Numbered from the stretch's first letter, positions 1 through 64,000 are shown. The stretch: 64,000 bases of DNA from Mustelus asterias (GCF_964213995.1 NC_135830.1:19158001-19222000), one strand, 5' to 3'. Numbers and translations are program-made. The notes: generated from the letters alone by a model not told the origin.

Positions 1-160
1 CCCCTTCTCACTCTACTTCTCTCCAGCAGTTCTCTCTCTCGTTTTCTCCCCATTTCTAATTATTTACTACCAGCATTTCTCTATCTCTCTGCCGCTGCCT
101 CTCTCTCTCTCTCTCTGCCTCTTTCTCTCTCCAACTCTTTTTGTGTGGCTTTAACCACAG

Positions 161-295
161 CAGGATTCAATGAGCAGCAACTTGCCCAAACCCGGAGAGG
201 ACAATGGGGAGACAGTCCAGTCCCCTAGCATTGCACCTGGTGTAATCTTATACCAGCCCTTGTATTATGAGTTGGCATACATACCCCCTCAGTGA
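161..295 (+). other. Possible terminal coding exon (QDSMSS...VILYQPLYYELAYIPPQ*) of a gene lying upstream of the window
   Basis: Pyrimidine tract 100-145, then CACAG|CAG acceptor at 160/163. The frame is open to TGA 293-295, and ATTTA-rich sequence follows at ~390-480. No homology recognised and the phase is unknown. Confidence 0.2.
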
Positions 296-1424
296 CAGAA
301 AGAGATAAACGTCCCTCTTTAAACTGGGTACAAGCTGCGTCCATTCCTTTGGTAGACATTTTGTTTTAAATAAGCATTCCTGTATTGATTTATCTATTTA
401 TTTATTTATGCATTTATTTATTTATGTATTTGTGTATTTATTTGTTTATTTATTGATTGACAGATTTATTGATTGATTTCTGTAAATCGGGATTCCCGGG
501 GGGGCTGTGACTGATGCTTTTCTGCAGAGACTGGGCTCTGGGCGCAGACCACAAACTGGGGACCTCCAGATACCTTGTCCCTTCCCACGCCATCACAGCA
601 ATATGTTCCGTGGTTATTATAAATGGGGGTCAGAAATATTGCATCACTCCTTTCAACACAGGGCAAATGAGAGAGAGGGAGTAAAAGATAGAGATGGACA
701 GAAAGAAGAAGCTAGAAGGAGGGATGGGGTAAGAGTTGGTGGGGATTGGTGGGGATGATCTAGATAAGAACATCCATCTTTACAATGAGAGAGATCAGCA
801 GTGGCAGAAGGAGAAAAGGGAAGGAGGGGTGAAACAGACAGAGGGCAGCCGAAGGGAGTGGAAGGTCAAATCAGAGGTGGTGATGGAAGGAGAGGATTTG
901 AGAAAGAGTGACAGGATGCGAGGATTTCCAGTGTGTTGTCAGTGGCTGCAGCTCCAATCACACCCTCTCAAATCGTCTCACTTTGGAGAAAAATCCTGGG
1001 ACGATTTAAGAAGTGTCGTTAAGGAATCATCAGTCCCATTCAAACTGAAAGAGGGAGTTGAGCAGCTTCTGGATACTGTGAGTGGGGCAGGTGATGGGCT
1101 TTTCTGCAGAGACTGGGATCTGGGCACAGACCCAGTTATATTGCATCTGGTGCTTATCAGCCCATTTGACCAGTCCATCTATTTCTTCTTGTACACCAAG
1201 ACACTCCACCTCACTGCTAACTATCCGTCCAATTTTCGTGTCATCCGCAAACTTACCAATCCCAACCCCACACAGGTAGAAGGGCTGAAATTTCGATTCA
1301 GTTTTAGAAGATTCTCTTTTTGGATATCTGTCTCTCTTTCTCCATTTCTTTTTTTCTGCTTGATTGGACGAAATGAAAGAAAGGAGAGCGTGAGAGAGAA
1401 TGAGCGAACCAAGAGGGAGACGTA

Positions 1425-2600
1425 TAGAATCACACAGTGCAGAAGATGCCCTTTGGCCCATCGAGTCTGCGCTGACACATTAGAAAAACTTGAACTCCCA
1501 CCTCACCTCATCTGCCAGCAATTGGTCCATAGCCCAGAATGTTATGATGTACCAAATGCTCATCCAGGTACGTTTCAAAGGATGTGAGGCAACCCGCCTC
1601 TACCACCCTACTGGGCAGCACAGTTCAGACCATCACCAAACTCTGAGCAAGTCTTCACATCCGCCCTAAACCTACACCTTGAACCTATGTCCCCTCGTGC
1701 CTGACCCTTAAACTAAGGGGAATAGCTGCTCCTTATCCACTCTGTCCATGTCCCTCATAATCTTGTTCACCTCGATCTGCATGCCCCTGAGTCTTCTCTG
1801 CGCCAACGAAAGGAACTCAAGCCTACTCAACCTCTCTTCATAACTTAAACGTTCCATCACATGCAGCACCCTGGTGAATCTTCTCTTCACCATCTCCAGT
1901 GCAATCACATGCTCCTGATAATGTGGCGATCAGAACTGCACACGGTACTCTAGTTGAGGTCTCACAAAGTTTTATACAACTTCAGCTTAACTTCATTGCT
2001 TTGGTAAGCTATTCCTCCATCGATAAAGATAAGTGCCCCATATGTCTTTCTCACCAACCTACGAACATGCCCTTCTGCTTTCATAGATCTGTGGACAAAC
2101 ACGTCAAAATCCCTTTGTTCCACAGAAGGCCCCATTGCCCGACTATTCATTGAGTACTTCCATGTCAAATTACTCATTCGAAATGTACCACCCCACATTT
2201 TTAGGGGTTATATTGCATCTGCTGCTTATCTGCCCATTTGACCAGTCCATCTATTTCTTCTTGTAGACCAAGACACTCCACCTCACTGCTATCCATCCGT
2301 CCAATTTTCGTGTCATCCGCAAACTTACCAATCCCAACCCCACACAGTCATCAATGTCATTTACATGAATTTTGGATGATAGGGACCCAGCACACATCCC
2401 TGTGGTTCGCCACTGGACACTAGCTTCCAGTCACTAGGGCAGCTTTTTGTCATCACACTTTGCCTCCTACAAGTCAGCCAAATGTGAATCCACTTTAACA
2501 AATTACCCTGTATTATCCCATTTAAATTCACCTTCTTTACAAGTCTCCTTGTCCCTGTGCGACCTTGCCAGAGGGTTTGCTGAAATCCATATAAAATAGT
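1425..2600 (-). mobile_element. Degenerate CR1 LINE, 3' part of the RT ORF and 3'UTR (a ~140-bp piece is duplicated at ~1135-1275)
   Basis: Minus-strand ORF fragments with KFADDTK, RRFTR..SYEERL and SGxPQGxVLGP motifs, and a CR1-type 3' end near 1425-1475. Confidence 0.85.
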
Positions 2601-2604
2601 TAGT

Positions 2605-3810
2605 CTCGTCTGGGATCTTGCTGAACATGCAGACAGTGCCCTACAATGCAACAGTGACAACAATTGAATAAAGAATTAACTCATAGATTGTAGAACGCCC
2701 TTGACATTTTTGAACTAAAAGTTCCAAAATTGGAACACAGGTAAAAGAGAGGAGTTAATTCCCCCTTACTGGGGGAACTGAAGGAGGGGGAATATTTAAC
2801 TTTCAGCACTTTGCTACTTGTGGGATCTTGCTCTGTTTGAAAACGACAATGCGTGGCTTCCTACATGCCAACAATATTGCAAAATAGATGGAGACAGGGG
2901 AGTGTGTTGTTGCTGAAGAGAGAGAGCGACAGCAAATGAGCCAGGGAGATAAAAACAGCTGGAGGTGTTTGGTCAGATGCAGCGGGAGAGACAGGGGGAG
3001 TAATTGTGTTGGGTGGGAGGGGAGTGGGGGGGGGGGCGTGCTTAAGAGGGATAGGTTCTATATTTCCATTCTGTGGGTCCCAGGGGGCAGGATTCAACAG
3101 CCTCACCTGTCCCTCTCCATCCTTCTGTCTCTGTAGAAACGTTGCCCAAATGTAAAACACGCTGCACACTGCTAAATGCACCTTGTGGGATCTTGCGGTA
3201 GTATTTTGTTTTAAAAGATTGTCTCAGCTTTTAGAGGGTGTTTCAGATTTCCAGGGGACATGAAGAGAAGTCTCCAGACTTGGGGCAAGGCACACACAAA
3301 GTGTGGTAGGGGTATGGGGCAGTGTCTTGGGTGCAGTGGGGAAAGGGTTCACAGCAGGTGTGAGGGCGGGGAATATCTTTGTCCCATCTGATTAGTTTCG
3401 CATTGCAGCTGCTGTGGGATCTTGCTGTGCATGCAATAGCCTGGGACCTTTGTCTGCCTGAGAACGATGACCACATTCTTTAAATTAGCTCACGGACTGC
3501 GAGGACCGCAAAGTAGTTTCGAAGGCCTTTAGCATTAAAGGCATAAACTTGGATAATGGGACTGAGGGAGTTAATAAACACTTTCTGTGGGCGACTGAGG
3601 CGACATTCAGCCAATATCACATTGCTGCTTGTGGGATCTTACTTCGCGGCCAATATTCCAGCGTCAGCTTGTGCATTACACCAATAATAAACACACAAGC
3701 ACACACACAGAAAACAATGATCAAAAACACTGACTGAATTTTGTAAGTGCCACTTTGCTTTGATTCGCCCTGTGCATTCTTTAAATTAACAGCAGTGAGG
3801 CCACATTCAA
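2605..3810 (+). mobile_element. Cluster of ancient DeuSINE (SacSINE1/AmnSINE1-like) relics
   Basis: Five copies of (TG)TGGGATCTT(G/A)C at ~2611, 2819, 3184, 3413 and 3630, some followed by CCTACA..CAACAGTGAC-like sequence typical of the 3' half of this SINE group. Confidence 0.5.
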
Positions 3811-3989
3811 AATCATCTCATCAACTGCCAATAATTTCTGCTGGCCTGGAGTAAAGTTCGTTAATTTGAAGCGAGTCTAATTGCGGAATAACTCTTGTGT
3901 CTGAGGCAGAGAGAGAACGGTGAGGGTGAAATGAAAGGCACAGAAGGCCATTTATATTTAGTTTACTGTGGTGGTCACTGTTGGCCTGT

Positions 3990-4280
3990 TCTCTCTCCCT
4001 CTCTCTCTCTCTGTTAGACGGACAGACAAACTGTCTCTGCCTGTCTATCTGTCTGTCTCTCTCTCTCAGTCTCTGTCTCTTTGTCCGTCTCTCACTTTCA
4101 CTCACTCACTTCCTCTCTCTGTCTGACTCTCTTTCTGTCTCTCTGTCTGTGTCTGTCTGTCTCTCTCTCTCTTTCTGCCTGAATGCTTGTCTGCCTCTCA
4201 CTCTCTCTGTCTCTGTCTGTCCGTCTGTCTGTCCTTCTCTCTCTCTCTCTCTCTTTGTGTCTGCCTCTCTCCCTCTCTCA
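3990..4280. repeat. (CT)n/(CTGT)n microsatellite, resuming at ~5365-5587 after a CR1 insertion
   Basis: Seen directly. Confidence 0.95.
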
Positions 4281-5358
4281 GAACATAGAACATAGAACAT
4301 TACAGTGCAGTACAGGCCCTTCGGCCCTCGATGTTGTGCCGAACAGTGAAACCAATCTAAAGCCCATCTAACCTACACTATTCCAATATCATCCATATGT
4401 TTATCCAATGACCCTTTAAATGCCCTTAATGTTGGCGAGTCCACTACTGCTGCAGGCAGGGCATTCCACGCTCTTACCACTCTCTGAGTGAAGAACCTAC
4501 CTCTAACATCTGTCCTATATCTATCACCCCTCAATTTAAAGCTATGTCCCTTCGTGCTAGCTATCACCATCCAAGGAAAAAGGCTCTCACTGTCCACCCT
4601 ATCTAATCCCCTGATCATCTTGTATGCCTCTATTAAGTCACCTCTTAACCTTCTTCTCTCGAATGAAAACAACCTCAAGTCCCTCAGCCTTTCCTCATAA
4701 CACCTTCCCACCATCCCAGGCAACATCCTGGTAAATCTCCTCTGCACCCTTTCCAATGCATCCACATCCTTCCTATAATGTGGTGAACAGAACTGTACGC
4801 AATACTCCAAGTGCGGCCGCACCAGAGTTTTGTACAGCTGCAACATGACCTCCTGGCTCCGAAACTCAATCCCTCTACCAATAAAAGTTAACACTCCGTA
4901 CGCCTCCTTAACAATCCTATCAACCTGGGTGCCAACTTTCAGGGATCTATGCACATGGACACCGAGATCTCTCTGTTCATCCACACTACCAAGTATCTTA
5001 CCATTAGCCCAGCACTCTGCAATCCTGTTGCTCCTTCCAAAGTGAATCACATCACGCTTTACCGCATTGAACTCCATTTGCCACCTCTCAGCCCAGCACT
5101 GCAGCTTATCTATGTTCCTCTGTAATCTGTAACAACCTTCCGCACTGCCCATAACTCCATCGGCTTTAGTGTCATCCGCAAATTTACTAACCCATCCTTC
5201 TACCCCCCTCATCCAGGTCATTTATAAAAATGACAAACAGCAGTGACCCCAAAACAGATCCTTGCGGTACACCACTAGTAACTGAACTCCAGGATGAACA
5301 TTTCCCATCAACCACCACCCTCTGTCTTCTTACAGCTAGCCAATTCCTGATCCATTCT
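4280..5358 (-). mobile_element. 5'-truncated young CR1 LINE
   Basis: Uninterrupted ORF 4373..5221 (KFADDTK...[10 protein letters not shown]...FFTQRVVRAWNALP) and a (TGTTCTA)n tail at 4280-4300. Confidence 0.95.
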
Positions 5359-5587
5359 GTTAACTTCCCTCTCGCTCTCTTCCTGTCTGCCTCTCTCTCC
5401 CTGTGAGTGCCCCTCTCTCTTTCTCTGTCTCTGCCTGTATCTCTTTCCCTGCCTGTCTTTCTCTGTCTGTCTGTCTGTCTCTCTCTCTGTCCGTCTGTCT
5501 ATCTGTCTTTGTCTGTCAGTCTCTCTTTCTCCCACTGTCTGTCTGTCTCTCTCTCTCCCTGTGTCTGTCTCTCTCTCTCTGTCTGTC

Positions 5588-5787
5588 NNNNNNNNNNNNN
5601 NNNNNNNNNNNNNNNNNNNNNNNNNNNNNNNNNNNNNNNNNNNNNNNNNNNNNNNNNNNNNNNNNNNNNNNNNNNNNNNNNNNNNNNNNNNNNNNNNNNN
5701 NNNNNNNNNNNNNNNNNNNNNNNNNNNNNNNNNNNNNNNNNNNNNNNNNNNNNNNNNNNNNNNNNNNNNNNNNNNNNNNNNNNNNNN
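5588..5787. other. Assembly gap (200 N)
   Basis: Run of N. Confidence 1.
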
Positions 5788-6352
5788 AGTGTGTAGCATC
5801 CTTTCCAGAACTGCAAATGATTACCACGCAACTTAAAAAGCAACCCAGTGTCGTGACGGTAAACCACATGGGAGGGAGGAGGTCGTATACAAATGAAACT
5901 TTTGGCCTTGGTAAATGTTTGTTCACAATCCCTGTATCCTGATGCGGTTTTAGTCAGTGTTATGCGATTTGGAGGATTTATTATATGGAGGGGGGGCGGG
6001 GGGGGGGGGGCGGGGGGGGGGGGGGGAGGGGCGGGGGAGGGGGGGGAGTGTTGCGTGGGGAACGGGATGATCCAATATCTCTGGCTCTGTCAATCCAGCT
6101 TTCTCTCTCACTCCATCCATTTGCTTCAGTGTTACATCTTGTAATTAATGTAAAATAAAATCCCAATGTGATTCGATATTTCATTGGGGTGTGGTGTGGC
6201 AGGTGTGTGTGGAAGAGTCAAGGGGTGGGAAACAGTGTTTCCCTTTCCCTCTCACTCCTTCCAGCCCTTTCTGGGAGGTTTTAGGGCTGGAAGGGTTGTT
6301 CTGTTTCACTGGGGGGAGGGGGGGGGAACCTATTCTTTGCCCACAAGATGTA

Positions 6353-8097
6353 ATAAGAACATAAGAACGAGAAGCAGGAATAGGCCATCTGGCCCCTCGA
6401 GCCTGCTCCGCCATTCAATAAGATCATGGCTGATCTTTTCGTGGACTCAGCTCCACTTACCCGCCCGCTCACCATAACCCTTAATTCCTTTACTGTTCAA
6501 AAATTTATCTATCCTTGTCTTAAAAAACATTCAATGAGGCAGCCTCAACTGCTTCACTGGGCAGGGAATTCCATAGGTTCACAACCCTTTGTGTGAAGAA
6601 GTTCTTCCTCAACTCAGTCCTAAATCTGCTCCCCCTTATTGTGAGGCTATGCCCCCTAGTTCTAGTTTCACCCGCCAGTGGAAACAACTTCCCTGCTTCT
6701 ATCTTATCGATTCCCTTCATAATCTTATATGTTTCTATAAGATCTCCCCTCATTCTTCTGAATTCCAATCAGTATAGCCCCAGTCTACTCTGTCTCACCT
6801 CATAAGCCAACCCTCTCAACTCCGGAATCAACCTAGTGAACATCCTATGCACCACCTCCAATGCCAGTATATCCTTTCTCAAGTAAGGAGATCAAAACTG
6901 TACACAGTACTCCAGGTGTGGCCTCACCAGCGCCTTATACAGCTGCAACATAACCTTGCTGTTTTTAAAGTCCATCCCTCTAGCAATAAAGGACAAAATT
7001 CCATTTGCCTTCTTAATTTCCTGCTGCGCCTGCAAACCAACTCTTTGAGATTCATGCACAAGGAAGCCCAGGTCCCTCTGCACAGCAGCATGCTGCAATT
7101 TTTTACCATTTAAATAATAGCCCATTTTGCTGTTATTCCTACCAAAATGGAAGACCTCACATTTACCAACATTGTACTCCGTCTGCCCGATCCTCGCCCA
7201 CTCACTTAGACTATCTGCATCCCTTTGCAGACTTTCAGCGTCCTCTGCGCACTTTGGTCCACCACCCATCTTAGAGTCATCTGCAAATGTTGACACATAC
7301 ACTTGGTCCCCAACTCAATCATCTATGTAAATTGTAAACAACTGCGGTCCCAACACTGATCCCTGAGGCACACCACTAGTCACTGATCGCCAACCAGAAA
7401 AACACCCATTTACCCCCACTCTTTGCTTTCTGTTAGTTAACCAATCCTCTATCCATGCTTATACATTACCCATAACACCGTGCACCTTTCTCTTATGCAG
7501 CAGTCTTTGGTGCGGCACCTTGTCAAATGCCTTCTGGAAATCCAGATACACCACATCCACAGGTTCCCCATTGTCCACTGCACATGTAATGTTCTCAAAG
7601 AATTCCACCAAATTAGTCAAACATGACCTTTCCTTCATGAACCCATGCTGCGTCTTACCAATGAGACAATTTATATCCAGATGTCTCGCAATTTCTTCCT
7701 TGATGACAGATTCAAGCACGTTCCCTACTACAGGAGTTAAGCTAACCAGCCTATAGTTACCCGCCTTTTGTCTACTTCCTTTTTTACACAGTGGCGTCAC
7801 ATTTGCTATTTTCCAATCTGTGGGAACCACCCCAGAGTCCAGCGAAATTTGGTAAATTACCACTAGTGCATTTGCTATTTCTGCCGCCATCTCTTTTAGT
7901 ACCCTGGGATGTATTCCATCAGGACCAGGAGACGTGTCTACCTTTAGCCCCATTAACTTCCCCAACACTACCTCTTTCGTGATAATGATAGTTTCTCAGT
8001 TCTCACCTGCCATAGCCTTCTTGTCATCAATTTTTGGCATGTTATTTGTGTCTTCCACTGTGAAGACCGACACAAAATACCTGTTCAGTGCAGCCTC
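6353..8097 (-). mobile_element. 5'-truncated CR1 LINE related to the full-length element at 8510
   Basis: RT ORF fragments 7459..7968, 6892..7302 and 6520..6768, and a TTCTTATGTTCTTA tail at ~6353-6366. Confidence 0.95.
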
Positions 8098-8510
8098 TCT
8101 GACAAGGCCTCGATTCAAGGCTTAATTTCATGGCCATCAGGATGCCTTTTCCATTTGCCTTATTCCCGAACAGTTCCATGTGTTTATTTGGGTGAGTTAA
8201 ATGGTTAGCTAAAACGTGCAGCAACTGCAAAAAATCATTTTACTCAGGATGTAATTGTGGGTTATCGAAGACTCTCTCTCAAAGTTCTACTTTGATCATG
8301 TTATCAGTGATGGAGAGAGAGCAGAAAGGGTAAAAGGGGGAGGAAGATAGAAAGCAGAGTGGTGTTCCGCAGGGCTCTGTATTGGGACCTCTACCGTTTG
8401 TGATTTATATAAATGATCTGGAAGAAGGAGTAACTGGGGTGATCAGTACGTTTGCGGACGACACAAAATTGGCAGGACTTGCAGATAGTGAGGAGCATTT
8501 TCAGAAGCTG

Positions 8511-8851
8511 TTGTTCCCAGGAGCAGGCTGAGGGTAAGAGAGTGGGTTTTCTGACTGTAATTAATTATTTATTTTTTCAGTTAATTTTGGGTTTAAAATC
8601 GGAGGTTTTTTTCAAAACCGGAAGTCAGGCCAGGAGTGGCCAGGGGAAGTTTTTGGAGGGTTTAAAAAGGGCTTACCTTGGAGGTTCAGCTTCATTGTTC
8701 CCAGGAGCAGGCTGAGGGTAAGAGAGTGGGTTTTCTGACTGTAATTATTTATTTATTTTTTCAGTTAATTTTGGGTTTAAAATCGGAGGTTTTTTTCAAA
8801 ACCGGAAGTCAGGCCAGGAGTGGCCAGGGGAAGTTTTTGGAGGGTTTAAAA
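8511..8851 (+). promoter_or_regulatory. Tandem 184-bp 5'UTR monomers, putative internal Pol II promoter
   Basis: Units start at 8511 and 8695 and are near-identical. ETS motif ACCGGAAGT at 8617 and 8801, TTTAAAA at 8661, Inr-like TCATT at 8692-8696. Confidence 0.6.
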
Positions 8852-9011
8852 GTGCACCAAAGTATACAGCGGGCAGCATCGTAGCGGGCAGCAGAGTGAG
8901 TGGGAAGTTGAGTGAGCTGTCAGGGCTTTGGCTCACAGGGCTTGGACGAGTTTTTGTTTCCTTACACTCTTATTAACTTTTCACTGTCTTACTTGACATA
9001 AAGTGTCCAGT

Positions 9012-9942
9012 ATGAGTGTGAAACCAATGTGTTGTTCCCAGTGTAGGATGTGGGAGGTCCTGGAGGCATCTGGCCTCCCGGACATCCACATCTGTGAGGG
9101 GTGTGTCGAGCTGCGGTTCCTGAGAGACCGTGTTAGGGAGCTGGAACTACAACTCGAGGATCTTAGGCTGATGAGGGAGAATGAGGAGGTGATAGACAAG
9201 AGCTATCATCAGGTGGTCACACCAGGGCCACGGGAAGAGGCCAAGTGGGTGACGGCCAGGAAGGGTAAGGCTAGGGTGGTTGAGAGCACCCCGGTGGATT
9301 TGCCCCTGCACAACAAGTACTCCTGCTTGAGTACTGCTGGGGGGGACAGCCCGCCTGGGAGTGGGCAGCAGTGGCCGTGTCTCCGCAGTGGAGTCCAGCC
9401 CTGTAACTCAGAGGGCTAAGGAAAAGAGGAGGAAGGCGGTATTAATCGGGGACTCGATGGTGAAGGGGACAGACAGGCGTTTCTGCGGAGGTAGGCGGGA
9501 TTCTCGCATGGTGGTCTGCCTCCCTGGGGCCGGGATCCAGGATGTCGCTAGTCGCGTCCCGGAAATCCTGAGGTGGGAGGGAAAGGAGCCTGAGGTAGCG
9601 GTACATATTGGTACCGCTGATGTGGGTAGGAAGGGAGAAGGGGTCATGAAAAGGGAGTACAGGGAATTAGGGAGACAGCTGAGAAAGAGGAAAGCAAAGG
9701 TAGTAATCTCAGGATTACTGCCTGTGCCACGGGAAGGTGAGGGCAGGAATGGAGTGAGGTGGAGGATGAATGTGTGGCTGAGGGACTGGTGCAGGGGGCA
9801 GGGATTCAGGTTCCTGGACCATTGGGACCTCTTTAGGGGCAGGGGTGATCTGTATACAAAAAACGGGTGGAACTTGAATCACACGGGGACCAATATCCTG
9901 GCCGGTAGGTTGGCTAAGGCTACTGGGGAGAATTTAAACTAG
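9012..9942 (+). pseudogene. CR1 ORF1: CxxC...CxxC Zn finger, leucine zipper and SGNH/GDSL esterase, with one +1 frameshift near 9360
   Basis: ORF 9003..9419 (CCSQC...ICEGC...LRDRVRELELQL) plus ORF 9361..9942 (LIGDSMV, HIGTAD). Confidence 0.9.
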
Positions 9943-9947
9943 ATAGG

Positions 9948-12900
9948 TTGGGGGGAGGGGAGCTAGAAGAGTTGACTAGGATCAAGGAACTAATTGATGG
10001 GGGGGAGGATGCAGGGGTAAGGGGAATTACAAAATTAATGGTAGAGGAGAGGGTGCAAGTGAATGAAGGCGGTAATTTAGATAAGGGAGTAGAGGGAGAC
10101 GGTGTTCGCGACTCATCAAAGCGGGTTCAGATAAAAGCTGGAATAAGGACACTTTGCCTGAATGCACGAAGCATTCGGAACAAGGTGAATGAGTTGATGG
10201 TGCAAATCAGCACAAGTGGGTACGATCTAGTGGCCATTACAGAAACATGGCTGAAAGGTGACCAGGACTGGGAGATGAATATCCAGGGGTATCAGGCGTT
10301 TAGGAAGAATAGACAGGAAGGAAAAGGTGGTGGGGTCGCGCTATTAATAAGAGATAATATCAGGGTAGTACTGAGGGATGACATAGGCTCTGAGGAACAA
10401 AACGTGGAATCATTATGGGTAGAGATGAGGAATAGTAGAGGGAGAAAGACACTAGTAGGTGTGGTATATAGGCCCCCAAATAATAATGTTGAGGTAGGGA
10501 GGGCTGTAAACAAGCAGATAAGGGATGCGTGTAAAAACGGAACGGCAATAATCATGGGGGACTTCAACATGCACATTGACTGGCAGACTCAAGTCGGTAA
10601 GGGTGGAATGGAGGAAGAGTTCTTAGAATGCTGTCGGGATAGTTTCCTTGAACAGCATGTTACGGAACCGACGAGGGAACGAGCTATTTTGGATCTGGTA
10701 TTGTGTAACGAGGTAGGTAGAATTAAGGATCTTATTGTGAAGGACCCTCTTGGGTCTAGTGACCACAATATGGTCGAATTTCTGATTCAGATGGAAGAGG
10801 AGAAAGTTTGGTCTCAAACCAGTGTCCTCTGTTTGAACAGAGGGAAATATGATAGGATGAGGGATGAATTGGCTAAGGTAGACTGGGAGAGCAGGCTGGC
10901 AGGTAGGATAGCTGAGGAACAGTGGAGGATTTTTAAGGAGATCCTTTTCAGTTCTCAGCAAAAGTATATTCCAGCAAAAAACAAGGATTGTAAGAAAAGG
11001 GAGAACCAGCCGTGGATAACGAAGGAAATAAAGGAGAGTATTAAAATAAAAACAGCTGCGTACAGAGTGGCCAAAAATAGTGGAGAAACAAGTGATTGGG
11101 AAAAATTTAAGAAACAACAAAGAGAGACTAAGAAAGCGATAAAGAAAGGAAGGTTAGACTATGAAGCTAGGCTAGCAATTAATATAAAAAATGATAGTAA
11201 AAGTTTTTATAAATATATAAAAAGGAATAGAGTGGCTAGAGTGAATGTTGGACCCTTGGAGGACGAGAGGGGGGAGTTAATAGTGGGAAATGAGGATATG
11301 GCTGAGTCTTTAAATACGTTTTTTGTGTCGGTCTTCACGGTGGAGGACACAAGTAGTTTGCCAAATATTAACGATAGAGGGTTGGCAGCAGGAGAAATAC
11401 TTAATACGATTAATGTTACCAGAGAGGCAGTGCTGGGTAGACTAATGGGACTGAAGGTGGACAAGTCCCCGGGTCCGGATGGAATGCATCCCAGGGTATT
11501 GAAAGAAATGTCAGAGGTAATAGTGGATGCGTTAGTGATTATTTATCAAAACTCGTTGCATTCTGGGGTAGTGCCGGTTGATTGGAAAACGGCTAATGTT
11601 ACGCCGCTGTTTAAAAAAGGAAGGAGACAAAAGGCGGGTAACTATAGGCTGGTCAGCTTAACGTCTGTAGTAGGGAAAATGCTGGAATCCATTATTAAAG
11701 AGGAGATAGCAGGGCATCTGGATAGAAATGGTTCGATCAATCAGACGCAGCATGGATTCATGAGGGGAAAGTCGTGCTTGACGAACATGTTGGATTTTTA
11801 TGAAGATGTGACGAGGGCGGTTGATGGAGGAGAACCGGTGGATGCGGTGTTTTTGGATTTCCAAAAGGCGTTTGATAAGGTGCCCCATAAAAGGCTGCTG
11901 AAGAAGATTAGGGCACACGGAGTTGGGGGTAGTGTGTTAAAGTGGATTGGGGACTGGCTATCCGACAGGAAGCAAAGAGTCGGAATAAAGGGTGTTTTTC
12001 CGGTTGGAGGAAGGTAACTAGTGGCGTGCCGCAGGGATCGGTACTCGGGCCGCAACTGTTTACCATTTATATAGATGATCTGGAGGAGGGGACGGAGTGT
12101 AGGGTAACGAAGTTTGCAGACGACACAAAGATAAGTGGAAAAGTGAATCGTGTGGAGGACGGAGAAGATCTGCAGAGAGATTTGGACAGGCTGAGTGAGT
12201 GGGCGAGGATATGGCAAATGGAGTATAACGTTGATAAATGCGAGGTTATACACTTTGGAGGAAATAATAACAAATGGGATTACTATCTCAATGGAAACAA
12301 ATTAAAACATGCTACCGTGCAAAGGGACCTGGGGGTCCTTGTGCATGAGACGCAAAAGCCCAGTCTGCAGGTACAACAGGTGATCAAGAAGGCAAATGGG
12401 ATGTTGGCCTATATTGCGAGGGGGATAGAATATAAAAGCAGGGATGTCTTGATGCACCTGTACAGGGCATTGGTGAGGCCGCAGCTGGAATACTGTGTGC
12501 AGTATTGGTCCCCTTATATGAGGAAGGATATATTGGCATTGGAGGGAGTGCAGAGAAGGTTCACCAGGTTGATACCGGAGATGAGGGGTTTGGATTATGA
12601 GGAGAGGCTGAGGAGATTGGGTTTGTACTCGTTGGAGTTTAGAAGGATGAGGGGGGATCTTATGGAGACTTATAAGATAATGCGGGGGCTGGATAGGGTG
12701 GAGGCGGAGAGATTCTTTCCACTTAGTAAGGAAGTTAAAACTAGAGGACACAGCCTCAAAATAAAGGGGGGTCGGTTTAAGACAGAGTTGAGGAGGAACT
12801 TCTTCTCCCAGAGGGTGGTGAATCTCTGGAATTCTCTGCCCACTGAGGTGGTGGAGGCTACCTCGCTGAATATGTTTAAAGCGCGGATGGATGGATTCCT

Positions 12901-12952
12901 GAGCGGTAAGGGAATTAAGGGTTATGGGGATCAGGCGGGTAAGTGGTACTGA
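9948..12952 (+). pseudogene. CR1 ORF2: APE endonuclease and reverse transcriptase, with one 1-bp deletion near 11990
   Basis: Motifs [41 protein letters not shown] and FADD. The paralog at ~7391-7430 reads GTAAATGGGTGT where this copy reads ATAAAGGGTGT. Confidence 0.95.
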
Positions 12953-14371
12953 TCCACGTCAGATCAGCCATGATCTTATTGAATGGCGGGGCAGGCTCGA
13001 GGGGCTAGATGGCCTACTCCTGCTCCTATTTCTTATGTTCTTATGTTCTTAAGCTACAGAAGGATGTAGATAGGCTGGAAATTTGGGCAAAGAAATGGCA
13101 GATGGAGTTCAATCCTGATAAATGCGAAGTGATGCATTTTGGTAGAAATAATGTAGGGAGGAGCTATACGATAAATGGCAGAACCATAAAGGGTGTAGAT
13201 ATGCAGAGGGACCTGGGTGTGCAAGTCCACAGATCCTTGAAGGTGACGTCACAGGTGGAGAAGGTGGTGAAGAAGGCATATGGCATGCTTGCCTTTATAG
13301 GACGGGGCATAGAGTATAAAAGTTGGGGTCTGATGTTGCAAATGTATAGAACGTTGGTTCGGCCGCATTTGGAATACTGCGTCCAGTTCTGGTCGCCACA
13401 CTACCAGAAGGACGTGGAGGCTTTGGAGAGAGTACAGAGGAGGTTTACCAGGATGTTGCCTGGTATGGAGGGGCTTAGTTATGAGGAGAGATTGGGTAAA
13501 CTGGGGTTGTTCTCCCTGGAAAGACGGAGGATGAGGGGAGACTTAATAGAGGTGTATAAAATTATGAAAGGCATAGATAGGGTGAACGGTGGGAAGCTTT
13601 TCCCCAGGTCGGTGGTGACGTTCACGAGGGGTCATAGGTTCAAGGTGAAGGGGGGGAGGTTTAACACAGATATCAGAAGGACATATTTTACACAGAGGGT
13701 GGTGGGGGCCTGGAATGCGCTGCCAGGCAAGGTGGTGGAGGCGGACACACTGGGAACGTTTAAGACTTATCTAGACAGCCATATGAACGGAGTGGGAATG
13801 GAGGGATACAAAAGAATGGTCCAGTTTGGACCAGGGAGCAGCTTGGAGGGCCGAAGGGCCTGTTCCTGTGCTGTATTGTTCTTTGTTCTTTGTTCTCAAA
13901 AGAGAAGCCAGATGAACAGGGATTTGAGAACAGAGCTAGGGGTGAAGGCGAGTTAGGTGGGGTTAGGGAGTCCTACGCTCTGTGGTCACAGCCCAGCTCT
14001 GCAGTCATAAAAACAAAGAGCCATTCATTTTTACCATGGCTGATGGCCGAATTCCATATCATGTTCCTCCCTTGTCCTTTGGCCCCTTTAGGTGCTGGAG
14101 CAATATCTAATTTGTTACTGAAAGCAGGCAATGGTTTTGCCTCAGCCACTTTTTGTGATAGTGAAATTTACACATTCACCACTCTCTGGGTGAAGAAATT
14201 TCTCCTCACTGCAATTCTAAGAGGTTTAACTCTTATCCTCAAACTATGACCTCTAATTCTGGACTCCCCCACCATTGGAAACATTCTTTCTGAATCTAAC
14301 TCTGTCAGAATTTTCAAAGTTTCTATGAGATCCCTTCTCACTCTTCAAATCTCCAGTGAATATAATCAGAA

Positions 14372-14692
14372 GGTAGCACAGTGGTTAGCACTGCTGCTTC
14401 ACAGCTCCGGGGTCCTGGGTTCGATTCCCAGCTCGGGTCACTGTCTGTGTGGAGTTTGCACATTCTCCTCGTGTTTGCGTGGGTTTCCTCCGGGTGCTCC
14501 GGTTTCCTCCCACAGTCCAAAGATGTGCGGGTTAGGTTGATTGGCCAGGTTAAAATTGCCCCTGAGATGCGTAGGTTAGAGGGATTAGCGGGTAAATATG
14601 TGGGGGTAGGGCCTGGGTGGGATTGTGGTCGGTGCAGACTCGATGGGCCGAATGGCCTCCTTCTGCACTGTAGGGTTTCTATGATTCTATGA
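14372..14692 (+). mobile_element. HE1-type V-SINE
   Basis: tRNA-like head (TAGCACAGTGG / GGTTCGATTCC), V-domain TGTGTGGAGTTTGCAC...CCTCCCACAGTCC and CR1/HER1-type (TTCTATGA)n tail. Confidence 0.93.
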
Positions 14693-15626
14693 GAACCGAC
14701 TTAGTCTCTCCCCATATGTCAGAACTGCCATCCCAGGAATCGGGCTGGTAAATCTGCGCTGTATTCCCTCTTTAGCAATGGCATCCTTCCTCAGATAAGG
14801 ACCCCAAAACTGCACACAGTACACCAGGCGTGGCCTCGCCAATACCCTACACAATTGCAAAAAAACATTATTATCCATATACTCAAGCCCTCTCACTATA
14901 AAGGCCAACATACCATTTGCCTTCTTTACTGCCTGCTGTACCTGCGCACTTACTTTCAGCGACTGGTGCACGAGGACACCAATGTCTTGGTGAGTGTCCA
15001 CCTTTCTCAATTTACACCCATTCAAGTAACAATCTATTTTCCTATTGTTGCTATCAAAATCGATAACCTCTTTATCAAAATTATACTTCATCTGCCATGT
15101 AGGTGCCCAGACACTCAACCTGTCCAAGTCGCACTGAAGCAGCTCTGCATCCTCCTCACAATTCACCCTCCCACCCAACTTTGTATCAGCTGATAATTTG
15201 CAGATAATAAATTCAGTTCCCTCTTCTGGAAGACTAAACCAATAACATTTACTGGGTCTACTCAGTAAACTCTGCAAGTTACATCCTCAATGAATTCTAA
15301 TAGATTTGTCAAGCATGGTTTCCTTTTTGTAAAGCCATGCTGACTTTGTCTGATTATACCACTGCCTTCCAAATGCTGAGTTCCAAAATACGTGAAAGTC
15401 GAATCTTTCAAATTCACCAGTCCCGCATGTTAGGCTTGTTGGTCTATTGTTCCCCGTTTTCTCTCGACCTCCCATTTTGAATAGTGGACTTACATTATCT
15501 GCCCTCACCACAGTCTGAGTGAAGAAATTTCCCTTCTTTTGTATCTCTCCCCTCTCACCTTAAACCGGTGCTATCTAGTCTTAGACTCCCCTACATTTGG
15601 GAAAAGATGATGACTATATACTATAT

Positions 15627-15776
15627 GATCGGTAAGGGAATTAAGGGTTATGGGGATCAGGCGGGTAAGTGGAACTGATCCACGTCAGATCAGCCATGAT
15701 CTTATTGAATGGCGGGGCAGGCTCGAGGGGCTAGATGGCCTACTCCTGCTCCTATTTCTTATGTTCTTATGTTCTT
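15627..15776 (+). mobile_element. ~150-bp 3'-end copy of the full-length CR1 family
   Basis: Near-identical to ~12900-13050. Confidence 0.9.
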
Positions 15777-15994
15777 ATACCTGATCTATGCCCCTCATTA
15801 TTCCATCGACCTCTAAAACATAACCCTGAAAGCCTCCTACACTCCATGAAAATAAGTCCCAGTCTACGCAGCCAAGCTTTATAAATCACACCATCAAGTC
15901 CCGGTAGCATCCTTGTAAATATTTTCTGCACTCTTTCTAGTTTCGTAATATCATTTCTATAATAGGGTGACCAGAACTGTACACAGAATTCCAA

Positions 15995-18790
15995 TTGTTC
16001 ACAATTCAGGACAAGTATGTCCCTGTAAAAATGAAGAATAAAGAAGGCAGGATTCGTGAACCCTGGATGACAAGAGAGATTTTGAGCTTAGTATAAAAAG
16101 ATGAACGGGCATCCATAAATTTCAGGAAACTGAAACCGGATAAGGCTGTTGAAGAATGCAAAGTTAGCAAAAAATAGCTTAAACAGGGACTTAGGAGAGT
16201 AAAAAAAAGCCATGAAATGTCATTGGCAGGCAGGTGTTGTACCTGTTAATCTCAGATACTTTCAACCAGCTTACTTACTCCAAGGTTTTACCCCGGTGCC
16301 CTTATTTGCAAGGTGGACAAAGGACAAACACAAGTAAAGATTCAACAAGTTTATTAAATAACACTATTAACCCTTAAATTACCCACATAAAACAAGAGGA
16401 TACCCCAGCAGATTCAAGTATACTACCCGTAAAGATGGCTTGGTTAAACTGCAGGCCCGATTCTCTGAGTCCCTCTGGTCTGTTGTCACGAAGGTGAGTC
16501 TCGATGGCCGCTTCTTCCTTCCTTCCTTCTCTGGTCAGTCTTCCGAATGGACACGGCTGTCTCCCCTGTCGAGTCTTCGCTCCTTGTGCCTCTGAGTGTG
16601 TCCCTTTATCCCCAGCCTGCTTGCCTTTCCAGAAACTTCTCTGGCTTCTGGCCAATGAGGTCCCAGGAGGGGGTTCCAATACCCAGTGGGTTTCTTGATG
16701 TCTGCCTGACAGGACACCAGGGTCCGCCCCCCAGGCGTCCATCTCCATGTTGTTAAGCTTGTTATCAGGTAAGGTTTCTACTGGATCTCTTGGTGACAGA
16801 AAGTCTGGCCCGATCTGGGCTTCTAACAATAGACCGATGCATTTCAATGAGGTGCCATGATCTCCTGCTAAGTCTCAAGTAGAGTGTAACGACCTTTGAT
16901 GGGTGGTTGATGGGTCAGGCACAGACACATTTGTGTATTGTACAATGGGCCTGCCTGCGGTTTGACTGTGTTTGATTTCAATGTGCCTAATTCTTTAATT
17001 TAGGATATCCAATTTTATCAGCATTAAAACTAGGCCCTGTTTATATCACCACACAGGATAAAGGAGCATCCCAAGGTTCTAGGCATATATAAGGTGGAAG
17101 AGGGTAGCTATGGAAAGGGTAGTGGAGGGATGTATGTGGAGCCGGATGAGAGGGTTGAGGCCTTTGAAGGGTCCTTTGCATCTGTACTCACAAATGAGAT
17201 GGATGTGTTGGATGGTGAGTGTACAACGGAGGATGTTGGCATTGTAGAATATGTTGAGATAAGAAGAGAGGAGGTGTTGGAGGTTTTTGCCAACATTAAG
17301 GTGGACAGGTCCCCAGGGCCAGATATGGTCGATACAAGATTACTGAGAGAGGCGAGGGAAGAATTTGTTTAGGCCTTGGCCAAAATCTTTGAATGCTCTT
17401 TAGCCATGGGCGACGTACCAGAGGCTTGGAGAGTAGATAATATTGTTCCTCTGTTTAAGAAGTACAGAAGAGACAATTCTGAAAATTACAGGCCTGCGAG
17501 TCTTACATCAGTGGTGGGAACATTATGGGAAAAGATTCTTAGGGACAGGATTTACTCAAATCTGGAAGAGAATAGGCTTATTAGCGATAGGCAGCATGGT
17601 TTTGTGAAAGGAAGGTCGTGTCTCACAAACTCGATTGAGTTCTTTGAGGAAGTGACAAAAAAAAATGGGCAGGGCAGGGCAGTGTGTGTTGTATCCATGG
17701 ACTTTGGTAAAGCCCTCGATACGATTCATCGTGGGTAGGCTGATACAGAAGTTGAATTCATATGGGATCCGATGTGAGCTGGTAAGATGGGTACAAAACC
17801 GGCTTGGATATAGAAAGCAGAAAGTAGCAGTGGAAGGGTACTTTTCTAAGTGGAGGTCTGTGACAAGCGGTTTTCCATAAGGATCAGTGCTGGGGCCGCT
17901 GATTTTTGCAACATATTAATCATTTGGAGGAAAATTTCTGTGGTCTGACTAGTAAATTTGCAGATGATACAAAAATTGAGAGAGTAGTGGATAGTGAGGA
18001 CGAATGTCAGAGGATACAGGAGGATATAAACCGGCTGGAGACTTGGGCTGAAAGACGGCAGATGGAATTTAATCCAGACACATGTGGGGTGATGAGATTT
18101 AGAAGGTCTATTGCAGAAGAAAAGTACACAGTAAATGGTAGAGCCCTAAGAAATATTAGCATACAGAGGGATCTAGGCGCAGAGATCCACAATTCCCTGA
18201 AGATGGCAAATCAGTTGGACAAGTTGGTCAGGAAATCGTATGGCATGCTGGTCTTCATCAGTTGAGTATAGGAATTGGAAAATCATGTTGCAGCTTCATA
18301 AGTCTTTGGTTTTGCCACATTTGGAGAATTCTGATCGCCACACTACCGAAAGAATGTCAGGCATTTTAAAGGGTGCAGAAGAGATTTACCAGGATGTTGC
18401 CTGGTTTGGAGGATATCGAATGTGAAGAAAGTTTGAACAAACTTGGATTGTTTTCATTGGAGCATCTGAGGATCAGGGGGGACCTGACAGAAATTTACAA
18501 GTTTATGGCAGGCTTGGATAGAATGGATAGTCAGAGTCTTTTTCTCAGGGTCAAAGCGTCAATTAATCAGGGGCATAGGTTCAAAGTGAGAGGGGAAATG
18601 TTTAAAAGAGATGTAAGGGACAAGTTTTTCACACAGAGGGTGGTGAATTCCTCGAACATGGTGCTGGATGAGGTGGTGGAAGCAGATTCTCCAACAATGT
18701 TCAAGAGGCATCTGGATAGATACACGCATAAAGAGGAAATAAAGGGTTATGGACCACTTAAAGGCAGGAAAATATTAGATTAGAGAGGCA
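15995..18790 (+). mobile_element. Degenerate CR1 ORF2 hosting the solo LTR
   Basis: RT-like ORF fragments 17094..18783. Confidence 0.88.
16235..17053 (-). mobile_element. Solo LTR (819 bp) of an ERV- or Gypsy-type element
   Basis: TG...CA ends with imperfect terminal inverted repeats (TGTTGT / ACCACA) and 4-bp TSD CAGG (16231-16234, 17054-17057). The host CR1 rejoins across it. AATAAA on the minus strand at ~16350. Confidence 0.85.
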
Positions 18791-19564
18791 TCACATTAGA
18801 GAGACAGGGATACAATGAACAAAGAACAGTACAGCACAGGAACCGGCCCTTCGGCCCTCCAAGCTTGCGTCAATCACATTGTCCTATCTAGACCCACCGC
18901 TTATATCCCTCTATTCCCCGTTTGTTCATATGCCTATCAAGATGAGTCTTAATTGTGGCTAACGTAACTGTCTCAACCACCTCACTTGTCAATGCATTCC
19001 AGGTCCCCACCACCCTCTGTGTAAAGGACTTCCCCCAAAAATCTCGACTGAACCTTTCCCTCCTTATCTTGAACTTGTGCCGCCTTGTGATTGTCATTTC
19101 TGCCCTGGGAAAAAGCTTCCAACCTCACCCTATCTATACCACTCATAATTTTATAAACTTCTATCAGGTCGCCCCTCAGCTTATGTCTTTCCAAGGAGAA
19201 GATTCTCATTTTATTCAATCTCTCCTCATAGCCAATATCTGCATACCAGGCAACATCCTGGCAAACCTTTTCTGTACTCTCTCCCAAGCCTCCACCTTGT
19301 TCTGGTGACCAGAATTGGACATAGTATTCCAAATGTGGCCTAACCAAAGTTTGATACAACTGTAACATAATTTGCCAACTTTTGTACTCGACGTCCCGGC
19401 CAATGAAGGCAAGCATGCCATATGCTTTCTTCATCATCTTTTCTACCTGTGCTGCCACTTTTAAGAATCTGTGGACCTGTACTACGAGATCTCTCTGCGT
19501 GCCTATGCTTTTGATAGTTCTGCCATTATTTTATTGCTCCCACTAGAATTGGATCTCCCAAAAT

Positions 19565-19753
19565 CTTTCCAAAAGAGAAAATGCTGGAAAATCTCTGCAG
19601 GTCTGGCAGCATCCGTCAGCATTGACAAAGGGTCATCTGGACTCGAAACGTCAGCTTTGGTCTCTCCTTACAGATGCTGCCAGACGTGCTGAGATTATCC
19701 AGCATTTTCCCTTCTGGGTCCAGATTCCAGCATCCGCAGTAATTTGCTTTTTA
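19565..19753 (+). mobile_element. Hairpin-shaped non-autonomous Penelope-like element with a hammerhead motif
   Basis: TSD CAAAAT (19559-19564, 19754-19759) and a 37-bp inverted repeat (19577-19613 / 19673-19709) around a hammerhead-like core at 19618-19656. Confidence 0.75.
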
Positions 19754-20934
19754 CAAAATGCATCAACTCGCATTTGTCCAGCTTAAATTCCATCTGCCAA
19801 TTCTCCGCCCATTTTTCCAGCCTATCTATATCCTGCTGTATTTTCTGACAATATATAATATATTACAAACAGCAGAGGCCCCATCATTGATCCCTACGGA
19901 ATATCATCAGTCACAGATCTCCATTCAGAAAAACACCCTTCCACTGCTACCATCTGTCTTCCATGGCCAAGCCAGTTCTGAATCCATCTAGCTGGTTCAC
20001 CCCTGATCCCGTGAGATTTAATCGTTTGTAGCAGCCTGGCATGACGGATCTTGTCAAATGCTTTACTAAAGTCCATGTAGACAACATCCACAGCCCTTCC
20101 CTTAGCAATCATTTTTGTCACCTCCTCAAAAAACTCAATTAAATTAGTGAGACATGAACTCTCTCGTACAAAACCATGTTGTCTGTCGCTAACAAGACCA
20201 TTCAGTTCCAAATGCGTATAGATCCTATTCCTAATCTTCTCCAACAATTTCACTATCACTGACGTCAAGCTGACTGGCCTATAATTTCCCGGGTTATCCT
20301 TGGTACCCTTCTTAAATATTGGGACAACATGGGCAATCCTCTGGAACCTCACCAGTGGCCAACGAAGAAACAAATATTTCTGTTTGAGGCCCAGCAATTT
20401 CTTCTCTTGACTCCCTCAGAAATCTGGGATAAATTCATGTGGCCCTGGGGATTTGTCTACTTTAATGCTTTTCAATTCACCAAACAGTTCCTCCCGTGCA
20501 TTGGTGACTTGATCTAAAAGGTTTACACACCCCTCTGAGACACCATCCATCGACATGTCCCTCTCCTTTGTGAATAACGATGCAAAGCACTCATTCAGGA
20601 TCTCAATCACCTCCTTTGGTTCGACACATAATTTCCCTCCCTTGTCCTTAAGTGGACCAACTCTTTCACTAGCTAACCTTTTGTTCCTAATATATATGTA
20701 TAAAATCCATCGTGATTCTCTTAATCCTGTCTGCGAAGGACATCTCGTGGCCCTTGTATTCCCTGCCAACACCCTGTTTGAGCTCTTTTCCACTTTCCTT
20801 GTATTGCTCAAATGCTTCATCTGATTTTAGTTGCCTGCACCTCATGGTATGCATCCCTTTTCTTTTTGACTAGATGCACAATTTCCCTGGTAATCCACAG
20901 TTCCTGAATCATGCCTTTCCTGTCCTTCCTTTTC

Positions 20935-21076
20935 CTTCGTCAGGAGACAAAGGGACATCCTGTTCTGAAAGCTCGTGGCCTTTGCTACCAAATTAACCTG
21001 TTGGACTTTAACCTGGTGTTGTTAGACTTCTTGCTGTGTTTACCCCCAGTCCAATGCTGGCATCTCCACATCATGA
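20935..21076 (+). mobile_element. Short PLE pseudo-LTR fragment with a decayed hammerhead
   Basis: GAAAGCTCGTGG..TTTGCTACCAAA..CCTGTTGGACTTTAACCTGGTGTTG..GCATCTCCACATCA, homologous to the 47239-48164 element. Confidence 0.8.
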
Positions 21077-21507
21077 CGTCCTTTTCATAGGCACAGGCCC
21101 ATCCTGCACTCTGATCAACTGTTCTTTAAAAGACTCGCCATTGCCAAAAGTGGATTTACCCACAAACAACCACTCCTAAACAACAGCCTCGAAATCCTGT
21201 CTTGTTGTAATTAGCCTTCCCCCAGTAGGCACATTAACCGTAGGCTAACACTCGTTCTTTTCCATCAGTATCCAAAAGCTTACGGAATTGTAATCACTGT
21301 TTGCCACATGTTCCCCCACTGCAACTATGATGGCCTGGCCGGGCTCATTCCCTAGTATTAAGTCCAGTATAGCCCTCCCTCTAATCGGACTATCTACATT
21401 TTGCTCCAAAAAGCCATCCTGGACACACTTAATAAATTGCTCACCATCTGGACCCTTAGCCCTAAGGGATTTCCAGTCAATATGAGGAAAATTAAAGTCT
21501 ACCACTA

Positions 21508-22159
21508 TGCCACTCAAGTGGATAGAGCTGTGAAGAAGGCCTATAGCGTGTTAGCTTTTATTAACAGGGGGTTGGAGTTTAAGAGCCGTGGGGTTATGCT
21601 GCAACTGTACAGGACCTTGGTGAGACCACATTTGGAATATTGTGTGCAGTTCTGGTCACCTCACTATAAGAAGGATGTGGAAGCGCTCGAAAGAGTGCAG
21701 AGGAGATTTACCAGGATGCTGCCTGGTTTGGAGGGTAGTTTATGAGGAAAGGTTGAGGGAGCTAGGGCTGTTCTCGCTGGAGCGGAGGAGGCTGAGGGGA
21801 GACTTAATAGAGGTTTATTAAATGATGAAGGGGATAGATAGAGTGAACGTTCAAAGACTATTTCCTCGGGTGGATGGAGCTATTACAAGGGGGCATAACT
21901 ATAGGGTTCATGGTGGGAGATATAGGAAGGATATCAGAGGTAGGTTCTTTACGCAGAGAGTGGTTGGGGTGTGGAATGGACTGCCTGCAGTGATAGTGGA
22001 GTCGGACACTTTAGGAACATTTAAGCGGTTATTGGATAGGCACATGGAGCACACCAGGATGATAGGGAGTGGGATAGCTTGATCTTGGTTTCAGATAAAG
22101 CTCGGCACAACATCGTGGGCCGAAGGGTCTGTTCTGTGCTGTACTGTTCTATGTTCTAT
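21508..22159 (+). mobile_element. 5'-truncated CR1 nested in the minus-strand CR1
   Basis: RT C-terminal ORFs 21401..21745 and 21822..22082, and a TGTTCTATGTTCTA tail. Confidence 0.92.
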
Positions 22160-23572
22160 AACCCTGTAATTTCTACATCTGTCCAGAATCTGTCCAGAAT
22201 CTGCTTACATATCTGCTTACATATCAAGTGACTGCCCCTTCCTGTTTCTGAGTTCTACGCACAGTGAATCATTACATGATTCGTCCAAGGTGTCCTCCCT
22301 CTGTAGAGCTTTAATATGTTCCCAAACCAGTATTGCAACTCCCCTACCTCTTTTACATTCCCCTCTGTCTCGCCTAAAACATTTATATCCCGAAATATTT
22401 AGCTGCCAGTCCTGTCCCTCTTTTAACCAAGTCTCCAGCATTGTAACCACATCCAAGTTCCGCGCAAGAATCAAGGCTCTAAGTTCATCTGTCTTACCTG
22501 TTATACCCCATGCATTGAAGCAGATGCACGCCAGAACTCCGCGCCCACTGAGTTCGACCTCCCCCATACAACCCGTACAACCCAGCTGGTACTAAGCAGT
22601 GCAGCTTTCACCATTCCTCTGGACAATACTAACAATGGGCGATTTGGTAAATTGCATCCAAAATTGGCTTCGTGGCAGGAGGTAGAGGGTGACGGTCGGA
22701 GGCTGGTCTTGTGACTGGAAGCCTTTGTCCACTGGCGTTCCACAGGGATCGGTGCTGGATTTCTTGCTGTTCACAGTGTAATGATCAAGACGTGAATGTG
22801 GGAATTTAATCAGCAAGTTACAGAGTCATCGAAATCTACAGCATGGGAACAGGCCAAACTTGTCCATGCCACCCTGAGTTCAAGATTAAGATAATCCCAA
22901 TAGACCTGAGCTAGAATAATGTCTGACGTTCCGGTCACCACACGATAAGAATGAAATGATTTCACTGGAAGGCACGCAGAGAAGATTCAGCAGGATGTTG
23001 CCAGGGCTGGGCTGAAGAGCCCTCCCCCATTTTTTTGACGTTTAGCGAATATTAAAAGACTCAATCTCTCCTCATATATCAGCACCATCGATAAGTCCGT
23101 ATTCACTGCATAGTGGGAAAGACATCAGAGTAATCCTGACTAGTATGAGGATTATTGGACTGAAATGGAGCCAGTTACTGTAAACAAGAGGAGGTCCGTC
23201 ATGAACTACAATCACGTCCACAGCAAAATGGATATGTTCTCTGAGCTGCCAGAATCAGCTCACAGCAAACATGGCACCAATCTTGACCCTCACCATCATC
23301 CAGGAGGTGTAAATGCTCTGTCCCATTGCGATATAAAAAGTGTTTGATTGAAAGAGATTAACTGAAGCTGTTTGTTCAGTGACTGTGATTAATGTATGTC
23401 TCCATGGATCCAGGCAGTGTCATGGGAGGTTTTCCCTCTTCTATTAATAAGAGATTCCGTTCAATGTGTTATCCCATAGAATCATAGGGAGCGTCAACTC
23501 CGACACTAACAGGGATCAGCGGCTGCAGAGAGAGGAAGCGGAGAGACCAGAACCTGAGTACAAAAGACAGGA

Positions 23573-26500
23573 ATGTTTCCAACAATCGATCAGAATCTGA
23601 GAAGAATAGACTGGAATCTTCCAACAATGGATCAGAACCTGGGAACAACGAACTGGAATGTTACAACAATGGAGAGGAGTTTTGTACAGGGCCTTTACTT
23701 TGTTTCTAAAAGTTGGATAACATTAGCAATGCGGATCCGATTTGTACTCTGGGTTATTCAAGGGGTTTACTATCCCATCCTGGTTATTGTTGGTGTCCCT
23801 GGTAAGTCTCCCTGTCCAGATATTAATTTGATTCACGCTGTTTAACTCTGTTATTGTTGTTTGTTTCCCACTCGACCATTGTTGTTCTGTAATTGTTTCT
23901 TTCGAGTCTCTGTATCCAGATACTAATCCAACACAACACTGATACACGTTTCAGTGTTTCTGATATTTCATTTTCTCTTCCTTTCTTCTATTGGGGTACC
24001 TGGTAAATCTCTATGTCAACTATTGTATTTGTAATCCACATTTCATTGTCTACTCTCCTTGTTATGAATTATTCAGAGCATGGATTCCATTAGTTCAACT
24101 CCACTCACAATATCTGTTCCCCAACCACTGACTCAAGGATGTTGCCCGGGATTCGACCTGTAAAGAGAGACCGGATAGGCTTCAATTTTTTCTTTGGAGC
24201 AGAGAAGGCTGAGGAGGGCCATGATTGAGGTGTATGAGATTATGAGATGTATTGCAGGGTGAATAAGGAGCAGCTGTTCTCCTTGGTTGAGGGTTCAAAT
24301 ATGAGTGGGCATAGTAAAGGGTGAGAAGCATTAGAATCAGAGAGATATTGAGAGGGTGGTGGGAATCTGTAACTCACTGCCCAGGAAGATAATAGAGACC
24401 AGAACCTAACAACCTTTCAGAAATATTTAGGTGAAATATCGGAACATTAAAGGATATAGGAAGAGTACAGGAAAATGGGATTAGTAGGACTTTCGTGGTA
24501 GTTATTGTCAGTGCAGATTTGATGGGCCGAAGGGCCCTTTTCTGCGTGGTAAGATTCACTGATTCTATTTCTGATCGTGAGGTTGGTCCAGAGTGATTAC
24601 AAACTCTGTTCAGCCTTGGATCCTGAACTATTCCAAACTGGCATTATCACAGAGATCTTAGATTATTTACATGACCCAGAATGAGTTTGAAATTAACTTT
24701 TGCAGGCCAGCAGGCAGCTGAACAGGATACATGCAACATATTCTCAAACAACATAAAGACTGTAAGAACGGAAACCTATGTGAGGAGTCTGAGCAGGGGA
24801 AACTGAGAACAAAAGGAAAAAAAAACACAAGAAGAATAAGAAAAATGAAAGGCTTAAACATCAAGGGCCAGAGTCAGATAAGGACAGAGGGAAAAATAAA
24901 TAGGAGTAACGTGACAAGAAATGTTAAAAACGCTAACCTTAAGGTTTTGTATCAGACCACACTGAGTATGCGAAACGAAAGAATGAATTAGTTGCGCAGA
25001 TAGATGTAAAGGGGGTTGATATAGTTGACGTTGCAGAAAAGTGGCTCGAAGCTAACCAGAGATGGGAACGAAACATCGATGGCTAATCAGTGTTTGGGAA
25101 GGACAGAGAGCAAGGAAAATGTTGTGGATTTCCTTGAACGATTGAAGAAGTTACTGATATAATATTAAGGAAAGATAATAACATATTTGACGGGCAGGTA
25201 GCATTCTGAAAGGAGAGAGTGAACAGCCAGAGGTCTAGGTACATATTGGTACCAACGACAAAGGTAGGAAGGGTGACGAGGTCCTTCAGCAGCACTTTAA
25301 GGAGTTAGGTCGAATGTTAAACGGCAGGAACACTTGGGTTGTTATTTCAGGATTACTCTCTGTGTCACGTGCCAGTGAAGCTGGAAATAGGAAGATAGTA
25401 CAGCTCAACTGGTGGCTAAACAGCCGATGTAGGAAGGACAGTTTCAGATATCTGGACAACTGAGATCTCTTCTGGGGAAGGTGGCTAAGTTGGATGTGTT
25501 GCTTCTAAACTGAAGGGGCATAAATTGTTTGGCCGGGAGATTTGCCCATGTCACACGGGATGGTTTAAACTAGCTTGGCAGGGGGTGAGGACCGAAGCAA
25601 AGGAAAATTAACTGAAGGGGGAACTAGAGATCAGGGGAAGGAAAACTCAGAGGAAGAGCAGGCAGGGTATGGATGCCGATCAAAACGGGTCTCGTAGACT
25701 GAACTGCATTTGACCGAATGTGAGAAGTGTGACAGGTAAGGCAGATGAATTTAGAACTTGGATTAATACTTGGAACAATTATGTTTTTGCCATTGCAGAC
25801 ACTTGGTTAAGGAAAGGGCAGGATTGGCAGATTAACGTTCCAGAATACGATGTGTCAGGCAGGATAGAGGGGGATGTAAAAGGGGTGAGGTAATTGCACT
25901 ACTCGTTGAGGAGAATATCACAGCTGTATGGGGGGAGGACACCTCGGAGGGCTCAAACAGCGAGACAATATAGGTGGAACTCAGGAATAGGAACGGTGTA
26001 GTTACAGTGTTGGGGGTTTACTACAGGCCTCCCAAAAGCCAGCGGGAGGTAGAGGAACAGATATGTAGGCAGACTTCGTCAAGGTGAAAAAGTAACTGGG
26101 TAGTTTGAGGCTTGAAGTTTCAGTTGATTGGAATTCAAGACCGGCACGTTCCTGTAAGGATGAAGGATAAGGATAGCAAGTTTCAGAACCTTGATAACGA
26201 GAGATATTATGAGCCCAAACAAAAATAAAAAAGAAGCATTTGGCAAGGCTCGGCAGCTGGGAACACACGAAGGAAGTGCAAGTGCATAATAGAAGGAAAG
26301 TAAAATGAAACTTAAGCAAGGATTCAGGAGGATTCAGAAATGGTGACGAAAAGTCATTGGCCGGCAGGATTAAGGGAAATCCCAAAACTTTTTATACATA
26401 CACAAAGAGCAAGAGAGTTGCCAGGGAAAGGGTTTGCCCGTCAAGTAGTGGGGAGGAATTATATGCGTGGAGTCAGAGGAATTGGGCGAGGTATTAAATG

Positions 26501-29500
26501 AATACTTTGCATTGGTATTCGCCAAAGAGAGGGACTGGGTGGATGATGAGTCTGGGGATGGGGGTGTAGAAAGTTTGGGTCATGTTGAGCTCAAAAGGGA
26601 GGGGGTACTGTGGGTCTTGAAATACATTAGTATCGACAAGTCCCAAGTCATCAGAAACATAGCTATCTCTTTCTTGACTTTGTTCCCTGTTTCTGACTCC
26701 GTTGCACTCTTGGGCAGTGAGTTCCACAGATTCACAACCCTTCCAGAGAAGTGGTTTCTTCTCATCCCAGTTTTGAACCTATCTCCTCTCACTCTATGCC
26801 TATGAGCCGTTGTTCCAGTCTATCCCACAAGGAAGGGATATCTATCCAACGTTCAACTTTTCAATTCCCTTTCGAATTTATATATCTCAATCAAATCCCC
26901 CTCATTCTGCTGAACTCCAGCGAGTACAAGCCCAAGCTATCTACTTCTTTCAAAGTGCATAACTACGCATTTATCAGATGTAAATACCATCTGCAAATGC
27001 TCTGCCCTTCTGAGCAACTCATCTATATCTTCCTGCAACCTACAGCCATCTTCTTCGCTATTCACGCCCTGCCAATTTTGGTGTCATTTGCAAACATTCA
27101 TATTATTGCGCCCACATTATCATCCATGTCACCTCTGGTACACTACTGGAGACACCCCATTTCCCATGTCAAACTGTTCAACTTCCACACTGTCCCTTTT
27201 CCTGAATTTTGTACCGACCTTCTCATTTTCCTGAGTGAAGACCGATGCTAATTATTCATTTGACACCCTTCCAATGTCCTGCGGCTTCACATAAATATTG
27301 CCCCCATGGTCTCTAATGGGCCCTACTCCTTTCCTGGTTAAACTCATCCACTTAATATATTTATAAAATACCTTAGGACTCTTCCTAATCCTGTTCATAA
27401 GTCATTTTTCATGTCCGCTTTTTGCTCTTTTAATTTCTTTTGGAACATCCCTCTTGCACTTCCACTATTCTCTGGTGGCGCAATTAAATTATTCTCTTTT
27501 CACTTGTGAAAAGTATTTCTCTTCTTCCTTATCCAGTCATAATTTGTTCTAGACATCCAGGTTTCCCTGAACTTATTTCTCCTACATTTCCACCTATCAG
27601 AACATGTTGAAACGGTAATATCCCGAGTTTGCTATTGAATGCCTCCAGATGCTCCACTGTAGGATTGCCCACAAGGAGCTATCCTCAATCAACTTTGGCC
27701 AGATCCTGTCATATTTGAATGAAATCTGCTTTTCCCCAAATCAAAGTCGTCTTGCGCAGCCCATCGGTCTCTTTGCCCAATACACATTTACACAGTGCCG
27801 TGTTGTGGTCGCGATCGCTAAAATGCTCTCCCAATCCCACATATCCATCCTTTATGGTTGAAATTATTCCTTCACCTCCCTCATGGACACATGCTGCTGT
27901 AGCGTTGATGACCATCATGCATACTGTGTCCACCTGAGGTTTGAAATGCTGCATGCAGGCTGCATGCCCAATTGGGACATCTCACTGACCTTGGCAATGC
28001 TCAGAAGGTCAGTGAAGCACTTTTGATACTGTATCCAGGTACTTTATTGATAATCAGGAGAGCTGATTATCTCCATTCTCATCACCCAAACTCCTTCTTT
28101 TGTGTCCGGAGGGAACCTGAATCCTTCAGGGAACAGCATGTCCCTGTATGTGCGCACCCCAGCAGGGAGGATGTCCAAGTAATGCTTCCTAAAGAGGGAC
28201 GCTGCTGTGTCCCGGGACTCTGGATTACTTTTATTGGTCTGCCATCCTGGGATAAGTGTCTGGGAGACATATGGGTCAGGATGTGTTGTACTCATCGTGT
28301 TCCCGATCATTAATCTCATGGTATGTAATGTTAGTGAGGGGATGCTCTGTATGTTTATGTGAGGAAAGGGTTTACATGGTTGAGGCTGGCTGGTTTGAGC
28401 ACTGACTATCAAAGGGACAGGTTGACAAGCCATGCTGCACCATGAGGAGATTTCCTGACCTGCTTGTGCTCCTTCTCGGGGTAACCATGTGATTGTACAT
28501 GCCCTGTCTGAATGGGCATTTATTCCAAAGGAGATTGTGTGTGTCAGAGTGAAGCTGTTGAAATGTACTCCTGTATTTACATGCAACGATGAGTGTGCTG
28601 GAACATAAGGATTCTTTAACACTCAGTGTCTTTCAAGGGTCAGCATAATGATTGTTACAGCAGTGCACACAGAGATTAGAGTAGATAGGTAACATTGGAG
28701 TTGAACCGTGGACACAGCAATAACTGATAAGTACGGTAAAGGAAATGTTTTTCACTGGTGTGACAGAATGAGAATGTGCGAAAGTATTTGTGTGTGTGTG
28801 TGTGTGAGCATGTAATTGACTGTGTCTGTGTGACTGCGTGTGTGAGTGTGTGTTTGTGTGAAAGTATGTGCGCATATGTGTGTGAGTTTGTGTGCATTAG
28901 TGCGTGTGTGTGTGTGAGAAAGGGAATGAGTCTGTGTGGGTGTGTATATATGTGTGTGTGAGTGTTTGTGTTTGATAGAGTATGGGTGAGTGTGTGTCTG
29001 TCTGTGAATGTGCGTCTGTGAATGTGTGAGATTTTTTGTATGTGTGTATGTATATGTTTGTGTGTGAAAGAGAGAATGTGTGCATGTGCGTGAGTTTGTT
29101 TATGACATTGTGGGTGTTTTTGTGTGCGTATGTTTGTGAGTGGGTATGTTTGAGCGAGTATGTGTGTCTCTGCGTGTCTGTGATAATGTGCATTTGTGTG
29201 TGTGTGTGTGTCTGTGAATGTGTTTTTGAGTGTGTGTATGTTTGTGTGTGTATGTTTGTTTGTGTGCCTGTGAAAGTGTGTATGTTGTCACGTTAGTGCA
29301 TCTTACAGAATTTAAAAAAAACATGTTCTCTGCAGCTCTCATGGCCATCGTTTATATTATTGTTGCTGGGTTGGCTGTAGCAGTCATTTTCTTGCCAATT
29401 AAATGGGGTTTATTTATTTTTACTTTGGGATCTTTAATGACCTGCATTGTTGGCAGGAAGACTGTTTGGCAGGTCATGTGCTTTGGACAGTTTTGTTTTT

Positions 29501-31568
29501 TCATCACCGTGAAGTTAAGGTTTAATTTTCTGTTTTGGCTGGCAATATTTCTTTTAGAAGGGACATCAAGCTGAAACGAAGCGTTTCTCTCTCTCCCTGG
29601 TTTTGGAAATTCTGCTCGTTAGCTGAAAGCAAAGCTTCTTGCCTCTCTGGAGTAGAGAATCTGCTTCTGGTAGTTCGACCAGAGTCTCTACCCGGTATTC
29701 TGGGAAGTTGTTCGGATGTCAAACTGTTCTGGGTGCATCAAGAAGGGCTGCTATCAGTCAGAAGGCTGAGATGTCAGATTTTCAAATCTCCAAACAAATA
29801 ACTCAGTTCCAGTATCACTGATGATTAGTCTTTGTTGTGTTAAACCTGTGAAAAGGGTTTCTTTGTCCATGGGAAGTTTGTTTGATTGGAACATTTTATA
29901 TAGATTTTTAAGATTCATACATTATCGTGGTTGTTTTGCTTTTGTTTGTAATTGATAAAAGTTATTGGTAATTGTGTTTCCATACACGTTAAATATATTC
30001 TTAAATGAACATTTTTCTGATAAAAGCTCCCGAGCGGGTCAGTTGGATCATACCTGAGGTGAAAAATATCATGCTCATTTTCGCCAAATAGAAAGTGCAA
30101 AATCTCTGATCCAGACGCGCTTCATAAAACACTTTGGAGTTTCTAACCTGAATTATAACANNNNNNNNNNNNNNNNNNNNNNNNNNNNNNNNNNNNNNNN
30201 NNNNNNNNNNNNNNNNNNNNNNNNNNNNNNNNNNNNNNNNNNNNNNNNNNNNNNNNNNNNNNNNNNNNNNNNNNNNNNNNNNNNNNNNNNNNNNNNNNNN
30301 NNNNNNGAGTTTGTGTGAATGCGTGTGTGACTGCGTGTGACTGTGTATGTGTGTATGTCTCTGGGTGCTTGCATGTGTGTGTTTGAGAGAATGAGTGTGT
30401 GAGAGAAAGTGTGTGTGTGAGTATGTTTGTGTTTGTGTGTCAGTGAATGTGTTCGTGTGTATGCTTTTGTGTGACTGTGTGTGATTGTGTGAGTGTGTAT
30501 ATGAATGTGTGTTTGAGACAGTGTGTGTGTCTCAGTGTGTGTGTGAGTGCATGTGTGTGAGAGATTGTATGTGTGTGTGTGTGCGCGCCTGTGTGTGTGT
30601 GTGTGTGCCTCGAAGAGGTAATTTCTTCCCCAGCCTGTTGTATAATTGCATAATTCCATTCTTTATTTCCCTTCATTACAGCAAACGTAATCGCAATTGT
30701 GACCCTGAAGCTCAGAAACTGTGGTCTGTCCAAATGTGTCACTCGTTACCTGGTGGCCATGTCAGTGGGGGATCTACTGGTCGTTATCTTCGACCTGATA
30801 TTGAGACACATTCCCATTGTCTTTAAAGAACAGTTTTATTTCCTGAAGTCCATGCCCGTGTGTAATATCCACGCCATCCTGCTTTATGCAGCCACTGACT
30901 GTTCTGTCTGGTTCACCGTTGCTTTCACCATGGATCGATTTGTGGCCATTTGCTGCCCCAAGCTGAAAAGTAAATACTGCAGCGAGAAAACAGCGGCTGT
31001 GGTTCTGGGAACAGTGACTGTGCTGAGTTGCTTGAAGAGCATTTACTGGTATTTTATGTTGTTAGGCAAATATATGCTGTGGAACAACCCCTGGTTTTGT
31101 GATTACACATGGGATGTTCTGGAATCTCCGGTCTGGGTAACAATTGAGTTTCTCCACCACATCCTAACCCCTGGTGTCCCATTCGTCCTGATTCTGCTGC
31201 TCAATATTTTCACCGTCAGGCACATTTTAGTGAGCAGCAGAGCCCGCAGGAGATTCCGGGCTCACAGCAGTGGGGAGACTCCTAAAGACCCAGAGATGGA
31301 GAGTCGAAGGAAATCCATCATTTTACTGTTTGTTATCTCAGCCAATTTCATCCTCTTATGGTCAACCTTAATGCTTTTCTCTATATGGAACCGGATGGCT
31401 TGGTTGGGATATCATCATTTACGGTTAGATATGTATTTTATGGAATTGGGCTTCATGCTGCAGCTGTTGAGTTGCTGCACGAACACTGTGATCTATGTTG
31501 CAACACAAACTCAGTTCAGACAACAGTTGAAAAATGTGCTGAAATTCCCCTTTACTGCAATTGTTTAA
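23573..31568 (+). CDS. Class A (rhodopsin-family) GPCR, GPR139/GPR142-like; exons 23573-23801 and 30682-31568, 371 aa
   Basis: Donor CCTG|GTAAGT and acceptor TTACAG|CA join in frame (phase 1) to give YYPILVIVGVP-A-NVIAIVTL. Motifs CGLSKCVTRYLVAM..DLL (TM2), FTMDRFVAIC (DRY-like), WFC (ECL2), PFVLILLLN (TM5), DPEMESRRKSIILL (ICL3/TM6) and CCTNTVIY (NPxxY-like). No stops. Confidence 0.9.
24130..27900. mobile_element. Mosaic of old CR1 fragments in both orientations in the GPCR intron
   Basis: Degenerate esterase, APE and RT-like stretches, and a CR1 3' end at ~24510-24570. Confidence 0.75.
28760..29282. repeat. Degenerate (TG)n microsatellite, resuming at 30307-30607
   Basis: Seen directly. 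Confidence 0.95.
29283..30160 (+). mobile_element. Probable LTR inserted in the TG microsatellite
   Basis: Non-coding ~880-bp block starting TGTTGT and ending ATAACA. The right TSD is hidden by the gap. Confidence 0.45.
30161..30306. other. Assembly gap (146 N)
   Basis: Run of N. Confidence 1.
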
Positions 31569-31771
31569 TTCATTAATTCCTAAGGGGATACCCCATTCAC
31601 ACGACCTCTCTCTCTTCTGATGGGACAATTAAACTGCAAATCACCAACTACCCTCACATTGATTGAACAAACGAAACGTGGTCCACCGACATTGATCTCC
31701 AATTTGTCACTCCACCTATCAATCACTGTGGTTCCTGACTCTGACTGGACAGAAATCGACCAGCTGCCATG

Positions 31772-34700
31772 GAGTCATCGAGTCATAGAGGTTTACTGCG
31801 TGGAAACAGGCCCTGCGGCCCAATTTGTCCATGCCACCCCTTTTTTAAACCCCTAAGCTAGTCCCAATTGCCCGCATTTGGCCCATATCCCTCTATACCC
31901 ATCTTACCCATGTAACTGTCTAAATGCTTTTTAAAAGACAAATTGTACCCGCCTCTAATACTACCTCTGGCAGCTTGTTCCAGACACTCACCAACCTCTG
32001 TGTGACAAAATTGCCCCTCTGGACCCTTTTGTATCTATCCCCTCTCTCCTTAAACCTATGCCCTCTACTTTTAGACTCCCCCACCTTTGGGAAAAGATAT
32101 TGACTATCTAGCTGACCTATGCTCCTCATTATTTTATAGACCTCTATAAAATTACCCCTAAGCCTCCTACGCTCCAGAGAAAAAAGCTCAGTCCATCCAG
32201 CCTCTCCTTATAACTCAAATCATCAAGTCCCGGTAGCATCCTAGTAAATCTTTGCTGCACTTTTTACAGTTTAATAATATCCTTTCTATAATAGGGTTAC
32301 CAGAACTGTACACAGTATTCCAAGTGTGGCCTGACCAATGTCTTGTACAACTTCAACAAGACATTACAACTGGTGTATTCATTGTTGTGACCAATGAAAC
32401 CAAACATGCCGAATGCCTTCTTCATCATTCTGTCCACCTGTGACTCCACTTTCAAGGAGCTATGAACCTGTACCCCTAGATCTCATTGTTCTATAACTCT
32501 TCCCAACAACATACCATTAACTGAGTAAGTCTTGCCCTGTTTCGATCGACCACAATGCATCACCTTACATTTATCTAAATTAAACTCCATCGACCATTCG
32601 TGAACCCACTGGCTCAATTGATCAAGATCTCGTTGGAATCCGAGATAACCTTCTTCACTGTCCACTATGCCACCAATCTTGGTGTCATCTGCAAACTTAC
32701 TAACCATGCCTCGTAAATTCTCATCCAAATCATTAATATAAATGACAAACAACAATGGACCCCGCACCGATCCCTGAGGCACACCGCTGGTCAGAGGCCT
32801 CCAGGTGGAAAAGCAACCCTCGACAAACACTCAATGATTTCTCTGATCAAGCCAAGTTTGTATCCATTTGGTTACCTCACCCTGGATCCCGTGAGATTTA
32901 ACCTTATGCAACAACCTACAATGTGGTACCTTGTCAAAGGACTTGCTAAAGTCCTTGTAGACAGCATCAACTGCACTGCCCTCATCGACCTTCTTGGTTA
33001 CCATTTCAAGAAACTCAATCAAATTTGTGAGACATGATTTTCCACTCAGAAAGCCATGCTGACTGTTCCTAATCAGTCCTTGTGTCTCTAAATGACTGTA
33101 GATCCTGTCTCTCAAAATACCTTCTAACAACAGATGTGAGTCTCACCGGCCTGTAGCTCCAAGGCTTTTCCCTGCAGCCCTTCTTAAACAAGGCACAACA
33201 TTTTCTACCCTCTAATCTTCAGGTCCCTCACCTGTGACTATCGATGAATCAAATATCTCTGCTAGGGGACTCACAATTTCCTCCCTAGCCTCCCACAGTG
33301 TCCTGTGATACACTTCATCAGATTCCAGGAATTTATCTACCTTGATGCTCTATAAGACTTCCAGCACCTCCTTCTCTGCTATAAGTACACTCCTCAAGAC
33401 ATCACTATTTATTTCCCCAAGTTCCCTAACATCCATGCTTTTCTCAACAGTAAATACTGATGAGAAATATTCATTTAGAATTTCACCCATTTCTTGTGGA
33501 TCCGCACATAGATGACTTTGTTGATCCTAAAGAGGTTCTACCCTCTCCCTAGTTACTCTTTTGCCCTTTATGTATTTGTAGAAGCTCTTTGGAATCTACT
33601 TTGCCTTATCTGCCAAAACAATCTCGTGTTCCCTTTTTGCCTTCCTGATTTATTTCTTAACTCTCCTCCAACACCCCTATACTATTCAATGGATTCACTT
33701 GATCCCAGCTGCCTATGCATGTCATGTGCTTCCTTCTTCTTCTTGACCAGGGCCTCAATGTCCCGAGTGATCCAGGATTCCCTACTTCTGCCAGCGTTGC
33801 CCTTCACCCTAAGAGGAATGTGCTTATCCTGAACCCTGGTTAACTCCCTTTCGAAAGCCTCCCACCTACCAGACGTCCCTTTGCCTTCCCACAGACTCCC
33901 CCAATTAATTTTTGAAAGTTTGTGCCTGCCACCATCAAAATTGGCCTTGCCCCAATTTAGAATTTTAACTTTTGGGCCAGATCTATCATTCTCCATGGCT
34001 ATCTTAAAACTCATAGAATTATGGTCACTGGTCCCAAAGTGATCCCTCACTAACACTTCTGTCACCTGCCCTTCCTTATTTCCCAAGAGGAGGTCAAGTT
34101 TTTCCCCTCTCTCGTCGGGCCATCACATACTGAATGAGAAATTCCTCCTGAACACACTCAAAGCATTTCTCTCCATCCAACACTCTAAGACTACAGCAGT
34201 CCCAATCAATGTTGGGAATGTTAAAATCCCCTACTATTACCACCCTATTTTCCTTGGAGTTATCTGTAATCTCCTTACATATTTGCTCCTCAATTTTTCT
34301 GCCGGCTATTTGGGGGCCTATAGTACAACCCTATCAAAGCAATTTCCCCCTTCTTATTTCTCAGTTCAACCCATATCGACTCAGTGGCCGAAACCTCGGA
34401 TATGTCCCCTCTCAGTACTGCTGTAATGTTTTTCCTAATCAAAAGTGCAACTTCCCCTCCTCTCTTACCTCCTGTTCTATCTTTCCTATAGCATCTGTAC
34501 CCTGGAACATTGAGCTGCCAGTCCTGTCCCTCCCTTAGCCATGTTTCAGTAATTGCTATAATATCCCAGTCCCACGTACCCGTCCATGCCCCATGCCTTG
34601 CCCATCAGGCCTCTTGCATTGAAATAAATGCAGTTTAATCTGGACTTCTCTTGTTCTCTGTCTTGCTTTTGCCTGATCTGTCTGGTACTAGGATTACTGA

Positions 34701-35015
34701 CACTGCCTTTACTACTTAATGTGCTCTCTTTAACGTCTGTGCTGTCCTCAACTTTCTCTTCTGTCTCCCTCCTCCTTTGGATCCCACACCCCTGCCAAAC
34801 TAGTTTAAACCCTCCCAAGTGGCTCTCGCCAATCTCCCCGCCAGGATGTTAGTCCCCCTCCAGTTCAGGTGTATCCCGGCCCTCTTGAACAGATCAGCCC
34901 TTCCCCAGACGTGATCTCAATGATCCAAAAATCTAAATCCTGCCCCCTGCACCAGCTCTCAAGCCACGCATTCATCTGCCTAATCTTCCTCTTCCTACTC
35001 TCACTAGCACGTGGT
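31772..35015 (-). mobile_element. Degenerate CR1 (end of ORF1 esterase, ORF2 and GACTCTAT-type tail)
   Basis: ORF fragments 34546..34818, 33682..34086, 32831..33130 and 32483..32830. Confidence 0.9.
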
Positions 35016-35244
35016 GCCTTCTGCCTAACTCTCTATTTCTCCTCTCCCACTCCCATTTTTCCTCTCCTATTGGCCCTCCAAATGTTCCATCGTTACATTC
35101 CCCCACCAGCCTCTCAGAATATCTGTCCTCTCATTGACCATTCGGAATGTTCATCATCTTCATCCTCATTCGGATTGGATGATAATCCTCCAATCAGAAG
35201 TAAGAATGGGGGAACAGCTGAGAAAATTAGGTCACAGAAGGAAC

Positions 35245-35545
35245 ACACGGTCGCACAGTGGTTAGCACTGCTGCCTCAGTGCCAGGGACCCGGATTCGAT
35301 TCCTGGCTTGGGTCACTTTGTGGAGTTTGCATATTCTCCCCGTGTCCGGTGCTCTGGTTTCCTCCTACCGTCCAAAGATGTGTGGGTTAGGTGGATTGGT
35401 CATGCTAAATTACCCCTTAATATCAGGGGGACTAACTCGGGCTAATTAGGGTTATAGGAATAGGGGCTGGGTGGGAGTATGGTTGGTGCAGACTCGATGG
35501 ACCGATTCGCCTCCTTCTGCACTGTAGGATTCTATGGTTCTATGA
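35245..35545 (+). mobile_element. V-SINE (diverged HE1-like)
   Basis: tRNA-like head, V-domain and TTCTATG tail. Confidence 0.85.
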
Positions 35546-37090
35546 ACATGCACGTGAAGTACCGCAGCTCCCGCCACATGCCGAGAGAGGCCGAATGGCC
35601 AACCGAGGGAGGCCAACTGACCAATGTACCGAGCAAGACCAAATGACTGAGCAAGCAAGGCCAACTGTCCAAGCGAGCAACATCAACTCACTTACTGAGC
35701 GAGCGAAGCCAACTGACTGTGGGAGCGAGCAAGCCCGAATGACCAATTGAAAAAGTGATCAACCAACCAACCAACTGAACAAGGTTGATTGAGAGAGTGA
35801 GGCCGGCTGACTGACCAAGCGAACGAGGCCAACTGACTGATCGAGCAAGGCCAAATGCCCAAGTGAGCAGGCTGGCCCGTCTGACTGAACGACCAAGCAA
35901 TGTTGGCGCTCTGACCAACAAATTGAGGCTGACTGATAAACCGAGCGAAGGAGGTAGACTGACCAGCTGACCGAGGCTGACTTTTCCATGGAGAAATGCC
36001 GACTGACTGACGGAGCGAGCAAGACTGACTAAGTGAGTGAGGCTGACTGACGCACTGAGCGAGAAATGCCGACTGCCCAACCCAACGAGTCAGACTGACT
36101 GATCGAACAAGTGAGTGAGGCCGACTGACTCAGTGAGCGAGGCTAACTCTCTGACTAGCAGAGCAAGGCCGACTCATTGCCCAACTGCGCGAGGCTGAGT
36201 GACCAACCGAGCAAGTGCGAATGACCAACCGAGCGAGGCCTCAACAAACAAGCGACACTGGCTGCCCAACAAGCAATCGAGGCCGCGTCTCCACCCAATG
36301 TTGACTGACTGACCAACTGAGAGAGTGCGACTCACTAATCGACCGAGGCCGACTGACCAACGTTCCCAGTGAAGACGACTGACTGTCTTAAAGAGCAAGT
36401 CTGAGTTGTGAAGAAACAGGACTTGCATCATCTTTCATTACAGAACTGCAACTGAGAAGCTGAACATTCGAAGCAGAGGATGGTTGCTGGTTCCAAATAA
36501 AGGGCTGCAAGTTACGAATTTCTCAAAAAACAGAGAAGCCATCTCTCAGCATTGCATACAATACAGCGGTGAATGGGAGACAACAAAATGGCTGGACCCA
36601 GAGTAAAAGTGTCGGCATATGACTATCCACCAATATTCTCAGACACTCAACCTGATGACCAATGGATAACTTAAGTCAACATGTGGACGATGGTAACAAG
36701 TTTGGGTGAACGCAAACAAGGAATAGCCTTGGTTTTTTCTTTACCATATTGAAGTAAAATTAGATGCAAAGTATTTTCCGAATTGCAGTTGGAAGATTTG
36801 ATCTCGGAAGGAGGTCTGGATAGTTTATTAAACTTTATGGATAAGATTTATCAAAAGGATGACTAATTAAGTGCGTAGGTTGGTCAGATTTCGATAGAGT
36901 TTGGAAATCAGAGGATAGAACTATTGAATAGTATGTGATGAAATTAAATAGGTATATAAATAGGTATATAAAAGGTTTATAAATTCCATTTTACTTTCAA
37001 CTGTCCGAAAGATTTAATAGAGTGTTGGAAGCTGCACATGACATGGAAGAATCGGAAGAGGAAAGAGATAGTGACCAGATAGTGACCAGG

Positions 37091-37427
37091 GGTGGCACGG
37101 TAGCACAGTGGTTAGCACTGCTGCTTCACAGCTCCAGGGACCTGGGTTAGAATCCCGGCTTGTGCCGCTGTCTGTGTGGAGTTTGTGCATTCTCCCTGTG
37201 TCTGCGTGGGTTTCCACCGGGTGCTCCGGTTTCCTCCCACAGTCCAAAGATGTGCGGGTTAGGTTGATTGGCCATTCTAAATTGCCCCTTAGTGTCCCAG
37301 GATGCATAGGTTAGAAGGGTTAGTGGGTAAATATGTAGGGATATGTGGATAGGGCCTGGGTGGGATTGTGGTTGGTGCAGACTCGATAGGCCAAATAGCC
37401 TCTTTCTGCACTGTAGGATTCTATGAC
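37091..37427 (+). mobile_element. HE1-type V-SINE nested in the Copia element
   Basis: Full head, V-domain and tail. Confidence 0.93.
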
Positions 37428-37867
37428 TCATTAGAAAGAAGGCACTGTCTTAGTAACCAAGACGTTTTACTCCTGTAACGAAAGTTTTGGTTACAGAGTC
37501 GTTTAATTGTGCTGTATTAGATAGTGGCTGCACATCTACTATGTGCGTAATTGACTGGTGAAAACGTTACTTAGATTCTTTAAATGATGAAAATCGGTAC
37601 AAGATTAAGGATTTGGGGTTGAGAATACCCTGAAGTCACTAAAAAGAGGGGTGATCCCTTGCAATATTGCCAGGACAAATTATTTGATTATTACAGATGT
37701 TGGGTTAAGTCAGCTCGTTTTACTTCTGAGTAGACCATCGATTAAGAAAGCACACTCGAAATTGAATATGGAAAATGGTAAGGCAACAGTTTTTGGCTAA
37801 ACAGTGGCATTACAAATTTCACAGTTGGGGCACTATTGAATTCCGTTAATAACAAATATTTTTCAGG

Positions 37868-38950
37868 ATAAAGGATCCAGAACTGGCTAGCCCAAAAGAG
37901 GCAGAGAGTGTGTATAGATGGGTCTTTTTCTAAATGGAGGTCGGTCACCAGTGGTGTGCCCCAACGATCTGTTCTGGGACCCTTGCTGTTTGTCAGTTTC
38001 ATAAATGACCTGGATGAGGAAGTGGAGGGATGGGTTGGTGAGTTTGCCGACGACACGAAGGTTGGTGGGGTTGTGGATAGTCTGGAGGGATGTCAGAAGT
38101 TACAGTGGGACATAGATAGGATGCAAGTCTGGGCAGAGGAGTGGCAGATGGACTTCAACCCAGATAAATGCGTAGTGGTCCATTTTGGCAGGTCAAATGG
38201 AATGAAGGAGTACAATATAAAGGGAAAACCTCTTGGTACTGTAGAGGTTCAGAAGGACCTTGGGGTCCGGGTCCATGGGACTCTAAAATCGGCCCCGCAG
38301 GTGGAGGAGGTGGTTAAGAAGGCGTATGGTGTGCTGGCCTTTATCAATCGAGGGATTGAGTTTAGGAGACCGGGGATAATGATGCAACTATATAAGACCC
38401 TCGTCAGACCCCACTTGGAGTAATGTGCTCAGTTCTGGTCGCCTCATTACAGGAAGGATGTGGAAATGATTGAAAGGGTGCAGAGGAGATTTACAAGGAT
38501 GTTGCCTGGATTGAGTGGCATGCCTTATGAGGATAGGCTGAGGGAGCTCGGTCTTTTCTCCTTGGAGAGACGTAGGATGAGAGGAGACCTAATAGAGGTA
38601 TATAAGATGTTGAGAGGTATAGATCGGGTGGACACTCAGAGGCTTTTTCCCAGCGTGGAAATGGCTACTACGAGAGGACAGAGGTTTAAGGTGCTGGGGG
38701 GTAGGTACAGGGGAAATGTTAGGGGGAGCTTTTTCACACAGAGGGTGGTGGGCGAGTGGAATCGGCTGCCGTCAGTGGTGGTGGAGACAAACTCAATAGG
38801 GTCTTTTAAGAGACTCCTGTATGAGTACATGGGACTTAATAGGATGGAGGGTTATAGGTAGGCCTAGAAGGTAGGGATATGTTCGGCACAACTTGTGGGG
38901 CCGAAGGGCCTGTTTGTGCTGTAGTTTTTCTATGTTTCTTCTATGTTTCT
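37868..38950 (+). mobile_element. 5'-truncated CR1 nested in the Copia element
   Basis: ORFs 37908..38423 and 38460..38861, and a TCTATGTT tail. Confidence 0.93.
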
Positions 38951-41140
38951 AAAGAAGTTAGAGAAGTGCTATGACCATTCAAAAACTGGACTTCAGCAGG
39001 ATAAAAAGCTCATTGTGTTGAAGCTACATCGGCAATTTGTGCATCTGTCTCCTCGGAGGCCGCAAATTTTATTTAAAAATGGAAGCGTAAGAAATGAGGA
39101 TTCTACTAAGCTTACAGAACAGGAGAGTGATAGGTGTGAGTTCTGTACGATGAACAGAAGGATAGTAACACTACTTTTGATCAGAGAATACAGGGGAGGC
39201 CGACGGTATCATGAATTGGGAACACGAAGTTCAAAATTGGAGGGCACAGAAACGTCGTATCGGTTCAGACAATCAGTCGGATCGTGAACATCATCACAGG
39301 AAGAGATAGAGAACGATTGAACGAACATTGCACAACAGGAGGGAAAGGTCAAGCAGTGGTCGTTCAGAACGAGATATCATGCGGGATAGGGGGTGTAACG
39401 AGACAAGGTCTGGGGATGTGGGTAAGACTACGAATGCTCCTCGGAGTAGAAACCCACATGCTCGTGAGGTATTACTGGCTTCTAATAAATGAGATGAAAA
39501 CGTTATAAAAGATATTAAAGAGCAAGAACTGCATAGTTGCAGTGAATATGGCATATATACAGAGGTACCAGATAGGGGGACAAAGAGCTCTACCTCACAG
39601 ATGGATTTGCAAGGAAAAGATTATTCCTGATGGAACTTATAAGGCAAAGTCCAGGCTTGTGGCAAGGGGATTTGAAGAAAAATTAGCAGAGCAGCAGACA
39701 AGAGTGGATTCACCCACGGCAGGAAAGGTTATTTAAAAAATGTTCTTGTCTCTGTTGGCTACAAAGGCGTGGAAATGCAAATAAAAAGATAATAAAGCCT
39801 CCTTTTTGCAGACTCATCAGCTTCAGAGAGATAATTTTCTCCGTCTTAAAAAGGCGGCTAACACAGAAGGGATGCACTGGAAATTAAATAAGTGTGCATA
39901 TGGGCTAAATTATGCACCTAGAGTTTGATATTTTTCGGTAAGGTCGGTTTTGTTAAATTGCAACTGTTGCAAGTTGAAAGCAGATCCTGCAATGTTTTGC
40001 TCGCACTATGTAGGAAAGCTTTCTGGTATCTTTGTGATGCATGTCGATGATTTTTTTGTGGTAGTAGTGATTTTGAAGCTATTGTTATTTCTGGGCTGAT
40101 TAAGTAGTCCAGGGTGGGAAATCAGGCTTCAGGGCGCTGGAAATTGGACAGATTGTGTCACTTTCTTTCAGCAATCTTATTCGGAGAGTGCCAGCCCAAT
40201 TGGAATTAGTCGCGATAAGGTTTCACAAAAGGATGCGCTAGTTTATAAGAGGGAAAAAGAGGAACTCCGAAGTTTGATTGGGCAACTGAAACGACTCAGC
40301 AGACCTGACGCTATTTTTGATGTCCCAGAGTTGAGTACAAAAATGAATGATCCTACGGTGGAAGACATAATGATAAGAAATAAAATGTTGGCCAAACTAA
40401 AAATGCAGGTGCGTGTTTTGAGGTTCCCGTCTTTGGGGGAGCTTAGGCACTTGAAACCCATAGTTTTGGTGACGCATTCTATGCCAATTTGTCCATTCAA
40501 GCACGGGAGAGTTTATAACCTTTCTTTTGGGGGGAAATGATAAACGTTGCTTTTTTCAGTGTGAAACAAAGAAAATAATGAGAGTGGTAAACACATTTGC
40601 CGCTGAGACACTTTGCCTTGTAGAGACAGTGGACATGGCTTTCTTTTCATATCCCAGATATTAACAGAAATTTGGGGAATGGAGATTTTTGCTAAAATAC
40701 CCATTGAGTGTCACATTGATAATAAGTCACTTTAGGAAAATGTGCACTCCATAAAGAGTGTAAACGAGAAAAGGTTAAGGATAGACATAGCCAGCTGAAA
40801 GCAAATGTTGAACAACGGTGAAACATCAAAAGTAAAATGGTTTGATAGTAGTCATCAATTTTCCGATTGCATTACTAAGAGAGGGGTTGGTTCAAAGAAA
40901 AGTTTGGATATTATTAAGGAATGTCGTATCTTTCTAAAAATGTATGATTTCAATTTTTTTCAGGAGATGCATATGTAAAACAATTGGGGCAGTGCAATAG
41001 AATGTGTTTTGTGTTTCCTGGGAAACAATATTTATCATTTTTTTCTTTAAAAAGGAGAGACTGTTCGGAATGGGTGAACAGCACCTTCCACTAATGTCCT
41101 GATTTGAATGTTGGTCATTCAAGAGGCATCACCGGGGATA

Positions 41141-41476
41141 GGGCGGCACGGTAGCACAGTGGTTAGCACTGCTGTTTCACAGCTCCAGGGACCTGGGTTC
41201 GATTCCCGGCTTGGGTCACTGTCTGTGTGGAGTTTGCACATTCTCCTCGTGTCTGTGTGGGTTTCCTCCGGGTGCTCCGGTTTCCTCCCACAGTCCAAAG
41301 ATGTGTGGGTTAGGTTCATTGGCCATGCTACAAATTGCCCTTAGTGTCCTGAGATGCGTAGGTTGGAGGGATTAATGGGTAGATATGGGGGTAGGGCCTG
41401 GGTGGGATTGTGGTCGGTGCAGACTCGATGGGCCGAATGGCCTCTTTCTGTACTGTAGGGTTTCTATGATCTATGA
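41141..41476 (+). mobile_element. HE1-type V-SINE in the Copia 3' LTR
   Basis: Full head, V-domain and tail. Confidence 0.93.
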
Positions 41477-41859
41477 AATAAAGGATCTGTAGGTGGCACT
41501 GGGTTTTAGGATGTATGTGGAGTTGTAAAATAAAATAAAGTGAGTTTGCGAAGAAGTTGGACTTGTATCATCTTTCATAACAGAACTGTAACGGGGAGGC
41601 TGATTATGGGTCACCGACCGACAGTCCGTTCCTGACTGACCGAGCGAGCGAGCGAGGCTGACTGACCGATCGAACAAGTGAGGCCAACAGACTGACTGAG
41701 CGAGGCCGACTGACTGAGAGAGCGAGGCTGTCTCACCAAACAAGCGAGGCTGACTGACCGAGTGACGAAGGCTAACTGACTAATCAAGCGAGAGAGGCCG
41801 ACTGACAAAATAGGTGGCTGACTGAGCGAACGAGTGAGGTCGCCAGGCTGACTGACTCG

Positions 41860-43530
41860 GGAAAATATTGGGGAGGATTCTTTGAGACAGCATTTACTCC
41901 CACTTGGAACGCTTTAGCGAGAGGAAACATGCTTTGTGAAAGGGAGTTCGTGTCACACTGACTTGATCGAGTTTTTTGAGGAAGTGATGAAGATGATTGA
42001 TGAGGGTAGGGCAGTGGATGTCGTCTACATGGACTTCAGTAAGGCCTTTGACAAGATCTCTCATGGCAGCCTTGTACAGAAGGTGGAGTCACAGGGGATC
42101 AGAGGTGAGCATATCAATCGGTCATAGAAGACAGAGGGTAGCACTAGAAGGGCACGCTTCTGAATGTAGGGCTGTGACTAGTGGCATTCCTCAGGGATCA
42201 TTGCTGGGACCTTTTCTGTTTGTAATATATATAAATGGTTTGAAGGAAAATGTGAACTGGTTTAATTAGTAAGTTTGTGGGCGACACAGAGGTTGGTGGA
42301 ATGTCTGATAGTGATGAGGACCGTCAGAGGGTGCAGCAGGATAGCGATCACTTGGAGACTTGGACCGAGAGCTGGCAGAAGGAGTTTAATCTGAACAAAT
42401 GTGAGGTAATGTATTTTCGAACATCTAATACAGATGGGAAATATAGAGAAAATGGCAGAATAGGCAGAGGGATCTGGGTGTACAGGTACACAGGCCACTA
42501 AAAATGGCAACACAAGTGGAGAAATTAGTCAAGAAGGCATATGGCATGCTTGCCTTCATCGGCCGGGGCATTGCGTTTAAAAATAGGCACGTCATGTTGC
42601 AGCTTTATAGAACCTTAGTTAGGCTGCACTTTGATTCTGGTCGCCACGGTAAAAGAAGGATGGGGAGGCATTGGAGAGGGTACAGAAAAGATTTACCAGG
42701 ATATTGCCTGGTATGGAGGGCATTAGGTATGAGGAGAGTTTGGAGAAACTTGGGTTGTTCTCACTGGAACGACGGAGGTTGAGGGGCGACCTGATAGAAA
42801 TCTTCAAGATTATGAGGGGCATGGACAGAATGAATAATCAGAAGCTTTGCCATGGGTGGAAGAGTCAATTACTAGGGGGCAATTACTAGGGGGCATATGT
42901 TTAACGTGCAGGTTTTAAAGTACCGGGCGGCACGGTAGCACAGTGGTTAGCATTGCTGCTTCACAGCTCCAGGGACCTGGGTTCGATTCCCGGCTTGGGT
43001 CACTGTCTGTGTGGGAGTTTGCACATTCTCCTCGTGTCTGCGTGGGTTTCCTCCGGGTGCTCCGGTTTCCTCCCACAGTCCAAAGATGTGCGGGTTAGGT
43101 TGATTGGCCATGCTAAAAATTGCCCCTTAGTATCGTGTGATGCGTAGGTTAGAGGGATTAGTGGGTAAATATGTAGAGATATGGGGGGAGGACCTGGGTG
43201 GGTCTATGGTCGGTGCAGACTCGATGGGCCGAATGGTCTCTTTCTGTACTGTAGGGTTTCTATGATGATATTCTATGAGATGTAGGAGGCTAGTTTTTTT
43301 ACACAGAGGGTGACGGGTGTCTGGAACTTGTTGCCGGGGTAGGTAGTGGAAGCAGATGAGATAGTGACGTTTAAGAGGTGCCTTGACAAATACATGAATA
43401 GGATGGAAATCGAGGGATATGGTCCCCGGAAGTGTAGAGATTTTAGTTCAGACGGGCAGCATGGTCAGCGCAGGCGCAGAGGGACGTCGGGCCTGTTCTT
43501 GTGCTAATATCTTCTTTGTTCTTTTTTCTT
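41860..43530 (+). mobile_element. 5'-truncated degenerate CR1
   Basis: RT-like ORF fragments 41936..42889. Confidence 0.88.
42925..43278 (+). mobile_element. HE1-type V-SINE
   Basis: Full head, V-domain and tail. Confidence 0.93.
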
Positions 43531-43539
43531 TGCCCTTTC

Positions 43540-43644
43540 CTTCTCTATGCACAGTATGTTTTGTCTGTACAGCACGCAAGAAACAATACTTTCAACTGCA
43601 TACTAATGCATGTGACACTAATAAGTCAAATCAAATCAAATCAA
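43540..43644 (+). mobile_element. 3' tail of a Rex1/Babar-type LINE with (TCAAA)n
   Basis: Homologous to the tail of the minus-strand element at ~51005-51100. Confidence 0.65.
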
Positions 43645-45899
43645 ACTGACTGACAGCTCGAGAAAGGCCAAATGACTAACGGACCAAGCGAGGCCAACAG
43701 ACTGAGCAACTGAGCGAAATAGCAATGTAGACTGCCTGACTGACAATCCAAGGCTGACTGACGGAAGGAGGGAGGCCAACTGATCAACGCAACGAACGAG
43801 GCCACTTGGCCGACCGAACCAGTCTAACCGACCAAGTGAGCGAAGCCGACTGATCATCCAAGCGAACGATGCTGACTGACTGATCCAACGCGTCAGATGA
43901 CTGACTGAATGAGCAAGCAAGACTGACTGACCAACTGAGCGAGCGATCGAAGCCGACTGACCAACCAACTGACCGAGGCTGACTGACTGATGGAGCGAGT
44001 GAGGACAAATGATGGAGTGAGTGAGGCCATCTGATGGACTGAACCAAGCAAGGCCACCTTGACTGACTGAGAAATGCCGAGAGATTGAGCGAGCGATTGA
44101 ATGACTGAATGAGCGAGGGCAACTGACTGATCAAGCGACAAAGGCTGACTGACCGAGCAAGTGACTGAACAAGGCTGACTGACCAACTGAGCAAAGCTGA
44201 CTGGCTGACCCAGCGAAGGATTACGAGAAGCTGACTGACAGAGCGACCGAGGCCAAGCGACCGACTCACCAAGGCTGACTGGCCAATGGACCGAGCGAGT
44301 GAGGCTGACTGACTGAGTGACCAGTAGAGGCTAAAGATCGAGCAGGGCCGAATGTCTAAATGGGCGAGGCCAACTGACCGATCGAGCGAATGGGTAACCC
44401 CGATTGACCGACCGACTGACAAATGTTGTCTCCCTAACAAACCAAGTGAAGCTGACTGAGCGAGAAAGGCGACTGACAGAATGAGTGAGCGATCGAAGCT
44501 GACTGACCAACCAAAGGATCAAGACTGACTGACTGATGGAGTGAGTAAGGCCGAATAATCGAATGAGCGATTGACTCAATCCAGCGAGGCCGACTGACGG
44601 ACTGAGTGAAGCTGAATGACTGACTGAGCGAGCAAGCAAGGATAACTGACCGACTGACTGAGCACCGTTGACTTTCTGACCGACTGAGCAAAAGCAACTA
44701 ATCGAGTGACTGAGCCCAACTGACTGACCGAGTGAGAGAGGCTGATGGACCAACCCAGCGGGTAAGGCAGAGTTCGCAAACGGGCAAGGCCGCCTGCCTG
44801 ACCAACTGAGAGAGGCTGACTGACCAACTGACCGAGTGGCACTGACTGAGCGGACAAGGCAGACTAACTGGGGTGAGAGAGGTGCTGTTGGAAAATTTGT
44901 TGGTAGCAAGTAAGGCTTTGGCTCGAGAGGCTTTGGTGAGCAACGGCTCAGCAAAAAGTACAGGTGAGCTCAGATACAGTCCTTTAGTCTTTAGAGCATT
45001 TGAGATGATAGTTATGGCAGTGACATGCTCCTCCTGCACGCTGTAGGAGCTCAAGGAGACTTCCACCGTCCCTGATGACTATAGCTGTGGGAGGTGCACC
45101 CAGCTGCAGCTCCTTAGAGACCGTGTAAGGGAGCTGGGGCGGGATGCATTCACGATCATCCGAAATGCTGACTGCATCACAGATAAGAGTTTTAGTGAGG
45201 TGGTCATAGCTAAGGTGCAGGAAGAGAGTAGCTGGGTGACCACCAGGAAAGTCAAAGGATGGAGGCAGAGAGTGCAGGAGTCCCCTGTGATCATTCCCCT
45301 CGAAAACAAGTATACCGTTTTGGATACTGCTGGGGGGGGTGACCGTTCAGGGGGAAAGCAGCAGTTTCCAGGTCGGTGGCATTACGACAGGCTCTGTGGG
45401 ACAGCAGGAAAGGGTAAAGGTAAACAGAACCTTATTAATCGGAGACACCATCGTTAGGGGGACAGACAGAAGATTCTGTGGCAGCAAATGGGAATCCAGG
45501 ATGGTGTGTTGCTTTCCGGGTGCCAGGGTCAAGGATGTCTCAGAGCTCAAGGGGAAGGGTGAGCAGCCAGAAGTTATTGTGCACGTTGGCACAAATGACA
45601 TAGGTAGAAATAGTGATGTGGGGTCCAGCGGGCTGATTGTAGGGAGCTAGGATAAAAGTTAAAAACCAGGACCTCAATGGTGGTAATCTACAGATTACCT
45701 CCAGTGTCACGTGCTAGGGAGGGAAAGAACAGGAGGGTATGGCAGATGGGGGCAGGGGTTCGGATTCTTAGATCATTGGGATATTTTCTGGGGCAGAGGT
45801 GACATGTTCAATAGGAACTGGTTGCACCTGAACTGGAGGGGGACCAATCTACTGGCGGGCAGATTTGTTGATGCTGCAAGGGAGGGTTTGAACTAGATT

Positions 45900-46145
45900 C
45901 AGTAAGAAGTTTAACAACACCAGGTTAAAGTCCAACAGGTTTATTTGGTAGCAAAAGCCACACAAGCTTTCGGAGCTGCAAGCCCCTTCTTCAGGTGAGT
46001 GGGAATTCTGTTCACAAACAGAGCATATAAAGACACAAACTCAATTTACATGAATAATGGTTGGAATGCGAATACTTACAACTAATCAAGTCTTTAAGAA
46101 ACAAAACAGCATGAGTGGAGAGAGCATCAAGACAGGCTAAAAAGA
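45900..46145 (-). mobile_element. PLE pseudo-LTR insertion with a hammerhead
   Basis: 12-bp TSD TTGAAC(T/C)AGATT (45888-45899, 46146-46157). Homologous to the 47270-47510 region. Confidence 0.88.
45961..45997 (-). ncRNA. Minimal type I hammerhead ribozyme motif
   Basis: CAC-CUGAAGA-A-GGGGC-UUGCA-GCUCC-GAAA-GCUU-GUG. Confidence 0.75.
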
Positions 46146-47328
46146 TTGAACCAGATTGACAGAGGTGGGGGAGGGATCCTCAGCAGCAGGGAGGCAAGTG
46201 CGAGGGTGGAAGAAAATACAGTAATCAAAAATTAAAGTTGAAGAGACAGGTCAGACTGGACCACGACAGGGAGGAAGGAATGCCTGCTGGATTAAATTTA
46301 ATCTATTTCAACGCAAGAGTGCTGACAGGTAAGGTCGTGGGTAGGAACGTGGAACTGGGATACTGTGGCCATTAGAGAGACATTACTAAGGGAGGGACAC
46401 GACTGGCAGGTTAATGTCCCAGGGTACAGGGGCTTTAGGGGGGCAGAGGTGGAGGGAAGAGCGGAGGGGGAGTTGCTTTTTTGATCAAGGGGAGTATCAC
46501 AGCAGTAGTCAGAAATAACTGAGGGATCATCCACTGAATCTTTATGGGTGGAGATAAGAAATAAGAAGGGGATGGTGACGTTAGTGGTGTTGTACTATAA
46601 GCCCCCAAATAGTCCAGGGGAATAAGAGGAACAAACATGTAGGGAGACTGGGGAGACTTGCAGGAGCAATAGGATTGTCATAGTAAGGATTGAAATTTTT
46701 GTAACATAGACTGGGGCTACCATAGCGTTATGATCTTAGGTGGGGTGGAATTTGTAAAGTGTGTTCAGGAAAGTTTCCTCAAGCAGTATATAGAGGGTGC
46801 TACTCTTGGGAAGGGGCAAAGCTCGATCTACTCTTGGGAAATAGGTCTGGGCAAGTGACTGAGGTGACAGTGGGGGAGCACTTTGGGACCAGTGACCATA
46901 GTTCTATTCATTTCAGAATAGTTATGGAGAGGGACAAAACTGGTCCACAGGTTCAAGTTCTAAATTGCGACAAGTGAATTTTGCTGGAATTAGACAGGTG
47001 CTTGCAGGGGTCGATTGGAATAGTTTGTTTGCAGGCAAAGGGACCACTGGCAAGTGGGAGGCCTATAAAAGTGATAGCTGGAGTCCAAGGCCTGTATGTT
47101 CCTGTGAGGGCGAAGAGCTAGGTTGGCAGGAGTAGGGAAGCCTGGATGGCAAGAGATGTTGAGGCCAGAAGAAAAAGGAAGTATGGCTCAGGTACAGGCA
47201 GCTGGGATCAAACGAATCCCTGGATGTATATCGGTGATGTGGAGATGCCGGCGTTGGACTGGGGTGAACACAGTAAGAGCTTTAACAACACCAGGTTAAA
47301 GTCCAACAGGTTTATTTGGTAGCAAATA

Positions 47329-47365
47329 CCACTAGCTTTCGGAGCGCTGCTCCTTCGTCAGATGG
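47329..47365 (-). ncRNA. Minimal type I hammerhead ribozyme motif
   Basis: CCAU-CUGACGA-A-GGAGC-AGC-GCUCC-GAAA-GCUA-GUGG. Confidence 0.8.
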
Positions 47366-48069
47366 AGTGGAAATGTGCTCTCAAACAGGGCACAGAGACA
47401 CAAAATCAAGTTACAGAATACTGATTAGAATGTGAATCCCTACAACCAACCAGATCTTAAAGATACAGACAATGTGAGTGGAGGGAGGATTAAGCACAGG
47501 TTAAAGAGATGTGTATTGTCTCCAGACAGGACAGTCAGCAAGTCCAGGAGGCAAGCTGTGGGGGTTACTGATAATGTGACATAAATCCTATATCTCGGTT
47601 TAGGCCGTCCTCATGTATGCGGAACTTGGCTATCAGTTTCTGCTCAGAGACTCTGCGCTGTCGTGTGTCATGAAGGCCGCCTTGGAGAACGCTTACCCGA
47701 AGATCAGAGGCTGAATGCCCGTGACTGCTGAAGTGCTCCCCAACAGGAAGAGGACAGTCCTGCCTGGTGATTGTCGAGCGGTGTTCATTCATCCGTTGTC
47801 GTAGCGTCTGCATGGTTTGCATGAGGACGGCCTAAACCGGGATGTTGGATTTATGTCACATTATCAGTAACCCCCACAGCTTGCCCCCTGGACTTGCTGG
47901 CTGTCCTGTCTGGAGACAATACACATCTCTTTAACCTGTGCTTAATGCTCCCTCCACTCACATTGTCTGTATCTTTAAGATCTGGTTGGCTGTAGGGATT
48001 CGCATTCTAATCAGTATTCTGTAACTTGATTTTGCGTCTCTGTGCCCTGTTTGAGAGCAGATTTCCACT

Positions 48070-48106
48070 CCATCTGACGAAGGAGCAGCGCTCCGAAAGC
48101 TAATGG
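48070..48106 (+). ncRNA. Minimal type I hammerhead ribozyme motif
   Basis: CCAU-CUGACGA-A-GGAGC-AGC-GCUCC-GAAA-GCUA-AUGG. Predicted cut after A48102, with AATAAA at 48119. Confidence 0.82.
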
Positions 48107-49381
48107 TATTTGCTACCAAATAAACTTGTTGGATTTTAACCTGGTGTTGTTAAAACTCTTACTGTGTATATAGGTGATACAGGAACTTACTGAAGAAAGA
48201 CATCAGGAGGGGTTAAGGGGGGCACGATATAACTTTGGCTGAGATGATTAGGATGGATCCAATGAGGTTTTAAAAGCATCTTAACGGAAAAAAAATAACT
48301 AGAAAGAGAGTAGGACCACTCAAGGACAAAAGTGGACACGTATGTATGGACCCGCAGGAGATGGACGAAGTCCTCAATGAATATTTCCCCTCTGTGCTTA
48401 CTGTGGAGAAAGTCATGAAGACTTGGGAACTTGGGGAAGCTCGTATTGGTATCTGGGGATGGTCCGTGGCACATTAGAGGAGGTGTTGGACATATTAGAA
48501 TGTATGAAGGTAGATAAATCTCCTGGCCCTGGCTAGATACATCCAAGACCCTTACACAATGTTAGAGAAGAAATTCCAGGGGTTCTGGCTGATATATTTT
48601 CATCATCGTTAGCCACAGATGAGGTCCCTGAAGACTGGAGGGAAGCGAATGTTGTGCTCTCATTTAAGAAGGTCTGCAAAGGACCTGGGAACCTGGGAAC
48701 GACAGACCAGTAAGCCTAACATCTGTGGTAGGTAAGTTACTTGAGAAGATTCTGAGAGATACAATATGCATGTATTTGGAAAGACAGGGTTCCATTCGGA
48801 GTAGTCAGCAAGGGTTTGTGCACGGGAGATCATGCCTCACACATTTGTTGGAATTCTTTGATGAAGCGACCACGATGGTTGATGAGGGCAGGGCGATAAA
48901 CGAAGGTAATATGGATTTCAGTAAGGCCTTTGATACCGATTGAACGTGCTTGGCTACTCTGGGAGGTTAGACTGCATGGAATCCAGCGAATACTGGCAAA
49001 GTAGAGACACAAATAATGGTCGGAAACAGAGGGTAATAGCGGAAGGATGCTTGTCAGACTGGAGGCCTGGGACTAGTGGTGTGTCTCAGGGGTGGGTGCT
49101 GGTCCCATTGTTGTTTATTGTCTGCATCAATGATTTGGATGAGAATCTACAAGTCATGATTAGTAAGTTTGCAGATGACACCAAATTAGACGCTATCGTG
49201 GACAGCGAGGAAGGTTACCAGAAACTGCAGCAGGACCTTGATCCGCTGGGGAAGTGGCCCAAGAAATGGCAAATGGAGTTTAATATTGATACGTGCGAGG
49301 TGTTGCATTTCACGAAAGTTAGATCAATGTCGGAGTTTCATGGTAAATGGTAGGGCTTTATGGAGTGTCGTAGAGCAGAGG

Positions 49382-49473
49382 CACAGTAAGAAGTCTCACG
49401 ACACCACGTTAAAGTCAAACAACTTTATTTGGAACCACGAGCTTTCGGAGCGCTGCTCCTTCATCAGGTGAGC
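49382..49473 (-). mobile_element. Short PLE pseudo-LTR fragment with an intact hammerhead motif (49436-49470)
   Basis: CAC-CUGAUGA-A-GGAGC-AGC-GCUCC-GAAA-GCUC-GUG followed by AATAAA and the PLE terminal sequence. Confidence 0.82.
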
Positions 49474-50158
49474 TGAGTGAGTAATATACATTGTGTATTA
49501 TTGAATAGCTGGGGTCCCAGTACTGATCCTTGTGGTGCACCACTACTCACTGTCTGCCAATTGGAAACTTACCCATTCATTTATTCTGTTTGTCTCCTGT
49601 CCGACAACAAGTTCTCTATCCATTTCAATGCACAACCCCTGTTTCTGCCTCATTGTGATGATGACTACATTCAAGAAGGTCTTGATTGGTTAAAAAGCGT
49701 ATCGTGAAGTGCGCTGGTCGTAAACGGCGCTGTATAAATTCAAATCTGTCTTTCTTAAGTTAACTTCAATCCCAGCCCTCTGGTTACTGAACCCAGGTAA
49801 AACGGTTCCTCATTATCTGCTCCATCAAAACACTTGTCCCCGACATATAATATTGAGCAGTATCATGAAGTATCTGTTTAATCTTCTTTGCTCCAAATGG
49901 AACGATTCCGGTCTCTATAATCTTTCCACAGAACCTCCTCATCCCTAGACGTGATGCAAAGTGGAGGTTTGAGCCGTTTCGAACTTGGGAGTTGCTTGCA
50001 TATAAAGGGGGTATGGTAACCCCTGCATTATAGAACCTTGTTTTACGGAATTATAATTCAGCTGAAAAACTTTGCCACGCGGCAGAGAAATTGATCGAAC
50101 ATTAGAATCAAAAAACTGCATTCATCTCAATTATTGTATATTTCTCCACAACCTACGG

Positions 50159-50700
50159 GGACACGGTGGAACAGTGGTTAACACTGCTGTCTCACAGCTC
50201 CAAGGACCTGCATTCGATTCCCAGCTTGGGTCCCTGTCTGGCTGGAGTTTGCACATTCTCCCCGTGTCTGCGTGTGTTTCCTGCGGCTGCTTTGGTCCCC
50301 TCCCACAATGCAAAGGTATGCGGATAATGTTGATTCGCCATGCTAAATTGCCCCTTAGTATCCCAAGCTGCGTATTTGAGAGGGATTATCTGGGGAAACA
50401 GGGATAGGGCCTGTGTGGGATTGTGGTCGGTGCAGACTCGATGGACTGAATGGCTTCCTTCTGCACTGTAGAGTTTCTATGATGCTACTAACTGTGCATT
50501 TTACAGAATATCATTCAAAACTTGGGGAATTTCATAGAATCCCCACAGTGCAATAGGAGACCATTCGGCCCATCGACCTTGCACCAACAACAACCCCACC
50601 CAGGCCATATCCACGTAACCCCATGTATTTATCCTGCTAATCCCCCTAACACTAAGGGACAATTTAGCATGGCCAATCAACCTAACCTGCTCATTTTTGT
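50159..50700. mobile_element. Diverged V-SINE (+, 50159-50485) and the 3' half of another (-, ~50532-50700), tail to tail
   Basis: Head, V-domain and tail similarity to the other copies. Confidence 0.85.
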
Positions 50701-51004
50701 AATGTAAATGTCACAAGGCTGTGTTATAACGTAATCCATTACATATTTTGGAATGAAGTGTGAGGGGCTACAGGAGCTTACTAAAGAAGGAAATCAGGAG
50801 GGGTAAAGGAGGGCACGAGATAACTTTGGCTGAGATGATTAGGGTGAATGTAATGAGATTTTAAAAGCATATGAAAGAAAGAAAATAACTAGAGAGAGAA
50901 TAGGACCCCCCCCCCCCCCCCCCCCCAAGGACAGAAGTCGGCACATATGTATGGAACCGCAGGAGATGTTCTTTGTTCTTTGTTCCTTGGGACAATTTAT
51001 ATGA

Positions 51005-51375
51005 CTTGATTTGGTTTGTTATTGTCACATGTATTATTGTGCATTGAAAGGTATTGTGTTCTGCGCGCTATACAGACAAAGCCTAGCGTTCATAGAGAAG
51101 GAAAGGAGAGAGTGCAGAAAGTAGTGTTACAGTCATAACCGGGGTGTAGAGAAAAATCAACTTAGTGCGAGGTAGATCCATTCAAGAGTCTAATGGCAGC
51201 AGGGAAGAAGCTTTTTTTTGTGTCGGTTGGTCCGAGTCCTCAGACTTTGTATCTTTATCCCGAAGGAAGACAGTGGAAAAGAGTCCGTCCGCGGTGCGTG
51301 GGGTCCTTGATTAGACTGGCTGCTTTTCCGAGGCAGCAGAAAGTGCAGATAGAGTCAATTGGTGGGAGGCTATTC
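51005..51375 (-). mobile_element. 3' end of a Rex1/Babar-type LINE
   Basis: LPPIDSI..CLGKAASLIKDPTH..LF..LPSG (ORF 51255..51440) followed by a TGTGACAATAA tail. Confidence 0.75.
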
Positions 51376-51731
51376 CTCATCCTGAGAGAGTTTGAATACT
51401 GTTTTGCTCCTTTCAAACAGGAGAATGCAATAACTACCAACTTTCTCAGTTTTTTGACTGTTTGCTGTGTGTTGCCTTGTAAGTTTCACAGAAGCCACAG
51501 GGATGAGATTGAAAAATTGAGACGAGATTCCAGTTTTGAAAATTAAAAGTTGCGCATGAGCAGCTTGTGAGGCTATTTCAGCTAAGTGTTGATTTCATGT
51601 TCCAGCCGACAGCTATCGATGCTGTCATTGGTTGACGAGGTTACTTGTATTATATCTGAACATGACATCCCGGAGAAGAAACGTGTATCTGGTGATAGAG
51701 ATCTCAGGATAAGCGAACCAACGTGTAACCG

Positions 51732-51802
51732 TCCCGGGTGGTCTAATGGCTCGAATTTGTGCTTTCAGCTCCGCGGCCCGGGTTCATTTCGCGGTCAGGT
51801 CC
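51732..51802 (+). pseudogene. tRNA-Glu(TTC) pseudogene
   Basis: TCCCGGGTGGTCTAATGGCT..GCTTTCA..CCGCGGCCCGGGTTC..CGGTCAGG aligns to vertebrate tRNA-Glu with broken stems. Confidence 0.75.
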
Positions 51803-52064
51803 TGCTAATCTGGTCCACGAAACTGTTCAATTCACTCCCGAAGTAAAACAGCTCAGCCGGAATCAGTGGAGTGAGAGGTGCTGTTTTATGTCAGAGCTGA
51901 AAATGTTACAGGGTTCCAAATGTCGAAAAAGAAAGAGACAGAAATAGAGGGAAAGTGACAGGCTGCAAAGCGACAGAGATTTTGACGCAAAGTAATGTCT
52001 GGATGATAATGGGTCAGGTTTTGCAGTTTACACTGACAGAAATATCTCTCAGACCTCAGATAAA

Positions 52065-53206
52065 ATAAATTTATTTATTAGTCACAAGTAAGACGTACAT
52101 TAACACTGCAATGAATTTACTGTGAAATTCCCCTAGCCGCCACAGTCCGGATCAATGCACCGAACCAAAGAACAAAGAACAAAAAACAATACAGCACAGG
52201 AACAGGCCCTTCGGCCCTCCAAACCCACGCCGCTCCCTGGTCCAAATTAGACCATTCTTTTGCATCCCTCCATTCCCACTCCGTTCATGTGGCTAGCTAG
52301 ATAAGTCTTAAACGTTCCCAGTGTGTCCGCCTCCACCACCTTGCCTGGCAGCGCATTCCAGGCCCCCACCACTCTCTGTGTAAAATATGTCCTTCTGATA
52401 TCTGTGTTAAACCTCCCCCCCTTCACCTTGAACCTATGACCCCTCGTGAACGTCACCACTGACCTGGGGAAAAGCTTCCCACCGTTCACCCTATCCATGC
52501 CTTTCATAATTTTATACACCTCTATTAAGTCTCCCCTCATCCTCCGTCTTTCCAGGGAGAACAGCCCCAGTTTACCCAATCTCTCCTCATAACTAAGCCC
52601 CTCCATACCAGGCAACATCCTGGTAAACCTCCTCTGTACTCTCTCTAAAGCCTCCACGTCCTAGTGGTAGTGTGGCGACCAGAACTGGACGCAGTATTCC
52701 AAATGCGGCCGAACCAACGTTCTATACATCTGCAACATCAGACCCCAACTTTTATACTCTATGCCCCGTCCTATAAAGGCAAGCGTGCCATATGCCTTCT
52801 TCACCACCTTCTCCACCTGTGACGTCACCTTCAAGGATCTGTGGACTTGCACACCCAGGTCCCTCTGCGTATCTACACCCTTTATGGTTCTGCCATTTAT
52901 CGTATAGCTCCTCCCTACATTATTTCTACCAAAATGCATCACGTCGCATTTATCTGGATTGAACTCCATCTGCCATTTCTTTGCCCAAATTTCCAGCCTA
53001 TCTATATCCTTCTGTAGCTTCTGACAATGCTCCTCACTATCTGCACATCTTTCAGACTGTGGGAGAAAACCGGACCACCAGGAAGAAGCCCACGCAGACA
53101 CGGGAAGAAGGTGCAAACTCCACACAGACAGTGATCCAAGCCGAAAATCAAACCCAGATCCCTGGTGCTGTGAGGCAGCAGTGCTAACCATTATGCCACC
53201 GTGCCG
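52065..53206 (-). mobile_element. V-SINE with a non-CR1 (Rex1/L2-like) tail, split by a CR1
   Basis: Head and V-domain at 53041-53206. Tail ...TTGCAGTGTTAATGTA..CTTGTGACTAATAAATAAA at 52065-52166. Confidence 0.75.
52167..53045 (-). mobile_element. Young 5'-truncated CR1 (TTTGTTC-tail family)
   Basis: ORFs 52247..52657 and 52661..53191, nearly identical to 13056-13896. Confidence 0.95.
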
Positions 53207-53477
53207 TATCGGGTGAAATTGTAGGAAGGAGTCTCTCTGAACTTACTCAGTCAAATGGTCACAGGAGCTGAACACAAGGGGAGAAGCTCAGAGAAATTTT
53301 CACTCACTCGGGTCTTCTGTAAATGCTTCTCGGAAGTTTATTGCGCGGGATACAATCTACCAGCGTTTTTCAGAGCCTGTGCTCGATGTATTGTGAGGTT
53401 TCATTCGGGTTGGAGTATCTTGTGTCCCAGGGATGGGCAGGAACCCGCTAATTGGAGCTGCAGTCTCCGTTTTCGAG

Positions 53478-55442
53478 GATTCGAGAACCGTGGATAACCA
53501 GGGAAATTGAGGGACTGGTCAAAAAGAAAAGAGAGGCGTATGGTAGGTCCAGGCAGCTAAAAACGGAGGGAGCTCTGGAGGAGTACAAAGAAAGTAGGAA
53601 AGAACTTAAACGGGGAATTAGAAGAGCAAAAAGGGGTCACGAAATGATCTTGGCAGACAGGATTAAGGAGAATCCCAAAGCATTTTATTCATACGTTAGG
53701 AACAAAAGGGTTGTCAGGGAAAAAATCGGACCTCTCAGGGACAAAAGTGGGGAATTATGCTTGGAGCCCAAAGAAGTAGGGGAGATCCTAAATGAATACT
53801 TTGCGTCGGTATTCACAAAGGAGAGGGATGTGTTGACTGGGAGTGTCTCGGAGGGGAGTGTTGAACCGTTGGAGAAAATCTCCATTACAAAGGAGGAAGT
53901 GTTAGGTTTGTTAGAGAATTTAAAGACTGACAAATCCCCAGGGCCTGATGGAATCTATCCAAGGCTGCTCAGGGAGACGAGCGGTGAAATCGCTGGGCCT
54001 CTGACGCAAATCTTTGTCTCTTCACTGGACGCAGGTGAGGTCCCAGAGGATTGGAGGATAGCTAATGTGGTCCCGTTATTTAAGAAGGGTAGGAAGGATA
54101 ACCCGGGTAATTATAGGCCGGTGAGCTTGACGTCCGTGGTGGGGACGTTGTTGGAGAAGATTCTTAGAGATAGGATGTATGCGCATTTAGAAAGGAATAA
54201 ACTCATTAACGATAGTCAGCATGGTTTTGTGAGAGGGAGGTCATGCCTCACTAACCTGGTGGAGTTTTTTGAAGAAGTGACCAGAATGGTTGACGAGGGA
54301 AGGGCCGTGGATGTCGTCTATATGGACTTTAGTAAAGCGTTTGACAAAGTCCCTCATGGTAGGCTGGTGTAAAAGGTTGGATCTCATGGGATAAAGGGGG
54401 AGGTGGCTAGATGGGTGGAGAACTGGCTTGGTAGTGGAAGGGTCTTTTTCCGGCTGGATGCCTGTGACTAGTGGTGTTCCGCAGGGCTCTGTATTGGGAC
54501 CTCTGCTGTTTGTGATTTATATAAATGATCTGGAAGAAGGTGTAACTGGGGTGATCAGTAAGTTTGCGGACAACACAAAATTGGCAGGACATGCAGATAG
54601 TGAGGAGCATTGTCAGAAGCTACAGAAGGATATAGATAGGCTGGAAATTAGGGCAAAGAAATGGCAGATGGAGTTCAATCCAGATAAATGCGAAGTGATG
54701 CGTTTTGGTAGAAATAATGTAGGGAGGCGCTATATGATAAATAGCAGAACCATAAAGGGTGTAGATACGCAGAGGGACCTGGGTGTGCAAGTCCACAGAT
54801 CCCTGAAAGTGACGTCACAGGTGGAGAAGGTGGTGAAGAAGGCATATGGCATGCTTGCCTTTATAGGACCGGGCATAGAGTATAAAAGTTGGGGTCTGAT
54901 GTTGCAGATGTATAGAACGTTGGTTCGGCCGCATCTGGAATACTGCGTCCAGTTCTGGTCGCCACACTACCAGAAGGACGTGGAGGCTTTGGAGAGAGTA
55001 CAGAGGAGGTTTACCAGGATGTTGCCTGGTATGGAGGGGCTTAGATATGAGGAGAGATTGGGTAAACTGGGGTTGTTCTCCCTGGAAAGACGAAGGATGA
55101 GGGGAGACTTAATAGAGGTGTATAAAATTATGAAAGGCATAGATAGGGTGAACGGTGGGAAGCTTTTCCCCAGGTCGGTGGTGACGTCCACGAGGGGTCA
55201 TAGGTTCAATGTGAAGGGGGGGAGGTTTAACACAGATATCAGACAGACATATTTTACACAGAGGTGGTGGAGGCGGACACACTGGGAATGTTTAAGACTT
55301 ATCTAGACAGCCATATGAACGGAGTGGGAATGGAGGGATACAAAAGAATGGTCTAGTTTGGACCAGGGAGCGGCGCGGGCTTGGAGGGCCGAAGGGCCTG
55401 TTCCTGTGCTGTATTGTTCTTTGTTCTTTGTTCTTTGTTTTC
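53478..55442 (+). mobile_element. Young 5'-truncated CR1 (TTTGTTC-tail family)
   Basis: ORFs 53452..54372 and 54428..55306, and a (TTTGTTC)n tail. Confidence 0.95.
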
Positions 55443-55587
55443 TGCCGGCAGAGGGCGATTGGAGAGTGGGGGGTCAAATCCTGATTATTGTCTCCTTTTC
55501 TTCTAACAAAATACAGCACTGCAAACATTAACTGCTTTCAATCCATCAAGGGGTTTTTGTCTAACTAACCAAAATGACAAATTATTT

Positions 55588-55668
55588 CAACAGCAATGAG
55601 ATTCTAACCCAGCCTCCCTACAAACTGGGCAGAAAAAAAGCGCCTTAGACCACTGAATCACAGCAGCG
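55588..55668 (-). pseudogene. Highly decayed tRNA-Leu pseudogene
   Basis: AGTGGTCTAAGGCGCT, long variable arm and TGGGTTAGAATCTCATTGCTG. The anticodon is unreadable. Confidence 0.6.
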
Positions 55669-55899
55669 CTTCGAAACTGACGAAAACTACTGCACTGAGT
55701 GATAAGGGCGATGAGATACAACTTGGAAAGAGGAATAGAACATTTTACCGAAGCTCCTTGTAATTGTTGTCAAAATATTGCTTCCCTCCTATTTAATGGA
55801 AGACTAATTCTCTATCTCACTCCAGAGACGCTCAGGACATTGTTTCATTCAATGAGAAATTCCTCTTCACTGTGACAGTTCACACAGCGGCAAGAAATA

Positions 55900-55965
55900 A
55901 TTGTGCCATGGCGGGAAACAAACAACAGTGAAAGCGCTGAATCCTAATCATTAGACCGCCAGGGA
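55900..55965 (-). pseudogene. tRNA-Glu(TTC) pseudogene, 3' half damaged
   Basis: TCCCTGGCGGTCTAATGATTAGGATTCAGCGCTTTCAC. Confidence 0.75.
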
Positions 55966-56499
55966 AGCAGACTGTAAACTTACCAATTTACTAAGAATCG
56001 TCGGTTCATTCATGTTGTTCAGGAGACGTACCACGATAAGGTTTGTAACATGGTGATGTTAATACTGCTCTTTGAATTTGGTGCGCTGCATTGAAATCGC
56101 ATGCAGCGGATTGCTTCATTATTCATTGTGACAAGAGGAACCAGCACAGGCAATGTAAATATACATTTCTGAGGGCAATTAATGTGATTGAGGAAATGGG
56201 CGGATTTTTCTCCCTGCTGTTCAAACTGGCATAAGTATCAATCCTATTTTCGATCTGGAATTAATTCCAGCTCCTCTTAATTCATGCGCCGCAGGAGAGC
56301 AGTTGGTGTCACACAAGAACAACCATTCGACTGGAGTCTGGCAACTATTGAGCAGGTGTGCATGTGTGTGTTCATGTCTGTCCGTATATGTGCGTGAGTT
56401 TGAATGTATGTGCGTGTGTGTGTATTGTGTGGGTGCCTGTGTGTGCTTTGGGAGAAAAGCGTCGTGCCAAAGGCCAGGGTTCTGTCAATTCCATAGTGT

Positions 56500-56654
56500 G
56501 GAGTTGCCGGCGTTGGACCGTGGTAGGCACAGTAAGTAGACTCACAATACCACAATATCAGGTGAGTGAGGTGATGAAAGAGCAGTGCTCCGAAATCTCG
56601 TGCTACCAAATAAACTTGTTGGACTTTAATCTGGTGTTGTGAGAATACTTATGG
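56500..56654. mobile_element. Two-armed PLE pseudo-LTR derivative inserted at the 5' end of a tRNA-Gln
   Basis: 11-bp TSD TTCCATAGTGT (56489-56499, 56655-56665) and a decayed hammerhead at ~56571-56602. Confidence 0.8.
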
Positions 56655-56724
56655 TTCCATAGTGTAAAGGGTAGCACTCTGGGCTTTGAATCCAGCGATG
56701 CAAGTTCGAATCGTTATGGAACCA
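56653..56724 (+). pseudogene. tRNA-Gln(TTG), probable pseudogene
   Basis: GGTTCCA/TGGAACC acceptor stem and CTGGG-CTTTGAA-TCCAG anticodon arm, but the T-stem GCAAG/CGTTA is mispaired. Confidence 0.82.
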
Positions 56725-56769
56725 CTATTCCCATCACCCCATCTCTTGTTTCAACTGGACGAGACGGAA

Positions 56770-57446
56770 AAACCCAGTCTGCAGGTGCAACAGGTGATCA
56801 AGAAGGCAAATGGGATGTTGGCCTATATCGCAAGGGGGATATAAAAGCAGAGATGTCTTGCTGCATCTGTACAGGGCATTGGTGAGGCCGCAGCTGGAAT
56901 ACTGTGTGCAGTATTGGTCCCCTTATTTGCGGAAGGATATATTGGCCTTGGAGGGAGTGCAGAGAAGGTTCACCAGGTTGATACCAGAGATGAGGGGTGT
57001 TGATTATCAGGAGAGATTGAGCAGATTGGGTTTGTACTCGTTGGAATTTAGAAGGCTGAGGGGGGATCTTATAGAGACCTACAAGATAATGAAGGGGCTG
57101 GATAGGGTAGAGGTGGAGAGATTCTTTCCACTTAGAAAGGAAGCTAGAACTAGAGGGCACAGTCTCAAAATAAAGGGGGAGTCAGTTTAGGACAGAGTTG
57201 AGGAGGAACGTGTTCTCTCAGAGAGTGGTGAATCTCTGGAATTCTCTGCCCACTGAAGTGGTGGAAGCTACCTCGTTGAATATGTTTAAATCACGGATAG
57301 ATGGATTCCTGATCGGTAAGGGAATTAGGGGTTATGGGGATCAGGCGGGTAAGTGGAACTGATCCGCTTCAGACCAGCCATGATCTTATTGAATGGCTCG
57401 AGGGGCTAGATGGCCTACTCCTGCTCCTATTTCTTATGTTCTTATG
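56770..57446 (+). mobile_element. 5'-truncated copy of the full-length CR1 family
   Basis: Close match to ~12355-13050. Confidence 0.93.
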
Positions 57447-57681
57447 TGAGTGCAGGACACCCGGTCCTCTGTGGATATTCTGTCTGAGCGCTTTGTACAA
57501 ATGAACAATCATCCTCTGGGGCTGTTGCAACAAAGCCAGCGGAGGCATTCACTGCAGCGTCTGCAGTGTGATTGCGGTGGAATTTGCTGGAATTTCCTCA
57601 GTGTTTAAAATTCCACTTTCTGAGAATCTTATCTAAAAACGCCCCTTAGCAAAGCAATCTTCGCTTTAGCAAAGAGAAAAA

Positions 57682-57753
57682 AGGTTCCGTCGAGATTTGA
57701 ACTCGGATCACGAGATTCAGAGTCTGGAGTGCTCATCATGACATCACAAAACC
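57682..57753 (-). pseudogene. tRNA-Gln(CTG), probable pseudogene, with a T-run terminator
   Basis: B box GTTCAAATC intact, D-loop GG lost, mismatches in the D, anticodon and T stems. TTTTT follows at 57681-57677. Confidence 0.82.
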
Positions 57754-58335
57754 CCCAACGCTGGCACCCCTGCAAATGGTCAGTCAAAGCATTAGACTTC
57801 TTTCATTCAATGAGGCAGCAACAGTAAATGTAACAACAATGCGTCGTTATGCGCCACCATTGAAATGCGAAAAGCTCGCCCCCAAAACTAGAGCAAATCA
57901 TTTCATCCCAAGCCATATCGGGAGGTTTCAGCAGAAATATTCATGTTTCACAGGGGCAAGTGCCCAGTTACAAAGTCAAACAGGAACGGCCCTTCAATCC
58001 ATCGCACCGGTCAAACAACCACCTCGCCAATGTTTGTATAATTCGCGAAATTACACATCAAGCCTGCTAGATTCAAATCTGAATCTTTGGTATAAACCAC
58101 AGATGTAAGGGCCCCCCATCACTGATCCCTTCGGGACCGCACTGGACATCAGCTTCCTTTGGGAAAACAGCCCTCCACCATCACCCTCTGCTCCTTGCCA
58201 CTCAGACAATTCCGGATCGAATCTGCAAAATGTCCTTGGCTCCCATCGATCGCAGTGCATAATAGTACATTGTTGTCACATTTGCTGTTGCTGCCACATT
58301 GAATGAAAGAAGTCAAATGCTTTGGGCGACCATAG

Positions 58336-58677
58336 GGGCGGCACGGTAGCACAGTGGTTAGCACTGCTGCTTCACAGCTCCAGGGACCTGGGTTCAGTTC
58401 CCGGCTTGGGTCACTGCCTGTGTGGAGTTTGCACATTCTCCTCGTGTCTGCGTGGGTTTCCTCCGGGTGCTCCGGTTTCCTCCCACAGTCCAAAGATGTG
58501 CGGGTTAGGTTGATTGGCCATGCTAAAATTGCCCTTAGTGTCCTGAGATGCATAGGTTAGAGGGATTAGTGGGTGGATATGGGGGTAGGGCCTGGCTGGG
58601 ATTGTGGTCGGTGCAGACTCGATGGGCCGAATGGCCTCTTTCTGCACTGTAGGGTTTCTATGATCAACTTCTATGAT
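58336..58677 (+). mobile_element. HE1-type V-SINE inserted ~20 bp upstream of a tRNA-Gln
   Basis: Full head, V-domain and tail. Confidence 0.93.
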
Positions 58678-58695
58678 TTGCAGCTGCCGACGTTT

Positions 58696-58767
58696 GGCTC
58701 TGTGATGTAATGGTGAGCACTTTGGATTCTGAATCCAGTGATCCGAGTTCAAACCTCAGTGAATCCT
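58696..58767 (+). pseudogene. tRNA-Gln(CTG), probable pseudogene
   Basis: GATGTAATGGTGAGCAC..TTCTGAATCCAG..CCGAGTTCAAACCTCAG, with a mispaired acceptor stem. Confidence 0.82.
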
Positions 58768-59013
58768 TGCTTTGCCATGACTGATTTGCTGAACGGCATT
58801 TCGCTTAAACTTCTTATAAAATACGAATCGAGACAATTTGTCTGCCAGTTAAACTGCTATTACAATGCACATTGCTGAGCCACTGGCGCCAGATGCCTGC
58901 AACATCGTTTTTTAAAAATCTTGTTGTTCCTCTTTATCACCTCTGTTGAAAAAAAATGTCTAGTTTGTGTCACACAACAACCATTCGATTGGAGTCTGGC
59001 AATTATTGAGCAA

Positions 59014-59287
59014 GTGTGTGTGAGTGTATGTGTGTGTATGTGGCTGTGTGTGCGTGATTGTGCGCGTGTATGTGTGTGTGATAGTTTGTGTGATTGTGTG
59101 CGTGTATGTGTCTGTGTATGATTGTGTGCTATGTGTGTGTTTGTGATTGTGCGCGTGTATGTGTGTGTGATTGTGTGCGTGTATGTGTCTGTGTATGATT
59201 GTGTGCTATGTGTGTGTTTGTGATTGTGCGCGTGTATGTGTGTGTGTGTGTGTGTGATTTTCTGCGTGTGTGTGTGTGTGTGTGTGT
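59014..59287. repeat. (TG)n microsatellite (the homologous tract is at 56356-56446)
   Basis: Seen directly, with the same flanks in both units. Confidence 0.95.
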
Positions 59288-59327
59288 TCATGGGAAAAAG
59301 GCGTCATGCCTTAGGCAGAGTCCTGTC

Positions 59328-59399
59328 AGTTCCATGGTGAAACAGTTAGCACTCTGGACTTTGAATTCAGCAATCCGAGTTGGAATTTCAGAGGAGCTA
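59328..59399 (+). pseudogene. tRNA-Gln(TTG) pseudogene
   Basis: AGTTCCATGGTG..TTAGCACTCTGGACTTTGAATTCAG, with the B box broken (GTTGGAAT). Confidence 0.8.
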
Positions 59400-59689
59400 C
59401 TATTTACACCGTCCCACCTCTTGTTTAAATTGGGACAGATGAGTGAGTGAGCGACGCCTGTCGGTGGACCCTCTGCCCACTGTGGCTTCTCTGCCTCTGA
59501 GAGCTTTGCATTCTTGAGCAATCGTTCTCTGGTGATGATGCAATGACCCCAGGAGAGTCATTCGCTGCATCGTCTGCAATGTGATTGCGGTGGGATTGGC
59601 TGAAATTTCCTCAGTGTTTAAAATTCCACTTTCTGAGAATTTTAAATAAAATGCCCTTCAGCAAACCAATCATCGGCTTCAGCAAAACA

Positions 59690-59762
59690 ACTTTCCACCG
59701 AGGTTTGAACTCGGATCGCTGGATTCGGAGTCCAGAGTGCTCATCGTTACACCAGTGAAGCC
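59690..59762 (-). pseudogene. tRNA-Gln-body gene with a CCG anticodon, probable pseudogene
   Basis: Perfect CTGGA-CTCCGAA-TCCAG and CCGAG-TTCAAAC-CTCGG arms, but the top three acceptor pairs are broken. Confidence 0.8.
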
Positions 59763-60019
59763 AGAAGCCCGCAGCAAGTGGTCACTCAAAGCATTTGACC
59801 TCTTTCATTCATGTGGCAGCAACAGCAAGTGTGACAACAATGTGTTGTTATGCGCTGCCATTGATATGCTAAACATTCAGAAGTCACTGCTCCCAGATCA
59901 ACAGCATATTATTTCATCTAAAGCCGTATTGGGAGATATTAGCAGAAATAGTCATGTTACACAGAAACGGCTGTTCGGCCGATCGAGTCTTTTGACTGTG
60001 CTGAGCTGCCAGTTACGGC

Positions 60020-60342
60020 GTTCATAGAATCATAGTAGCCATAAAGAGCATTGAGCCCCTTGAGGCTTTGACAGAGCATCCTTCCAATGCAACGACGCTC
60101 TGACAGAGCCGTCCCCCCCCCCCAACCCAGTAACCCCACACATGCTAAATCTTGGGGACAACGGGGGTCCAGTTTGCCATGGCTAATCCACCAAGCCTGT
60201 ACGTCTTTGTGGGAGGAAACCGGAGCACCCGGAGTAAACCCACGCAAAGACGGGGAGAATGTGCAACACAGACGGTGACCCGAGCCGGGAATCGAACCCA
60301 TGTCTGTGGCGCTCTGACGTGTAGCGGTGCCACCGTGCCGCC
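60020..60342 (-). mobile_element. Older V-SINE subfamily
   Basis: GGTTCGATTCCCGGCTCGGGTCAC head, V-domain and ATTCTATGA tail. Confidence 0.82.
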
Positions 60343-60379
60343 CAGTTCAATTGGAGGTAGTTGCTGCGTCCAACAGCGA

Positions 60380-60731
60380 TTCATAGAATCGTAGAAATCA
60401 TAGAAACCCTACAGTACAGAAAGAGGCCATTCGGCCCATCGAGTCTGCACCGACCACAAACCCACCCAGGTCCTCCCCCCATATATTTACCCACTAATCC
60501 CTCTAACCTACGCATCGCACGACACTAAGGGCAATTTTTTTTAGCATGGCCAATCAACCTAACCCGCACATCTTTGGACTGTGGGAGGAAACCGGAGCAC
60601 CCGGAGGAAACCCACGCAGACACGAGGAGAATGTGCAAACTCCACACAGACAGTGACCCAAGCCGGGAATCGAACCCAGGTGCCTGGAGCTGTGAAGCAG
60701 CAGTGCTAACCACTGTGCTACCGTGCCGCCC
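60380..60731 (-). mobile_element. HE1-type V-SINE
   Basis: Full head, V-domain and tail. Confidence 0.93.
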
Positions 60732-61283
60732 ACGGTATATTCCTTCCATATTTCTTACACAGCTGACCTCGGTATGGACATGCACTGAATTATCCTGATT
60801 TGAAGGTCAGCACAAGTCCATGGAGATGCAGCTCGCTCACTGCTGAAACATTACTGGCCAGTGAAGCAACCATCCAACCAGGAAATCTGACTGCGAGTAA
60901 AAATGTTTTCAAATCATTTGGACGATGCTCACGCAGTCTTGGCTTAATCGAAAAAAACGTCATTATTCATTAAAACATATGTAAAATCAACCGCTCCCTT
61001 ATATTAAAAGCATTTTTGACATTTTGTTTGATATAGTGCCTGATAGATCTTAATTTGACTTTGGATTTCTGACTGGGGGAAAAGAATATCGAACTCAATC
61101 CACTGTACAGACAGTTGCGGATTCGATGGGGATTCCGATATTGTTTGCAACGAAAGTATTTCTGAAGAGCTCTGTTGTGTTTGTCCTGTGATAGTTGCAT
61201 CACATCGTATATCCATGAATATTCCTCTCATCGTGAGTCTGCCCAACCGCATGTCGAGCTGAGCTCAGTGTCACAGACCCTGC

Positions 61284-61322
61284 AGTTATTGCACGAGCGT
61301 TCAGCAGGTTGGTATCGCTGTG
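61284..61322 (-). promoter_or_regulatory. 23-RSS of the V pseudogene
   Basis: CACAGCG (61322-61316), 23-nt spacer, GCAATAACT (61292-61284). Confidence 0.88.
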
Positions 61323-61736
61323 AGAGTCAGCGCGCAGTAATAGGTGGCTGTATCAGAGAGCCGCAGATTGGAGCCGAACTGTCCAGCCCAGAGGAGAAAC
61401 GGCTTGCAGCAAAATCCGCTTAAATTTCGAAACCAGCCGAAAATCTGCGAATTAGCATTTGTGGCACTCTCCCAGGGAATTGCCGGACCCTGAATAAACT
61501 AAAGGAACTTTCTGTCGTGAAGTAGATGCAGTTTAAAGTTGTAATGCTTCCTTCTGTCCTAATCACTGTTGGGCGGCGTTGAATAACAGAGAATTCCTGG
61601 ATGAAATGGAAAACAAAGTCAAACATGAAACCGTTATGACATATTAAGTGCTATTCACTTTTAGTTCAGAATTGCACCCAAAATAATTACCTGTAATAAA
61701 TGCTCCAAACAGGGCACAGATACCGAATAACCGCAT
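61323..61736 (-). pseudogene. T-cell receptor alpha/delta-type V pseudogene (leader exon and V exon)
   Basis: Leader MRLFGICALFGAFIT-G|GTAATT (61736-61691). V exon SVIQ..EGSITTLNCIY..LF(R)VRQFPG..*ADFAASRFS..[deletion]..SNLRLSDTATYYCALT. Trp41 is lost, and there is a TAA at 61422-61420 and a frameshifting deletion in FR3. Confidence 0.88.
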
Positions 61737-61763
61737 TGCTGTTTGTCTTTACGTGTATTACCA

Positions 61764-61849
61764 AATATAAACCTGTTGGACTTTAACCTGGTGTTGTGAG
61801 ACTTCTTACTGTGCCCACCCCAGTCCAACGCCGGCATCTCCACATCATG
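61764..61849 (+). mobile_element. PLE pseudo-LTR terminal fragment
   Basis: 16-bp TSD TTTACGTGTATT(A/G)CCA (61748-61763, 61850-61865) and the PLE terminal sequence. Confidence 0.82.
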
Positions 61850-63618
61850 TTTACGTGTATTGCCAGACACTGGCAATGCGTGACCGCTGGTTCTACCCAT
61901 ACTGAGGCTCGGTGTCTCTTTCTCCTGTCCTCGCTCATGTGTCCTGACATTCAGCGTTTGGCGTAGGGCACAGTCGCCAGTCTGCTGACCATCAGGGTAT
62001 AACTGATCCAATCGCACAAACTTCAAAGTTTGACATTTCAAATTTGATATTCAGAAGGAAGTAACATTTATCATTCAATGGCATCAATGTACAATGCCGC
62101 GATTCACTACTGAGTGTGTGTGAACGCACAGTATTCGCTGACACTGCTGAAAATTCTGATTACTTTAATTTAAATGCAATATATTGAAGTTTACTAATGT
62201 CGTATGTATGATATAGCGAACACAGAATGTGATACAAATTGATAACTTGCAGGGAATACATTATAAATAGTTGATCTTTGATCAATGTTTAGTTCATGCA
62301 GTATTTTTAAATCCCGGATTAATTTTACACAAAATAAAAGGGATTTATAAATTAGCCGCTTCGCTTATGGACAATTCTGCTAAATTATCAGTTAGCACTT
62401 GTTCAGCAGATTTTTTTTTAACCTGACATCCTCGCTGTGACATAACCTGCAAAATCATTCGTTCAATGAATGAAATGCTCACTCTGTCACTTTTACCCGA
62501 ATGAAGATCCCTTGAGAAAAAAAATGCACCGTTGTCAGTTTAACCGTCAACGTTATTATAAAGCCACCTCGGGAGGTGGAGCTTCTCACTGCTGCTCCAG
62601 CCTAAAATTGGCAGTTGCTGTCCAAGCTACCTCAGGCAGGTGCAGGTGCACATCCGGTTCTAACGGCAGTTTCTCATCGACATCTGACTCCTGATAGAAA
62701 CACTGACTGAATGTAAGGATGTGTAATTCTCTGCTGAAGATGATTCACAGAAAAATATTCCGCTGCTGTAGACGCTGCTAAGACCACGGGTTTCCTCTCC
62801 AAGTTCATCCTGATGACCAAATTATCGAATTCAATTTGAAGCAATTGAATAATAAAGTAGACTAATTAAGATCAGAACAGACAAGGGGAAATGTTTTGAT
62901 TGGGTATATGAAACACTGACACTTTAAGAGTAATTTCATGTAACATGAGCGTTGGAGACTAAGAAAAACCTTCAGCGAGAGATAGTGTTCATTATCAGCA
63001 GCAAATTCCTCAAATAAATCATTAAAAGTTTAGCCATTTTGGAGAATTGGAACCTGGAAGCAAATAAATTTCAGGACCATCAGTTATCCTAAAGCATGTT
63101 ACAGCCAATGTGGTACTTTTGCAATGCAGTCATTGTCGCACTGTCTAGAAAATAACATCCCTTTTAGAGGAGAGAGTGGACTAGTGAGAAGGTCACTCCG
63201 CTAATTAGTCAGATACCCACGTTAATTTTCTACACCATTTGATTCAATCCTAACATTGGAAAACGGTCAACGTTAAATTCACAAAGTCTGCGGTTGAAAA
63301 TTAATATCAGCAATGGTGATCTTGAATTTTCATCGTTTGCCACGAAGGATGAACATGTTTAGCAATGTTCTTCAGGGCGTCAGGGGAGGTCATCGCCATC
63401 TTTACCTAACCTGACCGACATGCAAGTCCAGATTGACTCTTAAGTGCTCTGTCAACCCAATAGCAAGTCATTTACTTTTAGGACAATTAGGGATCCATAG
63501 AAGTCATGCGATCCCTGCAGTGCAGAAGCTGGTCATTTGGCCTATCTGCACACATTCACCGAAAGAGCGTGTTAACAGATCCACCACGCGGTAATGTCAC
63601 ACACCACCTGGAACTGTG

Positions 63619-63657
63619 AGTTTTTGTATGAGTGTTAGGGCTCTATGTAACGTGGTG
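63619..63657 (-). promoter_or_regulatory. 23-RSS of the intact V segment
   Basis: CACCACG (63657-63651), 23-nt spacer, ACAAAAACT (63627-63619). Confidence 0.85.
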
Positions 63658-63965
63658 CTTCATCGCCGCGCAGTAATACACGGCTGAGTCAGAAAGCTGA
63701 GTGTCTGTGATGTTCAAGGGGATGTTTGTGTTCTTTCTGTCCTGTTCGGCAGAAAACCTCTTTGCAAATGCCGGCGCGTTCTCTTCATTCCCACCAGTGT
63801 GTCTGTGCAGCATGTACTGAACGCCCCGTCCCGGGTACTGTACGTACCAGTATAGGTAAGCTACTGTGTATGTGGCGTGGTAGTGACAGGACAACACCAC
63901 GCTTTCCCCTTCACTTACTGCTACTACTGGGGGCTTTTGGGAAAGTTCATCCGGCTGGCTCTGCG
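63658..63965 (-). CDS. T-cell receptor alpha/delta-type V exon, apparently functional; leader exon outside the window
   Basis: Acceptor TTTTTCCAG| at 63966. Open frame QSQPDELSQKPP..EGESVVLSCHY..YLYWYVQYPG..RFSAE..LNITDTQLSDSAVYYCAAMK with Cys23, Trp41 and Cys104, followed by the RSS. Confidence 0.92.
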
Positions 63966-64000
63966 CTGGAAAAAGTAACAGAATGTTACAAACATAACTT

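Follow-up and report, generated by a model that had tools for sequence, protein, structure and literature searches.

Minimal type I hammerhead ribozymes in the pseudo-LTR of an abundant Neptune/Nematis-type Penelope-like element of the shark Mustelus asterias

Introduction

The minimal hammerhead ribozymes of metazoan Penelope-like elements (PLEs) were described by Cervera & de la Pena (2014; PMC4209133). According to the text of that paper they are motifs of type I having a short helix I, located in the pseudo-LTRs (pLTRs) of the elements, and feature an unpaired nucleotide that separates positions 9 and 10.1, a G10.1-C11.1 pair and a palindrome at 15.2-16.2. They occur mostly as solo copies, with opposite-strand pairs 100-700 bp apart and several consensus families per genome. 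The descriptor used there detects ~4,000 motifs in coelacanth and ~9,000 in Xenopus. They cleave poorly in vitro even as dimers (PMC4209133); one of nine Xenopus dimers cleaved and the other eight did not (bioRxiv 2026.07.22.740005). A model involving dimers and circles is reviewed in PMC6765202. Why PLEs keep a barely active hammerhead is called unclear in PMC8557442.

The EN+ PLEs of the Neptune and Nematis type (Craig et al. 2021; PMC8557442) are presented in that paper with one ORF coding RT plus, at its C terminus, a GIY-YIG endonuclease with CCHH, a CX2-5CxxC linker and a DKG motif. Their insertions show 5' truncation, partial tandem organization, an inverted 5'-truncated copy and a one-sided tail of 30-40 bp. 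Penelope and Poseidon are given there without the linker Zn-finger. In the Anolis element Poseidon (PAc; Frangieh et al. 2024, PMC11167929) the hammerhead is found at the junction between pLTR and ORF, the ORF starts inside stem II, reverse transcription starts at two sites that define the tail, and both DNA strands are cut and extended. Its ribozyme cuts only when the protein is present; insertion in vitro does not require the ribozyme, and none of the RNA-seq ends map to its cut (PMC11167929). The Drosophila Penelope promoter is internal and TATA-less (PMC2377424). The pLTRs of Penelope elements from the rotifer Adineta vaga (PMC3846280) have a TATA box spaced by 20 bp from an Inr-like TCACT, and palindromes at inverted junctions that are read as self-priming on antisense RNA; the account given there draws no link to copy ends. 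The non-LTR retrozymes (bioRxiv 10.64898/2026.07.22.740005), which are reported in one chondrichthyan, are pLTR-derived tandem arrays of units that carry a type I hammerhead.

Here we trace to their carrier the hammerhead motifs of a 64,000-nucleotide stretch of Mustelus asterias DNA (the window). They are best read as minimal type I hammerheads in the pLTR of an abundant Neptune/Nematis-type PLE, whose window copies are likely dead and whose ribozyme likely serves the RNA of the element and not that of the host, a reading that we hold with a probability of about 0.7. Feature for feature, the motif agrees with the minimal hammerhead published for metazoan PLEs, and its kind is therefore already known. 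The initial annotation had put it forward as its best candidate for an under-described system, a description that does not stand next to PMC4209133, which already contains the motif with its extra nucleotide and palindrome. Sharks do not appear to be named in the text of that paper and are not named in its supplementary file 2, although its supplementary file 1 may list them, and its text does not appear to report end-position footprints. A literature search, with most subscription papers outside its reach, found no paper on this shark PLE family or on copy ends at the cut.

Hammerhead motifs and insertions of the window

Four motifs share one order of elements (helix I, CUGANGA, an extra A, a 5-bp helix II, GAAA-GC-UH and the 3' strand of helix I). 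Direct reading confirms their previously proposed coordinates and structure (Table 1), and the reading of the motif leads to the same scissile bond in the plus strand copy. Helix II closes next to GAAA in just 4 of the 12 CTGA.GA...GAAA matches found along the 64,000 nt. Judged by sequence, the four are genuine minimal type I hammerheads and not chance occurrences, because the 28-nt core pattern has 30,427 exact matches in the 3.68-Gb genome (15,080 and 15,347 by strand) and its reversed control has none on either strand. An Rfam scan of the window gave 12 matches at E<=10 with no hammerhead family among them, and monomer folding yielded stabilities not above those of shuffles (z-scores of -1.3 to +0.05). 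Both results are, we infer, unsurprising for a motif without helix III. A GU-rich tract and AATAAA lie downstream of each window copy, the latter 9-18 nt past the predicted cut; the range of 11-18 nt given before was missing the 9 nt of the 49436 copy.

The motifs had been counted as four copies. They belong to three insertions, as a single fold-back insert has the 47329 and 48070 motifs in its two arms. This insert is flanked as a whole (47235-48167) by a 14-nt TSD with 1 mismatch, and its 348-nt arms are 96% complementary and spaced by 204 nt that, on the minus strand, are in frame with the left arm and encode the end of the endonuclease. The difference between CCAU/AUGG and CCAU/GUGG was considered as covariation and rejected, being a single base change between the twin arms. 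The two decayed relatives announced at ~20950 and ~56571 are present, each with part of the core lost. The former is preceded by a short inverted piece and looks, from its sequence, like a decayed member of a variant with helix II GGAAC/GUUCC. A seventh copy, the stub without ribozyme, had escaped the initial annotation. The stub with the 49436 motif, for which no TSD was found, has its 5' end ~5 nt before the core, inside the zone where 5' ends of the family pile up. The 56572 stub ends 1 nt before a tRNA-Gln-like gene.

Table 1. Features of the PLE family in the window and of its host LINE (positions counted from the first letter of the window)
Feature	Position	Strand	Remarks
PLE 3' end, natural orientation	47235..47819	-	over 590 nt, 94.7% to L081 (full-length element)
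GIY-YIG C-terminal coding piece	47819 to stop at 47568	-	within the 47235..47819 insert
3' pLTR of 47235..47819		-	carries hammerhead, AATAAA and ~33-nt tail at 47235-47267
Minimal hammerhead, subfamily A	47329..47365	-	N7=C, H17=A; predicted cut 47333/47332
Inverted 5'-truncated arm	47820..48167	+	same insertion as 47235..47819, no tail
Minimal hammerhead of inverted arm	48070..48106	+	predicted cut 48102/48103; AATAAA 48119-48124
5'-truncated pLTR copy, subfamily B	45900..46146	-	247 nt; 12-nt TSD, 1 mismatch
Minimal hammerhead	45961..45997	-	N7=A, H17=U; helix II GGGGC/GCUCC, 5-nt loop; predicted cut 45964/45963
Stub, old subfamily D	49382..49476	-	~95 nt; hammerhead 49436-49470 (H17=C)
Stub cut off inside core	20950..21073	+	no sense CUGANGA; with tail
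Decayed stub	56572..56651	+	no C3, AGCU mutated; inverted remnant 56498-56536
3' stub without ribozyme	61759..61847	+	tail and long TSD
Decayed LINE hosting insertions	45000 (start approximate)..49380	+	RT match 48934-49350, RVT_1 E=6e-9; resembles the window's other LINE pieces

A decayed LINE, which we take to be of the CR1 type, contains the 45900-46146, 47235-48167 and 49382-49476 copies or has them at its end. A rhodopsin-type GPCR frame (30654-31565, plus strand) and an Ig V-set exon (63646-63999, minus strand) are the coding exons found closest to them; the scan took in 85 of the listed window ORFs and placed no host exon near the copies, the nearest being ~14 kb away. This setting is relevant for the earlier proposal that dispersed copies cut or terminate host transcripts. 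The density of ~36 intact motifs per Mb speaks for such an effect, as do the AATAAA and GU-rich tract after each window copy and the presence of three sense copies on the minus strand within 3.5 kb, which could in principle pair and of which two have a compatible CAC/GUG helix I. However, monomers cannot form helix III, and the read-through RNA of 47235-48170 folds in a duplex of -731 kcal/mol whose 348 bp bury both ribozymes. The location of the copies in LINE debris, away from exons, also argues against the proposal. Exact cores are about equally numerous on both strands of the genome, which is uninformative without gene annotation. An action on host transcripts is thus hardly credible, and the window copies are likely dead, truncated or fold-back end pieces.

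The carrier element

The 81-aa endonuclease piece used as query yielded 82,234 genome candidates, with open frames of up to 912 aa among the 150 scored. Six long-frame loci were examined, of which L081 is the complete one. Its first pLTR is 5'-truncated and has a tail, which the ATG of an 892-aa ORF follows directly; a second pLTR closes the element, the two pLTRs being 95% alike. The resulting anatomy is pLTR and tail, ATG, RT, C-X4-CxxC linker, GIY-YIG, and pLTR. The L081 protein matches Pfam RVT_1 (E=8.7e-9) and GIY-YIG (E=1.4e-4, with 22.5 bits, just under the curated cut-off of 22.6), and the cysteines between its GIY-like and YIG motifs were read directly. Its closest named proteins are from sharks (84-92%).

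A single ORF with RT followed by C-terminal GIY-YIG with CCHH is the organization of EN+ PLEs, with which the family also shares the pLTRs, the inverted 5'-truncated copy, the one-sided tail and the TSD. The linker (C-X4-CxxC in the shark element) and the DKG motif are those of Neptune/Nematis, as are 5' truncation and partial tandem organization; the linker sets the element apart from Penelope/Poseidon. By the definitions given in PMC8557442, the carrier is a C-terminal EN+ PLE of Neptune/Nematis type, of which the window inserts are read as 5'-truncated 3' ends. Like in PAc, the hammerhead is at the pLTR-ORF junction, the tail appears to be set by RT start sites and both DNA strands appear to be extended, but the ATG here lies ~100 nt after the hammerhead cut and not inside stem II.

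L081 carries the motif in both pLTRs, the 5' one with one core change (G12). Together with the 30,427 cores, this upholds the assignment, already made in the initial annotation, of minimal type I hammerheads to the pLTR of a high-copy shark PLE. The other features of the metazoan PLE minimal hammerhead are likewise found: a CUGANGA and GAAA-UH core with H17 not G, the extra nucleotide, G10.1-C11.1, a palindromic helix III and helix covariation. Unlike the retrozymes, with their tandem hammerhead units devoid of ORF, the window copies are solo or head-to-head and carry ORF pieces.

Abundance

The size of the family was assessed in a random sample of 114 10-kb stretches placed at round coordinates (1.14 Mb). 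Searched with a 52-nt anchor that lies 3' of the ribozyme, this sample gave 97 matches, and 92 against a larger database; 41 of the 92 3' ends in the stretches have an intact motif, defined as core, helix I of >=3 bp, helix II of >=4 bp and AGCU. Extrapolation to the genome gives an estimated total of ~300,000 3' ends and ~130,000 intact motifs, the latter with a Poisson range of roughly 95,000-180,000 that is in fact wider since twin arms are not independent. These numbers exceed those of coelacanth and Xenopus, which were obtained with the descriptor of PMC4209133. The family covers 26,833 of the 1,140,000 bases of the random sample (2.4%). Subfamily A looks young, with copies 95-98% alike.

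Conservation and covariation

Copies were sorted into five groups (A-E) by the spacer that follows the cut, with part of the GAAAGCU motif used in the D/E sorting. The subfamily majorities were drawn from long copies (40, 12, 12, 1 and 7, group D resting on one long copy). Variation among them is found at N7 (C/A/U), at H17 (A/U/C but never G), in loop II and at paired positions. Invariant positions across the majorities are 15 of 16 in the core versus 42 of 71 in the flank upstream (Fisher p=0.008), and 43 of 48 in the 48 nt downstream; the core, expected to be more conserved than its flanks, is thus above the upstream one and about equal to the downstream one. The AGCU palindrome (15.2-16.2), whose self-duplex is worth about -4 kcal/mol, is kept in all five majorities, in agreement with the palindromic helix III proposed at the outset.

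Pairing was analyzed in 85 copies chosen for <=2 mismatches in the 5' core (88 were found and 3 false or duplicated core matches dropped). The extra A between A9 and G10.1 is invariant in all 85, a segment for which they had been selected at <=2 mismatches, and 93% of helix cells pair. Among 77 distinct rows the G10.1-C11.1 pair is GC in 61, GU in 12 and other in 4, and the first pair of helix I is C-G in 43 and U-A in 22, which corresponds to one inherited event. The third pair of helix II is A-U (56), G-U (17) or G-C (1), and a single copy has the GGAAC/GUUCC helix. There are 24 two-sided cells versus 9.2 in shuffled data, which come down essentially to one or two events. The notion that variation between copies preserves structure is consequently backed by one well-sampled compensatory change, much of the remaining variation having appeared post-insertion (e.g., by CpG decay). 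The pattern suggests that selection likely acted on master elements, with single copies then decaying, often at CpG.

5' ends before helix I

The 5' ends of copies were mapped in a set of 121 unselected ends composed of the random stretches and the flanks of other loci. The 14 nt that precede C3 hold 30 of them, the next 40 nt upstream 9 and the 24 nt inside the motif 8 (p 4e-11 and 1e-7 with arms treated as independent; 25 of 97 insertions). Ends are most frequent at an Inr-like CACTC, 4-6 nt before the core. Three of the five subfamilies (B, C and E) have a TATA-like box 29-30 nt upstream of the Inr-like A; subfamily A and the single D copy have none. All 9 ends at -6/-5 are preceded by a G, which could come from a cap but in several is templated by the fold-back arm; a G also precedes 4 of the 8 non-fold-back ends at -9..-4. 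A likely transcription start lies about 6 nt before the core, immediately 5' of helix I. The arrangement resembles that of the Adineta vaga pLTRs, which also have palindromes at inverted junctions, with a spacing of ~30 nt instead of 20 bp.

An accumulation of short copies with similar ends could also come from a separate non-autonomous SINE or retrozyme family with its own masters, akin to the short derivatives that had been proposed. Most D/E copies are indeed short and begin near one point, and pLTR-derived retrozymes are reported in one chondrichthyan (bioRxiv 10.64898/2026.07.22.740005). But the 5' ends of short copies are ragged, spreading over ~15 nt like those of truncated inserts; stubs share subfamily diagnostics with long copies, which exist in each of the five subfamilies; and tandem arrays are absent at the window copies. 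An independent family is accordingly improbable.

Ends at the scissile bond

Copies that begin at the cut were counted with patterns requiring four non-element bases before a given start. Matches number 101 at -3, 268 at the cut, 134 at +1 and 81 at +3, or about 350, 1,390, 750 and 455 after correction for base composition. The 3-5-fold excess at the cut in young subfamilies is weaker than the start pile-up and is partly confounded by microhomology. Fold-backs account for 27 of 30 cut-site loci, many on the CCATGG palindrome. In tallies made by eye, 17 of 35 B/C starts in eight compared positions are at 0 or -1 (first 100 of 3,090 matches; p 0.002), the subfamily A excess is spread over -1 to +1 (first 100 of 1,814 matches), and the old subfamily D has no peak (22 vs 21, p=0.09; first 100 of 160 matches).

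Fold-backs number 3,300 in the cut window versus 788 in the downstream control, a difference that we do not take as proof, since very short fold-backs may be rarer for other reasons. Among the first 50 of the 3,300, 37 junctions were assignable, and 9 of the 50 share a single recurrent junction, for which a 3-bp inverted repeat could account. The arms of subfamily A have 12 ends at -1/0 versus 3 upstream (p<=0.006 under four microhomology-weighted nulls), with p 0.003-0.055 when all positions are considered; those of subfamily B have 4 versus 3 (p 0.07 unweighted, <=0.002 weighted). These counts are suggestive of a second, weaker boundary at the scissile bond.

The same distribution might arise if the hammerhead were a folded cis-element or a passenger that seldom cuts in vivo, with pile-ups caused by RT stalling or snap-back at hairpins and microhomologies. 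Fold-back junctions do track short palindromes (CCATGG, AAT..ATT, AGCT), subfamily D lacks the peak, Anolis hammerhead mutants insert normally in vitro (PMC11167929) and Naiads thrive without hammerhead (PMC8557442). Against this explanation, the catalytic nucleotides are invariant and H17 is never G in the subfamily majorities, the subfamily A excess over upstream positions survives microhomology-weighted simulation, and in four junctions (L344, L349, L342, L364) the start at the cut is blunt or has an additional base on both arms. We consider it unlikely. The pile-up before helix I and the weaker excess at the scissile bond are suggestive new leads, by which the ~300,000 insertion ends might constitute a fossil map of the 5' ends of PLE template RNA, made of the transcription start before the ribozyme and of the scissile bond. 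To this interpretation we give slightly less than even odds. If true, it would be evidence, drawn from the genome, of in vivo cutting by a metazoan minimal hammerhead and of reverse transcription of the cut RNA, and would join promoter, ribozyme and tail-initiated RT in one cycle. A young family with >100,000 intact motifs makes the retention of the hammerhead testable by junction counting and supplies natural sequence variants for assays.

Proposed cycle of the element

The pLTR promoter, with its TATA-like box ~30 nt before the Inr-like CACTC, would start the RNA about 6 nt before the core, so that both ends of a full transcript carry a hammerhead. The second hammerhead would be ~3 kb away and the transcript would end after it. 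Pairing through AGCU would allow the two hammerheads to supply each other's helix III, and cleavage after UH, probably aided by the element protein, would release a unit-length RNA devoid of a cap, which may then undergo circularisation. Both nicked DNA strands would often serve to start reverse transcription, which would begin in the tail immediately 3' of the 5' ribozyme. On uncut linear RNA, RT run-off at the transcription start would generate the common ~130-nt stubs, as well as stubs such as 49382-49476, and on cut RNA run-off at the scissile bond would generate the smaller class. On circular or tandem RNA, RT would continue into pLTR and ORF to give long copies such as 47235-47819 and L081, and extension from both nicks would create the head-to-head insert. 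The 5' end of L081 lies ~310 nt upstream of the cut, past the putative transcription start, which implies a template longer than a single linear unit.

Predicted RNA hairpins in the PLE 3' end

A 9-bp stem, formed by UGUUGGACU paired with AGUCCAACG, is predicted at 47235-47310 (-) in the window and in all tailed copies of the Penelope-like element (PLE), where it would enclose both usual 3' end points. This predicted structure recalls the stem-loop at the RT start in PAc, the Poseidon PLE of Anolis. In subfamilies A-C, an alternative 4-5-bp hairpin of the GUGGC-loop-GCUAC type is predicted directly 3' of the putative hammerhead cut; this hairpin could sequester the 3' strand of helix I. It is absent in subfamilies D and E, whose spacer is shorter.

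Other features of the window

The PLE stub at 56572-56651 ends 1 nt ahead of the first of five tRNA-like matches (Rfam, 31-45 bits) spread over 56653-59761. Within this region, which is apparently a decaying tRNA-Gln cluster, ARAGORN predicts a single tRNA-Gln(ttg) and a single tRNA-Arg(ccg). Coding frames and repeats are listed in the table.

Coding frames and repeat tracts
Feature	Position	Strand	Remarks
Young LINE piece: SGNH-esterase ORF1 and 699-aa endonuclease-RT frame	8997-12014	+	
Rhodopsin-family GPCR open frame, 304 aa	30654-31565	+	7tm_1, E 5.5e-21
Degenerate (GACT/GAGC)-rich repeat tract	43600-44970		upstream of the host LINE (decayed, CR1-type)
Immunoglobulin V-set exon	63646-63999	-	E 2e-18

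The GPCR frame starts directly after a stretch of N, and no exon besides the immunoglobulin one was found among the 31 short frames scanned on the minus strand. Tracts resembling the (GACT/GAGC)-rich repeat lie near 35600-36300 and 41600-41850.

Related loci outside the window

Three matches starting at the cut site are arranged in tandem with 111-nt spacing at G000:C4:98883971-98884220 (genome and contig handle), possibly as a small retrozyme-like or satellite array. A gene model from a shark, annotated as an epsin-2 isoform (protein P0026), contains the RT of this PLE at 86% identity, reflecting either a chimeric annotation or exonisation.
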